The notes under the pieces were generated by a model. It made no database searches. It was not told the origin of the DNA and saw only the letters and a program-made list of their open reading frames with translations. Shown in pieces: positions 1-64,000 of a DNA stretch of 64,000 nucleotides (positions are counted from its first letter, which is position 1; every line of letters begins with the position of its first letter). Origin of the DNA: Methylobacter sp. Lineage in GTDB: Bacteria > Pseudomonadota > Gammaproteobacteria > Methylococcales > Methylomonadaceae. Made by a program: the position numbers and the translations under genes. The DNA lies in the NCBI RefSeq assembly GCF_004322395.1, contig NZ_SCTW01000078.1:7790-71789 (forward strand), read 5' to 3'.

Positions 1-201
1 TTTTAGAGGAATAGCCTCGCCTTCAATTTCTTTATCGATGCCGGCCATGATGCGCAGCAGCGTCGATTTACCCGAGCCGTTTAAGCCCAATACGCCGATT
101 TTTGCGCCCGGAAAAAAAGACAGCGAGATATCCTTGAGGATATATTTTTTGGGCGGGACAATTTTGCCAACCCGGTTCATTGAGTATATGTATTGCGCCA
201 T
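1..201 (-). CDS. ettA: ABC-F translational throttle protein EttA (5' portion, truncated by window edge)
   Basis: Not in the ORF track. Hand translation from ATG at 201: [56 protein letters not shown], the typical EttA/YjjK N-terminus with Walker A GLNGSGKS. Confidence 0.92.
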
Positions 202-718
202 AGTGTTTATTTTATCTGTTTAAAATTAGTAAGAGGGTACCAGAAGTAAGCGTAAGCGCCTACATTCCTGTAGACAACGCGATGTCGGCTATTATTCCAT
301 GTTATTTAATAATTTTTAAGAGCCGTGCTGTTTTATATAAATGCCGATAAAAGTGTCTACGCAAAAACAGGCAGGGCTGAAAGTAGATTTCTCACCTGCC
401 CTCCTCTTTCATCAAACTGTATATGCATTTTCCCGCTTAGCAAGCGTCAGATGTTAGCCATATCCGGCAAGCCAACAAATAATTATCCAAAATATTCAGC
501 ACGGCAGAACAAAGCTCTCATGTTCATTCATTACATTTATACACAGCAATAATCAGTAACTTAGCGTAGTCTTCAAATGAGCTGCATAAAGCCCGATAAA
601 TAATCTCAAGGTATTGATAATACAACACAATTATTGATTAGGCGGGTTTTTGTACAATTTAACAAAACACTAATAAAAACCGTAAGTAAGCAATAAATAA
701 AACAAACAACACACAGAG

Positions 719-741
719 TTATCCACAGGTTTTGTGAATAA
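719..741. promoter_or_regulatory. Inverted pair of DnaA boxes with 5-bp spacer
   Basis: TTATCCACA (719-727) + GGTTT + TGTGAATAA (733-741; reverse complement TTATTCACA). Both match TTWTNCACA. Confidence 0.65.
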
Positions 742-762
742 CTATTTGACTCATATTATCAA

Positions 763-3444
763 TCAGTTATCAGCAATGTAAGATGGCAATATAAGAGAGT
801 CAATTAAAGCCGATAACTTTTCAAAATCCAGCGGCTTAAGCAAGTGATAGTTAAAACCGGTCGATTGCGAACGCTCCCAATCTTTAGTCTGCCCGTAGCC
901 GGTTAAAGCAATCAAGATCGCATCCCGGGTCTCCGGCAATGTGCGCAGCCGTTTGGCAACCTCATAACCATCCAAATCGGGAAGGCCAATATCGAGCAGC
1001 ACGATCTGCGGATGAAAAATCTGCGCCTGTTCGATCGCTTTCAAACCGCAATTGGCTGTTTCGACCTCATGTCCTTCTCCTTGCAACAGCATCGTCAAGC
1101 TTTCGACTGCATCGGCATAGTCATCCACGACCAAAATGCGGAATTTGTGCGTCGATGATGCGGATTTGGTTAATGTGGATTCTGTAGCCGATAAATCCAT
1201 CGACAATGTCGGCAATCTCACTGTAAATGAGCTGCCTTGACCTATACCGTCGCTTGCTGCGGTGACCGTGCCTCCATGTATTTCGACTAACTGACGCACC
1301 AGAGTTAGTCCAATACCCAGTCCGCTCTGGGAGTGAGTCTGGGAACGGTCGGCTTGAATAAAAAGATCGAAGATTTGCGGCAGGATATCGGGGGCGATGC
1401 CAATGCCGTTGTCCCGAACCTCGATAAAGGCATCAGAATCTTCCTGCATCACGCTTAAAGTGATTTTACCGCCCTTAGCGGTATACTTGGCGGCATTGTT
1501 CAGCAAATTAGATATAACTTGCGCCAGCCGTATACGATCGCCTTCGATCCACAGCGGAGTGTTAGTCCGCGAAATGACCAACTCCTGTCCTCGCGACTCG
1601 ATCAGTGGACGGCTGGTTTCAACCGCATTATTCACAATATCGTTAAGCTCGAAACGCTCGACCTCAAGCCTGACTTTGCCCTGTATGATGCGAGCCACAT
1701 CCAGCAAGTCATCAAGCAATCGCGACATATGAGTGACTTGACGGTCGATGACGTTGCAACTCCATGTCCGCGTCGGATCGGTAGCTTCCTTTCCTTCCTG
1801 TCTTTTCAATAACTGCACGGCATTGCGTATGGGGGCCAGAGGATTGCGGAGTTCGTGAGCCAGTATTGCCAGAAATTCGTCTTTACGGCGATCAGCCAAA
1901 CGTAGCGCTTCTTCGGCGCGCTTACGCTCGGTAATGTCGGTCGCAACGCCCAGCATTTTGTTACAATTATCATCGTCGAATAGCGGAACCTTGACTGTGC
2001 TATACCAATGTACAGAACCATCGGCAAGCGTGACTTTTTCCTCCTGGATGCGTTTCGGTTTACGGCTGCTTATAACATCGAGATCATTTTGATAAAAGTG
2101 AGCCGCTTTGTCAGGATTGAGATTTTCGTTGCTTACGCCGATCAAATTTTCAAGGCTAGTGCCATAGCTTTCGGCTAACGCTTTATTACCTAAAAGGAAT
2201 CGCCCCTCCTGATCTTTGACAAAGATAATGCTGGGTACCGTATCGATGACTTGTCTAAGGAAGGCGCGTTCATATTGCAATGTTTCTTGAGTATTTTTGA
2301 TGTCGGTAATGTCTTCAGTAGTTCCGAAAGCGCCGAACAATCCATTCTCGTCAAATTCGAGCTCAGCCAATTCGCGCACCCATTTAACCTTCCGGTTTAC
2401 TATAATCCGGTGTTCAATATTGTAGGACTTCCCGGCAAGAGCATCTTTCCATTCATTATCGACTGCCTCCCGGTCTGCCGGATGGATAAAATCAAAGAAC
2501 AATTGATTTGTTAAAGGCGTGTCTTTGGGTATGCCGAAAATTCGAAAAGTTTCGTCAGACCATTCCAGTGTATTATTGCGTACATTCACGCGCCAACTGC
2601 CGACATGAGCGACTGCTTGGGCGCGGTTCAGATCCATCTGGCTCTCACGCAAAGCTTTTTCGATTCGCTTGCGTTCCGTGATATTGGTACCCACCGTGCC
2701 CAAGCTAACTATTTTATTATTTGAGTCCTTCAGAGCGACAACGCTATAGATCATCCACAAAGCCTTTCCAGTTTTGAAATGCCGGAAGCGGATTTCAGTA
2801 GCACCGCCACCATCACGTAATATCATCGGAAAGAACCGATCCATAATAAATACCTGATCTTCCGGAAAGAAGAATTCTTTGACAGGGGTTTTAAGGCCCT
2901 GTTCAAGATTATCCAGGCCTACCAGACGCAGTCCCGCATCATTGATAAAAAAAGGTATGCCTTCTGTATCGCACATGCCGATAAACTCAGTGCTGCTTTT
3001 GGCAAGTGAAATATATAAATCCCGCTCTGCTTGCGTTCGATTGAGCTCGGCAATTTGCTGTTTAAGCTGTTCCTCTCGTTTCATAACCATATGCAATGCC
3101 CGCTTTTCCTGGTCATGCAAGCGTGCAATGACCAGACTGCATATTGCGCCCACAGTAACTAAGAACACGATGCGTAGCCTTTCACTAGGCTGAACGATAT
3201 AAAACGAGTTGTAAGGCTCGACCAAAAAATAACTGCTTGCTACCGCACTTAACATCGTAATAAAAAGCCCTGCTTTTAATCCTCCATACCAAGCGGCAAA
3301 AGCGATAACGACTAAAAAGAGCAATAACGGCGGAGAGTCTCCGAAAACAAACCGGATATCTTCTAAAATAAATAAAATAGCCGCAGTTCCCAATATTGCG
3401 GAGATATAGATGTTGCTGAAAAAATATTTAAGGAAACCTCTCAT
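763..3444 (-). CDS. Hybrid sensor histidine kinase (N-terminal DUF4118-like TM region, multiple PAS, HisKA, HATPase, receiver)
   Basis: Hydrophobic N-terminus; several PAS/PAC ends (DITERKRAE); H-box LAHELRNPL; G boxes DNGIGI and GLGIGL; C-terminal REC (VVDD...LLDIGLP...KP). Confidence 0.9.
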   Translation of the reverse strand: MRGFLKYFFSNIYISAILGTAAILFILEDIRFVFGDSPPLLLFLVVIAFAAWYGGLKAGLFITMLSAVASSYFLVEPYNSFYIVQPSERLRIVFLVTVGAICSLVIARLHDQEKRALHMVMKREEQLKQQIAELNRTQAERDLYISLAKSSTEFIGMCDTEGIPFFINDAGLRLVGLDNLEQGLKTPVKEFFFPEDQVFIMDRFFPMILRDGGGATEIRFRHFKTGKALWMIYSVVALKDSNNKIVSLGTVGTNITERKRIEKALRESQMDLNRAQAVAHVGSWRVNVRNNTLEWSDETFRIFGIPKDTPLTNQLFFDFIHPADREAVDNEWKDALAGKSYNIEHRIIVNRKVKWVRELAELEFDENGLFGAFGTTEDITDIKNTQETLQYERAFLRQVIDTVPSIIFVKDQEGRFLLGNKALAESYGTSLENLIGVSNENLNPDKAAHFYQNDLDVISSRKPKRIQEEKVTLADGSVHWYSTVKVPLFDDDNCNKMLGVATDITERKRAEEALRLADRRKDEFLAILAHELRNPLAPIRNAVQLLKRQEGKEATDPTRTWSCNVIDRQVTHMSRLLDDLLDVARIIQGKVRLEVERFELNDIVNNAVETSRPLIESRGQELVISRTNTPLWIEGDRIRLAQVISNLLNNAAKYTAKGGKITLSVMQEDSDAFIEVRDNGIGIAPDILPQIFDLFIQADRSQTHSQSGLGIGLTLVRQLVEIHGGTVTAASDGIGQGSSFTVRLPTLSMDLSATESTLTKSASSTHKFRILVVDDYADAVESLTMLLQGEGHEVETANCGLKAIEQAQIFHPQIVLLDIGLPDLDGYEVAKRLRTLPETRDAILIALTGYGQTKDWERSQSTGFNYHLLKPLDFEKLSALIDSLILPSYIADN

Positions 3445-3534
3445 CGCTTTTCCATAACGTGCTCTAACGCACGTTGTTAAAAATCGTTAAAAATCACATA
3501 AAGAATTTTTAACATTGAATTAATAAAATTCTTG

Positions 3535-3978
3535 TTAAAGATTCGGCAAATATTGAGGGAGATATTGGCGAATGTCAGCGGCACTCAACGTCGTGATTTC
3601 TTTGTCGATTTCAAGACGAACCAGCTTTTTAAGCTGCTCTTGCAGATGATTGCGCAGCATACCAAGAAAAGAGGGAGCAGCAACAATGATTAATTGTTCA
3701 AACCGGTTTTTATTGTGCGCGTCTTCCAGATATTGGGCAATGCGATGCGCAAAATTGTCGGCTTCGTGTTTTTTCGGATCGGTAGGTTGCTCAAAAGCGT
3801 GTCCGCCTCCATCGGCGCTTTTGATCTTTCCCGGCAGATCGGACGTTATTTCCCGGTCATGTAAACGACCTCCCGTATGGGATAAATCTTCGATTTCCTC
3901 TAAAGTGGAAGAAGGGGTGTCAGCAGTAAAAATACGTGCTCGCGTATTATCGGCAACAACTATCCAGGTTAACTTCAT
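3535..3978 (-). CDS. Host attachment family protein (baeRF12-like)
   Basis: TWIVVADNTRARIF start, LIIVAAPSFLGMLR and EIDKEIT motifs characteristic of this family. Confidence 0.8.
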   Translation of the reverse strand: MKLTWIVVADNTRARIFTADTPSSTLEEIEDLSHTGGRLHDREITSDLPGKIKSADGGGHAFEQPTDPKKHEADNFAHRIAQYLEDAHNKNRFEQLIIVAAPSFLGMLRNHLQEQLKKLVRLEIDKEITTLSAADIRQYLPQYLPNL

Positions 3979-4271
3979 GATTGCTCCCTCTGTAGCGGTT
4001 TTGTTTGATATATATTATTTACAAAAACCGTTAAATCTAAAAAACATCCGGTTTTGCATTACTGACGCAGGCTTTTGTATTACTTTGATATTATTTATTT
4101 AATTTTAGAGTAAAGAAATTATAGCCCCTAATCAATAAGTAGTATTACTGAGAAAATGAAGCATTTAGAAGGTTTTATTAATAGTTATTATCTTGATCAC
4201 ACGAATTTTTACTAGAAAAGGTAAAATAACTCATCCGTATAAATAATAACGTGAATCAGCTTTCTAATCTC

Positions 4272-7200
4272 ATGCAGCCGGCATTTGTCCATTTAAGACT
4301 CCACACTGAATTTTCCCTGGTAGACGGGATCGTCAAAATAAAGCCCTTGGTCAAGCGTTTGGCAGAGCTAAATATGCCGGCGATTGCGGTCACCGAGCAC
4401 GCTAATCTGTTTTCGCTGGTCAAATTCTATAAAGCGGCGCTAGGACAAGGCATCAAAGCGATAGCCGGTTCCGATGTGTTGGTTTTTAATCCCGAAGACC
4501 CCGCTACACCGTATTGTCTGACCTTGCTGGTCAAAAACCCCACCGGTTACATTACACTGACCGAGCTGATCTCAAAAGCCTATCAGGAAGGCCAGCATCA
4601 AGGCGTGCCGATGCTTCGGCAGGAATGGATAGAAGCCAACCATAACGGCTTGATTGCATTGTCCGGCGCGATGAGCGGCGATATCGGCAAGGCGTTGTTA
4701 GCCGAAAACCATGATGCGGCCAAGCGGCTGGCGGAGTTTTGGGGCGGATTATTCGAGCAAAGCTTTTACCTGGAATTGCAAAGGATCGGTAAACCTGAAG
4801 AAGAACGCTATATCGCCGCAGCGGTCGAACTGGCGTTAGCAACCGGTTTGCCGGTAGTGGCGACCAATGATGTGCGCTTTATCGATCAACAGGATTTTGC
4901 CGCCCATGAAGTGCGGGTTTGCATCAATCAGGGGCGGGTGCTGGATGATACGCGCCGGCCCAAGAATTATACCGAACAGCAATATTTACGTAGCAGCGAA
5001 GAAATGCAGGCGTTGTTTGCCGATATACCCGAGGCGTTGGAAAACACCGTGGAAATCGCCAAGCGCTGCAACTTAAAACTGACACTGGGCGAAAACTTTC
5101 TGCCGGATTTCCCGGTGCCTGAAGGCATGAATCTGGGTGAATTTATGGCCGAGGAGTCCATGAAAGGCCTGGAAGAGCGCTTGTTGCATCACCCGGCGGT
5201 GGGTAAAGGTACCGATGAGGAAAACCGGCGCGTTTACTATGAACGGCTGGATTTCGAATTGAAAATGATCACCCAGATGGGTTTTCCCGGTTACTTTATG
5301 ATTGTTGCCGACTTTATCCAGTGGGCAAAAAACAATTTTATCCCGGTCGGACCGGGACGGGGTTCGGGTGCGGGCTCGCTGGTGGCTTACGCGCTTAAAA
5401 TTACCGACCTCGATCCTATCGAATTCGATCTGCTGTTTGAGCGGTTCTTAAATCCCGAGCGAATTTCAATGCCTGACTTTGACGTGGATTTCTGCATGGA
5501 TCGCCGCGATGAGGTCATTGACTATGTCGCCCGGCATTACGGGCGGGATCATGTCGCGCAAATCATCACCTATGGTTCTATGGCGGCAAAAGCGGTTATT
5601 CGCGATGTCGGCCGCGTGCTGGGTTTCGGCTACGGTTTTGTCGATAGACTGGCCAAACTGATTCCCTTTGAAATCGGCATGACGCTAACGAAAGCGCTGA
5701 GCGACAGCCCGGAACTCAAACAGCTTTATGACACCGAAGAGGAAGTCAAGACGCTAATCGATATGGCTTTGTCGCTGGAAGGCACGTCCCGAAATGCCGG
5801 CAAACATGCCGGTGGCGTGGTCATTTCGCCGACCAAGCTGACCGATTTTACGCCGCTGTATTGCGACCAGGAAGGCAATAATCTGGTCACTCAGTTCGAC
5901 AAGGATGACGTGGAAGCGGTCGGCCTGGTCAAGTTCGACTTTTTGGGCTTGCGCACGCTGACCATTATCGATTGGGCATTACAGGACATTAACGCCAAGC
6001 AAAAGCAGTTAGGCAAGCCGCCAGTCGATATAACGACCATCCCCCGAGATGATGCCGCATCATACGAATTGTTAAAAAACGCCCAGACCACTGCGGTGTT
6101 CCAGCTGGAATCGCGCGGCATGAAGGAGTTGATTAAAAAACTGAAACCCGACTGTTTCGACGACATTATCGCGCTGGTGGCGCTGTTCCGTCCGGGGCCT
6201 TTGGAATCGGGCATGGTCGACGATTACATCAATGTCAAGCACGGCGCCAAAGCGGAGTACGCGCATCCGTTGCTGGAGCCGATTTTAAAGCCCACCAACG
6301 GCGTTATTTTGTACCAGGAACAGGTGATGCAAATCGCCCGTGAAATGGCGCTGTACACGCTGGGAGGAGCGGACATGCTGCGCCGGGCGATGGGTAAGAA
6401 AAAACCGGAAGAAATGGCCAAGGAGCGGGATAAATTTACCGCCGGTGCGATAGAAAACCAAGTCGATGAAAAAATAGCCACTTACGTGTTCGATTTGATG
6501 GAAAAATTTGCCGGTTACGGTTTCAATAAATCGCATTCCGCCGCTTACGCCTTAGTCGCTTATCAAACCGCTTGGCTAAAAGCCCATTATCGCCCCGAGT
6601 TCATGGCTGCGGTGTTGTCGGCCGATATGGACAACACCGATAAAGTGGTGATCTTGATTGAAGAATGCAGGCAGATGAAACTGGAAATTCTTCCGCCCAC
6701 CATCAATGTTTCAAAATACAAATTTACCGTAAACGATACTGGCCAGATCGTCTACGGTTTGGGCGCCTTAAAAGGGGTGGGTGAAGCGGCCATTGAAGAA
6801 ATGCTGATAGAGCGGGAAGAAAATGGCTTATTTTCCGGACTGTACGATTTATGCAAGCGGGTGGATTTGCGCAAATTCAACCGGCGGGTTTTGGAAGCCT
6901 TAATACGCGCCGGGGCTTTCGATGAGTTCGATGATAACCGGGCCGGGCATTTGGCCGAGCTATCCACGGTTTTAAAAGTTGCCGAGCAGCACGGAAAAAA
7001 TGCGCAAACAGGGCAGAACGATTTGTTCGGCTTGGCTGTTAATGCCGAAAATATCGATGATGCACATGCTTATTCCACCGTGGTTGAGCCTTGGTCTGAA
7101 AATGAACGGTTGGCTGCCGAAAAACTGGTTCTGGGTTTGTTTTTGACCGGGCACCCGATAAACCAATACGAGGCTGAATTACGACAATTTACTAACGGAA

Positions 7201-7766
7201 CCATAGAGTCGCTGCTAGCCACTGTGGAGCGATCCAAAAGTAGGAAAATGGAAGCCCGAACAGCCGGTTTAGTCGTCGAAGTGCGCACTCGTCAAACCAA
7301 AAACGGTAAAATCATGGGTTTTGCAACCATTGATGACCGAACCGGTAGGCTGGAAATTGCGGCCTTTGGCGATGTCTACGAAAAATACCGGAGCATTTTT
7401 TCCCGCGACAGCCTCTTAATTGCGGAAGGCGCATTGGGGATTGATGATTATTTGGGAACGCTGCGTTTAACGGTGGAAAAATTGTACAGCATGGAGCAGG
7501 CCAGAGAGGCTTATGCCAGAAGCATACAGCTGACATGGAAAGCGACGGACAATGAGCACGAAAGCCATGCCTTCATGCCAAAATTGATTGCAGCTCTGGA
7601 GCCCTTTAAAGGCGGGAACTGCCCTGTGGGAATCAGTTATTCATCAAAGATTGCAAAAGCAAATTTGCAACTGGGCGATGACTGGCGCGTCCACCCCACT
7701 GATGAATTGGTTGCGCGATTGAGGGCGTTGTTGGGGAAAAGGGCTGTAGAGGTTAAGTACAGATGA
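4272..7766 (+). CDS. dnaE: DNA polymerase III alpha subunit
   Basis: PHP motif HLRLHTEFSLVDG, GPGRGSGAGS, catalytic MPDFDVDF, FNKSHSAAY. ATG at 4272 preferred over GTG at 4251. No intein seen. Confidence 0.97.
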   Translation: MQPAFVHLRLHTEFSLVDGIVKIKPLVKRLAELNMPAIAVTEHANLFSLVKFYKAALGQGIKAIAGSDVLVFNPEDPATPYCLTLLVKNPTGYITLTELISKAYQEGQHQGVPMLRQEWIEANHNGLIALSGAMSGDIGKALLAENHDAAKRLAEFWGGLFEQSFYLELQRIGKPEEERYIAAAVELALATGLPVVATNDVRFIDQQDFAAHEVRVCINQGRVLDDTRRPKNYTEQQYLRSSEEMQALFADIPEALENTVEIAKRCNLKLTLGENFLPDFPVPEGMNLGEFMAEESMKGLEERLLHHPAVGKGTDEENRRVYYERLDFELKMITQMGFPGYFMIVADFIQWAKNNFIPVGPGRGSGAGSLVAYALKITDLDPIEFDLLFERFLNPERISMPDFDVDFCMDRRDEVIDYVARHYGRDHVAQIITYGSMAAKAVIRDVGRVLGFGYGFVDRLAKLIPFEIGMTLTKALSDSPELKQLYDTEEEVKTLIDMALSLEGTSRNAGKHAGGVVISPTKLTDFTPLYCDQEGNNLVTQFDKDDVEAVGLVKFDFLGLRTLTIIDWALQDINAKQKQLGKPPVDITTIPRDDAASYELLKNAQTTAVFQLESRGMKELIKKLKPDCFDDIIALVALFRPGPLESGMVDDYINVKHGAKAEYAHPLLEPILKPTNGVILYQEQVMQIAREMALYTLGGADMLRRAMGKKKPEEMAKERDKFTAGAIENQVDEKIATYVFDLMEKFAGYGFNKSHSAAYALVAYQTAWLKAHYRPEFMAAVLSADMDNTDKVVILIEECRQMKLEILPPTINVSKYKFTVNDTGQIVYGLGALKGVGEAAIEEMLIEREENGLFSGLYDLCKRVDLRKFNRRVLEALIRAGAFDEFDDNRAGHLAELSTVLKVAEQHGKNAQTGQNDLFGLAVNAENIDDAHAYSTVVEPWSENERLAAEKLVLGLFLTGHPINQYEAELRQFTNGTIESLLATVERSKSRKMEARTAGLVVEVRTRQTKNGKIMGFATIDDRTGRLEIAAFGDVYEKYRSIFSRDSLLIAEGALGIDDYLGTLRLTVEKLYSMEQAREAYARSIQLTWKATDNEHESHAFMPKLIAALEPFKGGNCPVGISYSSKIAKANLQLGDDWRVHPTDELVARLRALLGKRAVEVKYR

Positions 7767-7964
7767 AAAGGGATATTCGAACTTTAGCATAAAGGGCGAC
7801 CGGCCGGACATCTTACAATGGCCACACCATTTGGGCGAATAACATTGACTGGCAATAGGTTCATAAAAACAGCGAACATTTGCACTGTGTAATAGCAAAG
7901 TTACAAACCTGCGGTGCTTGAATGTTTCTTTATGCATTGCGCTGTTCTACCGACAAATTTCTAG

Positions 7965-8005
7965 GAAAGGCTGATACAATCCCACTGAAGTGTCAGCTTT
8001 CTTTT
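7965..8005 (+). terminator. Possible intrinsic terminator downstream of dnaE
   Basis: Imperfect stem GAAAGGCTGATAC / GTGTCAGCTTTC followed by TTTT, about 200 nt after the dnaE stop. Confidence 0.4.
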
Positions 8006-8110
8006 AAATCTAGAGTTTTTTGTTTTAAACAATGTTGCACCTCATCACCGCATAGTTAAAGCCGGTCTAGGTCATCGTAGTACGAATTTCAGAAGGGATG
8101 TGACAGTAAT

Positions 8111-11100
8111 ATGATTTTTCCAGTCAAAAAATTCTTCACCGGTCTTGCCGACTCACTGCTTAGGCCCTGGCTGATCTCGGCGTTAATCATATTTGGCGGC
8201 TTTGGCATCACTGCCGGTTTGTGGCGTGATGCACAGCAGATGATGACGGGTGGCCTGCAAGCCGAGTTCGATGTTGCTGCGGATCAAATAGCACATAACT
8301 TCCTCAAACGTATCATAGCCTATGAAGTGGTCATGCGAGGAGTTAAAGGTTATTTCGAAGGTTCTAAGTTCATTACTCGCGATGAGTTTCGGACTTACGT
8401 CCAAGACCTGCAAATACAGGAAAAAACTCCCGGCGTTCAGGGAATCGGCTTGGTGTTGATAGTGAATAAGGACGACAAAACCAGACATGAAAGCGCAATT
8501 CACAAGCAGGACTTTCCTGATTACCGCATCAAGCCGGAAGGCAACCGCGACCGTTATGCTCCTATCGTTTTTATGGAACCTTCGGAAGACAACGCCAAGG
8601 CGTTAGGCTTTGATATCCTAACTGTCCCGGAAATCCGGATTGCCTTGGAGCGGTCTGCCGAAACCGGCGAAGTGGCGGTCACTAGTCACATCACCTTAAT
8701 CCAGGATTCCGGAAAACCGGATTTGTTGGGTTTCGTGATGTACCTGCCTATTTATCGGGATGGCGTAAAACCCGATAAGCAAGCCGATCTGAGCACCGCG
8801 ATTATCGGCTGGGTGGATGTGCCTTTCCGCATAAATGATTTGATGGCTGGGTTGCGCGGCGAATTCGACCCGGACTTACTGTTGGAAATCCATGACGGAG
8901 AGCCAAAATCCGGGCAAACCCGATTATATCGCTCAGACGGCAAGCTTGATCAGGACATACTAACCTCCGGTAATCCGCAGACTCGCCGTCAAGTCAATGT
9001 CGGCGATCACCAATGGACGCTGTTAATGTCCACGACACCGGCTTTCGAAGCCCGCATGTCATCTAAGAATCAACCTGTTCAGGTAGCAGTAACAGGTGTT
9101 GCAATAACACTGCTATTGAGCGCATTGATCTGGTTCCAGACTAGCCGACGAAATCGCGCCCATGCTTATTTTCGGCAACTGTTTGATCTGGACGGTGACG
9201 GTGTCCTGATACTGACCCCCAATTTCAATATAGTTAAAGCGAATCCCGCTGCACTAAATATGCTGGGCTATACCTCTAACGAACTACTTGAACTGCATCT
9301 GCCCGATATATTGGCAAAGAAAGAACATCAGCGGCTGGAACCAGCTATTAATCGACTGATGGCCGGTTCATTACATCGGGAAGAATGGCTGCCAGTGCGC
9401 AAGGACGGTAGCGAGTTTCTTGTAGAGGTAAGAGCGCACAAGATGGACGACAAGTGTTTCATTGCTGTTTTTCGCGATTTGACGGAACAAAAAAAAGCCG
9501 AACAACGTATCCAACGGCTAACGCAACTCTATCAAGCGCTTAGCGAAACCAACCAGGCCATCGTGCGCATGGAAAAGGACACCGATTTGTTTTCTCTGGT
9601 CTGCCAGTATGCGGTGCAGTATGGCGGCATGACTATGGCTTGGATAGGCCAACTGGAAGAATCCGGCTCATCGATAGTACCGGTAAGCGCTTACGGCGCC
9701 GGATTGGAGTATCTCGATGATCTCACTATCTCCTCAAACGATGATGTTTTGGAAGGATGTGGGCCGACAGGGACGGCATTACGCGAAAACCGTGCAGTCA
9801 TTATCAACGACTATCTTGCTGCCCCATCGTCCCGTCCCTGGCATGCGCTGGCTAAGCAATTCGGTTGGGATTCAGCGGCAGCTTTTCCCATTCAGCGTAA
9901 TGACAAGCCCTTTGCGGTATTGAATGTTTATCATACCGAAGCGGACGCCTTCGATACGGAAGCGATATGTTTACTCACCGAGATGGCAGGCGATGTTAGT
10001 TTCGCGCTGGACAACTGGGATCGCGAAGTCCGGCGTTTGGCAGCAGAAAAAGCACTTGCTGAAAATGAAGCCAGGATGGCTCTGATACTGGGGAACGTCG
10101 GCGCTTTTATCTATCTTAAAGATAGCGAAGGGCGCTACCTGTTCGCCAATCGGCAAGTGCTCGATTTATGGGGAGCAATGCCGGAAGAAGTGATCGGCTT
10201 CGGGGATGATAAATTCTTCGATGAGCAAACCGTCGCCCACATACGCGAGACTGACCGGCGCGTATTGGCGGATGGCGAAACTGTCCGGAATGAAGAAACC
10301 AATACCGTCTCAAAGACCGGCAAGGCCGCAACCTATTGGACAGTCAAACTGCCTCTGCATCGCCCGGATGGCGGTATTTACGCCCTTTGCGGCATTTCGA
10401 CCGACATCACCGAACGCAAACAAGCAGAAATAGCGCTACGCGAAGGCGAGGAACGCTACCGCCTGCTGTTCACTGCCAATCCGGTGCCGATGTGGGTGTA
10501 TGACCTTAACACGCTGGCTTTCATTGCCGTGAACAACGCCGCAATCACGCATTACGGTTATACACGCGAAGAGTTTCTTGACATGACGATCGCCGAGCTT
10601 TGGCCGATGGCGGATGTGCCTGACTTACAGGCTAAAACTCAGCAGTCTTCCGGCAATATCGGCATTTACAGGCAGGCTGGTATGTATAGGCATCGTAAGA
10701 AAAACGGCAGTTTGATCTGGGTCGAGATTAGCGAGCATACCTTGAATTTTGAAGGGCTGGATGCACAGATTGTACTTGCATTCGATGTCTCGTCGCGCAT
10801 CGCTTCGGAACAACAATTACGGCTCAACGCACAGGTGTTCGAGTGCAGCCGCGAAGGTATTTTAATCACCGATGCCGACAACAAAATTGTTGCCGTAAAT
10901 TCAGCTTATTGCGAAATGACCGGTTATAAAGCGGAAGAAGTAATTGGCAAGAACCCTAGTCTTATTTCCTCTGGAAAACACAACAAGACTTTTTACGATG
11001 CAATGTGGCGTGATATTTTGAATAACGGACACTGGCAGGGCGAAGTCACCAATTGCCGCAAGAACGGCGACTTTTATACACAGTGGCTCGCCATCAGCAC

Positions 11101-12496
11101 CATTCGCGAGCAGAACGGCCGGATCGCCCACCATATCTGCATCATGAGCGATCTCACGGATTATAAGGCGGCGGAGGAGCTTATCCAGTTTCTCAGCAAT
11201 TTCGATCCGTTGACCAAGCTGCCAAACCGCGCCCTGCTGCGCGACCGCACTGAACTGGCAATATCCAGCTCAGTGAGAACCGATAGCAGCCTTGCGCTGA
11301 TGTATATTGACCTTGATCGGTTCAACATCATCAACGACTCGCTAGGCTCCGAAAACGGCGATCTGCTGATCAAGGAATTATCGGTTCGTCTGACCGATCA
11401 GTTCCACCCTGACGACACCCTGTGCCGTCAGGGTGGTGACGAATTTATTCTGTTAATACCCAACACGGATGCGGAAGGAACCGCTCATGTGGCAAAAAAA
11501 ATACTCGAAATCATTGCCCAGCCTTTTGTCATCGGGGACCAGCGTGTCGCCCTGACTGCGAGTATCGGCATTGCCTTATTTCCACAGGATGGCGCCAACT
11601 TCGAACAGCTCATCCAGTCGGCAGATGCCGCCCTGTTCCGGGTCAAACAAAGCGGCCGCAACAATTTCCAATTTTTCACCCGGCAGTTGCATGAACAAGT
11701 CAAACTGATGCTGCAGATCGAAAATGAATTGCGGCTGGCTCTGGAGCAAGGCCAGCTGCTGTTACATTATCAGCCGCAAGTGGATGCGAAAACCTCGAAA
11801 ATCATAGGAGCCGAGGCGTTGATACGCTGGCAGCATCCGCAGAAAGGCATAATGTCGCCTGCGCAGTTTATTCCAATTGCGGAAGAAAGCGGCCTAATTA
11901 TCGATGTAGGCGACTGGGTGTTGAAAACCGCCATTATCCAGCTTACAGATTGGCAGGCTGCCGGGCTTACTATCGTGCCGGTTGCAGTCAATTTATCGGT
12001 CGTGCAGTTCCGTCAGGACACACTTTACGGTAAAGTTGCGCAATTGCTGCGTGAATCCAAGCTTGACCCGGCTATGCTTGAACTGGAAATGACCGAAGGC
12101 ATCGCAATGGAAAATTCAGAGAAAACAATCAGCCTGCTGGATAAACTGCATGCATTAGGCGTCTCGCTCTCGGTAGACGATTTCGGCACCGGCTATTCAT
12201 CGCTGAGCTACCTGAAACGCTTCAAAATCGACAAACTAAAAATCGACCAGTCCTTTGTACACAGCCTGGGCCATGCTCCCGAAGATGAGGCTATCGTGCT
12301 CGCAATCATTAGCCTGGCTAAAAGCCTGGGCTTCAAAACCATCGCGGAAGGCGTGGAAACGCGGGAGCAGCTCGAATACCTGCTTGAGAAACAATGCGAT
12401 GAAATTCAGGGCTATTATTTCAGTAAACCGGTGCCGGCAGATGTGTTTGCGGACATGTTGCGCAATGGCGGGGAGTGGGCTGAAAAACATCGATAA
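8111..12496 (+). CDS. CHASE-PAS-GAF-multi-PAS diguanylate cyclase/phosphodiesterase
   Basis: TM-CHASE (RYAPIVFMEP, GFDIL)-TM; GAF; PAS repeats; intact GGDEF (RQGGDEF) with no RxxD I-site; EAL (AEALIRW) and DDFGTGYSS. Confidence 0.92.
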   Translation: MIFPVKKFFTGLADSLLRPWLISALIIFGGFGITAGLWRDAQQMMTGGLQAEFDVAADQIAHNFLKRIIAYEVVMRGVKGYFEGSKFITRDEFRTYVQDLQIQEKTPGVQGIGLVLIVNKDDKTRHESAIHKQDFPDYRIKPEGNRDRYAPIVFMEPSEDNAKALGFDILTVPEIRIALERSAETGEVAVTSHITLIQDSGKPDLLGFVMYLPIYRDGVKPDKQADLSTAIIGWVDVPFRINDLMAGLRGEFDPDLLLEIHDGEPKSGQTRLYRSDGKLDQDILTSGNPQTRRQVNVGDHQWTLLMSTTPAFEARMSSKNQPVQVAVTGVAITLLLSALIWFQTSRRNRAHAYFRQLFDLDGDGVLILTPNFNIVKANPAALNMLGYTSNELLELHLPDILAKKEHQRLEPAINRLMAGSLHREEWLPVRKDGSEFLVEVRAHKMDDKCFIAVFRDLTEQKKAEQRIQRLTQLYQALSETNQAIVRMEKDTDLFSLVCQYAVQYGGMTMAWIGQLEESGSSIVPVSAYGAGLEYLDDLTISSNDDVLEGCGPTGTALRENRAVIINDYLAAPSSRPWHALAKQFGWDSAAAFPIQRNDKPFAVLNVYHTEADAFDTEAICLLTEMAGDVSFALDNWDREVRRLAAEKALAENEARMALILGNVGAFIYLKDSEGRYLFANRQVLDLWGAMPEEVIGFGDDKFFDEQTVAHIRETDRRVLADGETVRNEETNTVSKTGKAATYWTVKLPLHRPDGGIYALCGISTDITERKQAEIALREGEERYRLLFTANPVPMWVYDLNTLAFIAVNNAAITHYGYTREEFLDMTIAELWPMADVPDLQAKTQQSSGNIGIYRQAGMYRHRKKNGSLIWVEISEHTLNFEGLDAQIVLAFDVSSRIASEQQLRLNAQVFECSREGILITDADNKIVAVNSAYCEMTGYKAEEVIGKNPSLISSGKHNKTFYDAMWRDILNNGHWQGEVTNCRKNGDFYTQWLAISTIREQNGRIAHHICIMSDLTDYKAAEELIQFLSNFDPLTKLPNRALLRDRTELAISSSVRTDSSLALMYIDLDRFNIINDSLGSENGDLLIKELSVRLTDQFHPDDTLCRQGGDEFILLIPNTDAEGTAHVAKKILEIIAQPFVIGDQRVALTASIGIALFPQDGANFEQLIQSADAALFRVKQSGRNNFQFFTRQLHEQVKLMLQIENELRLALEQGQLLLHYQPQVDAKTSKIIGAEALIRWQHPQKGIMSPAQFIPIAEESGLIIDVGDWVLKTAIIQLTDWQAAGLTIVPVAVNLSVVQFRQDTLYGKVAQLLRESKLDPAMLELEMTEGIAMENSEKTISLLDKLHALGVSLSVDDFGTGYSSLSYLKRFKIDKLKIDQSFVHSLGHAPEDEAIVLAIISLAKSLGFKTIAEGVETREQLEYLLEKQCDEIQGYYFSKPVPADVFADMLRNGGEWAEKHR

Positions 12497-12568
12497 ACAT
12501 TGCCTGACAAGCGTCATTTACGTCGTTAGGGGATTTAATGATAACGTAAGGCTGTTAAAAACAGAGTA

Positions 12569-12594
12569 AAAACGGCGCCTTAAGGCGCCGTTTT
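12569..12594. terminator. Bidirectional intrinsic terminator between convergent genes
   Basis: Perfect 26-bp palindrome AAAACGGCGCCTTAAGGCGCCGTTTT. Confidence 0.85.
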
Positions 12595-12613
12595 ATTGAG
12601 CTGAATAATTGAA

Positions 12614-13942
12614 TTATTTACGATTAGTGATTGCCATGGTTTTGTCATTACCTGTGCTAGAATGCTGGACGTTCACGAACAGTGTGTGAGGGTCTTTACC
12701 GAAGTAAATGCCGGTGCCTTCCGCCGGTTTGTCTTTCAAAGAAGCGAACAAATGTACGCCGTCTTGATAGCCGTTGTTGTCAGCGTCTTCAGAAGCTGGA
12801 TCGAACACCCAAATATCGCTGAAGTCGTTGTCTTCCACCATCCACAACTTGCCGTCAGGACCGCTGGCCAGATTGTCCACTTTCGCGAAGCCGGTCACAC
12901 CGGTTGACTGGTTTTCAATCGGTGCATTCTTGCCGGCAGCAACGACATATTTGGCAGAAGGCTGTTCGCCCAAATTAACGGCCAGAACCGCGCTACGGCC
13001 ATTGGTGGCTGTTGGGCTGTCAACGTTTTCGCAAGTCAACGCAACATACAAGGTCGAAGCGATTTTTTCCAAGTCTTCCGGACGGCAGAATTTAGTAGCG
13101 CCAACGTTAGCCGCCGCTACACGCGCACTGATTTGTGCTTGCGCCATATCCAGGGCAACCCATTGAGCCGGACCTTGTTTATTGGCCGCATCGACTTTCA
13201 ATGCGTAGAGTTGACCGTCGCTCAAATCGCCATAGTTAGTCGGTACGAACTTGTAGATCGAGCCGGATGTGTGTTCGTCGATAACATAGACGTTGCCTTC
13301 GTCATCGATTTCCAAACCTTCATGCGACAGAGCGCCCAGTTTAGGCAACACGGCTACGCTTTCCATGGCGGTCGGATCGCCGGCTTTCAGTTTCAGTTCA
13401 TAGACCAGGCCGCTCTTAGCTTGTGGAGCTTCAGGGTCAGGACGCAGAGAATCGATAACTTCTTCTGCAAACAGCACAGTATGCCATGGTGTCCAGACTA
13501 GGCCGTCGAGCGCTTCCCAATCCTCACGTCCGACCACTTCCTTGGCTTCCCCGGTTTGCAGGTCAACAACGGAAACCGCGCCGCCGCTGTTACCATCAAC
13601 ACGTAGAGAATTGCCATCGTTGCCGATAGCGCCGCCGCGAACCTCGTGGGTGCGGTACAGATAACGGCCAGCGTGTTTTTGAGTTTCGTTTACTGTATTC
13701 ATGTCGTGCCAGTCAGTGCCGACATAGATGTTCAGGTCGCTTTCGTCAGAAACAATCGATTGGCTATAGCCTTCAGGGATGACCCAAGGTGTAGTGTTAA
13801 GATCGGCAGCGTTTTGCTGGCCGTAGGCGGAACCGGAAATAGGATCAAACGCCATAGGCCCTTGAACTTCCGAATCAGCAATTGCAAGCGAAGGAATAAT
13901 CGCGCTAATAGCAAGCGCTAATAGTGTTTTCGTAACTTTCAT
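12614..13942 (-). CDS. PhoX/DUF839-family alkaline phosphatase-like protein, Sec signal peptide
   Basis: Motifs THE, TPWHTVLFAEE, SHEG, RPED, VDN, VED and AEGTG in PhoX order; upstream Pho-box-like array. Confidence 0.75.
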   Translation of the reverse strand: MKVTKTLLALAISAIIPSLAIADSEVQGPMAFDPISGSAYGQQNAADLNTTPWVIPEGYSQSIVSDESDLNIYVGTDWHDMNTVNETQKHAGRYLYRTHEVRGGAIGNDGNSLRVDGNSGGAVSVVDLQTGEAKEVVGREDWEALDGLVWTPWHTVLFAEEVIDSLRPDPEAPQAKSGLVYELKLKAGDPTAMESVAVLPKLGALSHEGLEIDDEGNVYVIDEHTSGSIYKFVPTNYGDLSDGQLYALKVDAANKQGPAQWVALDMAQAQISARVAAANVGATKFCRPEDLEKIASTLYVALTCENVDSPTATNGRSAVLAVNLGEQPSAKYVVAAGKNAPIENQSTGVTGFAKVDNLASGPDGKLWMVEDNDFSDIWVFDPASEDADNNGYQDGVHLFASLKDKPAEGTGIYFGKDPHTLFVNVQHSSTGNDKTMAITNRK

Positions 13943-13989
13943 TATGTACTCCGATTAGTATAGGGTTGTTTGGCTGACAGCCAACGCCA

Positions 13990-14056
13990 ATAGTAACTAG
14001 CTCATGTGACAAAGCAGAGTAGGTATCGTTACAAGTTAGTTAAGTTAGTGTTACAA
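13990..14056 (-). promoter_or_regulatory. Pho-box-like array and -10 hexamer for the phoX-like gene
   Basis: Minus-strand half-sites TTGTAAC (14056-14050), TTGTAAC (14034-14028) and TTGTCAC (14012-14006) at exact 22-bp spacing, with ACTTAAC in the 11-bp register. TACTAT (13995-13990) lies exactly 10 bp after the last half-site. Confidence 0.7.
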
Positions 14057-14304
14057 AATTAATGCATCGTTTCTTTGAAAGAAGCGCATTGAATGTTCAA
14101 GCGATAATTCTGTAATGCACCCGGCTGCTTACCAGCAAAACTACCGGGATGCCCTTAACACTAGCGTGATTACCCGCTACTCAAGCTTGTCGGCAAGTTA
14201 AATCAAGGATCTGTAGAAGGATGAGGGCTTTTAATACTAATAATGGAGAGTGGTCGTTAAGGAATGCGCATGAAATAACTTGAGCTAGTTTTATTTTTTT
14301 AACT

Positions 14305-14361
14305 ATGAAGAGCATGAAGGGCATGAAGGATTTAACTCTTCATGCCCTTCATGCTCTTCAT
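14305..14361. repeat. Perfect 24-bp inverted repeat built of 9-bp CATGAAG units; probable terminator of the exporter operon
   Basis: ATGAAGAGCATGAAGGGCATGAAG-N9-CTTCATGCCCTTCATGCTCTTCAT, 36 bp after the TolC-like stop. Confidence 0.85.
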
Positions 14362-14397
14362 GGTAATTGCTTAAATTAATTTATGTGTATTCCTAAG

Positions 14398-15858
14398 TTA
14401 TTTTTTAACCTCAACTACGATAGCTTCGGTTTTCCAGCCGCCGCCTAGCGCTTTATATAAAACGACTAAATTATTAGAGAGTGCGCCTTCACTGCTAACC
14501 AGATTGCTCTGGGCTTGATAAAGCGCCGCTTGGCTTATCAGCACATCGAGAAACGAAGTCAGGCCCTTCTGATAGCGCTCGTTGGCTAATTGAATTGCCA
14601 GCCGGTTTGCTGTAACGGCTTTTGTCAGGGCTTTGTGCCGTTCCTGTTCTTTGCTATAAGCAATCAGTGCATCTTCCACTTCCTTAAAAGCCGATAAAAC
14701 CGTGGACTGATAAGTCAGAAAGGTTTGCTCAAATTGCGCTTTTTTGCTTTCGATATTGGCATTCAGTTTTCCCCAGTTGAAAATCGGCATGGTTAATGAC
14801 GATGCTGCCGACCATGATTTTCCGATTGGAGTAAAGTCGGTGATAGTCGTGTTTTGTAAGCCGATGAATGCGGCCAGATTGATTTTCGGGTAAAGCTCGG
14901 CGGTCGCAACGCCGACGGATGCGTTGGCGACGGCCAGTTGCCGTTCGGCGCGGCGTATATCCGGTCTGCGCTGCAACAACTCGGACGGGAGGTTGGTTAT
15001 CGCCTTATCGGCAATGATTGGGATAATACCTTGTTGTTCAAGAAGACCAGCTAGCGCACCGGGCTCTTTACCGAGCAATACGCTCAGTGCATGTATCGAT
15101 TGCTTAACTAATGTTTCATAGTTCGGCAATTGCGCTTCTGTCGTAGCAGTCTGGGCCTCTGCCTGGGCTACTTCCAGCATGCTTGTAAGTCCTGTTTGTT
15201 GCCGGATTTGCGTCAGCTCCTGGGTTTCCTGTTGTGCCTGCAAATTTTCACGGGTTATTGCGATCAAGCGTTGATTGGTGCGCAGCTCAATGTAGTTGCG
15301 GGCGACGTCCCCTAGTAGAGTCACCAGCACATCCCGGCTGTTTTCCACTTCGACATCAATTGTCGCATCGGCGACTTCTACCGCACGCCTGACGCCTCCA
15401 AAAAAATCCAGCTCCCATTGTGCATCAAAGCCCATTTGGAAAATGTTGATGAACTGATTGCCGATACCAAAACCGCCGCCTACAGCAGATGTGCCGCCGG
15501 TTTGCGAGGCCGGCGAGGATGTATTGTTAAAACGCCTGCTGACGTTGCTTCTGGCATCCAGGCTGGGCAAACCTGCGGCAATGGTTGCGGAGCGCAGGGC
15601 GCGGGCATCTTTAACCCGTTCCAATGTGAGCTTTAAATCCAGGTTGGAGGCGATCGCGTCGCTGATCAGCTTGTCGAGCACCGGATCATTAAAGGCCTTC
15701 CACCATTGGTCCAGTTGTTCTGCATGGGGCCCTGTAGCCGCAGTTGTTTCGGTCCATTGACGGGGAACAGGTATTTGGGGCGGTTCATAGTCGGGGCCGA
15801 CAGCAGGGCAGCCGGATAACAGCAATGCGGCAAAAAGCGCAAGCGGGCGTCTGATCAT
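14398..15858 (-). CDS. NodT/OprM-type outer membrane efflux lipoprotein
   Basis: Lipobox LLSGC, AVGPDY, WELDFFGG, RRPDIRRAE, LYKALGGGW. Confidence 0.92.
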   Translation of the reverse strand: MIRRPLALFAALLLSGCPAVGPDYEPPQIPVPRQWTETTAATGPHAEQLDQWWKAFNDPVLDKLISDAIASNLDLKLTLERVKDARALRSATIAAGLPSLDARSNVSRRFNNTSSPASQTGGTSAVGGGFGIGNQFINIFQMGFDAQWELDFFGGVRRAVEVADATIDVEVENSRDVLVTLLGDVARNYIELRTNQRLIAITRENLQAQQETQELTQIRQQTGLTSMLEVAQAEAQTATTEAQLPNYETLVKQSIHALSVLLGKEPGALAGLLEQQGIIPIIADKAITNLPSELLQRRPDIRRAERQLAVANASVGVATAELYPKINLAAFIGLQNTTITDFTPIGKSWSAASSLTMPIFNWGKLNANIESKKAQFEQTFLTYQSTVLSAFKEVEDALIAYSKEQERHKALTKAVTANRLAIQLANERYQKGLTSFLDVLISQAALYQAQSNLVSSEGALSNNLVVLYKALGGGWKTEAIVVEVKK

Positions 15859-16814
15859 AACGGCGAACCGCCTTCACTTGCATAATCCTTGGCTTCAATG
15901 AAAACGTCCATTTGCTGGCCCACATAGACGGGCAGCTGATTCCGGTCAAAACTGTACAGCGCTTGCAATACGCGGGTATCAACCTGTTCGGTGCTGTCGC
16001 CGGTCAACGATTTTTTGGGCACCACATAGGGTTCCACATAAGCAGGAACCAGATCGGTTTTGAAGTTTCGATTGCCGCGCAGATAAGCAACGGCCTTGCT
16101 GTTTTTGTCGAACCGCCAGGCATCATTCTCGTCGATGTCTACCCGTACATGCAGCTGATCCATATTACCCAGCACCAGCAGCGGCGTGTTCAGTGCTCCG
16201 GCCTGGGCGAACTCGCCCGGACGGATATTGACTTGCAATACTTCGCCATTTACCGAAGCCTGAACGGTGAGTCTGTCCAGTGTGGTTTGCGTAGTTACCA
16301 GCGCAGCTTCGGCTTGTTGCACCAGAGCTTCAGCGCTGTCCAGTTTGGCTGTATTGATAAGCAGGGCATTACGGCGTTTAAGAAGCTCCTCGGAACTGAT
16401 GGCGCGGCGGTCGGTTACTGCTTCGGCCAAATCACTCAGCGATTTGGCATCTTTGACCGATGCTTTGGCTTCGTTAACGCCTGCCCGGGCTTTTGCAAGA
16501 TCGGCAAGTTTAACGGCCAGTTCGGCACGGGTATCGCGGTCGTCCAGGTAAAACAGCGGCGTACCGGCCTTGACTTTATCGCCGACTTTGACGGCTACGG
16601 TCTTCACGATGCCGGACAACGGTGTACCGATGGCAATGTTCTGGCTTTTTGCCTCGACAATACCCGCTCCGGCAATAAACGATTTAAACGGCGCGGAGGC
16701 GGGCGGCGCAACAGCGGGAGCAACCGGTACCGGTTTATTGCTGCTGATGACCGTATAGGCCGCAAAAAGGAAGCCGACAGCCGCTAGTATCGGTAATGTG
16801 TATTTAATTTGCAT
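15855..16814 (-). CDS. Periplasmic adaptor (HlyD/membrane fusion family)
   Basis: N-terminal TM, lipoyl-like half motifs (VKVGDKVKAG; VNIRPGE), helical hairpin; 4-bp overlap with the TolC-like gene. Confidence 0.88.
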   Translation of the reverse strand: MQIKYTLPILAAVGFLFAAYTVISSNKPVPVAPAVAPPASAPFKSFIAGAGIVEAKSQNIAIGTPLSGIVKTVAVKVGDKVKAGTPLFYLDDRDTRAELAVKLADLAKARAGVNEAKASVKDAKSLSDLAEAVTDRRAISSEELLKRRNALLINTAKLDSAEALVQQAEAALVTTQTTLDRLTVQASVNGEVLQVNIRPGEFAQAGALNTPLLVLGNMDQLHVRVDIDENDAWRFDKNSKAVAYLRGNRNFKTDLVPAYVEPYVVPKKSLTGDSTEQVDTRVLQALYSFDRNQLPVYVGQQMDVFIEAKDYASEGGSPL

Positions 16815-16931
16815 ACCACCTTCTGTAGATAGTTTTAAATCAAGACATGGTTTTTATAAAGACCGATTCGATTACGTTATCGTCAAATATTGAAAATAAC
16901 GTAAGCTGCATTTTATTTAGAAAGTAATCAG

Positions 16932-16979
16932 CTGGAGTGCAAGCTTTGCTTGCGTTTGCAGGCGAAGCCTGCACTCCAG
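16932..16979. repeat. REP-like hairpin inside exporter operon
   Basis: CTGGAGTGCAAGCTTTGCTTGC-N4-GCAGGCGAAGCCTGCACTCCAG: 22-bp arms with 3 differences. Confidence 0.7.
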
Positions 16980-17047
16980 ATAATCTGACATGGTTCAACT
17001 TAACGGCAATGCTCGTAGTAGTGATGTAATCCCTATTTTTGCACCTT

Positions 17048-17746
17048 TCATCTTTCATCTTTCACCTCAATAATATGCCCGTCATCCATTTCGGCAATGC
17101 GGTCGGCGAACTCAAAAATCCTCGCGTCATGGGTAACGATGACCAGCGTCCGGTCTTTGTGCAAAGCTACGTCCTTGAGCAAGGCCATCACGTTACGTCC
17201 TGTTTCATGATCCAGCGAACTGGTGGGTTCGTCGCAAACAATCAGTTTCGGGTTATGAACCAACGCCCGGGCAATGGCCACACGTTGCTGTTGTCCGCCG
17301 GAAAGTTCCGAAGATAAAGCGTTCACCCGGCCGCCCAAGCCTACTTGCTCCAGCACAGCGGCGGCTTTGCGCTCGGCCTCGGCGCGTTTCACACCATTGA
17401 TTAGAAGCGGTACCGACACATTTTCTGCCGCACTAAGCGAAGGCAACAGGTTAAAGGCCTGAAAAACAAAACCGATGTTACGCGCTCTGAAATCCAGTTT
17501 GCTCCGGCTGCTCATGTTCAGTAAATCTTCGCCGAACACTTCGCAATAGCCGCTGTCCTGATCGAGGATGCCGGCAATGACTGAAATCAGGGTGGTTTTG
17601 CCGCAGCCGGAGGGACCTACCAGCATCATCAGCTCACCCCTTGCAATATCCAGGTTAACTCCGTTGAGTGCGGTTACTTTTTGCTCGCCGGTAGCGTAAA
17701 TCTTGACCACATTCTGACAGCGCACTGCCAATGATGACGGATCCAT
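17048..17746 (-). CDS. ABC transporter ATP-binding protein (LolD/MacB/DevA-like)
   Basis: Walker A GPSGCGKT, signature LSGGQQQR, Walker B IVCDEPT, VTHD. Confidence 0.93.
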   Translation of the reverse strand: MDPSSLAVRCQNVVKIYATGEQKVTALNGVNLDIARGELMMLVGPSGCGKTTLISVIAGILDQDSGYCEVFGEDLLNMSSRSKLDFRARNIGFVFQAFNLLPSLSAAENVSVPLLINGVKRAEAERKAAAVLEQVGLGGRVNALSSELSGGQQQRVAIARALVHNPKLIVCDEPTSSLDHETGRNVMALLKDVALHKDRTLVIVTHDARIFEFADRIAEMDDGHIIEVKDER

Positions 17747-17749
17747 GTT

Positions 17750-18910
17750 TTAGCCTTTAAACACGATAGCAGGTTCCAGGCGGATCACTTTAATGATGCT
17801 GATCAGCGCAGCAAAAATACAAATCAGGCCGACTCCGCCGCCGCTGAATAATAATAGCTGCCAGGGAAACTTGAATGCCAATATCGAATGGCGCATCGAA
17901 TAGCCGAACAATGCAGTCAAGCCCACGCCTAAACCGTAACCGATGGTACCCACTAATACCGCCTGTAGCAAAATCATCCGCAGCAATATCCAGTTGCTGG
18001 TGCCCATCGCTTTCAACACGCCGAATTGACGCAGATTCTCCAGCGTGCTGTTGTAGAAAGTCTGCCCTGCAATGGCTGCGCCGACTATAAATCCCAACAA
18101 CACCGAAATGCCGAAATTAATCGGAATGCCGGTGTTGTGCATGAAATATTCGTACGTGAGGGACATAAACTCTTCCCGCGTATAAGCAGCTAAACCGGTA
18201 GTTGCGCGGATACGGCGGGTCAATTCGGCGAGGTCCTGCCCTTGCTTGGCTTTAACCAAAACAAAAGACAACAGCTTCCGCTCCCTCGGTGCGTAGCTTT
18301 TGGCACGGGAATAAGTGGTATAGACCACGGGCTGGGACTGAAAAGTGCGGGTAACTTTGGCGATGCCCACAACGATGGCGCGGTGATCGTTTAACTCCAG
18401 ACTGTCACCGACTTTAAGCGGGATAGGTTTGCCGCCGGGCGCCGGCGAAGGCTTGCCCAGTTTGTCCCTGGCGCCGTCTATATCGACGATAACACTGTCG
18501 CTTCGACGCAAATCTTCAACCGTTCCTTCGAGCATGACCGGCGGGCCGCCGATTAAGGTGGCGTCGTCTAAGCCGATGACATTGCAGGTCTGGAACGTGC
18601 CGTCCATCAGCCGGGCTTTTAAGAGCCCCTTGTACATCGGCATGGCCCACTCCACACCGGAAATGCCGCGCACCCGGTAAAGCTCGGTGTCCTGCAAAGG
18701 CTTAATGTCATCGACGAACTGCACTTTCGAGTCCATTACCCATATGTCCGGTAAGCCCACATCCGATATAAAACTGTAAGAACGCGCCATCAGCCCCAAA
18801 AAAATAGCCGGTTGCTGAGTCATGATCAACGAGGCAAACGTCAGCCCCATGACAATACCGAGGTATTTGCCTCTATCTCCCATCAGCATTTTTATGGCGA
18901 TGTGGTTCAT
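17750..18910 (-). CDS. ABC transporter permease (FtsX/MacB/DevC-like)
   Basis: MNHIAIKMLMGDRGKY start (ATG at 18910 preferred over 18961), periplasmic domain, FGVLKAMG motif, C-terminal TMs. Confidence 0.88.
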   Translation of the reverse strand: MNHIAIKMLMGDRGKYLGIVMGLTFASLIMTQQPAIFLGLMARSYSFISDVGLPDIWVMDSKVQFVDDIKPLQDTELYRVRGISGVEWAMPMYKGLLKARLMDGTFQTCNVIGLDDATLIGGPPVMLEGTVEDLRRSDSVIVDIDGARDKLGKPSPAPGGKPIPLKVGDSLELNDHRAIVVGIAKVTRTFQSQPVVYTTYSRAKSYAPRERKLLSFVLVKAKQGQDLAELTRRIRATTGLAAYTREEFMSLTYEYFMHNTGIPINFGISVLLGFIVGAAIAGQTFYNSTLENLRQFGVLKAMGTSNWILLRMILLQAVLVGTIGYGLGVGLTALFGYSMRHSILAFKFPWQLLLFSGGGVGLICIFAALISIIKVIRLEPAIVFKG

Positions 18911-19185
18911 GATGTTGAGCTCTTCGTGGCTGGATTTAGAAAATTCTATCACGCAATGCAAATTGACAACGTATAGCCGTATTCATAGAATACAAGCCAT
19001 GAACCACATGAACTTATCCCTGAAAATCAGCGCACGATGGCTGCGAAAGATTATTTGCTTTCACCGCAGTGCTGTTTTTTTGGTTCATTAATTCCATTTT
19101 AGCAAAGCAACTGCGGGTCTTGTCCCCGTTGCTTTGGTAGTCTTTCCGGCAAGATTCGCAGTTTTTCCATCTTAAGAAGAAGCTT

Positions 19186-20124
19186 GTGCATCAACCCGAA
19201 TCCGTTATACCGCAAAACAATCGTCAGGCTATTTTCGGTTACCTGTTTGTGTTACTCGGCGCATTTGGCTTTTCAGCCAAAGCGGTACTGGTCAAATTGG
19301 CTTACAGTTACAGTCATCAACTGGATGCGATCACCTTGATGGTGCTGCGCATGGCGATTTCGTTGCCGTTTTTCCTGGCAGTTGCGTTATGGTCGGCTAA
19401 CGGTTCGGCAAAAGCAAACGATGCGCAGCGCTTAAACAGGCAAGACTGGCTGATGATTTTCGGCTTAGGCCTGTTGGGTTATTACATAGCCAGCTTCCTT
19501 GACTTTACAGGGCTGCAATATATTTCGGCAGGCCTTGAGCGCTTGATAATCTTCCTCTACCCGACTTTTGTCGTTTTGTTTACGGCGGCAGGGCAACGCA
19601 AAGCCATCAATCGTCATCAGGCGCTTGCGTTAGTTTTAAGTTATGCCGGGATGGTGTTGGTGTTTGTCGACAACGCAGCCGCAATGGCATCGTCGGGCCT
19701 GTTGTTAGGTTCGGCATTGGTTTTGGCTAGCGCGATCGCGTTTGCTTTCTTCTTAATGGGCAGCGGCATGATGGTCAAGCGGATAGGTTCGACGCGATTT
19801 ACCGCCTATTCGATGACGGTAGCCTGTCTGGCAACCTGTCTGCATTTCGTGATTCAGCATGGCGTTGAATTCTTGAATTTGCCGGACAAGGTTTATTTGG
19901 TGGCGCTGATCATGGCGGTTTTTTCGACCGTGCTCCCGGCATTTTTTATGAATGCAGGGATCAGGCGCATCGGCGCCGGTTCGGCATCTATTATTAGTTC
20001 TATAGGGCCGATAGGTACGTTGGTACTGGCTTTTTTATTGTTAGGCGAGACGTTGACATTGGCACAACTTGGCGGGACTGTTCTGGTGTTGATCGGCGTT
20101 TATGTGATCAGCCGGGCTAAGTAA
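19186..20124 (+). CDS. DMT/EamA family transporter
   Basis: Ten hydrophobic segments in two repeats; GLQYISAGLERLIIFLYP and LGETLT motifs. Confidence 0.88.
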   Translation: MHQPESVIPQNNRQAIFGYLFVLLGAFGFSAKAVLVKLAYSYSHQLDAITLMVLRMAISLPFFLAVALWSANGSAKANDAQRLNRQDWLMIFGLGLLGYYIASFLDFTGLQYISAGLERLIIFLYPTFVVLFTAAGQRKAINRHQALALVLSYAGMVLVFVDNAAAMASSGLLLGSALVLASAIAFAFFLMGSGMMVKRIGSTRFTAYSMTVACLATCLHFVIQHGVEFLNLPDKVYLVALIMAVFSTVLPAFFMNAGIRRIGAGSASIISSIGPIGTLVLAFLLLGETLTLAQLGGTVLVLIGVYVISRAK

Positions 20125-20332
20125 CTGATTCAAAAAAAGCAAAAACAGTGAAGTTATATATGCCTTTTTTTAACAAACCAATGTGAGCCCTGGGAATAGC
20201 TGGCATATTGCAGAAAATGTTTATAGAAAACCCCGGCTATAAAATAACTTCATCCTGTATCATGTAAGGCTATTATTTATGGGCTCTACTACAGGTGCCC
20301 TCGATGAGGCTATATGATAGAATCAAATAGTT

Positions 20333-23300
20333 ATGAAAATACTAAATATTCATTTTAAAAACATCAATTCATTGGAAGGAGAGAGCCGGATCGATTTTGA
20401 GCTGGCTCCTTTTTCGGATACCGGGGTTTTTGCCATTACCGGTCCTAACGGATCGGGAAAGTCCAGTATTTTAGATGCGATTACACTGGGCTTGTATGGC
20501 GAGACTTTCCGGTTCGATCGCCCTGCCAAACATGTGATGACCCAGCACACGGCCGAGTGTTTTTCGGAAATTGAATTTGTTCTGGATCAGGTGAAATACC
20601 GATCCAGCTGGCATGCGCAACGGGTAGATGCAAATCCCGAGGGCGAGTTAACGCCGCCTGAAATGAAGTTGATCCGTTTAAGCGATAACGAAGTGCTGGC
20701 AACCACAGCTCAACAGGTCTGCTCGCGTATTACCGAAATTACCGGGATGAATTTCCGTAATTTCACCCGCTCAATAATGCTGGCGCAGGGCGATTTTGCC
20801 GCATTCCTGAACGCGCTGGACAATGAGCGCATGGATATCCTGGAAAAAATCATCAGCGCCGATATTTATACGGACTATAAAAATGAAGTCCTTCAAAAAG
20901 CCGCCGATGCGCAGCAACGTTTGGATTATTTAAAACAGGATTTGTCGGTGATACCGGCCATGGGGCCGGAGCAACTGGAAGCCTGGGAACATGATTTGAT
21001 CGATTTTAACGATCAAGCCGCCGAGTTGTGGGAGCGGCAAAGCCATCTAAAGCAACAACAAGCCTCATTGCAAAATGTATTGGTTTTGCAAAACCGGATT
21101 GCCGACCAGGAAAAAAACCTGCAACAAGCTAAAGCACTGGCAGCAAGCGAACAGCAAAAGCTGCATCGGCTGGCTATGGCTCAGGACGCCCTGCTGTTTA
21201 AAGACGATGTACAGGTGATTAAGGATAAAAATCACGAGATTCATCAGGGTAAAGCCATACTGGCGGACTTTAAGGGCGAACTCAGGCAGATACAAGACCG
21301 AATCGGCGCAAACAAAGCCGCTACTCCGGACGGCTTACCGCAAAAATCGGTTACGGAACAAGGGCGAGCGATAACCGATCTTAGAACTCAAATAGGTCTG
21401 CTTACTTCGCAGCGGCTGTCGGAATCCGACTTATGGCAATCTTTGGGCACGCAGATTGATGAGAAAACATCCGTTCTTGCCTCGGTGTCAAAATGGCTGG
21501 AAGATCATGCGGTGGATGAATCTTTATTGGCCAGCTTTCCTGAAACAGTCAAATTAAAAAATCTCCGGGCCGATTTGCTTGAGTTAAAAGAAAAGCAAAA
21601 AGCATTCGCCCGATGGTCGAAAAATTCCGCCTCATCGCTGAAAAATAACCAATCCGCCATTGCGCAGGAAAATAAAAGAATTACCGAATTAAACCGCCAA
21701 CTGCCACTATCGAAAAAGGCGCTGGATGAGTTGGCGCAAGGCAAAAATCTGGCTGAACTTGAGGAATTTCGGCAAGAACAGCAAGAACGGGTTAAAGATT
21801 TTCGGGAACTTTATAACCTGACCGTGGCGAATCAAAAGCTAAGTAAGAGTCGCTTTAGCTTTTTCGGCATCTTTGGCCGTAAAGAGCAACCGGATCATGA
21901 TATTGAGCAACTAGAGTCTGAACTTGAAGCGTTAAAACAGGAAATAATCCGGGAAGAAAATATTAGGCTCACGCTGGAAACGGCTGTTTTCCGTGAAACG
22001 CTGTTAAAAAAAATGGCGGCAGACCGGTCGCATCTGGTCGATGGCGAGCCTTGCTTTTTATGCGGTTCTTTAAAACATCCTTATGCCGAACATCCACCGA
22101 AAGAGGCCAATTCCCAACAGGCCTTGGCTGATCAGAAAACAAAAATAAGGACGTTAAAAGTGACCGGCGGCAAACTGGCGCAGCAAATTAAAACGGCGCG
22201 AAAACTGGCGGAAAAGAATCAGGCTAACCACACAGAGCTGCTAAGGATCAGGTCCCAATGGCAAACTTTAAGTAACCGGCTTTATATAGCTAGTGAAAAC
22301 TTAAATATCAATAAAGTACGCTTGATGAGAAGCTTGTTAAGCGCTGAAATTAAGGAATTAAAAACCATAACCAGTGTGGTTGCCGCTTATCGCGGCAAGC
22401 AGGCCGGCATTGAGCAATTAGAGGCTTTAATCGCCAGAGGCAAAGCCACGGTTGAACGCCTGAAGTTAACCACTCGAGAGCTGGATGCCGAACGGCTACA
22501 GCGTCCCAAGGAAGAGATCGATTACGAAGCCGTATTGGCGGCACGGCAACAGGAAGAACAACAACTGGCCGACAAGGTGCTTGGTCAATTAGCTTCGCTG
22601 GGCGAAAAAATGCCTTCCAAAGGCAAGGAAGATGCATTGTTCGACCGGTTGAATGCGCGTCGACAAGACTATCAAAGCTATCTTATCCGTCGAAAAAACT
22701 TAAGCGAAGAGCTGGAAGGGTTGAAAGCAAAAGCGGAGCAGTGCCAAGTTGAAATTGCCGCATGCAATGAGAAACTGGAGCGATATAACCTTGAGTTGCA
22801 AAGCGAGGAAATCATCGGCCTGCATTTGGCCTTGATTGAAAAGCAAAAGCTGATTGCCAACAAGGAACAGCTTATTGCCAGCCAAGAAGCTGAGCTGGGT
22901 ATGTTGAAGCGGGTACTACAAGACAAAATCCAGGGCACTTCGTTTACCAGCCTGCATGAGCTGACTGAAATGCTGGAACTGTTGCAACACCAGCCTGAAC
23001 TGGAGCGGCATGTCGCGGAGCTGGAGCAGGAAATAGACGCCAGAACTATTGAGTTGGAACAAAGCCGATTGGAGTTGGAAGCTGAAACTGCGCCGGTTGC
23101 AGATGAGTTAAGCCCGGAAGAATTGGACGCCCAACTGCGGAGCGTTACCGAAAAACTGGATATAGCCTATCTTGAAGTACAGCGCCTGGAACTGCTGTTG
23201 GATGAGCAAAAACAATTCCAGCAAAAAGCCGATGCGATTTTGGCTCAGTTGCAGGATCAAGAAGAAGTTACCCGGCTGTGCAACGCCGAGGCCGCTCAAA

Positions 23301-23779
23301 TAGCCGAGGAAAGCGGCATGGCTTTTCGCCGTCGGGTACAAAAACGGGTCGCCGAGCGGCTATTGTCCCAAACCAATGCGGTGCTGGAAAAAGTCAGCGG
23401 CCGCTATTACTTACGGCAGATGCCCAGTGAGCAGGGGCTAGCGCTGGAAGTTGAAGACACTTACCAAGGAAATGTGCACCGGCTGCCCAAAACCTTGTCC
23501 GGCGGCGAGAGTTTTGTCGTGAGCCTGTCGTTGGCGCTGGGGCTTTCGGAATTAGCCAATAACGGCAAGGCCGTGGATTCGTTGTTTCTCGATGAAGGCT
23601 TCGGTAATTTGGATGCGGAAACGCTTTATTCGGTCATCAGTACCCTGGAAAGCTTGCATACTCACGGCAAAACCGTCGGCGTTATTTCCCATATCGAAGG
23701 CGTTCAAAAACGTTTTAAAGCCCAACTGCAAGTGGTTAAAAAACCTAACGGCATGGGTATGTTGAAACAAGCTTCATAG
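20333..23779 (+). CDS. sbcC: SbcC-like SMC-family ATPase
   Basis: KNINSL, Walker A GPNGSGKS, Q-loop LAQGDF, central hook CFLC, signature LSGGE, Walker B LFLDEGFG, GVISH; long coiled coils. Confidence 0.88.
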   Translation: MKILNIHFKNINSLEGESRIDFELAPFSDTGVFAITGPNGSGKSSILDAITLGLYGETFRFDRPAKHVMTQHTAECFSEIEFVLDQVKYRSSWHAQRVDANPEGELTPPEMKLIRLSDNEVLATTAQQVCSRITEITGMNFRNFTRSIMLAQGDFAAFLNALDNERMDILEKIISADIYTDYKNEVLQKAADAQQRLDYLKQDLSVIPAMGPEQLEAWEHDLIDFNDQAAELWERQSHLKQQQASLQNVLVLQNRIADQEKNLQQAKALAASEQQKLHRLAMAQDALLFKDDVQVIKDKNHEIHQGKAILADFKGELRQIQDRIGANKAATPDGLPQKSVTEQGRAITDLRTQIGLLTSQRLSESDLWQSLGTQIDEKTSVLASVSKWLEDHAVDESLLASFPETVKLKNLRADLLELKEKQKAFARWSKNSASSLKNNQSAIAQENKRITELNRQLPLSKKALDELAQGKNLAELEEFRQEQQERVKDFRELYNLTVANQKLSKSRFSFFGIFGRKEQPDHDIEQLESELEALKQEIIREENIRLTLETAVFRETLLKKMAADRSHLVDGEPCFLCGSLKHPYAEHPPKEANSQQALADQKTKIRTLKVTGGKLAQQIKTARKLAEKNQANHTELLRIRSQWQTLSNRLYIASENLNINKVRLMRSLLSAEIKELKTITSVVAAYRGKQAGIEQLEALIARGKATVERLKLTTRELDAERLQRPKEEIDYEAVLAARQQEEQQLADKVLGQLASLGEKMPSKGKEDALFDRLNARRQDYQSYLIRRKNLSEELEGLKAKAEQCQVEIAACNEKLERYNLELQSEEIIGLHLALIEKQKLIANKEQLIASQEAELGMLKRVLQDKIQGTSFTSLHELTEMLELLQHQPELERHVAELEQEIDARTIELEQSRLELEAETAPVADELSPEELDAQLRSVTEKLDIAYLEVQRLELLLDEQKQFQQKADAILAQLQDQEEVTRLCNAEAAQIAEESGMAFRRRVQKRVAERLLSQTNAVLEKVSGRYYLRQMPSEQGLALEVEDTYQGNVHRLPKTLSGGESFVVSLSLALGLSELANNGKAVDSLFLDEGFGNLDAETLYSVISTLESLHTHGKTVGVISHIEGVQKRFKAQLQVVKKPNGMGMLKQAS

Positions 23780-23809
23780 CAGGACGGAGTACTCTAACCC
23801 CGCCCTGCT
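23778..23809. repeat. REP-like hairpin / terminator between convergent genes
   Basis: AGCAGGACGGAGTACTCTAACCCCGCCCTGCT; resembles the GGACGGAGTT...CCGTCC arms at 36.5 and 36.9 kb. Confidence 0.55.
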
Positions 23810-23870
23810 CTTGATAGTTATATATGCAACACTTTTAGCGTAGCTTGTCTCCAAGTGCTGCCATAACGCA

Positions 23871-24515
23871 TTAGTCGCCGAATTTAATCGAAGCAATAAT
23901 TTGCTGCAAAGCCGGACGGCATTCTTCAAAGTGTTCGGTTTCCGCAGCAGCCATCATATTGATGTAATAGTTCTGCCGATCATAGGATTGATAAATAATG
24001 CGTTGATGGCCTCCGGCCTGACCTTTTTCAGTCAACTCCCAACCTCTTGTAAACCGCACTTTTTTGCCTTTTTCCATGCCTGATTCATCCCTGCGCTTGG
24101 CGGAAAGGTTTTTATCAATTTTGATATCTTTCTTGGCGCTGTCTAAAGAAGCCTTAACCGAAGCTTCCGCAGGAAAATCCATTTGCATGCGCGTCATATT
24201 AAACTGAAAACTACATGTTTTAGCCAGCGGCTCCTGCATGAACACAACCGTATCGGAATTAACATCCCCGCTTTGCTTCGACCAACCGGCCGGTATAACA
24301 AAAGAGAAGTTGCGGTCTTTATTTTTGTAAGTTACCGCTTCAGTGGATCCCGTCGCACCACCCGCCGCAGCCTGCGGCTGAACTGAGGATGAAGCGGGGC
24401 TAAGCGATTGATTAAGAAGTCCCTGCCCTACATTAGCGGAGTTACAGCCCACCAAAAGAACAGTGCACGCTAAGGTTGTTACTCCGGCCGAAAATAATAC
24501 TTTATTATTGTTCAT
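23871..24515 (-). CDS. Hypothetical lipoprotein, possible PsbP/DcrB-like fold
   Basis: Lipobox LVGC, low-complexity linker, FSFVIPAGW motif typical of PsbP/DcrB-like domains. Confidence 0.55.
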   Translation of the reverse strand: MNNNKVLFSAGVTTLACTVLLVGCNSANVGQGLLNQSLSPASSSVQPQAAAGGATGSTEAVTYKNKDRNFSFVIPAGWSKQSGDVNSDTVVFMQEPLAKTCSFQFNMTRMQMDFPAEASVKASLDSAKKDIKIDKNLSAKRRDESGMEKGKKVRFTRGWELTEKGQAGGHQRIIYQSYDRQNYYINMMAAAETEHFEECRPALQQIIASIKFGD

Positions 24516-24836
24516 TATTAATTTCCTTAAAATTATTGTTTTTTGAAAATTTTACAGCAATCGGAATTTAACCCCTTTTTTCAACACTGACTAGCTTTTA
24601 TTTTCCAATTCGTTGATAAATTAAATAAAAATCATGTTGTCATCCACGGCAGATCCGGTGCAAACTTAGCCGTGTAGCTTGGGTGGCTTCTTTTTGCAAT
24701 CCAACATATTGGCGCAGTAATATGCCGAATCGATAATGGTCCATTTTTTAAATGGCTATTAAAAAGTCCTGTTACTGAGAGGCGTTGTATTTTGTTGTGT
24801 TATAACTTTCGCTGGATTTGACAAAAAGAGACTCGA

Positions 24837-25085
24837 ATGATGGCGGCAATTACGTTTGATATCTTGAAATATGCAAATAGGCTAAAAGCGGCTGGAGCCG
24901 AGTCACGTATAGCAGAGGCTGAAGCAGAAGCGTTAGCCGAAGTTTTTAAGCTGAATTTGATCGAAGTGGCTACTCGTGAAGACTTAAAACACATGGAAGA
25001 ACGATTGCTTCAACTTGAACAACGTATGATTATCAAATTAGGCGGGTTAATGGTTGTCGCAATAGGGGGCTTGAAAATTTTATAG
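24837..25085 (+). CDS. DUF1640/CCDC90-like small coiled-coil membrane protein
   Basis: ITFDILKYANRLKAAG...VATREDL...coiled coil, then C-terminal TM (IIKLGGLMVV). Confidence 0.75.
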   Translation: MMAAITFDILKYANRLKAAGAESRIAEAEAEALAEVFKLNLIEVATREDLKHMEERLLQLEQRMIIKLGGLMVVAIGGLKIL

Positions 25086-25104
25086 GTTTGAGAATACTAA
25101 GCCT

Positions 25105-26448
25105 TTAAGGCAAATAAACACTCCATTTCATTCCTCCGAGCGTCTCGCTCTTCTTGCCTTCCAGTTGTCCGCCAAGCAGTCGAACTAATTCATGGACAAC
25201 AGCCATACCGATTCCGTGCCCGTGGATATTCTCATCGGCCCTGACGCCCCTTTTTAAAATCTCGGCCAGCTTTTCCGGAGGGATTCCTGGCCCGTCGTCT
25301 TCAATTTCCAGTAACACTGAAAAATTCCGCCTGCCTTTGCGTTGATTAACGGAAACGCTGGCTTTTACTGTACGCTTACACCACTTGCAGGCGTTATCCA
25401 TCAGGTTTCCGGCAATTTCATAAAGATCGCCTTCTTCGTAATAAATCGGGCTTTGTTCCGGCACAGTCATATCGAAAGTTATATTTTTATCGACATAAAC
25501 TTTACCCAGAGATGCGTTTATTTTTTTTATTATTGTTGATAAATCCACGGTCCCAGCGGTTTTATGCTCGCCTTTTGCCGCCGCCCGCTGTAATTGATAC
25601 TCGACGATTTCATTCATACGGAAAATCTGTTCTTTTACCGTCTCCTTGTTAACATTGAAAGATTCGGCGCAGCCGCGCAGTATCGATAGCGGCGTTTTCA
25701 GGCTGTGCGCCAAATCGGCCAGGGCATTGCGATAGCGTTCCAGATGCGCCCGCTCACTGTTGATGAAAGCGTTAAGGTTTCCGGCAAGCCCTTCCAGTTC
25801 GGTTGCATAATCTCCGTCCAAATGGGTTTTGCGCCCCTTTTCGATAGCTTCAAGATCTTTTACGACAATCCGTAAAGGCTTCAAGCCCCAGCGCAACAAG
25901 GTCAGCTGGATAAATATCAAAACCAGGCCTAACGCCAGCAGCCATGTTCTTAAGGTTTCTCTAAAACGCTCCATCTGACTGCTGACAAACTGCGCATCTT
26001 CGGTCACGGTAAAGATGTATTCGCGCTCTATGCCGACGACGTTTTTCCAGATAACCGCGTAATGCAGCGCGTAACGACCCTGTTCGGTTAATAAAAATTC
26101 AAAGTGGCCTGCGCTTAATTCTGGTGGAGGCTTTATATTGAGACCGATGGCAGATGGCGAGCGCCAGACCAGATTTTTTTTTGCCAAATGTATAAAGCCA
26201 TAAAGACCGGAACCAGGGGTTGCAAACCGCGGCTCCGGTAAATTAGGCGGCATGCTTAAGTCTCCGGAGTTTTTAAGTTCGGCGGCAGACAACAGCGAGT
26301 ACACATGAACCTGCAATTTTTCCTGTAATGCCTGTTCGGCGCTCTCAAGAAAGCCTCGTTCAAGCACCACAGAAGCCAAGGCGAAGAATGCAGCAAGCAC
26401 AAGGCCGGCCGAAAGCAGCAGTCGAAAGCTTAACGATCTAACTTGCAT
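25105..26448 (-). CDS. PhoQ-like sensor histidine kinase
   Basis: TM-periplasmic-TM-HAMP, H-box LAHSLKTPL, N-box GNLMDNACKW, DDGPGI, GHGIGM. Confidence 0.88.
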   Translation of the reverse strand: MQVRSLSFRLLLSAGLVLAAFFALASVVLERGFLESAEQALQEKLQVHVYSLLSAAELKNSGDLSMPPNLPEPRFATPGSGLYGFIHLAKKNLVWRSPSAIGLNIKPPPELSAGHFEFLLTEQGRYALHYAVIWKNVVGIEREYIFTVTEDAQFVSSQMERFRETLRTWLLALGLVLIFIQLTLLRWGLKPLRIVVKDLEAIEKGRKTHLDGDYATELEGLAGNLNAFINSERAHLERYRNALADLAHSLKTPLSILRGCAESFNVNKETVKEQIFRMNEIVEYQLQRAAAKGEHKTAGTVDLSTIIKKINASLGKVYVDKNITFDMTVPEQSPIYYEEGDLYEIAGNLMDNACKWCKRTVKASVSVNQRKGRRNFSVLLEIEDDGPGIPPEKLAEILKRGVRADENIHGHGIGMAVVHELVRLLGGQLEGKKSETLGGMKWSVYLP

Positions 26449-26466
26449 TCGGATTTGAGGATCGAA

Positions 26467-27144
26467 TCAATCGCGCTCGGCATGAATCGTATAACCCCGG
26501 CCACGCAAGGTTTCAATGGGTTTGCGCGTGCCGTCCGGATCGAGCTTTTTTCTCAATCGACCGATAAAAACTTCGAGAACATTGCTGTCGCGCTCAAAGT
26601 CTTCATCGTAAATATGCGCAGTCAAAACGGATTTTGAAACCACTTCGCCTTTGCGAAACATCAGGTATTCCAGCACCTTGTATTCGTAAGCGGTTAATTC
26701 CTGCCTGACGCCGGACACGGTCACTTCCTGGGCCACGGTGTCCAGTTCGATATTGTCATGGGTTAATACCGGATGGGCGACTCCGGCCGACCGCCTTATC
26801 AAGGCGTTAATCCTGGCCAGTAACTCTTCATAATGAAAAGGTTTAACCAGGTAATCATCGGCTCCCGCTTCCAATCCCTCTACTTTTTCCTGCCAACGGC
26901 TACGCGCGGTTAAAATTAGGATAGGGACTGCGATTTTGTCTTTACGCAAGCGCTTGATCAGTTCGATGCCGGAAAAATCGGGCAGGCCGATGTCGACCAC
27001 GGCCGCATCAATCGGATATTCCTTGCCCATGTAATAACCGTCGCGGCCGGTATTTGCAGTATCAACGGCAAAACCTTTATCGGCAAAGAACTGCTGGATT
27101 TGTTCGCAGAGTTTTACTTCATCTTCAACAACTAGGATACGCAT
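26467..27144 (-). CDS. PhoP/OmpR-family response regulator
   Basis: VVEDE, VVDIGLPD, GADDYLVKPF, winged helix (SNVLEVFIGRLRKKL, ETLRGRGY). Confidence 0.92.
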   Translation of the reverse strand: MRILVVEDEVKLCEQIQQFFADKGFAVDTANTGRDGYYMGKEYPIDAAVVDIGLPDFSGIELIKRLRKDKIAVPILILTARSRWQEKVEGLEAGADDYLVKPFHYEELLARINALIRRSAGVAHPVLTHDNIELDTVAQEVTVSGVRQELTAYEYKVLEYLMFRKGEVVSKSVLTAHIYDEDFERDSNVLEVFIGRLRKKLDPDGTRKPIETLRGRGYTIHAERD

Positions 27145-27162
27145 GTTTTTCGTCTGTTGAGG

Positions 27163-27423
27163 TTAACTCACTAATTGGCCGGTTTCGGCATCGATTTTGT
27201 AATATTGGATGCGGCCATCGGGCGTCAGCACTTTGATGATATAGACTTCCTTGCCATCAATTATTTCTATTTGCGCGCCCAGCACCTTGTTGTAGGTGCC
27301 TTCGATAATTTGCTTGGTAGCCTCGTCCAAACTGACATTTGCCAATAGCTTGGTTTCTGCAAAACAGCTATTGGAAAACAACAAGGCGGCTATAACGGCT
27401 TTAAGCAAATTTCTCATGGGCAA
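27163..27423 (-). CDS. Secreted PepSY domain protein
   Basis: Signal peptide; VSLDEA...YIIKVLTPDGRIQYYKIDAETG; usual position upstream of a PhoPQ-like pair. Confidence 0.8.
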   Translation of the reverse strand: MPMRNLLKAVIAALLFSNSCFAETKLLANVSLDEATKQIIEGTYNKVLGAQIEIIDGKEVYIIKVLTPDGRIQYYKIDAETGQLVS

Positions 27424-27473
27424 TCCAAGCTATCTGGGCATAATATGTCTGTTCAACGTAACTACAAAAATAG

Positions 27474-27594
27474 AACGCGGATGACACAGATGATTATGAT
27501 AAACGCGGATAACCTAGAAATGGCAATCAACTGATTTTTCCAGGATAATCCAAAAAATCTTATTCAATCATAAGTATCAGCTTCATCTGCGTCC
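27474..27594. repeat. Degenerate inverted repeat of ACGCRGAT-type units
   Basis: AACGCGGATGACACAGAT and AAACGCGGATAA on the left; ATCAGCTTCATCTGCGTCC (reverse complement GGACGCAGATGAAGCTGAT) on the right. Confidence 0.55.
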
Positions 27595-27647
27595 TATTAC
27601 TGAGCAAAGAGCATTTTAACCCATCACACTGAATCGATACTGAACAT

Positions 27648-28613
27648 TTAATGTAACGACACGCCCTGTGCCAGACTGCCGATTGCTTGTCCGAACGATG
27701 CGCCCAATTTGCCCGCAATTTTATCCAGCAAATGTTCTTGTTGGCTAAAATCAACTAATGTTTCCGCGCCGATCAATTCCTTGGCAACATAAGCCTGATT
27801 GCCCACGGCATCGACTATACCCAGCTTTACGCCTTGTTCACCGGTCCAAACCAGGCCTGAAAACATGTCGGGATCTTCTTTAAGCCGGTCGCCGCGGCCG
27901 GCTTTAACCGCGCTGATAAATTGCTGGTGTACTTGGTTTAACAGGGTTTGCACATAGCGGGACTCGTCTTCTTTAGGCGGCAAGAAAGGATCGAGCATAG
28001 CTTTATGCGCGCCTGCTGTGAACAGCCGGCGTTCTACGCCCAGCTTTTGCATGACGTCGACAAAACCGAAGCCATCCATCAATACGCCTATAGAGCCGAC
28101 CAGGCTGGAGGGATTCACAAAAATCTTGTCGCTGGCCGAGACGATAAAATAACAGCCTGATGCGCAAATATCGCTGACCACTGCATAAATCGGCAAGTTG
28201 GGATGTTCTTTTTTGATTTTCCTGATTTCTTCATAGACGTAAGAAGATTGCACAGGACTGCCGCCCGGAGAGTTGGCATTTAGAATAATACCTTTGGTGT
28301 GCTCGTCTTTGACTGCATTTTGCAAGCTTTCGATAATGCTGTCGGCATTAGCCTCTTTGCCTTCGGCAATCATGCCGACCACATCGATAACGGCGGTATG
28401 ATCTTTATTGTCTGCGCCAAAATCCCGGCTGATTTTGGGATACATAACAGCGATGAACAAGGCGATCAAATACATAAACATTAAGCTTTTAAAGAAAATG
28501 CCCCAACGTCTTGCCCTGGTTTGCTCGGTGACAGCAGCTAGCGCCAACTTTTCAATGACCTCTCGCTCCCAACCGGATTCGTGTATAACTTCTGGTTTGC
28601 TCTGATTGTCCAT
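27648..28613 (-). CDS. S49 family peptidase (SppA-like)
   Basis: NSPGGSP, CASGCY, VGSIGV, GAHKAMLDPF, GLVWTGEQ. Confidence 0.9.
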   Translation of the reverse strand: MDNQSKPEVIHESGWEREVIEKLALAAVTEQTRARRWGIFFKSLMFMYLIALFIAVMYPKISRDFGADNKDHTAVIDVVGMIAEGKEANADSIIESLQNAVKDEHTKGIILNANSPGGSPVQSSYVYEEIRKIKKEHPNLPIYAVVSDICASGCYFIVSASDKIFVNPSSLVGSIGVLMDGFGFVDVMQKLGVERRLFTAGAHKAMLDPFLPPKEDESRYVQTLLNQVHQQFISAVKAGRGDRLKEDPDMFSGLVWTGEQGVKLGIVDAVGNQAYVAKELIGAETLVDFSQQEHLLDKIAGKLGASFGQAIGSLAQGVSLH

Positions 28614-28619
28614 GCTTTG

Positions 28620-29273
28620 TTAACCTCTAATGATATTCAGTAATTCCGCCGGTTGCTGTAAGCACATCAACGGGCTGTATTGTTGCAATATGTCTTTCGG
28701 ATGCGCTCCGCATGACACCGCTATAGATGATATTTGGGCATTCATCGCCATTTGCAAGTCATGGGTGGAATCGCCCACCATTAAACTTCGTTCATTTGCT
28801 GCATTGGCATGCTGCATAATCTGATGCAGCATTAATGGATCCGGTTTAGAGGCGGTCTCGTCGGAGCAACGGGTAATGCAAAATAAGTCTTCGGTATCCG
28901 TCGCCTCTAGTGCTTGCTGCAATCCTGTCCGGGTTTTACCGGTAGCGACGGCCAGTTGATAACCCGTCTGTTTCAATTCCACCAACATTTCGTAAACGCC
29001 GGGAAACAAATCGTCCCGGCTTAACTGCCTGGATAAATAAGTTTGCTGGTAACAGGCTGTCAATTTTGGCAGCGTTGCATCACCGGCGCCCGGAAATAGC
29101 GTGGCACAGGCGTTGGTAATGCTCAGGCCGATCACGTCTTTTGCCGCCTGTGGTTCGGGAATCTCGTAGCCGCACTGCTTTCCGGCCGTTTGCAGGCAGT
29201 ATACAATCCAGTCTATCGAATCGATCAGGGTGCCGTCCCAATCGAATATGATTAAATCAAACCTGTTCTTCAT
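28620..29273 (-). CDS. HAD-IA family hydrolase (phosphoglycolate phosphatase-like)
   Basis: FDWDGTL, VATGK, SKPDP, MVGDSTHD. Confidence 0.9.
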   Translation of the reverse strand: MKNRFDLIIFDWDGTLIDSIDWIVYCLQTAGKQCGYEIPEPQAAKDVIGLSITNACATLFPGAGDATLPKLTACYQQTYLSRQLSRDDLFPGVYEMLVELKQTGYQLAVATGKTRTGLQQALEATDTEDLFCITRCSDETASKPDPLMLHQIMQHANAANERSLMVGDSTHDLQMAMNAQISSIAVSCGAHPKDILQQYSPLMCLQQPAELLNIIRG

Positions 29274-30216
29274 GTTTTAACAAATCTTCCAATTGCTGTG
29301 GCAGAGGCGCCAAAATGGTTAGCGGTGCGCCGGTAACCGGATGCTGAAATTTTAATTTTTCCGCGTGCAGGAACATGCGCTTATAGCCTCGGTCTTTAAA
29401 TCCGCGGTTAATTTCATCGCGTCCATAACGCTCGTCACCGACGATAGGATGCCCGAGACTCGCGGCGTGAACGCGTATTTGATGGGTACGGCCGGTTTTT
29501 GGCGACGCTTCAACCAGCGTCGAATCGCCAAATATTTTCAAGCGCCGAAACAGCGTCTCGGCCTCCTTGCCGGCTTGGCTGATCACAACCACGCGCTCGC
29601 CGCCTTTGCTGATGTTTTTCAGCAAAGGGGCTGTGACAACCAGTTTTTTCCTGGCCCATTGCCCTGCCAACAGGGCCAAATAAGTTTTATGGATGTGATT
29701 GTCGCGAAACAGTTCATGCAACAGTTTCAGCGCGCTACGCTTTTTGGCAATGATCAGGCAGCCGGAAGTATCTTTATCGAGTCGATGCACGAGTTCTAAA
29801 AAATGTGCATCCGGTCTTAACAGACGCAGTCCTTCGATAATGCCGGAACTAACGCCGCTACCGCCATGTACAGCGTAACCGGCCGGTTTGTTAACAATCA
29901 GGAAACCTTCATCTTCAAACAAAATGCCTTGTTGCAAAGCGGCTTGCAATCCCTGTGGAACATACGATTCTTCGCTGCGTTCGGCCACCCGGACCGGAGG
30001 AATTCTGACTATATCGCCTGTAATTAGCCGGTATTTAACGTCGACGCGTCCTTTATTAACCCTTACTTCACCTTTACGAACAATCCGGTAAATCCGGCTT
30101 TTAGGTACGCCTTTCAAGCGGGCAATTAAAAAGTTATCCAATCGTTGATCGCTATGTTCTTCTGTAATCTCGACCAGTTGGACTTGGGGTGTTACGGTTT
30201 TTTCTTCACTATTCAT
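29257..30216 (-). CDS. rluC: 23S rRNA pseudouridine synthase RluC
   Basis: S4 domain (QRLDNFL), NKPAG, HRLDKDTSG, TGRTHQIR; divergent from rne. Confidence 0.93.
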   Translation of the reverse strand: MNSEEKTVTPQVQLVEITEEHSDQRLDNFLIARLKGVPKSRIYRIVRKGEVRVNKGRVDVKYRLITGDIVRIPPVRVAERSEESYVPQGLQAALQQGILFEDEGFLIVNKPAGYAVHGGSGVSSGIIEGLRLLRPDAHFLELVHRLDKDTSGCLIIAKKRSALKLLHELFRDNHIHKTYLALLAGQWARKKLVVTAPLLKNISKGGERVVVISQAGKEAETLFRRLKIFGDSTLVEASPKTGRTHQIRVHAASLGHPIVGDERYGRDEINRGFKDRGYKRMFLHAEKLKFQHPVTGAPLTILAPLPQQLEDLLKHEEQV

Positions 30217-30259
30217 GATGCAAATAATACCAGCATCTGGTTATGATTGATTCTTTAAA

Positions 30260-30704
30260 TTGATGTATGACAATAAGATTGCTATATTAAGCTAGTTTTT
30301 TATATAAAAAACATACTTTTGCTCTGCGGTTTTTCACTAATAAAACTGCCTTGGAGCGCTCATCGATGATGATTAAAACAGCGTTTGATTACCACGTTGA
30401 CTCATCATTGTAAGATTTTCGGGTTCATCGTTCGACCCTAGACGAACGACTTATAACTCCTGTTTAAGACGGAATTTACAACCAAGACTGACATAAAGAA
30501 TATTTATTTGCTTAGAATCTGTCCGTGCAACCAATCCACGGTCTTCACTAAAGTGAAGATAGGGATATCAATGACAACACGCAGAAACGGAACATAATTA
30601 AGTTATGTAGAAGCGGACCAATACCCTTTCTACGCACACGATGAATAAAACCAGTCTGTTCAGTAAAATCTGACCATGGAGCAGGACACAACAAGGAATA
30701 TTGA
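30260..30704 (+). promoter_or_regulatory. Predicted rne promoter and ~410-nt 5' leader
   Basis: TTGATG (30260-30265)-17 bp-TATATT (30283-30288); no long ORF before the ATG at 30705; hairpins such as TCGTTCG/CGAACGA. Confidence 0.55.
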
Positions 30705-33101
30705 ATGAAAAGAATGCTTATCAACGCTACGCAGCCGGAAGAACTGCGAGTCGCTTTGGTAGACGGTCAAAAACTGTATGATTTTGACATAGAAGTACCT
30801 TCGAAAGAACAAAAAAAGTCAAATATTTACAAAGGTATAGTAACCCACGTAGAACCCAGCTTAGAGGCGGCCTTTGTAAACTATGGCGCTGAAAAACACG
30901 GCTTTTTACCTTTCAAAGAAATCTCTCCGCTCTACCGTCAACCACAAGATGGCGTCGAAAGTGACGGCCGTCGTCCAGCCATAAAAGACCTGATTAAAGA
31001 AGGTCAGGAAATCGTTGTTCAAATTGAAAAAGAAGAACGCGGCAATAAAGGCGCTGCTTTAACCACCTATATCAGCTTGGCCGGCACTTATCTGGTGTTG
31101 ATGCCCAACAATCCTAAAGCCGGCGGTATTTCGCGGCGCATAGAAGGCGAAACCCGCAGTGACCTGCGTGAGGTGATGGAAGCGCTTGAGATACCTGAAA
31201 GCATGGGGCTCATTGTTAGAACGGCCGGATGCGGCAAAAATGCCGAAGAACTGCAATGGGACTTAAATTATTTGCTGCAACTATGGGAAGCCATTGAACG
31301 CTCCGCCGAAGAGCATTCAGCGCCGTTTTTGGTCTTTCAGGAAAGTAATGTCATCATCAGGGCTCTGCGCGATCATTTACGCGGCAATATCGACGAAATT
31401 TTGATCGATAACGAAGAATCCTTCAAGCTGGTGCAAAATTTCTTAAAACAAGTCATGCCGCACTTTTTGCCCAAGGCAAAACTTTACCAAGATGCTGTTC
31501 CGCTGTTTAACCGTTACCAAATTGAATCCCAAATTGAAGTGGCTTACGGCCGTGAAGTTTCACTGCCGTCAGGGGGATCGATAGTTATCGATCATACTGA
31601 AGCACTGACTTCTATCGACATCAACTCTGCACGCGCCACCAAAGGCAGCGACATTGAAGAAACTGCGCTGAATACCAACCTGGAAGCGGCCGATGAAATT
31701 GCCCGCCAACTGAGACTGCGAGATTTGGGAGGCCTATTTGTTATCGACTTCATCGACATGATGTCCAATAAGAATCAAAAAACCGTTGAAAATCATCTCC
31801 GCGATGCACTTAAAATCGATCGCGCCCGTATTCAGACCAGCCGCATTTCGCGTTTCGGCCTACTGGAAATGTCCCGGCAAAGAATGCGCCCGTCGTTGGG
31901 TGATTCTACCCAGTTGCCATGTCCGCGCTGCAAAGGCCAAGGTACGATTCGCAATGTAGAATCGGTTGCGCTGTCCGTGTTGCGTATTCTTGAAGAAGAA
32001 GCCATGAAGAAAGGCACGGAAAAAGTCATTGCCCACTTGCCCATTGAATGCGCGACTTTTCTATTAAACGAAAAACGTAGCGCTATTGAGCAAATTGAAA
32101 ACAGACTAAAAGTCGGCATTGTCATCCTGCCCAGCAAACATTTGGAAACGCCCGCTTATGACATTGAGCGCATTAAGGAAAAAGAGTCCGGCGATAATGG
32201 CAAAGCCAGCTACTTACAGATCAAAGCGGAAGACATTTCTATTCCCGAATTTGCCCAGCAAGTAAAACCGATTGCTGTAAAAGCGGCAGTCAAAGAATTC
32301 TTGCATGAATCGCCCGCGCCGGTGCAAAGCAAAAGCGAGTCAGCCAGCTTGATCCAACGTTTCTGGCATAAACTTGTAGGTTCCCCGGCAGCGCCGAAAG
32401 CAAAACCATCAGTCGTACAGACAACTGAAAGAACCAAGCCGACCATTGGTGAAAGCCGGACGTATAAAAATAAGGACAACAGACCAGGTCAGGGGCAAAG
32501 TCAGGAAAGAGGGCGTGGCCGTAACCGTGGCCGTGGACAAGGCCGTGATCAAACCCCGAAACAGGAACAAGCTCAAGCGTCTGAACAAGGACAAGCCCAC
32601 AAACAAAAACCGGAGCAAAATCAGGCGTCACCTCGCCCAAACCGCCCTCCACGCGGTCAAGGAAGAAATGTAAAACGCAACCTCGATCCGGCTAATATAC
32701 CTGTAACAAAAACAGAACAGATTAAAAGCGAAGCTGCTGAAATTGATATTACCGAGGTTATGTCAAATGCGCCTGAAGTTGCTTCTTCTGTTGCCGGAGA
32801 GCGGGAACAACCCAAAAGAAACAATGCCAGAAGAGGGCCTAATCGTAGAAGACCGCGTAACCCCAATTACAAAAGACCCGAAACAAATGGCGATTCAAAT
32901 ACTACGCATGAAACATCCAGCGTAAACAACGGTGAATCGCGTCCTACAGGTCCTCGTCCTTATGACAATGACTTTGCAGAAAAAACGGAAAAAACCGAGC
33001 GTCCAGAGCCTCAGACTAATGCCTTCAGTCAGGCTAGCAGTGGTAGTAAGCAGTCTGAAGCCCCAAAACAGGCTGAAGTGGTAAGACAAGAAACGGAATA
33101 A
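30705..33101 (+). CDS. rne: Ribonuclease E
   Basis: [47 protein letters not shown], Zn-link CPRC; R/Q-rich disordered C-terminus. Confidence 0.97.
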
Positions 33102-33151
33102 CGAAACGGGGATTAGGGATAAGCTGCCTTATCAACTTAGAGCATAGCAGC

Positions 33152-33213
33152 GCCACAAAGAACACGAAGTTCACGAAGAGAAGCCAAAGCAAAACTTCGT
33201 GTTCTTTCGCGGC
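33152..33213. repeat. CACGAAG-unit inverted repeat downstream of rne
   Basis: GCCACAAAGAACACGAAGT (33152-33170) pairs with ACTTCGTGTTCTTTCGCGGC (33194-33213). Confidence 0.75.
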
Positions 33214-33469
33214 CTCAATCAAACTTGGCGCTTGCAATAGCTTTTTACGGGCATTCGGAACTTAGAACTTATCCGTAAATACTATTGGATTGGTTTTGGC
33301 GTTTATAGTCGGGCCATTTTTCATAGCGAACCAAGATTTTTCGGAACCGATTGAACCAGGCGCGGCAAACTTCCCAACCCACCGTTTCGGTTTGAAAGCC
33401 GGGGTTAGGGCTTTTTCTTTGCTTTATCCTCCTGAGCTCGGGTATGAGGAATATAAATATAGTCTCAAG

Positions 33470-34480
33470 CTACTTGTTAAACACCGCTGTATTTCGCTGC
33501 CGAAATTCACGTGGAGAACAACCAAACTGTTGCTTGAATGCCCGGCTAAAATGCGCCGCATCGTTAAATCCCCAACGAAACGCAATATCGGATAGTTGAT
33601 GCCCTGCATAAACCGGATTTTGCAGATCTTTCCGGCAATTCTCCAGCCTGCGCTTCCAAACATAGCGCATCAGTGAAGTCCCTTCATCTTCAAACAAGCC
33701 GTTAATATATCGCGACGACAAGCCTGCATAGCGAGCAATTGCACCGGTATCGAGATCGGTATCCCGAAGGTTTTGCTCTATAAACGTCTTGATACCGTTA
33801 AGCGAAACTGACCTGCTTCTGGACAGATTAAAATCAACCGGACGTACTGATGCGACGGCTAATGTCAGCAAGTCCAGCGCATGGTCGGAAAGGCTGGAGA
33901 ATTCGTGGACTTGTAGCTGATCGGCATGACTGGCCGACGAACGAAGGAAATTCGACGCAACGGATCCGATTCCTTGATTGCCGGGAATGCACAACGCAGT
34001 GCAACGGTCTATGCCTGCAATTCTGTCCCTAAACACAGCTCGGGGAATTGAAAGAATCAACTTGGCGAATTTGCCGGAGCAATGGATATTATGTGGACGG
34101 GTCGCGTCATAGATTGTCATATCCCCAGGTTGGAGCAAAACTTCTCGTCCATTTTGCTCCAACCGATAGTCGCCGGAAAGAAGCATAACCGCGAAGTAGG
34201 CGTCCTGGCTGGTCAAGTGCGGCTCTGTGGGCAATCGCTGTAACGAGATCGCGCTGGATTCGATTGTCGATAACTGAAGATCACTCCAAGGGTAAATGAT
34301 CAGGTCTTGAGACAAGTCAGCATGCGCAGGCGAAATTATCTCAACGTTGGCGTACTCACGGCATATCACCTCACGCAACCAGTCGTACCTCTCACTAGGC
34401 GCAATCGCGCTGGTCGAAAACTTGAGTCCCACGCTGCCGGAACTAACCGACAGTTTGTCGGACGACACTGTTATATTCAT
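33470..34480 (-). CDS. AraC family regulator (FeaR-like, AraC_binding_2 N-domain)
   Basis: ERYDWLREVIC, EQNGREVLLQPGDMTIYDATRP, C-terminal double HTH (IAFRWGFNDAAHFSRAFK). Confidence 0.88.
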   Translation of the reverse strand: MNITVSSDKLSVSSGSVGLKFSTSAIAPSERYDWLREVICREYANVEIISPAHADLSQDLIIYPWSDLQLSTIESSAISLQRLPTEPHLTSQDAYFAVMLLSGDYRLEQNGREVLLQPGDMTIYDATRPHNIHCSGKFAKLILSIPRAVFRDRIAGIDRCTALCIPGNQGIGSVASNFLRSSASHADQLQVHEFSSLSDHALDLLTLAVASVRPVDFNLSRSRSVSLNGIKTFIEQNLRDTDLDTGAIARYAGLSSRYINGLFEDEGTSLMRYVWKRRLENCRKDLQNPVYAGHQLSDIAFRWGFNDAAHFSRAFKQQFGCSPREFRQRNTAVFNK

Positions 34481-34654
34481 GGTCCAGACCTTGCAAAAGA
34501 AATATCCACCTTTTGTTTCGCATAAAAATCAAAACAGCCGTTTCAGTCAAGTTTTAGTTCTGTTTCACACCAGCGGGAAACCGTAAAAAACCTCATACTA
34601 AAACCAATCCGGCTGACCGCTCTATCAATATTTATACTTTATAAGGACAATAAA

Positions 34655-35095
34655 ATGGAAGAACTACTCAATCTCACGGCGCCTCGCATTGCGCTTGCCG
34701 CCTCCGGCATTTTCTTTATGGTTGGCTTACTGACAGGCGTATGGAAATACATCTGCATCAGACAGCACCCAAACGCTGAAGCGCCGCATTATGTGAACAC
34801 CGCTCACCGTGCAGCGCTGATGTATGCGTTTGCTGCGCAATTGCTTGCCGTTTTCGCTGCGACCAGCGCATTTTCCGATACAGTAAATACCGTCGCCGTG
34901 ATCTTTCCGCTGCTGTTTTTCGGTATCGCTATATTCCACTATATCATTCTCGGCTTGACCACTAAAAGCAATAACAGCATCCGTGATTCCGCCGACCGAA
35001 CGAAAGATTATTTTATCCTGAATATTCTGGCGGCGGCTGAGATCGGCGGATTTTTTGTGTTGCTGTTGGGGTTCTTTTTGCGTATATGGGGTTAA
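34655..35095 (+). CDS. Hypothetical four-TM membrane protein
   Basis: Four hydrophobic segments; GLLTGVWKY and HYVNTAHRAALMY motifs; AAGGA-type RBS; divergent from the AraC gene. Confidence 0.7.
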   Translation: MEELLNLTAPRIALAASGIFFMVGLLTGVWKYICIRQHPNAEAPHYVNTAHRAALMYAFAAQLLAVFAATSAFSDTVNTVAVIFPLLFFGIAIFHYIILGLTTKSNNSIRDSADRTKDYFILNILAAAEIGGFFVLLLGFFLRIWG

Positions 35096-35200
35096 ATAGC
35101 TCACCAATAACTAGAACGGGTTCTAGTGCCATGTTAAGCTCAGCTGCACTTTTTATTTCTTCCAACATCATGCCAACACAACAGAAACAGGAGTACAAAT

Positions 35201-35755
35201 ATGGAATCTCAAGAGTTAATTAAAGTATGGGATCTGCCGCTTAGAATTTTTCACTGGCTGCTGGTTGCCGGATTTTTTATCGCTTACCTGACTGAAGACG
35301 ACTTATTAACCATTCATGTCTGGGCGGGTTATTTGGTGACCGGCTTATTAGTGTTCAGATTGATCTGGGGATTTGTCGGCAACGACTACGCACGGTTCTC
35401 GAATTTTTTATGCGGCCCTGCCAAGTCGATTGCTTATGTTAAAGATCTGATTGCGTTAAAAACCCAGCGTTACATCGGCCATAACCCGGCGGGAGCGGCG
35501 ATGATTGTGTTATTGCTGATCAGTTTGTTAGCGACGGTTATTACAGGGTTTGCAGTGTACGGCGCAGATCAGGCAGCCGGACCGCTAGCTGCGATAGGTT
35601 CCGCAAATGAAAAAATGTGGGAAGAAGTGCATGAGTTTTTCGCCAACTTCACGCTGGTGTTGGTGATTGTGCATGTTGTAGGCGTGGCCGTTGAAAGCTA
35701 CATCCACCGCGAGAATCTGGCTAGAGCGATGGTACATGGGTTTAAGAAGAAATAA
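35201..35755 (+). CDS. Cytochrome b (Ni-hydrogenase b-type/b561-like domain)
   Basis: VWDLPLRIFHW, HVWAGY, GHNPAG, EVHEFFAN, VHVVGV: four heme-ligand-type His. Confidence 0.88.
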   Translation: MESQELIKVWDLPLRIFHWLLVAGFFIAYLTEDDLLTIHVWAGYLVTGLLVFRLIWGFVGNDYARFSNFLCGPAKSIAYVKDLIALKTQRYIGHNPAGAAMIVLLLISLLATVITGFAVYGADQAAGPLAAIGSANEKMWEEVHEFFANFTLVLVIVHVVGVAVESYIHRENLARAMVHGFKKK

Positions 35756-35779
35756 ACCCAGTACGCAAATTCATTACGT

Positions 35780-35896
35780 TAAGTCCGCATGAAGCTTGCG
35801 GAATTCAGAGATTCCATACTCCTCATTCACTTATTATCCCGGATTTTGCAAGCTTCATCCGGGCTTTGGAGATACCTGCATCCATGCCGATATGAC
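35780..35896. repeat. Degenerate REP doublet plus right end of a GATACC...TATGAC repeat family
   Basis: Arm 35780-35809 (AGTCCGCATGAAGCTTGCGGAATTC) is inverted to 35837-35867 (CCCGGATTTTGCAAGCTTCATCCGGGCT). 35871-35896 GATACCTGCATCCATGCCGATATGAC matches the right end at 63337-63363. Confidence 0.7.
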
Positions 35897-35933
35897 AACT
35901 CTGGGGCAGCAGCTGTACATAAAAAGATGAGCG

Positions 35934-36383
35934 CTACGCATAGGAGAAATACGCCTTAGTATTCGGATGAACCATAGTCAGATCGCCGTTTTTTCCCACC
36001 CAGCGATATTCGCTATGCTGCTCCACCGGAAATTGTTCCTGATCGGCATCGGCCTGTAGTTCATAAGCAAGAACAACGTAATGAGTACTGATGCCCGGTA
36101 TATGAGCAAAATTTGTCTGGTATTTATGAGTAAATGCGCCCAATAACCGGGCATGATCAATTGAGTAAGACTTCCCTAACTCCGCTTTCGTTATCCTCAA
36201 AAACGCATCCTCTATTGATTCGTTTTTGAGGATTCGTCCGCCCGGTACGAACCACGAACCGGCAGCCGGTTCGTTTACCCGCATTCCCACAAGCAACTCG
36301 TTATCTTCGGATCGAATAATAAGGTCCAACGCTACTAGCGGCGTATTCTTCACCACTCTAATAAATTCGTCATGTTCAAGCAT
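35934..36383 (-). CDS. gmm: GDP-mannose mannosyl hydrolase (Nudix, Gmm/WcaH-like)
   Basis: TPLVALDLII, NEPAAGSWFVPGGRILKNE, STHYVVLAY, EQHSEYRW, VHPNTKAYF. Confidence 0.85.
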   Translation of the reverse strand: MLEHDEFIRVVKNTPLVALDLIIRSEDNELLVGMRVNEPAAGSWFVPGGRILKNESIEDAFLRITKAELGKSYSIDHARLLGAFTHKYQTNFAHIPGISTHYVVLAYELQADADQEQFPVEQHSEYRWVGKNGDLTMVHPNTKAYFSYA

Positions 36384-36444
36384 TTTCTCAGTCCAAGGTT
36401 TGTTAGGCCGACGGCCAATTTGATGTATATGATGTCAATTCCAG

Positions 36445-36556
36445 AGCTAGATGGGGGCGTTGTCCGTTCGAAAGGTTTTTCGTTGGTTAAAATAGCCATT
36501 AAGCTCAATCATTGTAAAAATGTTTGAGGCGGAGTTGCAAGCCTCGCCCCGCGTAG
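36445..36556. repeat. Composite REP-like element, copy 1
   Basis: Shares AGCT, CCGTTCGAAA, CGTTG.TTAA, TTTG.G.CGGAGTTG and CCGCGTA in the same order with 36809-36908. Confidence 0.7.
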
Positions 36557-36593
36557 AAGGCCACGTTTGTGCCGATCTTTATTGCTGTTATCG

Positions 36594-36794
36594 TCAGAAT
36601 CTATAAATATATGATTCATATTTAAGTCGATGATCAATTTTTCGTGCATTTGCCAAATTTATTATTTCCTGTTTTTGCTGTTCTGTTGCATCTCTCCACT
36701 GAAGAATTTCATCAATACTGCGAAAGCAACCAAGGCAAACATTTTCCTCATTTAGGCAGCAGTTCCTTACACATGGCGAGATAATATTTACCAA
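36594..36794 (-). CDS. DUF1289 family small Cys-rich protein
   Basis: ISPCVRNCCLNEENVCLGCFRSIDEILQW; GGAG 8 nt upstream of a TTG start. Confidence 0.85.
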   Translation of the reverse strand: MVNIISPCVRNCCLNEENVCLGCFRSIDEILQWRDATEQQKQEIINLANARKIDHRLKYESYIYRF

Positions 36795-36808
36795 TGAAGA
36801 ATCTCCAA

Positions 36809-36908
36809 AGCTGGACGGGGCATGTCGCCGTTCGAAACGTAAGGCGTTGATTAAGCATAGGTATTACAAAAACATTTGGGACGGAGTTGAACACTCCGTC
36901 CCGCGTAA
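36809..36908. repeat. Composite REP-like element, copy 2
   Basis: Diverged direct copy of 36445-36556; ends in hairpin GGGACGGAGTTGAACACTCCGTCCC. Confidence 0.7.
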
Positions 36909-36942
36909 AGCAACACATGGTTATGGATGTACTCGGCCTATA

Positions 36943-38142
36943 TTAATGTTCAACCTGTTGATAAAGCTCCGGCTGAGCCGCTCCTTCTATGACCAGTTCG
37001 GCCAGCGCGCCCTTATCAATCGCGCGTGTCAGGCTGTGATCGACCAGCAGGTATTTGCCGGGCACTTCGGCGGTAAATTCAATCATCACCGCGGAACCTG
37101 GAGCTATGACGGTGGTCTGGACGTTTTTCAGCGGCGGATTCATGATCGCCCCTTCCGGATACAGACTGTCAAAAATGGCTCCAATAATATGAAAGTTGGC
37201 TGCTACATGCGACCCGACGCCGACAAACAGGCGGATTTTCTCCCCCACTTTGGCTTTTAAAGCCCGCTCGCCGCTGAGCGAGTTGACCCTGCCGTTGAAC
37301 AGGAAATACTCCGGCTTCTCTGCCAGCATCTTGTCCTTGCTAAACGCTTGTAGGCCTTTATCGCCGTACTTGCCGCTGGTGTAAAAATCGCCCTGCATCA
37401 CGTAAAACTCGCGGTCGACTTTGGACAGGCCCTGTTCGGGTTCTACCAGGATCATGCCGTACATGCCGTTGGCGATATGGGTCGGCGTATGCGGGCTGGC
37501 GCAGTGATAAACATAAATGCCCGGATGCGTGGCTTTAAAGCGGAAACTTTTTTCTTCGCCCTGTTTGACTTGCGTTAACGGTGCGCCGCCACCGGGGCCG
37601 ACTACTGCGTGCAAATCGATGGAGTGCGCAGAATGGCCGGCTGCGGCATGTTCAGTCGAGGTGTGTTCGCTATGGGCTTCAGACGCAGCACCCGGTTTGC
37701 CGTGATTCAGATGTATTTCCACCTGATCGCCCGCCCTGACGCGGATAAACGGCCCCGGCACCTTGCCGTTATAAGTCCAGTATTCATAGCTAACGCCCGG
37801 CATCATTTCGGCAACCACTTCATCGCTATAAAGATCGACGCTGACCAGCTGAGATTGTGTTCTGTTCAACGGCGCCGGTAAATCATCGGCACGGCGGCCG
37901 ATGTCGTCCATTTCGCTTTGATGAGCATTTGCTGATTCGGAGGGCATCGGCATCGAGTGGTGCATCCCGCCACCTAGGTGCTCAGCCTTTTCTTCTGCCG
38001 GTATCGATTTATATCTGGCTTTCTCGGCTTGAGCAGCGGCGTATTTTTCAAGTTCCGCTTTGTTTTGCGCTTCGTCGGAGCAGGCGGCAATCAAGCTGCC
38101 CAGTGTTACTGTCAGTAATAGCAATCGGGATGATCTGTTCAT
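36943..38142 (-). CDS. nirK: Copper-containing nitrite reductase, predicted lipoprotein
   Basis: Lipobox IAAC; HSIDLH (T1 His, catalytic Asp, T2 His); YHC...THIANGM (T2 His, T1 Cys/His/Met); NFHIIG (catalytic His); LVDH (T2 His). Confidence 0.88.
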   Translation of the reverse strand: MNRSSRLLLLTVTLGSLIAACSDEAQNKAELEKYAAAQAEKARYKSIPAEEKAEHLGGGMHHSMPMPSESANAHQSEMDDIGRRADDLPAPLNRTQSQLVSVDLYSDEVVAEMMPGVSYEYWTYNGKVPGPFIRVRAGDQVEIHLNHGKPGAASEAHSEHTSTEHAAAGHSAHSIDLHAVVGPGGGAPLTQVKQGEEKSFRFKATHPGIYVYHCASPHTPTHIANGMYGMILVEPEQGLSKVDREFYVMQGDFYTSGKYGDKGLQAFSKDKMLAEKPEYFLFNGRVNSLSGERALKAKVGEKIRLFVGVGSHVAANFHIIGAIFDSLYPEGAIMNPPLKNVQTTVIAPGSAVMIEFTAEVPGKYLLVDHSLTRAIDKGALAELVIEGAAQPELYQQVEH

Positions 38143-38188
38143 GATTTTGCCTTTTGAGTGATGGAACTGCTCGGTACTTAAAACGAAC

Positions 38189-38239
38189 GTGCCATGCGCG
38201 CCAAAGAGTCGCAGAGAAGGCGCGCACGGCGCGCCCTAC
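38189..38239. repeat. REP doublet (GTAG-footed) between narI and nirK
   Basis: Right arm reverse complement GTAGGGCGCGCCGTGCGCGCC; left arm GTGCCATGCGCGCC matches 12/14. Confidence 0.7.
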
Positions 38240-38241
38240 CT

Positions 38242-38919
38242 TTATCGTCTGCGAACAACTTGATAAGGGCGCGTGACGTAGCCCAGCGGAACGCTCCAAA
38301 CATGCACCAGCCGGGAGAAAGGAAAAACCAAAAACAAGGTCTGCCCTAAAAACAAATGCAATTTGAAGATAATGCCCATCTCGCTGACTTGATCCGCTGC
38401 GCCGCTGCGGAAAGTCACGATGCGTTGCGCCCATTCCCCCAGCAGCAACATATTGGCGCCGTCATAATGGTAAAGCGAAATGGGCAAGGTCAGCAGGCCC
38501 AGCGCCAGCTGTACGCCTATCAAAAGCAGAATAAAAATATCCATGCGGCTGCTGGTCGCGCGAATCCGGGGATCGGTCAGGCGGCGGCGTATCAGGATGA
38601 TGATGCCTTTTAAACACACACCACCGAAAACACCGCCCGCAACAACGGCCAGGATTTGTTTGGCCGAGGTCGACAGGCCTAAAGCATGGTAAACCGCAGG
38701 CGGCGTCAACAGGCCGACGAAATGCCCGATAAACAGCAACAGGATGCCGATATGAAATAAATTGCTGCCCAGTCTTAATTCGTCGGCGCGCAGGAATTGG
38801 CTGGAACCTGTGCGCCAAGTGTATTGATCGCGGTCGTAACGCGCCAGGCTGCCGATGAAGAATACGCTGATGGCAATATAAGGGTAGTAGCCGAATAGTA
38901 AGGTATTGAGATAATCCAC
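38242..38919 (-). CDS. narI: Respiratory nitrate reductase gamma subunit (cytochrome b)
   Basis: YYPYIA, RYDRDQYTWRTGSSQ, LFHIGI...GHFVG, LHLFLG, FPFSRLVHVWS. Confidence 0.96.
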   Translation of the reverse strand: MDYLNTLLFGYYPYIAISVFFIGSLARYDRDQYTWRTGSSQFLRADELRLGSNLFHIGILLLFIGHFVGLLTPPAVYHALGLSTSAKQILAVVAGGVFGGVCLKGIIILIRRRLTDPRIRATSSRMDIFILLLIGVQLALGLLTLPISLYHYDGANMLLLGEWAQRIVTFRSGAADQVSEMGIIFKLHLFLGQTLFLVFPFSRLVHVWSVPLGYVTRPYQVVRRR

Positions 38920-38931
38920 GATTGACTCCTT

Positions 38932-39636
38932 CTAAAAAGAACGGTTTTGCGCTTTTAAATATTCATCGCGCGGCGTGATTGTGATTGGACTGACAGCGTC
39001 GGATTGGCTTTTGCATGCATCCCCTGCTCCCATAAAACTGACGGCTTCTTCTTCCCAGATTTCATCCATGTTGACCAGGGTTTCATCCTCGCCTTCGGTC
39101 GAGGCTTGTTGGCGGATTTCATTAAACGCTTCGGGTTCACCTGCGAAACCTGCCAGAGCATCGAAAACTACGTGAAAATCGCTGCCGCGTTCGGTAAGCC
39201 GTGCGCCCAGCAAACTTAACACCGGCATCGCGTCGTGCAGTAACTGCACCGCTTCGGCCTGTTCTTGCTGCGATAAGAACTCCAGAAATAACGGGATGTA
39301 GTCCGGCAATTCATGGGTGGACATTTCAAAGCCGTGCGCTTCGTACATTTGCAGCAGGTTAACCATGGCCTGCCCGCGGTCGCGGGATTCGCCGTGGACA
39401 TGCTCGAATATATGCAGCGACAAAAACCGTCCCCGGTCGAATAGCGCTACATACTGCTCTTGAATATTCAGCAGGTCTACGCCGCGATATGAATCGATCA
39501 ACGCCAGTACGGATTTTTTATGGTTTTCCTGTAGCAGGTTTTCCTGTTCGACGACCGAGGCCATTTCGTCTAATGCTTCGAGCATCTCGGCTTCGGGATA
39601 GCTTAGCAGTAGCGATAGAACTTTTAGTGTAAGCAT
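38932..39636 (-). CDS. narJ: Nitrate reductase chaperone
   Basis: YVALFDRG, SLHIFEHVHGESRDRGQAM, ELPDYIPLFLEF. Confidence 0.95.
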   Translation of the reverse strand: MLTLKVLSLLLSYPEAEMLEALDEMASVVEQENLLQENHKKSVLALIDSYRGVDLLNIQEQYVALFDRGRFLSLHIFEHVHGESRDRGQAMVNLLQMYEAHGFEMSTHELPDYIPLFLEFLSQQEQAEAVQLLHDAMPVLSLLGARLTERGSDFHVVFDALAGFAGEPEAFNEIRQQASTEGEDETLVNMDEIWEEEAVSFMGAGDACKSQSDAVSPITITPRDEYLKAQNRSF

Positions 39637-39667
39637 AATATTTAAAGTCTAAACAGATTAATTTACT

Positions 39668-39725
39668 CACCACGAAGACACGAAGTTTTTACTTGGTCTT
39701 TCTTCGTGCCCTTCGTGTCTTCGTG
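39668..39725. repeat. CACGAAG-unit inverted repeat between narH and narJ
   Basis: CACGAAGACACGAAG (39671-39685) and its perfect inverse CTTCGTGTCTTCGTG (39711-39725), plus an extra CTTCGTG unit. Confidence 0.8.
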
Positions 39726-39755
39726 CTGAACTGTCTTTAGTTGACACATATACCT

Positions 39756-41318
39756 TTATTTTGCCGGTTCGACTTTAATCGGAATCTTGATCGGAATGCC
39801 GCCGGTTCGTTGCGGCTTCTTGTTGCCGCCAAACAAATTGGTATCATTGTTGCCCGTCGAACATCCGCTGCCAAAACTGAATCCGCAGCCGCCTTGCTCG
39901 CCGTAAGCATCGAAAGTTGAGCTTGCGTATTCGCGATGACTGCTTGGAATCACAAAGCGATCTTCGTAATTGGCAATCGCCATGTAGCGGTACATTTCTT
40001 CAACCTGTAACTGGGTCAAACCGACTCTCTCCAATACCTCGGTATTGGCCGTGCCATCGACGGTAAGGCTGCGCATATAAGCCCGCATCGCCAGCATCCG
40101 TTCCAGTCCCAACACGACGGGCTCCTCTTTACCTGCTGTCAGTAAGTTGGCCAAATACTGCACCGGAATACGCAATGAACGCACATCGGGAATATCGCCA
40201 TCCATACCGATTTGGTCGCTTTCCGCCGCCGATTGAATCGGCGATAGCGGCGGCACATACCAAACCATCGGCAAGGTGCGGAACTCGGGATGCAATGGAA
40301 ACGCGACTTTCCAGTCTATCGCCATTTTATAAACCGGCGACTCTTTTGCTGCTGTTAACCAGGATTCGGGGATACCAGCTGCTCGTGCATCGGCTATGAC
40401 TTCTTCATCGAAAGGATCTAGGAAAACACCTAGCTGTTGTTGATACAAATCCTGTTCGTTCTCGCAACTGGCCGCCTCTTCGATACGGTCGGCGTCGTAC
40501 AGCAATACGCCTAGATAACGAATCCGCCCGACGCAGGTTTCAGAACACACCGTAGGCTCCCCGGCTTCGATACGCGGGTAGCAGAACGTGCACTTTTCCG
40601 ATTTCCCGGTTTCCCAGTTGTAATAGATTTTTTTGTATGGACAGGCGGAAACGCACATCCGCCAGCCGCGGCATTTGTCCTGATCGATCAGCACAATGCC
40701 GTCTTCTTCGCGCTTGTAGATCGAGCCGCTGGGGCAGGCCGCAACGCAGGTCGGGTTAAGACAGTGCTCGCACAACCTCGGCAAATACATCATGAAGGTG
40801 TTTTCAAATTCACCGTACATGTCTTTTTGGATGTTGTCGAAGTTGGTATCGCGCGAACGTGATGAAAACTCGGTGCCGAGGATTTCCTCCCAGTTCGGGC
40901 CGCCTTCGATTTTTTCGATGCGCTCGCCGGTAATGACCGAATAAGGACGCGCAGTCGGCGGCGTTTTGGATTCCTTGGCAGTATGTAAATGCTGGTAATC
41001 GAAATCGAACGGTTCGTAATAATCGTCGATTGCAGGCAAATCGGGGTTGCCGAAAATGTTGCGTAATATCTGGCGCTTGCCGCCTTGGCGCGGTTCTATC
41101 TTGCCGTTGATTTTACGCACCCAGCCGCCGTTCCATTTATCCTGGTTTTCCCACTGCTGCGGAAAACCTACGCCCGGCTTGGTTTCGACATTATTAAACC
41201 ACGCATATTCAACCCCTTTACGCGAAGTCCAGACGTTTTTGCAAGTAATGGAGCAAGTGTGACAGCCGATGCACTTGTCCAGGTTTAGCACCATGCCTAT
41301 TTGTGCGCGAATTTTCAT
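39756..41318 (-). CDS. narH: Respiratory nitrate reductase beta subunit
   Basis: MKIRAQIGMVLNLDKCIGCHTCS, CEHCLNPTC, CRGWRMC, CTFCYPRIE. Confidence 0.97.
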   Translation of the reverse strand: MKIRAQIGMVLNLDKCIGCHTCSITCKNVWTSRKGVEYAWFNNVETKPGVGFPQQWENQDKWNGGWVRKINGKIEPRQGGKRQILRNIFGNPDLPAIDDYYEPFDFDYQHLHTAKESKTPPTARPYSVITGERIEKIEGGPNWEEILGTEFSSRSRDTNFDNIQKDMYGEFENTFMMYLPRLCEHCLNPTCVAACPSGSIYKREEDGIVLIDQDKCRGWRMCVSACPYKKIYYNWETGKSEKCTFCYPRIEAGEPTVCSETCVGRIRYLGVLLYDADRIEEAASCENEQDLYQQQLGVFLDPFDEEVIADARAAGIPESWLTAAKESPVYKMAIDWKVAFPLHPEFRTLPMVWYVPPLSPIQSAAESDQIGMDGDIPDVRSLRIPVQYLANLLTAGKEEPVVLGLERMLAMRAYMRSLTVDGTANTEVLERVGLTQLQVEEMYRYMAIANYEDRFVIPSSHREYASSTFDAYGEQGGCGFSFGSGCSTGNNDTNLFGGNKKPQRTGGIPIKIPIKVEPAK

Positions 41319-44300
41319 TGTTCGTCTCCCGATGCAGCTTGCTCAGTTGAAATACCACCAACTTCGTCACCCCCCTTTGAAAAAGGGGGGTTAGGGGGGA
41401 TTTGCTCTTCCAACCAATCCACTTTGCTCATCTTGCGCACAATCACAAACTCGTCGCGATTCGATCCCACCGTGCCGTAATAGTTAAAGCCGTAACTTTG
41501 CTGGGCGTAACCGCCGATCATGTGCGTCGGTTTAAGCGTCGCTCGAGTCACCGAGTTATGGATGCCGCCGCGCGCGCCGGTCGTTTCCGAACCCGGCACA
41601 TTGACGATCTTTTCCTGGGCGTGATACATCATGCACATGCCTTCGGGAACACGCTGGCTGACGACCGCCCGAGCGACCAGCGCGCCGTTGACGTTATAAG
41701 CTTCGATCCAATCGTTGTCCTTAATGCCGACTTTCGCCGCATCGATTTCGCCCATCCATACAATCGGCCCGCCGCGCGACAAAGTCAGCATCAGCAAGTT
41801 GTCAGTGTAAGTGCTGTGTATGCCCCATTTCTGGTGCGGGGTAATGAAGTTCAATACCAGCTCGTCATTGCCGTTGGGCTTTTGCCCCAGAATCGGCGCA
41901 ATGGAGCGGGTATCGACAGGCGGTTTATAGACGCACAAAGTCTCGCCGAACGCCCGCATCCAGCTATGATCCTGGTAAAACTGCTGGCGTCCGGTCAGCG
42001 TGCGCCACGGAATCCGCTCGTGGACATTAGTGTAACAGGCGTTGTAGCAGACATGCTCGGATTCCAGGCCGCTCCAGGTCGGCGACGAGATAATCTTGCG
42101 CGGCTGCGCCTGCACATCGTGGAAACGGATTTTGTCGTCTTCGCGCGGCCGCGCCAGATGGGTGTGATCACGCCCGGTGGCTTTGCTTAGGGCATCCCAG
42201 GCTTTAACCGCGACATGGCCGTTGGTTTCCGGCGCCAGCATCAGGATGACTTCGGTCGCATCGATATCGGATTCGATACGCGGCAGGCCTTTGCTGATGC
42301 CTTCATCGGTCACCAGCCGGTTCAACTCGCCCAGTTGCTTGACTTCGGTCTCGGTGTTCCAGCTTATCCCTTTACCGCCGTTGCCGATTTTGCTCATCAA
42401 CGGGCCCAGCGAGGTATACATCTTGTAGGTGTTCGGGTAATCGCGCTCGACCACCACCAGCGTCGGCATGGTTTTACCGGGAATCGGGTCGCATTGCTTT
42501 TTCTTCCAGTCTTTGACTTCCAGCGGCTGGGCCAGCTCTGCCGGTGTGTCATGCAGGATCGGCACGGCGACTATATCTTTTTCCACGCCCAAATGCCCTA
42601 CGGTCAATTCCGAGAATTTTTTGGCGATGCCTTTGTAAATGTCCCAATCGGAACGCGACTCCCAAGCCGGGTCAACGGCCTTGGACAAGGGATGGATGAA
42701 CGGGTGCATATCCGAAGTATTCAGGTCGTTTTTCTCGTACCAGGTTGCGGTCGGCAAAATAATGTCCGAATACAAGCAGGTCGTGGACATCCGAAAATCC
42801 AGCGTGACCAGTAAATCGAGTTTGCCTTCTGCGGCGGTATCGTGCCATTCGACTTCCGAAGGCTTGTCGCCGCTATCGCCCAAATCCTTGCCCTGCAAGC
42901 CGTGTTGCGTACCCAGCAGATATTTCAGAAAGTATTCGTGGCCTTTGCCGGAGGAACCCAGCAAATTGGAGCGCCATACAAACATATTACGCGGAAAGTT
43001 TTGCGGGTTGTCAGGATCTTCGCAGGACATCTTCAGTTTGCCGCTTTTGAGCGATTTTACGACATATTCAATCGGGTCTTTTTTAGCTTTTTCCGCATCC
43101 CTGACCACCTGCAACGGGTTGGTTTGCAATTGCGGCGCGGACGGCAACCAGCCCATGCGCTCGGAACGTACGTTAAAATCGATCAGGCTGCCCTGCCAGT
43201 CTTTCGGCTTTGCCAGCGGCGATAAAATTTCGTTAACTTTGAGTTTTTCGTAACGCCATTGGCTGGTGTGATTATAAAAAAACGAGGTGCTGTTCATTTG
43301 GCGTGGCGGACGCTTCCAATCCAGGCCGAACGCCAGCGGCAGCCAGCCGGTTTGCGGGCGCAGTTTTTCCTGTCCGACATAATGCGCCCAACCGCCGCCG
43401 GACTGCCCGACGCAACCGCACAGCATCAGCATGTTCATGATGCCGCGGTAGTTCATGTCCATGTGATACCAGTGATTGATGCCCGCACCCAGAATAACCA
43501 TTGAGCGGCCTTGGGTTTTTTCGGCGTTTCTCGCAAATTCCCGCGCTACTGCAATCACATTTTGCCGTTTAACGCCGGTGATTTTTTCCTGCCACGCGGG
43601 TGTATACGGCACATCTTCATCATAAGACGCAGCGACACTACCGCCACCCAAGCCGCGATCTATGCCGTAATTGGCGACCAGCAGATCGAATACCGTAGTC
43701 GCCCATACCTCGGTACCGTCGGCCAAGGTGATTTTTTTAACCGGCACATTTCGCTTTTGAATCGCATCATGGGCGGAATGGGTGAAGTGTGGATGCTCGG
43801 AACCGCCGAAATACGGAAAGCCGACGCTGGCGACATCGTCTTTAATATCGATCAAGCTCAAGCGCAAACGCACTTCCTGATTGTCTACGGTTTTTTGTTC
43901 GATGTTCCAATGCCCGCTTTCGCCCCAGCGGAAACCGATAGAACCGCATGGCGGAACTATGTGGCCGTTGATTTCATCATAGGCGACGGTTTTCCAGTCG
44001 GGGTTGTTGTCTTGCCCCAACTGGCCTAAAAAGTCCGAGGCCCTGAAAAACCGGTCTTGCACATAGCAGCCGTCTTGTTCCTTCAGCATAACCAGAAACG
44101 GCAAATCGGTATTTTCACGCACATATTGATTAAAATATGGGCTTTGCCGCTCGACATGGAATTCCTTGAGAATCACATGGCCTATCGCCATCGCCAACGC
44201 GGCATCGGTGCCTTGCTTCGGATGCAGCCACAGGTCGGCAAACTTGCTCGCTTCCGAATAATCGGAGCTTACGACTACGATTTTCGCGCCTTTATAGCGG

Positions 44301-45109
44301 GCTTCGGTCATGAAATGGGCGTCGGGAGTGCGGGTTTGCGGCACATTCGATCCCCACAGCATCAAGAATCCTGCGTTATACCAGTCCGCCGATTCGGGCA
44401 CGTCGGTTTGCTCGCCCCAGGTTTGCGGCGATGAAGGCGGCAAATCGCAATACCAGTCGTAAAAACTCATGCTGACTCCGCCGATCAGCGACAGATAACG
44501 GCTACCGGCCGCATAAGACACCATCGACATTGCCGGGATTGGAGAAAAGCCGATAATCCGGTCGGGGCCGAAGGTTTTGGCCGTGTAAATATTGGCGGCT
44601 GCGATGATTTCGTTGACTTCCTCCCAATTGGCCCGAACCAAACCGCCCAAGCCGCGTACTGATTTGTATTCTGCGGTTTTGGCCGGATCTTCGACTATCG
44701 ACGCCCAGGCATCAACCGGGTCTAAAGTCAGTCTGGCCTCTCGCCATAATCTGACCAAGCGGCCGCGTATCAGCGGATATTTAAGGCGGTTGGCGCTGTA
44801 TAAATACCAGGAATAACTTGCGCCGCGAGGACAGCCGCGTGGTTCATGATTGGGCAGATCGGGACGGGTGCGCGGGTAATCGGTTTGCTGGGTTTCCCAG
44901 GTCACCAGTCCGTTTTTAACGTAGATTTTCCAACTGCAAGAACCCGTGCAATTGACGCCGTGCGTGGATCGCACGATTTTGTCGTGTTGCCAGCGCGATC
45001 GGTAGCTGTTCTCCCAGCTTCGATCTTCATTGGTCACCACACCGTGATTACCGGAGAAGGTATCTACTTTTTTCTTGAAAAACAGTAAGCGGTCCAGGAA
45101 ATGGCTCAT
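41315..45109 (-). CDS. narG: Respiratory nitrate reductase alpha subunit
   Basis: MSHFLDRL, STHGVNCTGSCSW, EPRGCPRG, SFYDWYCDLP, MMYHAQE; no Tat signal. Confidence 0.97.
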   Translation of the reverse strand: MSHFLDRLLFFKKKVDTFSGNHGVVTNEDRSWENSYRSRWQHDKIVRSTHGVNCTGSCSWKIYVKNGLVTWETQQTDYPRTRPDLPNHEPRGCPRGASYSWYLYSANRLKYPLIRGRLVRLWREARLTLDPVDAWASIVEDPAKTAEYKSVRGLGGLVRANWEEVNEIIAAANIYTAKTFGPDRIIGFSPIPAMSMVSYAAGSRYLSLIGGVSMSFYDWYCDLPPSSPQTWGEQTDVPESADWYNAGFLMLWGSNVPQTRTPDAHFMTEARYKGAKIVVVSSDYSEASKFADLWLHPKQGTDAALAMAIGHVILKEFHVERQSPYFNQYVRENTDLPFLVMLKEQDGCYVQDRFFRASDFLGQLGQDNNPDWKTVAYDEINGHIVPPCGSIGFRWGESGHWNIEQKTVDNQEVRLRLSLIDIKDDVASVGFPYFGGSEHPHFTHSAHDAIQKRNVPVKKITLADGTEVWATTVFDLLVANYGIDRGLGGGSVAASYDEDVPYTPAWQEKITGVKRQNVIAVAREFARNAEKTQGRSMVILGAGINHWYHMDMNYRGIMNMLMLCGCVGQSGGGWAHYVGQEKLRPQTGWLPLAFGLDWKRPPRQMNSTSFFYNHTSQWRYEKLKVNEILSPLAKPKDWQGSLIDFNVRSERMGWLPSAPQLQTNPLQVVRDAEKAKKDPIEYVVKSLKSGKLKMSCEDPDNPQNFPRNMFVWRSNLLGSSGKGHEYFLKYLLGTQHGLQGKDLGDSGDKPSEVEWHDTAAEGKLDLLVTLDFRMSTTCLYSDIILPTATWYEKNDLNTSDMHPFIHPLSKAVDPAWESRSDWDIYKGIAKKFSELTVGHLGVEKDIVAVPILHDTPAELAQPLEVKDWKKKQCDPIPGKTMPTLVVVERDYPNTYKMYTSLGPLMSKIGNGGKGISWNTETEVKQLGELNRLVTDEGISKGLPRIESDIDATEVILMLAPETNGHVAVKAWDALSKATGRDHTHLARPREDDKIRFHDVQAQPRKIISSPTWSGLESEHVCYNACYTNVHERIPWRTLTGRQQFYQDHSWMRAFGETLCVYKPPVDTRSIAPILGQKPNGNDELVLNFITPHQKWGIHSTYTDNLLMLTLSRGGPIVWMGEIDAAKVGIKDNDWIEAYNVNGALVARAVVSQRVPEGMCMMYHAQEKIVNVPGSETTGARGGIHNSVTRATLKPTHMIGGYAQQSYGFNYYGTVGSNRDEFVIVRKMSKVDWLEEQIPPNPPFSKGGDEVGGISTEQAASGDEQ
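41369..41403. repeat. C6T3/A3G6 palindromic repeat in frame within the narG 3' end
   Basis: CCCCCCTTTGAAAAAGGGGGGTTAGGGGGGATTT; 33 bp encode IPPNPPFSKGG in NarG. Confidence 0.75.
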
Positions 45110-45126
45110 AAGATTTACCTATATAT

Positions 45127-45203
45127 GTAGGGCAATCCCTTGTGGTTGCCCTTAGTGTTTGGCGTTTGTTTTGTTGGGGCAACCACAAGGGATTTGCCCC
45201 TAC
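45127..45203. repeat. GTAG-footed REP doublet between narK and narG
   Basis: GTAGGGCAATCCCTTGTGGTTGCCC ... GGGCAACCACAAGGGATTTGCCCCTAC; arms differ by two single-base indels. Confidence 0.85.
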
Positions 45204-45209
45204 GTCATT

Positions 45210-47885
45210 TTAACAAGGCATAGCCGCCGTTTTACGCGCATAAAACCACCAAGTGATGCCGATACACGCCAGATAAAACGCAATAAAACAATACAGCGCC
45301 GCATCGGGAGCACCGGTCATGCTGATCGCCGTACCGTAACTTTTGGGAATAAAAAACGCGCCGTAAGCGGCAATCGCTGAGCTAAATCCCAGCACCGCTG
45401 CCGCTTCTTTTGCCGCATCTTTTTTTGCTTTGGCAATCGCTTCTTCGCCCTGCCCTTTTGCCGCACATAAGCGTTCGGTCATAAAGATAACCGGAATCAT
45501 GCGGAACGTAGAACCGTTACCTATGCCGGTGGTGATAAACAACAGCATGAACATCGCAAAAAAGCCCCAGAAATCGCCGGCATTACCCGCCGAAGGCATG
45601 AAATGCAATACGCCGAACACCGCGCAAACCATGATAACGAAATTCCATAACGTCACCTGCGCTCCGCCCAGCTTGTCAGCCAGCCAACCGCCGACCGGTC
45701 TGATTAACGCGCCAACCAGCGGCCCCAAAAAGGCGTACTCAGTCGGGTTGATGTCGGGAAACAGGATTTTGATCAACATCGGGAAACCAGCCGCGTAGCC
45801 GATAAACGAGCCGAATGTTCCGGTATAAAGCCAGCACATCAGCCAGTTATGTCTACGCTTGAAAATGATCGATTGTTCTTTGAACGATGCTTTGGCGGAG
45901 GCTATATCATTCATGCCGAACCACGCTGCGATGCTGGTTGCGATGATAAACGGCACCCAGATAAAACCGGCGTTCTGCAACCAAATGGACTTGGTAATCC
46001 CGTCTTTAACCCACACTTGCGGATCGCCGCCCAATGCACCGAATACGCCCGCTGCAATAACCAAAGGTACTACGAACTGTACGGTACTGACGCCCAAATT
46101 GCCTAAACCGGCATTCAAACCCAGAGCTGTACCTTTTTGAGCTTGAGGATAAAAAAAGCTGATATTCGCCATACTGGAAGCAAAATTGCCACCTCCAAAA
46201 CCACATAATAAAGCCAATACTACCATTAATACATAGGGCGTTTCAGGATTTTGCACCGCGAAACCTATCCATAACGATGGCAACAACAACGAGGCGGTAC
46301 TGATCGTCGTCCAGCGGCGGCCGCCGAAAATAGGCACCATAAAAGAATAGAAAATCCGTAAAGTAGCCCCCGATAAGCCTGGCAATGCCGCCAGCCAGAA
46401 TAATTGGTTAGTAGTGTATTTAAAGCCGATGCTGGGCAGGTTAATCACCACGACGCTCCACACCATCCAGACCGCAAAAGCCAGCAACAATGCGGGGATA
46501 CTGATCCACAGGTTACGGGTCGCAATACGCTTGCCGGTCTTTTCCCAAAAACTTTTATCTTCGGGATTCCAATCTGTGAGCACCAGCGGTGCCGGATGGC
46601 TCAGTTCGTGCAGATCTTTCGATATTTTGGCCAATTCAGGCACCACGCGACGTTCCATCCGCACAATAGAAAAATGCATCCAGGTCAGCGCAGTTGTCAT
46701 CAATACAAACAGCAGCATAAAGCAGCTGCTCCAGATCCCGGTTAAATCGTTCAACATACCGAAGGTCAACGGCAATAAAAAGCCGCCTAAGCCGCCGATC
46801 ATGCCCACCGCGCCGCCGACAGCACCGACATTATCGGGATAATAAACCGGAATATGTTTATAAACCGCCGCCTTGCCGAATGACATAAACAGGCCCAGCA
46901 CGGCGACCAAGAAGATGAAACCTGTCGGTTGAATCGCTAAACTGAACGTAATATCGCCCTTAATACCGTGCACAATGTAATCGGTAGGAGGATAGGACAG
47001 GAAGAATGTACAAATAGTGGCGACAATAAATGTCCAATACATCAATAAACGCGCACCGTAGCGGTCGGACAACCAGCCGCCCAGTGCACGAAACAGGCTG
47101 GCGAAAATCGAATACGCCGCAGCCAACATACCGGCCGATTTAATATCGAAACCGTAAGCTCCGACCAGATAACGCGGCAACCACAACGCCAAGGCAACAA
47201 AGGCTCCGAACACACAGAAGTAATACAATGAAAACCGCCAAACCCGCATATCCTTTAGCGGTTCCAGTTGTTTTAAAAACGACTCGGGTTTAACGCCTGC
47301 TTCGCGGCGCTGTTTAAGCATCGGCTCATCGGCGGTAAGAAACCAGAATATTGCCGCCATCAACAACAAACCCGCCGCCCATATTTGCGCTACGGCATGC
47401 CACCCGAACGCGACCATCACAAAAGGCGCAATGAATTTGGTCACCGCAGCGCCGACGTTGCCGAGTCCGAAAATACCTAACGCCGTGCCTTGCTTCTCTT
47501 TAGGGTACCAACGCGAGACATAAGCAATGCCCACAGCAAACGAACCGCCGGCAACGCCGATACCGAGCGCAGCCACTAAGAACATGGTATAGGTCTCAGC
47601 AAGGGTTAGCAGCAAAGTGGCAATAGCGGCCGTCACCATTACCGACGCATAAACGATGCGTCCGCCGTACTGGTCGCTCCAAATGCCCAGCATCAAGCGG
47701 ATTAATGAACCTGAAAGTATCGGTGTGCCGACCAGCAGGCCGAATTCGGTCTCGCTTAACTGTAAGTCTTTCTGGATTTGCAGACCGATGATAGAAAAAA
47801 TAGTCCATACCGCAAAGCAAACGGTGAATGCCACCGTGCTCAAGGTAAGCGCACGTTTTTGTTGGGAGGAATTAATGTCAGACAC
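45210..47885 (-). CDS. narK: Fused NarK1-NarK2 nitrate/nitrite transporter
   Basis: 891 aa with two tandem MFS nitrate-porter domains (GGSFAVG...GLGNVG; GGGNFASSM...GLGNLG; GIGNGSTFRMIP); GTG start with AAGGA RBS. Confidence 0.93.
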   Translation of the reverse strand: MSDINSSQQKRALTLSTVAFTVCFAVWTIFSIIGLQIQKDLQLSETEFGLLVGTPILSGSLIRLMLGIWSDQYGGRIVYASVMVTAAIATLLLTLAETYTMFLVAALGIGVAGGSFAVGIAYVSRWYPKEKQGTALGIFGLGNVGAAVTKFIAPFVMVAFGWHAVAQIWAAGLLLMAAIFWFLTADEPMLKQRREAGVKPESFLKQLEPLKDMRVWRFSLYYFCVFGAFVALALWLPRYLVGAYGFDIKSAGMLAAAYSIFASLFRALGGWLSDRYGARLLMYWTFIVATICTFFLSYPPTDYIVHGIKGDITFSLAIQPTGFIFLVAVLGLFMSFGKAAVYKHIPVYYPDNVGAVGGAVGMIGGLGGFLLPLTFGMLNDLTGIWSSCFMLLFVLMTTALTWMHFSIVRMERRVVPELAKISKDLHELSHPAPLVLTDWNPEDKSFWEKTGKRIATRNLWISIPALLLAFAVWMVWSVVVINLPSIGFKYTTNQLFWLAALPGLSGATLRIFYSFMVPIFGGRRWTTISTASLLLPSLWIGFAVQNPETPYVLMVVLALLCGFGGGNFASSMANISFFYPQAQKGTALGLNAGLGNLGVSTVQFVVPLVIAAGVFGALGGDPQVWVKDGITKSIWLQNAGFIWVPFIIATSIAAWFGMNDIASAKASFKEQSIIFKRRHNWLMCWLYTGTFGSFIGYAAGFPMLIKILFPDINPTEYAFLGPLVGALIRPVGGWLADKLGGAQVTLWNFVIMVCAVFGVLHFMPSAGNAGDFWGFFAMFMLLFITTGIGNGSTFRMIPVIFMTERLCAAKGQGEEAIAKAKKDAAKEAAAVLGFSSAIAAYGAFFIPKSYGTAISMTGAPDAALYCFIAFYLACIGITWWFYARKTAAMPC

Positions 47886-48064
47886 GGTATTTCATCCTTT
47901 TGTTTTTATTGTTATAAGCCCATACACTAACATAAAACACATGACAGGCAACACCATAAAATACAACCTCAACTTATTTATTTAAAATACTCATATATGC
48001 ATGAAAAATAACAAATAGTGCTATACTGAATTGCTGTTTCAATTATAAAAATAAAGGGGGCGTC

Positions 48065-49345
48065 ATGCCGCAGCAACAAAAAAACTCACTAGGTGCTTTA
48101 TCTGTAGCACTGCTTTCACTAGCTGCTGCCAGTAGCCATGTATCCGCCGATGCAACCAAATCAATTGAAGATGCGCTTAAGTTCGGTAATGACGGAGCAG
48201 TCAAGATCGACACTAATTATCGCTATGAAAATGTTAATCAGGATGTCGTTCCTACTCCAACGCTTAATGGTGTGCCTGCCGCATTACAACCAAAAACTGC
48301 TAATGCCAACACCATACGCACCCGCTTAGGCTTGCTTTCACCTGTATTTCACGGCTTGCAAGGCTATGTGGAATACGAAGGCACCCATGTATTGCAATCG
48401 GATTACAATAATGGCCGAGGCAATAAACCCGGATATTCAATTGTCGCGGACCCCGGTTACAATGAACTCAACCAGATGTGGATCAGTTATGCGGGCGTTC
48501 CCGATACGGTTATTAAAGGCGGGCGGCAACGCATCAAGTTTGACGATGACCGTTTTATCGGCAACGTGGGCTGGAGACAGTTGGAAACAACATTTGATTC
48601 AGTGTTAATCACTAATCAATCACTTAAAAATCTGGTTGTTAATGTCGGTTATATCGGTAATGTACAAACCTTCACCTCCACAACCGAGAACATCAATGCG
48701 CCGATACTCAACGCCAACTATAATCTCGGCGGCTACGGCAACTTGATCGGTTACGGCTATTGGCTCGATTATACCGAACTGGAAAACTACCAAAAATCGA
48801 GCCAGACTTACGGCTTACGCTTTATTAATAGCGACAAACCAAAAAAATTCTATGATCACTACAGCCTGCTTTACACGGCCGAATGGAGCATTCAAAAAGA
48901 CTACCAGCATAGCCCGGTTCAATACGAAGCCAACCGCTATAATGTGATGGGCGGCTTTACTGCCTATAACTTCAGCTTCCAAGGCGCTATGGAGCAGCTT
49001 GACGGCTCCGGCCTAAATAAGACTTTTAATACGCCGCTGGGCACCAACCATGCGTTCCAAGGCTGGGCGGATTTATTCCTGGTCACGCCTAATGACGGTA
49101 TCCGCGATGTGTTCGGCACCGTAACAGCAAAATTCATGGACAATGACAGCCTTGTATTATCAGGTATTTATCATGACTTTACCGATGATACCGGGCGCGT
49201 GCATTACGGCAAAGAATGGGATTTTCAGGCCGTCAAAAAATTCGGCAAACATTACTCATTGTTAGCTAAATATGCTAATTACGATGCAGATAGATATTCC
49301 ACCGATACTCAAAAAATATGGGTACAAGGAAATCTTAACTTCTAA
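48065..49345 (+). CDS. Alginate-export-family outer membrane beta-barrel
   Basis: Signal peptide, YRYENVNQD, TIRTRLG, ELNQMW, GNVGWRQ, LGTNHAFQGWADLF, C-terminal Phe. Confidence 0.8.
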   Translation: MPQQQKNSLGALSVALLSLAAASSHVSADATKSIEDALKFGNDGAVKIDTNYRYENVNQDVVPTPTLNGVPAALQPKTANANTIRTRLGLLSPVFHGLQGYVEYEGTHVLQSDYNNGRGNKPGYSIVADPGYNELNQMWISYAGVPDTVIKGGRQRIKFDDDRFIGNVGWRQLETTFDSVLITNQSLKNLVVNVGYIGNVQTFTSTTENINAPILNANYNLGGYGNLIGYGYWLDYTELENYQKSSQTYGLRFINSDKPKKFYDHYSLLYTAEWSIQKDYQHSPVQYEANRYNVMGGFTAYNFSFQGAMEQLDGSGLNKTFNTPLGTNHAFQGWADLFLVTPNDGIRDVFGTVTAKFMDNDSLVLSGIYHDFTDDTGRVHYGKEWDFQAVKKFGKHYSLLAKYANYDADRYSTDTQKIWVQGNLNF

Positions 49346-49369
49346 CGAAATCCGCATTGGCAACAACTT

Positions 49370-49406
49370 GGACTGAAGTAACTAACTATTCATGTTACTT
49401 CAGTCC
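49370..49406 (+). terminator. Hairpin after porin gene
   Basis: Perfect 13-bp inverted repeat GGACTGAAGTAAC/GTTACTTCAGTCC; no strong U-tract. Confidence 0.55.
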
Positions 49407-49542
49407 GTTGCAACCTTCTACAAAACCAAGCAGCCCAATTAATAGAAAAGCTTATATCCTATAGCCTAAAGGATCGGATAGCTTCGCGGCTTTTATCTTT
49501 TCATGTAAAATATTGCGAGTTTAAACTAGGTCGAAATCCATC

Positions 49543-49926
49543 ATGTTTGCAGACAGTTCAATAAAAAAGCTTTTGATCGTCGATGATAGCAAAGTATCGA
49601 GAATGTTAATCCGCACACATATTCTTGCCCGACATCCCGAATGGATAATTTCTGAAGCAGCCTGCGGCGAAGAGGCTATTGCCCTTGTCGATAGTGAGCT
49701 CCCCGACTACTGCACCATGGACATTAACATGCCGGGTATTTCAGGAACCGATGCAGCGGAACAGATACTGTCCCAACACCCGTCAGTAAAAATCGTTATT
49801 TTCACGGCAAACATCCAAGAAACACACCAAGTCCGCGCCCATTCGCTGGGAACTATATTAGTTGCAAAACCGGTCACGGAAAAATCAATCGCTCTGACGC
49901 TAAACCATTTTAAAGATTCAGAATGA
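49543..49926 (+). CDS. Single-domain response regulator (CheY-like)
   Basis: IVDD, TMDINMP (phospho-Asp), FTAN, AKP. Confidence 0.88.
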   Translation: MFADSSIKKLLIVDDSKVSRMLIRTHILARHPEWIISEAACGEEAIALVDSELPDYCTMDINMPGISGTDAAEQILSQHPSVKIVIFTANIQETHQVRAHSLGTILVAKPVTEKSIALTLNHFKDSE

Positions 49927-50537
49927 ACCATCTCAGCGACCTTCATCTTGACGCCCTGGCAGAAGTATTTAGCATCGGCGCAGGGCGTGCAGCGTTAAGC
50001 CTAAGCGAGATTGTTGGCGACGAAGTGCGCATTTCCGTTCCTTCTGTGCAAGTCGTTAACTCAGAAGACATTAACTCAACAACATTATCGCTGAACAGCG
50101 GACGGTTCGGCGCAGTAAATCAACATTTTAGCGGCCCATTTAATGCTGAGGCCGTACTTTTATTTACCGAAGATCAAGCATTAAAAATCGTTAGCGACAT
50201 GATGGGGTCGCAGATGAGTCTTGAAGAGCTCGCAGAATTTGAGCACGAAGCCATGTGCGAACTAGGCAATATCATTTTAAATGCCTGCCTGTCTGCGATG
50301 GCCGATATATTCAATTTTACCTTGGAAAGCTCTTTACCCGATTACACTGTAGCATCAGCCGACGAAATATTACATCGGCTCAAAGAGGATGCAAACCAAC
50401 CCTATGTCATGATATTACATATCGATTTAACAATCGAAAAGCGGCACACAGCAGGCAATCTCGTGTTTCTGTTAAGTTCCGCATCGTTGACTAATCTTGT
50501 TGCTCATGTCGATCAATTTATTGGAAGGTTTTCATGA
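49923..50537 (+). CDS. CheC-like phosphatase
   Basis: DALAEVFSIGAG and ELGNIILN repeats, ISVPSV; overlaps both neighbours by 4 bp. Confidence 0.85.
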   Translation: MNHLSDLHLDALAEVFSIGAGRAALSLSEIVGDEVRISVPSVQVVNSEDINSTTLSLNSGRFGAVNQHFSGPFNAEAVLLFTEDQALKIVSDMMGSQMSLEELAEFEHEAMCELGNIILNACLSAMADIFNFTLESSLPDYTVASADEILHRLKEDANQPYVMILHIDLTIEKRHTAGNLVFLLSSASLTNLVAHVDQFIGRFS

Positions 50538-51511
50538 GTGAAATTTCAGCAAAACGTTTTGACATGGAAGACATATTCAATGCGCTTAATCTCGGAATAA
50601 TTGTTGTCGATGCCGTTGGTAAGGTATTGCTCTGGAATAACTGGATTTCCAAACATAGCGGCATTCAAGAAGCCGATGCCCTTAATCATCAACTCGAAAA
50701 CGTATTCCCGGAACCTATATCGCCTGCATTCCTGACTGCGCTCAATAATACCTTAACATACAGACTGCCTGTAGTTTTGTCCACGGCCCTGCACCGCACG
50801 CCGCTGCCACTGTATCACGCATCCGAGGTAAATCAGCAACAGACCAGGATGTATCAATCGATCAGCATCACGCCCATTCAGTCAAACCTTAATGAATCAT
50901 GCTGCCTGATCCAGGTAACGGATTCCAGCACTTCAATCAAGCGGGAAAAAATACTACGCTCTCATTCTGAAATCCTGAAAAAAGAAGCGATAACAGACGG
51001 CCTGACTGATATCTGCAATCGCAGATTTTTCGATGCGCATTACGAAATGGCTGTAGCCGATGCCAAAAGGCAAAAACATCCTTTATCCATCTTCATGGTC
51101 GACATAGATTTTTTTAAATCCTACAACGATTTTTACGGACACGTAGCCGGCGATACTGTAATAAAGCAAGTCGCGGTCGCATTAAAATCGCAACTTTCCC
51201 GCGCCACCGACATAGTTGCACGTTATGGTGGAGAAGAATTCGTTCTGGTAATGCCGCATCTACCTAAAAAAGTCGCCGAACAATTTGCTGAAAAACTAAG
51301 AAACGCCGCTTTTAACCTGGCAATTCCGCATATGAAAGCTGCGCCATTCAATCAGATAACCATTAGCGTCGGCGTTTGCACCGGCATTCCGGAAAATGAC
51401 AGTAACTTGTTGAACAAAGCTGACGCAGCACTCTATCAAGCCAAACTAAAAGGCCGCAATCAGTGCATTTCTCTCCCGCTTTGCGAAGCCGAAGAATATC
51501 TGCAACAATAG
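50534..51511 (+). CDS. PAS-GGDEF diguanylate cyclase
   Basis: DGLTDICNRR, DIDFFKSYND, I-site RATD, RYGGEEF, ADAALYQAK. Confidence 0.92.
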   Translation: MSEISAKRFDMEDIFNALNLGIIVVDAVGKVLLWNNWISKHSGIQEADALNHQLENVFPEPISPAFLTALNNTLTYRLPVVLSTALHRTPLPLYHASEVNQQQTRMYQSISITPIQSNLNESCCLIQVTDSSTSIKREKILRSHSEILKKEAITDGLTDICNRRFFDAHYEMAVADAKRQKHPLSIFMVDIDFFKSYNDFYGHVAGDTVIKQVAVALKSQLSRATDIVARYGGEEFVLVMPHLPKKVAEQFAEKLRNAAFNLAIPHMKAAPFNQITISVGVCTGIPENDSNLLNKADAALYQAKLKGRNQCISLPLCEAEEYLQQ

Positions 51512-51628
51512 ATTCGTCTATCGTCACATCCACCGGATAAAACTCAAGATCAAAAACGGACAAAATATGATAAATGAGACGCTAACGATCCGATTAAAAC
51601 CCAGTTAAATTTTATTCAGCCGCATCGT

Positions 51629-53086
51629 ATGAAATTCAAACCTTCCGCTATTACCCTGGCTTTAACTCTTGCGCTCTGCTCCGCTCCGCAGCAGGCTGTT
51701 GAAATTACCAAAATCGAATTGCCCGACATGGGCGATTCTTCCGGAACCTTGATTACGCCCGCCGAAGAAAAAGAGTTTGGCGAAGCATTTTTCCGCAGTC
51801 TGCATTCGCAAGTTTCCATTAATCAGGACGCTGAAATTCAGCAATACATTCAGACTATCGGTGAAAAGCTAGTCATCAATAGCGACGCACCCAGCAATCC
51901 GTTCCATTTTTTTGTGGTAATGGAAAAAGATATCAACGCTTTTGCAGGACCTGGCGGCTATATTGGCGTGAATTCCGGACTAATTTTAGTCACCGAAGCC
52001 GAAAGCGAACTGGCATCGGTGATGGCGCACGAAATTGCCCACGTTACCCAACGCCATTTGTACCGCGCTTATGAAGCCTCCAGCCGCTTATCGATCCCCA
52101 CGGCCGCAGCAACCCTGGCCGCTATTTTATTGGGCACCCAGTCTCCGGCTCTTGGTCAAGCCGCGATCGTAGCCATTCAGGCCGGCAACGTACAGTTTCA
52201 AATCGATTTTACCCGCGAGAATGAGGCTGAGGCCGACCGCGTCGGCATGCAGACCTTGGCGGGCTCCCAATATGACCCACGCAGCATGCCCACTTTTTTC
52301 GAACGCCTGCAGCAATCCAGCCGCTATTATGGACAGAATATTCCTGAGTTTTTAAGAACCCACCCGGTAACTGCCTCACGTATTTCAGATACCCGCGGAC
52401 GCGCTGAAACCTATCCTTACAAACAATATCCGGACTCGCTCGGCTATCAGTTAACTAAAGCAAAAATTCGGGTGCTAACCGACACTGACGAAACCGAAAC
52501 ACTTAAATATTTTCAATCCCGATTAACTCAAGGCACCACTGAGCAACGCGTCGTTGCCCGCTACGGGCTTGGGCTGTCTGCGCTTAATTCGCAAAAATTC
52601 AATGACGCGGAAACCATTTTTCAACAACTGAGCAAAGAATATCCAAATCAGGCGCAATATGTCGCAGCATTAGCCCGCACTGCACTGGAATCTAAAAATT
52701 ACAGCACAGCGCTTGCCCGATATAAAAAACTGACTGAGCAATTTCCGGATAACGAGGCCATTAAGCTTGAATATATTACCTCTCTGTTAAAAGCGGGTAA
52801 CGCAGAACAAGCGCGGAAAAACTTATTTCAGCTAAAGTCAAAAACCCAGCAACAACCGATTTATTCGCAACTGTTGGCTCAAGTTTATAGCGATTTAAAT
52901 CAACCTGCCGAATCTCATCGTTATCTCGCAGAATACTACTATGCGACAGGACAAACCAAGGATGCAATCCTGCAAATAAAGCTGGCTCAAAAATCCAAAG
53001 GTCTTAATTTTCAGCTATCTTCTATTCTTAATGATCGGCTCAACTTTTTTATCAATGAGGAAGAAGAGGCCAGACGCAACCGGTAA
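51629..53086 (+). CDS. bepA: M48 family metalloprotease with TPRs, BepA/YfgC
   Basis: LPDMGDS, INAFAGPGG, HEIAH, E.EADRVG, FLRTHP, C-terminal TPRs. Confidence 0.88.
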   Translation: MKFKPSAITLALTLALCSAPQQAVEITKIELPDMGDSSGTLITPAEEKEFGEAFFRSLHSQVSINQDAEIQQYIQTIGEKLVINSDAPSNPFHFFVVMEKDINAFAGPGGYIGVNSGLILVTEAESELASVMAHEIAHVTQRHLYRAYEASSRLSIPTAAATLAAILLGTQSPALGQAAIVAIQAGNVQFQIDFTRENEAEADRVGMQTLAGSQYDPRSMPTFFERLQQSSRYYGQNIPEFLRTHPVTASRISDTRGRAETYPYKQYPDSLGYQLTKAKIRVLTDTDETETLKYFQSRLTQGTTEQRVVARYGLGLSALNSQKFNDAETIFQQLSKEYPNQAQYVAALARTALESKNYSTALARYKKLTEQFPDNEAIKLEYITSLLKAGNAEQARKNLFQLKSKTQQQPIYSQLLAQVYSDLNQPAESHRYLAEYYYATGQTKDAILQIKLAQKSKGLNFQLSSILNDRLNFFINEEEEARRNR

Positions 53087-53213
53087 AAGTCTGAACGGCA
53101 GCTGAACAAAAAGCACTACTTGCCTGTCATTTTATTCATAAGGAACATCTAAAACTCTATAACAAACTGTATTTGTTATGCATTTTTAGGGCAATTAAAT
53201 TTTTCTCGATAAA

Positions 53214-53255
53214 CCTCATTTTTAAATAGACAATGAGGATTCATTTGAATAGAAT
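53214..53255 (+). promoter_or_regulatory. Predicted sigma70 promoter with overlapping inverted-repeat operator
   Basis: TAGACA (53227-53232)-17 bp-TAGAAT (53250-53255); CCTCATT-N11-AATGAGG (53214-53238) brackets the -35. Confidence 0.55.
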
Positions 53256-53259
53256 TTCA

Positions 53260-53432
53260 CCGGCTTAAGGGAGTAAGCCCGGTTTAATTACCGACTAAGA
53301 GGGGGAGTAGTCTTTTAGACTAGCTGATAATAATAATAAAATAAGTGACACTGCTTGGGTCAAGTTGTACACATTACAACTTAATAACAATAATAACAGC
53401 ACTCAACACGCCCGCTTTATGCGGGCTTTTTA
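53260..53432 (+). ncRNA. Candidate small RNA (unassigned family)
   Basis: Promoter upstream; two hairpins with GGAG loops; two AAN tracts flanking a perfect 8-bp hairpin; terminator GCCCGC-TTTAT-GCGGGC-TTTTT (53410-53431); no credible ORF. Confidence 0.55.
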
Positions 53433-53799
53433 TTGCCTGTAGAAACGCGACGGCTTTGCCAAAGAATATCGGCAAATGTAACCTTGACCAATGATTTACA
53501 ACAACTCGTCGTCCTGACTCCTCGTTCCCACACGCTGCGCCCATTTTTATACACAGACATCTACGGAGCATGCCGGTAGCAGACCTTCCAGGTTTTAAAA
53601 ACCTGGAAGGTCTAACTCGCAACGCTCTCAACAGGCAGGGCGTTTCGAATGGAACAACATGCCCCGTCCGGCTTGGTTCGAAATTTACCCGCTCATGGCG
53701 CTGGATTCCTATTTCCCGTGATAACGACTCTTGGACAGAGTTGCGCATAACCGTGAGCGCACCGCGCAGGAACCCAGCTCGAAAGACGAATAAATCCCC

Positions 53800-56106
53800 T
53801 TATATACTCAACCTTACCCCAATCCAGCCCGCCCTAGGCGCCCCCGGCGATACAAACCGGCCATCGTCAAAGCCCGGTAATACTTCGTTTGCCTGCCCAT
53901 AAACGCCGAAAGAGTTATAGTTCTTGTCGAAGATGTTATTGACCTTGCCGAATACGGCAAAATTCTTGGTCACCTTATATTCCGCCGTGGCATTGAACAG
54001 CCAATAACCGCTTAACGGTGCAGTGGTATTGGCCTCGTCGCCCCTGAAATATTTATTGCCGCTATAGGTGCCGTCAACGCCTACCGACACGCGCTTCCAT
54101 AAATCGACACTCAGATTGGCCTTATAGATATGCTCGGGAATACCGGGAATTCTGTCTCCGTTGACAACGGGAATCGCCTGAGCAGGGTTCAGCGGATTTT
54201 GAATATCGAAACCATCCATGTACCTAGCGTTTAAATAGGTGTAGTTGGTAGAAAAATGCCAGTCGTCAAACCGGCTGAATAATTGCGGATAGTTAACGGT
54301 TGTCGCTGCCTCGATACCGTAGCGGCGAGTCTTGCCCACGTTGCTGAAATAACCCTGGCTGATAATGCCGCTGGAGGCATCGCGGCGAAAAATAATGTCG
54401 TTATGATTGATGGTGTTGAAATAGCCTAGATTCCATTTTAAATCGCCTTTGCCTAACAGCTTATCCAAATCGCCCCTAAAACCGCCCTCCCAGCTTTTTG
54501 CGACTATCTGTTGCAGAGGGGGATCGGATACGAAAGAATTGGGTAATTTACACGGTGCAGTCGGATCAGCGCAGCTTAATTCCATCGGAGTGGGGGCTCG
54601 AGCCGACTCGCTATAGCTGCCATACACATTCAGGTTATCCCGGATTTGATAAGTCAAGCCCGCGGAAGGATTAAGCCGCTCAAAGGTATGCGCCCCATCC
54701 AGAGTTTTTAAAGGATCTTTTATATATTTATCTTCCATGTTGATATGACTATAGTTATAACGCCCGGCTACGGTCGCAGTCAGGTCATCGGTAATGGAAA
54801 AACTGTCAGTCAGGAACACGCCCACCGTTGAGCTGTTGGTGTGCAGACGAACCTTGGACTCATCGACAAAAATACCGCTTTGCGTTGTGCCTCGGGTATC
54901 GGTCAGCGAGCCCAGCTCGGTGTCCGAACCGAAATGCACCTCGGCATAATCGTAACTGGTGCCTACCGTCAGGTTGTTTTTATGCTTGAACAAGTCCTGG
55001 GCAAACGCCGTCTGCAACGTGCCTCCACGGCTGCGCATATAGGTTTGGCTGGTGTTGTTGGTTGCGCCTAAAACCGAATTGTCGGCAAGCACCTGATTAC
55101 TGTTTATATCGGTAACAATTGCCTCATCCTGATCGCACAGCAATGTCGGATCGGCGGCGCAGGCTGCATAATTGCTGTTATCGCCGTTAAAGGTTTGGAT
55201 TCTATTTTGCCGAAAATAGGCATTACCGCTCACTTCAACGTCATCAGCCAAATCGTAACTGCCTGCTAGCTCGGAAAAGAACATCCGAGTGACGGTCTGG
55301 TCGGGATGGGTAAATACTGCCGCCCGGTTTTGTTGCTGCAACTGGATCGGCGCGGCTCCGTTACCTTTCATATTATTATCGTTGCCGCCCAAGGTCAGGT
55401 CTAAAGAACCTTTATCGCCGCGCCAGCTCAGAGTGCCAAATGCCTGATCGGCCTTGGTCGGCGAAAAATCCCGCCAACCGTCTTCCTCAAAGTGATGCAG
55501 GTCTAAAAAATAACCCCAAGTACCGTTATTCCAACCGCTGCTTAATTCCTCCGAATGCCTGTCCCATGAGCCGCCGTAGACTTCCAACTCATGATTGGGC
55601 GCGGAAAACCCTGTCTTGGTCTTGATTGATATAGCGCCACCCAAACTGTTCAATCCATAAACCGGGTTTGACCCTGGATATAAAGCCATCGAATCAATCG
55701 CCCCTTCAGGAATCAAATCCCAATTAACCGTGTCGCCAAACGGTTCGTTAAACCGGACGCCGTTAACATAGGTGGATAACCCTTGCGGCAATCCCAACAG
55801 CGGTGAAGCGACAAAACCGCGGTAAGAAATGTCCGGTTGCAACGGATTGTTTTGTGCTTCATTGATGTGCACGCTACCCAGATAGCGGCTGATGTAATCC
55901 GCCAGAGTGATGCTTTGAGATTTTTCAAGCTGTTCGGAAGAAACGGTTTGGATATTGGCCGGTATTTTACTTGCGGCAACCCCATTACTCTGTAACGGTG
56001 TAACGCCAACAACATCGATGATACCCAGATCCAGGGGTTGGTCTTTAGCTGACACGACACCCGCTGCCAAGCCTAGCGGAAGTATCGCACACATAATTTT
56101 TCTCAT
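53800..56106 (-). CDS. TonB-dependent receptor
   Basis: Signal peptide, TonB-box-like IIDVVG, plug QPDISYRGFVASPLLGLPQG...NEPFGDTVNWDLIP, LFSGKVNNIFD-type barrel end, GAPRAGWIGVR terminus. Confidence 0.92.
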   Translation of the reverse strand: MRKIMCAILPLGLAAGVVSAKDQPLDLGIIDVVGVTPLQSNGVAASKIPANIQTVSSEQLEKSQSITLADYISRYLGSVHINEAQNNPLQPDISYRGFVASPLLGLPQGLSTYVNGVRFNEPFGDTVNWDLIPEGAIDSMALYPGSNPVYGLNSLGGAISIKTKTGFSAPNHELEVYGGSWDRHSEELSSGWNNGTWGYFLDLHHFEEDGWRDFSPTKADQAFGTLSWRGDKGSLDLTLGGNDNNMKGNGAAPIQLQQQNRAAVFTHPDQTVTRMFFSELAGSYDLADDVEVSGNAYFRQNRIQTFNGDNSNYAACAADPTLLCDQDEAIVTDINSNQVLADNSVLGATNNTSQTYMRSRGGTLQTAFAQDLFKHKNNLTVGTSYDYAEVHFGSDTELGSLTDTRGTTQSGIFVDESKVRLHTNSSTVGVFLTDSFSITDDLTATVAGRYNYSHINMEDKYIKDPLKTLDGAHTFERLNPSAGLTYQIRDNLNVYGSYSESARAPTPMELSCADPTAPCKLPNSFVSDPPLQQIVAKSWEGGFRGDLDKLLGKGDLKWNLGYFNTINHNDIIFRRDASSGIISQGYFSNVGKTRRYGIEAATTVNYPQLFSRFDDWHFSTNYTYLNARYMDGFDIQNPLNPAQAIPVVNGDRIPGIPEHIYKANLSVDLWKRVSVGVDGTYSGNKYFRGDEANTTAPLSGYWLFNATAEYKVTKNFAVFGKVNNIFDKNYNSFGVYGQANEVLPGFDDGRFVSPGAPRAGWIGVRLSI

Positions 56107-56493
56107 TCTTCAACTCCAAAGTTTAGTGCCGCTATGATAGCCAAACCAACATATCGGCACTAGGCAGCAGCGAAGAAAAGGAAATATTCCCAGATGTTGA
56201 AAGTCCGGCTCCGATATGAGCTCATGGACACAGTATTTTTGTTTATAGCCAGCATTACCTTGAAATATGCGCGCTATTACACATTTTCATTTTATTCCTT
56301 AATCTAACTTATTACTTAGCTTCAAATAAAACAACCGCTTTCATTGAAGTAAGTCATTGATTACAAAACAATAGCCCTGAAAAAGAATTTCTTCGCGCTA
56401 GTTTGACATTTAAAAGCGAATATGGCAGGCACAAAAGTAAGTCAGCACTATTTACTATCCGATCTCTCATCGAATCAACAGGAGTCCATCCAA

Positions 56494-56682
56494 ATGAAAG
56501 ACGCAAAGATAACGCCCTTATCAATACAGAAATACGTTGAAATATCCGAAGATATTTACGATGAGATTGAAAGGATTGAACACGAGGGGATCATTGCTGC
56601 CAAATGTATCAAGCATCCGCAATACGGCGACATCATCCTTATTTCGTCTCCTCAAGGAGGCTGCTTAATGATTCATTTTTGA
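56494..56682 (+). CDS. Small hypothetical protein (62 aa)
   Basis: CAGGAG about 9 nt upstream of the ATG at 56494, within ORF 56422-56682; globular-looking sequence with HPQYGDIILI. Confidence 0.5.
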   Translation: MKDAKITPLSIQKYVEISEDIYDEIERIEHEGIIAAKCIKHPQYGDIILISSPQGGCLMIHF

Positions 56683-56837
56683 CCGCACTTGTAAGTCCCT
56701 AAAATATTGGAGTCAGAGTTCCCAAAATAGGCTCTGCCGGGAAAAATTGCCGTAGGTTTATTCACATATCCGCCACAAACAAACCCAAGCTATAGGTATT
56801 TGGTTATAATGGCTCACTTACATTCCAAGACAAGCTG

Positions 56838-57803
56838 ATGCGGGTAAATCTTATGACTTTAACAACAAAGACTGTAACTAAATTGCAACGCTATTTTGAA
56901 GACCAAGTAACCGCATTAAAATCCAACGAAAGCTATCAAAATTTACTGGCTATGCCGCCGCAAAAACGTTGGGCGACAATAGCCGGACTGTTCCTGTTGT
57001 CGCAATTGGTGATATTCGGCAGCTTGTATTTAATTTTCGGACGGATTGTTGTTATCGGTTTTTTGGCCAGTATCCTTGCTGGTCTGGCTACAGGCCTTGG
57101 CGCCTTACCTGCCTTGTTTTTCAAAGACATTTCCAAAAACCTGTTCAACAGCTTGCTTGGCGCTGCTGCCGGCGTCATGCTGGCCGCGACCGCATTTTCC
57201 CTATTGGTTCCCGGTATGACATACGGCAACCAGATCTGGCCCGGTAAAGGCATTTATATCGTTTCGATGGGCATGTTGATAGGCGCCCTGTTTCTGCATT
57301 ATGCCGATCGTCAACTACCCCATGTGCATTTTGGTTCGATTTCCGACACAAACTTGACTTCCCTAAAAAAAATCTGGCTGTTCATCATTGCGATCACCAT
57401 TCACAACTTTCCTGAAGGCATGTCTGTCGGTGTCAGTTTTGGCTCCGGGGAAATGAAAGACGGCGTGGTTCTGGCTATCGCGATAGCCTTGCAAAATATC
57501 CCCGAAGGTCTGGCCGTAGCCCTGCCCTTGGTCGGACTGGGTTACAACAAGTGGCGAGCCGTAGGTATTGCGACTATAACAGGTCTGGTGGAGCCTGTGG
57601 GCGGCCTGCTCGGCATTACCATGGTCACCCTCTTTCAGCCTATTCTGCCGATAGCCATGGGCTTTGCCGCCGGAGCCATGCTCTTCGTGATCAGCGAAGA
57701 AATTATTCCCGAAACCCATTCCGACGGCCGTTCGCGCTATGCCACATTTGCATTGATGATCGGCTTCATCATTATGATGACCTTGGACAATATGCTGGGT
57801 TAA
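56838..57803 (+). CDS. ZIP family metal transporter (ZupT/GufA-like) with N-terminal extension
   Basis: ATGLGA, AGVMLAA, ITIHNFPEG, QNIPEG, GLVEP, EIIPE. Confidence 0.92.
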   Translation: MRVNLMTLTTKTVTKLQRYFEDQVTALKSNESYQNLLAMPPQKRWATIAGLFLLSQLVIFGSLYLIFGRIVVIGFLASILAGLATGLGALPALFFKDISKNLFNSLLGAAAGVMLAATAFSLLVPGMTYGNQIWPGKGIYIVSMGMLIGALFLHYADRQLPHVHFGSISDTNLTSLKKIWLFIIAITIHNFPEGMSVGVSFGSGEMKDGVVLAIAIALQNIPEGLAVALPLVGLGYNKWRAVGIATITGLVEPVGGLLGITMVTLFQPILPIAMGFAAGAMLFVISEEIIPETHSDGRSRYATFALMIGFIIMMTLDNMLG

Positions 57804-57863
57804 TGCCCATCTATTACTTGTGTTTTCAGTATACGCAGGAAAAAATCGTTCTCAGGAAACAAA

Positions 57864-58568
57864 ATGGATCATATTCAAAGCTATTTACAACATTTTATAA
57901 CCTCACTGAGCGCAACAGGTATTTTCGAAAATTTTCAAGGTTCTTTTCGACAGTTTTTATCGTTGCTGAACGGCGACAATTTTGCCGAAATATCGGCCAC
58001 GGCAATAACCAGTTTTGTCCTGATAGCAGCGGCTGAAATCGGCGATAAAAGTCAACTGGTATGCATGACACTGGCATCCCGGCACAGAGCCATGCCGATT
58101 TTATTGGGAGCGATTTCGGCTTTTGCCTTTTTAAATACGCTGGCCGTTGTTTTTGGCGTCGCCATTGCCAGCTGGTTGCCGGAGCATATCGTCGCAACAA
58201 TTGTCGCCTTCCTGTTTGCCGCCTTCGGCGTCCATTCCTTAAGAGTAGAAATGGAAGATGAAAATAATGAAATCAAGGAAAAAAGCGGTCACGGCATTTT
58301 CTTCACCACTTTTTTATTGATTACAATGGCTGAATTCGGTGACAAAACCCAGCTTGCTGTTGTTGGTCTAAGCAGCACTGCTGCACCTATTGCCGTATGG
58401 TTCGGTTCCACAGCAGCATTAGCATCAACATCCGCCTTGGGAATTCTGGCTGGTCGCACTATTTTGCAGAAAGTTCCTTTAGCGTTATTGCACAAGATCA
58501 GCGGAACTATTTTCCTGATACTCTCTGTTTTTGCAGGCTATCGGGCTTATGTCGGCTATCTAGGCTGA
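57864..58568 (+). CDS. TMEM165/GDT1 (UPF0016) cation transporter
   Basis: Two E-x-G-D-K-[ST]-Q motifs: EIGDKSQ and EFGDKTQ. Confidence 0.92.
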   Translation: MDHIQSYLQHFITSLSATGIFENFQGSFRQFLSLLNGDNFAEISATAITSFVLIAAAEIGDKSQLVCMTLASRHRAMPILLGAISAFAFLNTLAVVFGVAIASWLPEHIVATIVAFLFAAFGVHSLRVEMEDENNEIKEKSGHGIFFTTFLLITMAEFGDKTQLAVVGLSSTAAPIAVWFGSTAALASTSALGILAGRTILQKVPLALLHKISGTIFLILSVFAGYRAYVGYLG

Positions 58569-59073
58569 AAGTCAAAATGACTGCCGGCGAATTTTCAAGA
58601 TCCGTGCAAACTTGCAATAACCAATGCCGGAGTTTATTAGTACCTCCAATAACCTGCACTATATGCTTGATTGCGAACAAATCCCGCAATAGATAACCCT
58701 TGTATCAAGTAAGTAACCCCAGCGCCTCACACTTGGTGTTGCTTGCGATGTTTGGCTCTGCTCTTTCCCATACTTTAAAATACGATATGTAATTGGCAGG
58801 CAACCATTAATCAACTTTATAAAGCTACTCGCCCGGTTTGCATATCGCGACGGCATGGAGAGGAGTCTTCGTCAATGTCGGTAGCTAATCAGCCCTATAC
58901 TCATAGTTTGCTCAAAATTATCTATGACTCCTAAAATTGCGACAAAATATTGTTGCATTTACTAAGATTATTGAGAACAAACGGCTGGATAACATATTAC
59001 CCAGGCGTATTTTTTAAACTAGCTCACCTGTTTAAAGATAATTATTCTTAATTCAAAAGCATAAAATCAATCT

Positions 59074-60384
59074 ATGGAACTCAACATAATCAATTTTATT
59101 AAAGACGATATATGGCTGTTACACGAAGAGAAACTTCCGCCGTTTAAAGCAAAAATAATCAAATTGATAAAAATAATAATGTTATCCGTCCAAGGCTTCT
59201 CCCGTGATTTGTGTTCGCTACGAGCAACAGCATTAACACTTTATACCCTGTTGTCGATAGTGCCCATCATCGCGATGCTGTTTGGTATTGCCAAGGGTTT
59301 CGGCCTTGAAAAAATGATGAAACAACGACTAATCGAACAAATACCTAGCCAGGAAACTATGGTATTACAATTAATCAATTTTGCACAAAATCTACTGGAA
59401 AGTGCTCAAGGAGAGGTTGTTGCCGGGACTGGTATTATTATTTTGCTTTGGACCATTATAAAAGTAATTAACGATATTGAAGATTCATTTAACTACATTT
59501 GGAAAATAGAACAAGGTAGATCAATAGGCCGTAAATTCAGCGATTATTTATCTCTAATGTTTTTAGCTCCAATTATATTAATAACTTCCGGCAGCATTAC
59601 AGTCTTCCTCCAAACACAGCTAACTTGGTTAATAAACGCTATTCAGCTGCCAGAAATTGGTGTGTGGCTGGTTATTAGGGCGCTAAGTTTACTGCCTTTG
59701 GTACTTATGACAGGACTATTTGCCTTCACGTTTGTTTTTATGCCTAACCATAAAATCAATTACAAGGCCGGCATAATTGCCGGTCTAGTTACAGCTATTA
59801 TGTATACTTTTGTGCAGTGGACTTATCTAAGATTGCAGATCGGCGTATCAACTTATAATGCAATTTATGGCAGTTTTGCAGCATTACCGTTATTTGTTGT
59901 CTGGTTACAAATCGGCTGGATGATTGTTTTATTCGGTTGTGAAATAGCTTTTTTTTTACAGAATTATGAAAATTATCGGCACAGTAGCGAGTTTTCTAAC
60001 TTAAGCTTTTCCATGAAAAAAGTCATTGCACTCCAAGTCACTCATTTGATTATTAAAAATTTCATTCCTCTAAATAATCCCTTAACCGCAGCCCAAATAG
60101 CTAAAAATTTGGGTATACCGATAGCCATTATTCAATCGATTTTATTAAAGTTAATGGCAAGCCATATTATTGTCGAGTTTAAAAACCAGGACGAGTATGA
60201 GATCTATCAGCCTGCTGTCGATGTCAATAGACTCACTATTTCTTACGTTGTTAATGCATTGGAACAGTGTGGGCAAAACCATTTACCGGGTATTGATCAG
60301 GATCAGCTGCTTATGAATGCCGTCAATAGTTTCAGAAAAATGATCGAAACCTCCGAACAAGATCATTTATTGAAAGATATCTAG
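59074..60384 (+). CDS. YihY/BrkB family membrane protein with C-terminal HTH
   Basis: ALTLYTLLSIVP, IEDSFNYIWK, YNAIYGSFAALP, WMIVLFG; helical C-domain TAAQIAKNLG. Confidence 0.88.
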   Translation: MELNIINFIKDDIWLLHEEKLPPFKAKIIKLIKIIMLSVQGFSRDLCSLRATALTLYTLLSIVPIIAMLFGIAKGFGLEKMMKQRLIEQIPSQETMVLQLINFAQNLLESAQGEVVAGTGIIILLWTIIKVINDIEDSFNYIWKIEQGRSIGRKFSDYLSLMFLAPIILITSGSITVFLQTQLTWLINAIQLPEIGVWLVIRALSLLPLVLMTGLFAFTFVFMPNHKINYKAGIIAGLVTAIMYTFVQWTYLRLQIGVSTYNAIYGSFAALPLFVVWLQIGWMIVLFGCEIAFFLQNYENYRHSSEFSNLSFSMKKVIALQVTHLIIKNFIPLNNPLTAAQIAKNLGIPIAIIQSILLKLMASHIIVEFKNQDEYEIYQPAVDVNRLTISYVVNALEQCGQNHLPGIDQDQLLMNAVNSFRKMIETSEQDHLLKDI

Positions 60385-60501
60385 CAGTCAGTCATGTTGA
60401 ACCGATGCGATAGAATATTGTAACGGCTTCAATCGGCTAACTATTATTTGTATATGGAAAAGTGTTGGCACATCAAACGTATTCAGAAAAAAGGAAAATT
60501 A

Positions 60502-61416
60502 ATGAGAATTCTATTGCTGTTTGCTTTATTCATGGTATCTGTACAAACTACGGCTGCCACCGTTTTGCCGGTTAAAGAAATTACTACTGGCGTGTATGTG
60601 CATTTCGGCAAACATCAATTCCCAGACAGCAAAAACCACGGCGAAATCGCCAATCTTGGTTTTATTGTCGGACAAAAATGCGTGGCGGTCATTGATAGCG
60701 GCGGCAATCCGGAGCAGGGTCTAGCTTTAAAACAAGCCGTTACCGAAACCACACAGACACCGATCTGTTATGTGATTAACACTCATGTCCATCCCGACCA
60801 TATCAACGGCAACAGCGCTTTCAAAGCGGCCGGCGTCAAGTTAGTCGGCCACCATAAACTAGCCAGAGCGATGTCGGCGCGCGGCTCTTACTACTTGGAC
60901 AAAGCCGCCGATCAATTAGGCGTCAAAATGAGTGCTGCCGATTTGATTCCCCCCGATATTGAAGTCAAAGACAGCATGAAACTGGACTTGGGCGGGCGGA
61001 CTTTAGTGTTGAAAGCCCATCCTACCGCGCATACCGATAATGACTTGACCGTCTATGATGAAAAAACCAATACCATCTGGCTATCGGATTTATTGTTTAC
61101 CGAGCATGTGCCAACGTTGGACGGCAGCTTAAAAGGCTGGCTTTCAGAAATCGACAAACTGGAAAAACAGTCTTTTCATTATGTGATTCCGGGACACGGC
61201 GAGTTAGTCACGGATTGGCCGCAGAGTATGCAAGCGCAAAAGCATTATTTAACCTTGTTACTCACTGAAATTCGCGCCGCAATCAAAAAAGGCCAGCATT
61301 TGGAAGACGCCGTGCAAACCGTTGGCTATTCAGAGAAAAACAATTGGGCTTTATTCGATGACTATCACCGTAAAAATGTCACCACCGCTTTTGCCGAATT
61401 AGAATGGGAAGATTAA
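60502..61416 (+). CDS. Secreted MBL-fold metallohydrolase (quinoprotein relay system type, SoxH-like)
   Basis: Signal peptide from ATG 60502; ANLGFIVG, THVHPDH, AHTDND, SDLLF, PGHG, FAELEWE terminus. Confidence 0.82.
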   Translation: MRILLLFALFMVSVQTTAATVLPVKEITTGVYVHFGKHQFPDSKNHGEIANLGFIVGQKCVAVIDSGGNPEQGLALKQAVTETTQTPICYVINTHVHPDHINGNSAFKAAGVKLVGHHKLARAMSARGSYYLDKAADQLGVKMSAADLIPPDIEVKDSMKLDLGGRTLVLKAHPTAHTDNDLTVYDEKTNTIWLSDLLFTEHVPTLDGSLKGWLSEIDKLEKQSFHYVIPGHGELVTDWPQSMQAQKHYLTLLLTEIRAAIKKGQHLEDAVQTVGYSEKNNWALFDDYHRKNVTTAFAELEWED

Positions 61417-61475
61417 CCGGCTGCATGCATTAATTGTTAACACCCCGCAAAGCTAAAACAAAATAGGAAAAAGCA

Positions 61476-62309
61476 ATGAAATACTCAAAACTATTACCGA
61501 CAATCTTCATCACGACATTATTACCGATTGCCGCTATCGCCGCTGAAGATGAAAAAATTTGGAACAACGTCTTGAAACCTGAATACTTTGCCGGGCAAGC
61601 GATTGAAGAGTCCGACAATATTATTGAACTTGAAGCGCCTGTACGTGCAGAAGATCCAGCATTAGTGCCTATTAAAGTCACCAGCAAAGTCAAACAAACC
61701 AAAGAACACTACATCAAAAAAATCCTGGTGTTGGTAGATAATAATCCTTTTCCGTTTGTCGGTGAATTTGAGTTTACCCCGGAAAGCGGCAAAGCCGATA
61801 TAGCGATGCGGATACGCGTTAACAGCAACAGCAATATCCGCGCGATTGCGCAAATTAACGACGGCAAATTGATGATGACTAAAAAATTCGTCAAAGCCAG
61901 CGGCGGCTGTTCCGCACCGATCGGCGCCAATCTGGATGAAGCCATGAGCCGCTTGGGGAAAATAAAATTCAGGCTGGAAAACGAAGTCAAAGCCGGCGAG
62001 CCGAACCTAGTGCAGTTAATGATCAGTCATCCCAATATTACCGGCATGCAAATGGATCAAGTGACACGATTTGTTAAAAAATCGCATTTCGTTAAGGACG
62101 TGAAAGTGACGTTCAACGGCAAACCGGTTTTAACCGCGAAAACCGATATTGCGATTAGCGCCGACCCGAATTTCAGGTTCTATTTCGTGCCGGAAAAAGC
62201 GGGCGATTTAAAAGCCGAAGTGACCGATACCTCTTGCGAACTGCCGACCAAGAGGGATGTTTGCGCTAAGGGCAATACTTATACCGAGACGTTTAAGGTT
62301 CAGCCGTAG
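61476..62309 (+). CDS. Fused SoxYZ-like carrier protein (quinoprotein dehydrogenase-associated type)
   Basis: Signal peptide; APVRAEDPALVP, LVDNNPFP, VKASGGCSAP (SoxY-like), then ISHPNITGMQMDQ and ISADPNFRF (SoxZ-like). Confidence 0.85.
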   Translation: MKYSKLLPTIFITTLLPIAAIAAEDEKIWNNVLKPEYFAGQAIEESDNIIELEAPVRAEDPALVPIKVTSKVKQTKEHYIKKILVLVDNNPFPFVGEFEFTPESGKADIAMRIRVNSNSNIRAIAQINDGKLMMTKKFVKASGGCSAPIGANLDEAMSRLGKIKFRLENEVKAGEPNLVQLMISHPNITGMQMDQVTRFVKKSHFVKDVKVTFNGKPVLTAKTDIAISADPNFRFYFVPEKAGDLKAEVTDTSCELPTKRDVCAKGNTYTETFKVQP

Positions 62310-62386
62310 TTTTTAAAATTAAGTATTGCAAGTTCATCCTATTCTGTTAGCCATGCTAAAGAATCAATAGTCAGTCGATTATCATG

Positions 62387-62411
62387 GATATACAATAAAA
62401 ATTTGTATATC
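62387..62411. promoter_or_regulatory. Putative TA autorepression operator
   Basis: GATATACAA-N7-TTGTATATC, 21 bp upstream of the antitoxin ATG. Confidence 0.6.
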
Positions 62412-62432
62412 TTTCAAATATAGGAGTCCGTC

Positions 62433-62666
62433 ATGCAAGTTGCAAAATGGGGTAATAGCTTGGCCGTAAGATTGCCTGCGTCGGTTGTTGAAGCGCTTCA
62501 GCTTAAAGAAGGCGATGACATCGAGATTCATGTTGCCGGTGAGCGGGTTTTCGAACTTGAGAAGAAACCCAGTCCGCAAGAGTTGTTAGCCCGATTGCGC
62601 AAATATCGAGGCCGTTTACCCGCCGATTTCAAGTTCGACCGCTTGGAAGCTCATGAAAACCGATAG
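62433..62666 (+). CDS. vapB: AbrB/MazE-type antitoxin (VapB)
   Basis: KWGNSLAVRLP...LKEGD; overlaps the PIN toxin gene. Confidence 0.9.
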   Translation: MQVAKWGNSLAVRLPASVVEALQLKEGDDIEIHVAGERVFELEKKPSPQELLARLRKYRGRLPADFKFDRLEAHENR

Positions 62667-63063
62667 GCCGTTTTTCGATACCAATGTTTTATTGTATTTA
62701 CTGTCGGAAGATAGCGCCAAAGCAGACCGGGCTGAAGCAATTATTGCTTCAGCCGGCATCATAAGCGTTCAAGTACTCAATGAATTTGCCTCGGTTGCAT
62801 TTCGAAAACTTGGCATGAGCTATGCCGAAATACGCGATATGTTGGGAACGATACGCGCCGTGTGTCAAACCCAAGCGCTGACCGTCGATACCCATGACCG
62901 GGGGCTGGATATTGCGGAGCGATTCGGTTTTTCTTTGTACGACAGTATGATCGTCAGCTCGGCTCTCGAATCTGGTTGTTCTATTCTGTATTCGGAAAAT
63001 ATGCAGCATGGTCAAGAAATCGATGGGCAATTAGTGGTTATAAATCCTTTTTTGGATAATTAA
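62653..63063 (+). CDS. vapC: PIN domain toxin (VapC)
   Basis: FFDTNVLLY, QVLNEF, SLYDSMIV, LYSENMQHG, INPF. Confidence 0.9.
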   Translation: MKTDRPFFDTNVLLYLLSEDSAKADRAEAIIASAGIISVQVLNEFASVAFRKLGMSYAEIRDMLGTIRAVCQTQALTVDTHDRGLDIAERFGFSLYDSMIVSSALESGCSILYSENMQHGQEIDGQLVVINPFLDN

Positions 63064-63132
63064 GAAAGAACTAATGGGCTTGCATTGTGATGTGTTCTTA
63101 ACACCTATCAGTTTTAGCGATAATGCCCAATA

Positions 63133-63364
63133 CGTCGTTCCGGCAGGGATACATGTCAGGCTTCCTACCTGACACCCTTCGGGTTAATGCAAATACGTTC
63201 CAGACGGATTTGTGCCGGAATCCACGACTGCACGGATGCAGGAGGTAGAGCACCAACAGTAGGCGCTTTAGGCGGCGCAGGAGCAGTTGCCGAGAAGCCA
63301 GGGATGGCAAGGCTCAGATCACATCCATGTGTCCTGGATACCGGCAGTCCATGCCGGTATGACG
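63133..63364. mobile_element. Composite/nested MITE-like palindromic element
   Basis: Imperfect terminal inverted repeats CGTCGTTCCGGCAGGGAT and GGATACCGGCAGTCCATGCCGGTATGACG. The left hairpin appears interrupted by a ~60-bp insert. Right end is repeated at 35871-35896. Confidence 0.6.
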
Positions 63365-63492
63365 AGCTATTTAAACAAAGTGATAGGTGGTGAGGTGATG
63401 TGTTTTCCCATGTTGACTGTGCCGTCGAGCGCGATTAATATTGCACGAAGTAACTCGTTTCACTCCCTAATTGGTTTACCAGGAAAAAATCT

Positions 63493-63825
63493 ATGAAGTC
63501 AGCGATTGGAAGATGGATGACGGTTGTTTTCATCAGCTCTCTTATTTTGGGTTGCTCGAGTATACGTGCCAGGACCGAAACCCCTGATAAGAAGTGGACG
63601 GTCTATCCCGGTATTCGGCAGGACATAAAAGATACAAGCGGAGTATTCAGCGACAAGAACTCGGACCCGGGTTGGGTCAAGGGGATGGTGACAACGATGC
63701 TTATTTTGGATCTGCCTTTCTCGGCCGTGTTCGACACGGTTGTGATGCCTTATGATCTCTATCGGATTTATGTGCCGAACTCCTCTGAAGAGAACGCGGT
63801 AAAAGGGCAGCGCAATTCGCCATGA
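63493..63825 (+). CDS. YceK/YidQ family lipoprotein
   Basis: Lipobox ILGC, VYPG, LDLPFSAVFDTVVMPYD. Confidence 0.82.
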   Translation: MKSAIGRWMTVVFISSLILGCSSIRARTETPDKKWTVYPGIRQDIKDTSGVFSDKNSDPGWVKGMVTTMLILDLPFSAVFDTVVMPYDLYRIYVPNSSEENAVKGQRNSP

Positions 63826-63923
63826 TCGGAGATAATTTGGCCTTTGTTCAGACTTTTTTTGTCGAGTGTATTAGGACATTGCTCGTTGATTGCGGAAAAT
63901 GCTTGATACCCTCAAGAGCACAA

Positions 63924-63954
63924 GTGCGCTTCACTGCGTTCAGCACATCCTAAC
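63924..63954. repeat. Single degenerate REP-like unit
   Basis: GTGCGCTTCACTGCGTTCAGCACATCCTAAC; reverse complement resembles GTAGGATGTGCTGAACGCAGTGAAGCG. Confidence 0.4.
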
Positions 63955-64000
63955 AATAGTTGCTCGCCACAGATTCTCTTTGATTCTTCAAAAGACTTTT

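Follow-up and report, generated by a model that had tools for sequence, protein, structure and literature searches.

A new order-wide small RNA family of Methylococcales, a possible decoy for Hfq and CsrA

The window analysed here, a 64,000-nt stretch of a Methylobacter sp. contig, includes a gap between two convergent genes, one encoding a bepA-like M48 peptidase and the other a TonB-dependent receptor. Does this gap hold a gene of its own and, if it does, how might the gene product act? A sequence-only reading had placed a candidate sRNA there, singling out GGA motifs and AAN tracts and interpreting them as possible binding sites for CsrA and Hfq. The elements that it listed, i.e., the promoter, a 7-11-7 inverted repeat, the hairpins, the AAN tracts, a perfect stem and the terminator, are all found in the sequence where it put them. 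The features of the locus are collected in Table 1.

Table 1. Features of the sRNA locus and its surroundings; positions are those of the window.
Feature	Position	Strand	Remarks
bepA-like M48 peptidase gene	51629..53086	+	
Intergenic gap	53087-53799		713 bp; bepA-like M48 peptidase gene on one side, TonB-dependent receptor gene on the other; convergent
Upstream dyad ATAAC-N11-GTTAT	53159..53179	+	contains conserved block CTGTATTTRTTA; ~90 nt before predicted start
Inverted repeat 7-11-7 spanning -35 box	53214..53238	+	CCTCATT 53214-53220, AATGAGG 53232-53238
Sigma-70-type promoter	53227..53255	+	T-rich upstream stretch, -35 TAGACA, 17-nt spacer, -10 TAGAAT
-35 box TAGACA	53227-53232	+	
-10 box TAGAAT	53250-53255	+	
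sRNA transcript, predicted	about 53259-53434	+	~170-176 nt; ends placed from promoter and terminator
Hairpin H1 GGCUUA/UAAGCC, loop AGGGAG	53262..53279 (conserved core; full hairpin 53260-53282)	+	GGA at 53270-53272
Hairpin H2 CGGU/ACCG, loop UUAAUU	53280..53293	+	
Unpaired G-rich tract AAGAGGGGGAG	53297..53307	+	order consensus GAGGRGGA, Shine-Dalgarno-like; GGA at 53304-53306
Hairpin H3 UAGUCU/AGACUA	53308..53322	+	
(AAN)n tract 1, ATAATAATAATAAAATAA (RNA AUAAUAAUAAUAAAAUAA)	53327..53344	+	
Variable middle with one or more hairpins	about 53345-53382		
Unpaired segment ACUGCUUGGGUC	53350..53361	+	between AAN tract 1 and the middle hairpin
Hairpin H4, perfect stem AAGTTGTA/TACAACTT (RNA AAGUUGUA/UACAACUU)	53362..53382	+	loop length and sequence vary
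(AAN)n tract 2, AATAACAATAATAACA (RNA AAUAACAAUAAUAACA)	53383..53398	+	
Intrinsic terminator GCCCGC-UUUAU-GCGGGC, then UUUUUAUU	53410..53434 (stem to T5, 53410-53431)	+	T5 tail; terminator scan
TonB-dependent receptor gene	53800..56106	-	

The promoter has 10 of 12 consensus matches in a consensus scan. Its -35 and -10 hexamers are invariant within Methylobacter, and the spacer between them is variable. The same layout recurs across the order, as follows: a T-rich stretch is followed by T(A/G)GACA-N17-TAnAAT, ~7 nt 5′ of hairpin H1, and this holds also at loci without an adjoining bepA. The inverted repeat that the sequence-only reading saw overlapping the promoter is present but only partly kept in the genus. 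That is, some Methylobacter genomes have compensatory changes in it (CCCCATT/AATGGGG), and it is lost in other genomes of the genus and absent in other genera. Further upstream, most genera of the window's family keep a block yTGTATTTATTA, which is no match to the GacA box TGTAAG-N6-CTTACA; from its sequence, the dyad that contains this block is possibly a candidate transcription-factor site.

The 3′ boundary of the conserved region is sharp. A 241-nt stretch is present, at 77–93% identity, in 33 of 36 same-genus genomes. In these 33 genomes the homology spans from bepA to ~53438, ending a few bases after the terminator, and the sequence beyond differs from one genome to another. Of 46 diverse homologues, 45 share an identical terminator stem, and the loop and the U-tail are nearly invariant.

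Between these two ends, compensatory changes are found in each of the four hairpins. In H1 they affect 4 of the 6 pairs within the genus and 5 of the 6 across the order. H2, invariant within the genus, covaries at 4 of 4 pairs across the order (e.g., GC/AU 14/10), and H3 has compensatory changes at all of its pairs across the order. At H4, Methylobacter genomes retain the stem core and leave the loop free; across the order the same position is occupied by a hairpin made of other sequences, with compensatory changes at 5 of 5 pairs in an alignment fitted to the covariance model. In this model-fitted alignment of 46 diverse homologues, 90.4% of the cells are paired, versus 74% in shuffled and 28–47% in slid controls, and 25 of 31 pairs show compensatory changes. 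Because that alignment was fitted to the model, 30 homologues were also aligned over their 5′ halves with MAFFT, blind to structure. In this second alignment, 79% of the cells are paired, versus 26–47% in slid controls, and compensatory changes are seen in 14 of 15 pairs. The covariation score is 0.381 versus 0.239 in shuffles, with none of 500 shuffles scoring as high.

One further hairpin, GACTA/TAGTC (53293-53312, loop AGAGGGGGAG), was put forward by the sequence-only reading as a second GGA-loop hairpin. We rejected it as a conserved element. It competes with H3 for the 5′ arm of H3, and no homologues but those of Methylobacter and its nearest relatives, 7 of the 46 diverse ones, can form it. 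The mean helix run for this alternative pairing is 3.2, the shuffled level being 3.0, as against 5.1 for H3. The G-rich tract is instead single-stranded between two covarying hairpins, and it is unpaired in the MFE fold.

The features of the locus go beyond chance because their conservation is decisive; taken alone, the fold z-score is mild, at a modest -2.3 on the + strand. Since a conserved promoter belongs to the locus itself, its hairpins covary and homology breaks off sharply at an intrinsic terminator, the locus is reckoned to be a real non-coding RNA gene, and the proposal of an independent sRNA gene of ~170 nt is borne out. We conclude from the comparative sequence evidence that a stand-alone gene is present here, encoding a structured, putatively trans-acting sRNA with a predicted transcript of ~175 nt, conserved across Methylococcales and restricted to that order.

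The genomic context bears on a different explanation, in which there is no separate gene and the block belongs to bepA, either as its 3′ UTR with the terminator region or as a fragment derived from that 3′ UTR. In most genera of the family to which the window belongs, bepA is the immediate upstream neighbour of the sRNA and has the same orientation, and no strong terminator is found from the bepA stop codon to 53410. In other Methylococcales families, however, the sRNA is found in unrelated surroundings without bepA, with the promoter layout retained. The conservation of the hexamers around a varying spacer also speaks against a mere 3′ UTR, which we consider very improbable.

Coding potential was weighed in the same way. 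The G-rich tract matches the Shine-Dalgarno consensus very well, and a very small protein might be translated from it. Yet an ATG, GTG or TTG occurs 3–13 nt past the tract in only 13 of 46 homologues, and none of these start codons is conserved. They are mostly TTG or GTG codons inside H3, and the reading frames that they open run for 1–38 codons and are unconserved. A search of the 46 diverse homologues found no conserved ORF in the sRNA. Because no conserved start codon follows the Shine-Dalgarno-like tract and the indels among homologues are not multiples of three, the RNA is taken to be non-coding; a small protein product is scarcely credible.

How far does the gene extend beyond the genus? 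A covariance model, R1, was built from the 33 Methylobacter copies. It matches the window at 53255-53436 with 225 bits. Full-length matches were found in 280 of 401 Methylococcales genomes, a sample spanning the order, representing 53 of 64 genera and 8 families, and nearly all are single-copy. The family ranges over the whole order rather than one genus. In ~398 genomes of other gammaproteobacterial orders, R1 gave just two marginal matches. These were rejected as homologues: each is an A-rich stretch with a similar terminator, lacking the GGA module.

When 185,579 species genomes were scanned for an exact pattern, 64 loci matched, every one of them in Methylococcales; the members represented include Methylobacter, Methylovulum, Methyloglobulus, Crenothrix, Methylomicrobium, Methylotuvimicrobium buryatense 5G and Methylocucumis. 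A scan of metagenomes added 69 contigs with the sRNA pattern, all long DNA contigs.

The sequence-only reading had assigned the RNA to no known family, and the Rfam scans agree. A gathering scan of the whole window with Rfam 15 gave 0 matches. E-value scans of region 53000-53900 (E<=10) and of 12 distant homologues gave sub-threshold matches only, all driven by the terminator (Trp_leader, isrK and similar). A yybP-ykoY remnant, which had been named as the counter-case, is not among the Rfam matches at E<=10 for 53000-53900. No prior description of the sRNA was found in the literature searched. From these comparisons, we regard the sRNA as a new order-wide family, absent from Rfam, of a kind that is already known.

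What, then, might such an RNA do? The two motif classes singled out at the start, GGA and AAN, are both among the parts conserved across the whole order, and each is analyzed in turn.

Order-wide, the RNA carries two (AAN)5-6 tracts; their AA positions are fixed, and N varies freely. In both tracts the information content among the 46 homologues is periodic with a period of 3 nt: the AA columns hold 1.6–2.0 bits and the N columns 0.4–1.3 bits, those of tract 1 holding 0.6–1.2 bits. The longest ARN run is 5–7 triplets in most homologues versus 2.8 in shuffles. On its distal face, proteobacterial Hfq takes up A-R-N repeats; on its proximal face, it takes up the U-tail of a terminator. The two contacts together are the hallmark of class II sRNAs and of Hfq-titrating RNAs, of which CrcZ is an example. 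Selection for contact with the Hfq distal face would be expected to leave just this periodic AA-N conservation, whereas neither plain A/T richness nor antisense pairing would yield it.

The genome encodes an Hfq of 79 aa that is 75% identical to the E. coli core. Residues Q8, G29, I30, K31, K56 and H57 are kept; Y25F and F42Y are the changes. Thus, the features of a class II Hfq sRNA are present, namely, unpaired ARN tracts, a terminator with a U-tail and a host Hfq with intact RNA-binding faces. On these motifs, the sRNA probably binds Hfq.

The GGA motifs are fewer and precisely placed. The site bound by CsrA is GGA, and the best form of it is A(N)GGA presented in a hairpin loop. The loop columns of H1 read A in 39 of 44 homologues, then a free N, G in 37, G in 43 and A in 44, so that A-N-G-G-A is found order-wide. 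The G-rich tract supplies the most conserved unpaired columns of the RNA. Exactly two GGA sites are conserved, the one in the H1 loop and the one in the unpaired tract. Overall, the 46 homologues hold a mean of 3 GGA per RNA versus 2.8 after shuffling, with 2.5 A(N)GGA per RNA. The occurrences cluster in position: of 138 in total, 37 fall in decile 1 of the RNA and 80 in decile 3. The CsrA titration capacity would be low because each RNA has two GGA sites and the total is at composition expectation.

The two sites bridged by a CsrA dimer lie tens of nt apart; in a repressed mRNA, they are typically the Shine-Dalgarno region and a hairpin upstream of it. The CsrA of this genome is identical to the E. 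coli protein over the first 48 residues. CsrA is present in 63 of 64 Methylococcales genera; because it is universal in the order, comparing its presence or absence with that of the sRNA is uninformative. Binding of CsrA by the sRNA, judged from these motifs, is possible but falls a little short of an even chance.

These findings can be set against the published description of CsrA-sequestering sRNAs, for which five criteria were given: an intergenic location, dense AGGA/ARGGA, a rho-independent terminator, GGA repeated in loops or free regions, and an upstream site (Kulkarni et al. 2006, PMC1488887). The sRNA is intergenic and has a rho-independent terminator. It lacks the AGGA/ARGGA density, and no upstream GacA/UvrY site of the csrB, csrC or rsmY type is present. 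As for GGA in loops and free regions, the two conserved sites are enough for one CsrA dimer but are not "repeated" in the sense of that family. In action the sRNA may be partly Rsm-like; by these sequence criteria, it is not a member of the Csr/Rsm family. The dual Hfq/CsrA interpretation first suggested for it stands as reasonable from the conserved motifs, while AGGA density and a GacA/UvrY site, two marks of a Csr/Rsm sponge, fail.

The same comparison bears on the idea that the sRNA is the Csr/Rsm-type CsrA antagonist of Methylococcales, equivalent to RsmY/RsmZ/CsrB and activated by GacS/GacA (BarA/UvrY), with Hfq merely stabilizing it. The arrangement of the gene is in line with this idea: it is intergenic, presents GGA both in a hairpin loop and in an unpaired tract, and closes with an intrinsic terminator. 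So is the genome, which encodes CsrA and a UvrY-like regulator and in which the CsrB, RsmY and RsmZ models find nothing above their cut-offs. RsmY, moreover, binds Hfq. Against this, two of the five published criteria fail: AGGA/ARGGA, at 2–3 per 175 nt, is at composition expectation, and no conserved GacA/UvrY upstream site is present. A GacA/UvrY box, allowing <=3 mismatches in the 330 nt upstream, occurs at 6 of 46 loci in scattered positions, versus 8.45 in shuffles. Neither do the Rfam models for CsrB, RsmY and PrrB_RsmZ match the region, even at E<=10. Such an equivalent is improbable.

Two other places in the genome were considered as sources of a Csr-like RNA and rejected. The single perfect GacA box, C43:20738, lies beside a recombinase gene with no GGA-rich RNA adjoining. 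The densest intergenic GGA stretch, C82:37930-38090, precedes a c-di-GMP-I riboswitch and lacks conservation within the genus; from its motifs alone, it could bind CsrA.

We propose, at what we rate an even chance on this sequence evidence, that the sRNA is a protein-directed decoy that binds Hfq and probably one CsrA dimer. The proposal is drawn on two sets of observations. For Hfq, there are the AAN periodicity, the ARN runs, the invariant U-tail and an intact Hfq; for CsrA, the GGA motifs pinned to two sites, an E. coli-like CsrA and the lack of matches to CsrB, RsmY and RsmZ. The sRNA would act mainly via proteins, as follows. The two AAN tracts would sit on the distal face of Hfq, with the invariant terminator and its U-tail on the proximal face. 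The 5′ module, a hairpin with an A-N-GGA loop and, ~30 nt on, the unpaired GAGGRGGA without a start codon, would copy the two-site CsrA clamp on the leader of a repressed mRNA. Each molecule of this decoy leader would thereby engage Hfq and probably one CsrA dimer, and post-transcriptional repression would be relieved or re-routed. Pairing with mRNAs through the family-specific middle segment may also take place.

This last point leads to the main rival explanation, that of a classical Hfq-dependent base-pairing sRNA in which the AAN tracts and U-tail load Hfq, the antisense sequence is CUGCUUGRGU or the G-rich tract, and CsrA is uninvolved. The Hfq signatures are the strongest motif evidence at the locus, and the AAN tracts could indeed serve Hfq-assisted base pairing instead of titration. 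Within the family, the unpaired segment at 53350-53361 is kept as CUGCUUGRGU, which makes it a possible family-level seed, and GGA is not enriched overall. ChiX and MgrR, which are class II sRNAs, share this Hfq-binding layout. Yet conservation across the order extends to the protein-type motifs but not to the would-be seed. A Shine-Dalgarno-like, G-rich seed would be unusual; its partners would be CCUCC-type sequences and not ribosome-binding sites. Finally, the A-N-GGA loop of a covarying hairpin would be left without a role. We consider a pure base-pairing sRNA rather unlikely.

Returning to the decoy that would engage CsrA and Hfq together, a bolder version of it holds that the sRNA is the main, so far missing, CsrA antagonist of gammaproteobacterial methanotrophs. 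Its 5′ half would imitate a CsrA-repressed leader, with a GGA hairpin and a Shine-Dalgarno sequence but no gene to follow, and its 3′ half would occupy both faces, distal and proximal, of an Hfq hexamer. Lacking a GacA box, it would be placed under a methanotroph-specific input via the upstream dyad. This version is speculative, and we judge it unlikely. If it were true, the decoy leader would tie the regulons of CsrA and Hfq alike to carbon and energy status.

Methanotrophs are important both to the methane cycle and to industry, where Methylotuvimicrobium and Methylomonas are examples of hosts, and the literature searched held almost nothing on their post-transcriptional regulation. The sRNA is apparently near-universal, single-copy and order-specific, and its motif architecture is interpretable. 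It is a concrete, testable candidate for setting the activity of CsrA and/or Hfq in these bacteria. With an alignment, a structure and a covariance model available, the RNA family is ready for curation. If the dual-protein proposal is true, the RNA would provide a compact case of one sRNA that links two global RNA-binding regulators.

Several known systems resemble the sRNA in part. CrcZ and CrcY of Pseudomonas share with it A-rich AAnAAnAA repeats of the Hfq distal-face type and the same protein-sponge logic. CrcZ is ~400 nt long, with ~six separate motifs and a sigma-54/CbrB promoter. The sRNA described here, by contrast, has ~175 nt, two long tracts, a sigma-70-type promoter and no Rfam match. 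The comparison with CrcZ made by the sequence-only reading therefore holds at the level of motifs but not for size, promoter type or motif number. ChiX and MgrR resemble the sRNA in having ARN tracts and a terminator U-tail, which imply distal and proximal Hfq binding; they differ in their defined antisense seeds, whereas the RNA described here has no order-wide seed and carries an extra GGA module.

RsmY, RsmZ and CsrB are likewise encoded between genes, end in a rho-independent terminator and carry GGA in a hairpin loop as well as in an unpaired stretch, and RsmY also binds Hfq. The present sRNA differs from them in its two unenriched GGA sites and in lacking a GacA/UvrY box and an Rfam match.

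McaS of E. coli is nearer in kind and, for a dual Hfq/CsrA RNA, the closest precedent in function. It too is a small stand-alone dual sRNA with Hfq features and an intrinsic terminator, and it binds CsrA through a few GGA sites in unpaired or loop positions. There is no homology of sequence or structure between the two RNAs, and McaS, at ~95 nt, is enterobacterial, with known base-pairing targets. CbsR12 of Coxiella burnetii is an RNA of ~200 nt whose stem-loops carry a few AGGA/ANGGA sites in unpaired stretches and which is reported to bind CsrA and mRNAs (bioRxiv 10.1101/679134). It belongs to an unrelated lineage and is unrelated in sequence, and the abstract of that study describes no AAN/Hfq module for it. 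By analogy, McaS and CbsR12 would be the closest functional precedents for the Methylococcales sRNA, each being a short sRNA with few GGA sites and an Hfq or base-pairing side.

The GacA/UvrY box, TGTAAG-N6-CTTACA, is the upstream site of Csr/Rsm sRNAs, and GGA is the CsrA-binding motif. The genome carrying the window holds a single perfect match to the box, on contig C43. It adjoins a recombinase-like ORF, and no GGA-rich RNA was found flanking it on either side. For these two reasons, this perfect box probably arose by chance or serves as a recombination site.

A separate GGA-dense stretch, also outside the window, lies on contig C82, where 11 GGA motifs (CAGGAUG, CAGGAAG, AAGGAUC, and others) fall within 150 nt. 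The stretch is part of a long 5′ leader. Some 70 nt downstream of it comes a match to the c-di-GMP-I-GGC riboswitch that, at 53.4 bits, falls below the cut-off of 59, and a weak GacA-like box precedes the stretch by about 100 nt. The stretch is not conserved in the 24 other genomes compared within the genus, so that a leader or RNA that binds CsrA in this strain only is one possibility.

Coordinates of features in the gap and elsewhere in the genome (G000)
Feature	Position	Extracted locus
CTGAAC direct repeat, immediately after the bepA stop codon	window 53091-53096 and 53102-53107	
GCA-N-TGC hairpin, 3′ of the direct repeat	within window 53087-53127	
Perfect 33-nt palindrome	window 53581-53613	
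Perfect GacA/UvrY box	G000:C43:20738-20755	L037 539-556
GGA-dense stretch	G000:C82:37930-38090	L036 631-791

Within the gap, the CTGAAC direct repeat (genus consensus CCTGAAC-N5-CCTGAAY) is followed by a small hairpin with a conserved TGCCTG. Both elements are kept within the genus, and their TTGCC part is kept across many genera of the family. They could mark where the bepA transcript ends, or be a regulatory site.

In one Methylobacter assembly, G017, the bepA-sRNA region occurs twice at full length, on contigs C10 and C14 (loci L014 and L035). Since the copies are not identical and the assembly shows 3% contamination, the bin is probably mixed and the region not truly duplicated.

The palindrome in the variable part of the gap reads AGACCTTCCAGGTTTTAAAAACCTGGAAGGTCT. 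Near-identical copies occur at many other sites in the same genome (e.g., on C6, C12, C41, C46, C84, C122, and C155), and a second Methylobacter genome has them too; the element resembles a repeat of the REP or MITE type.
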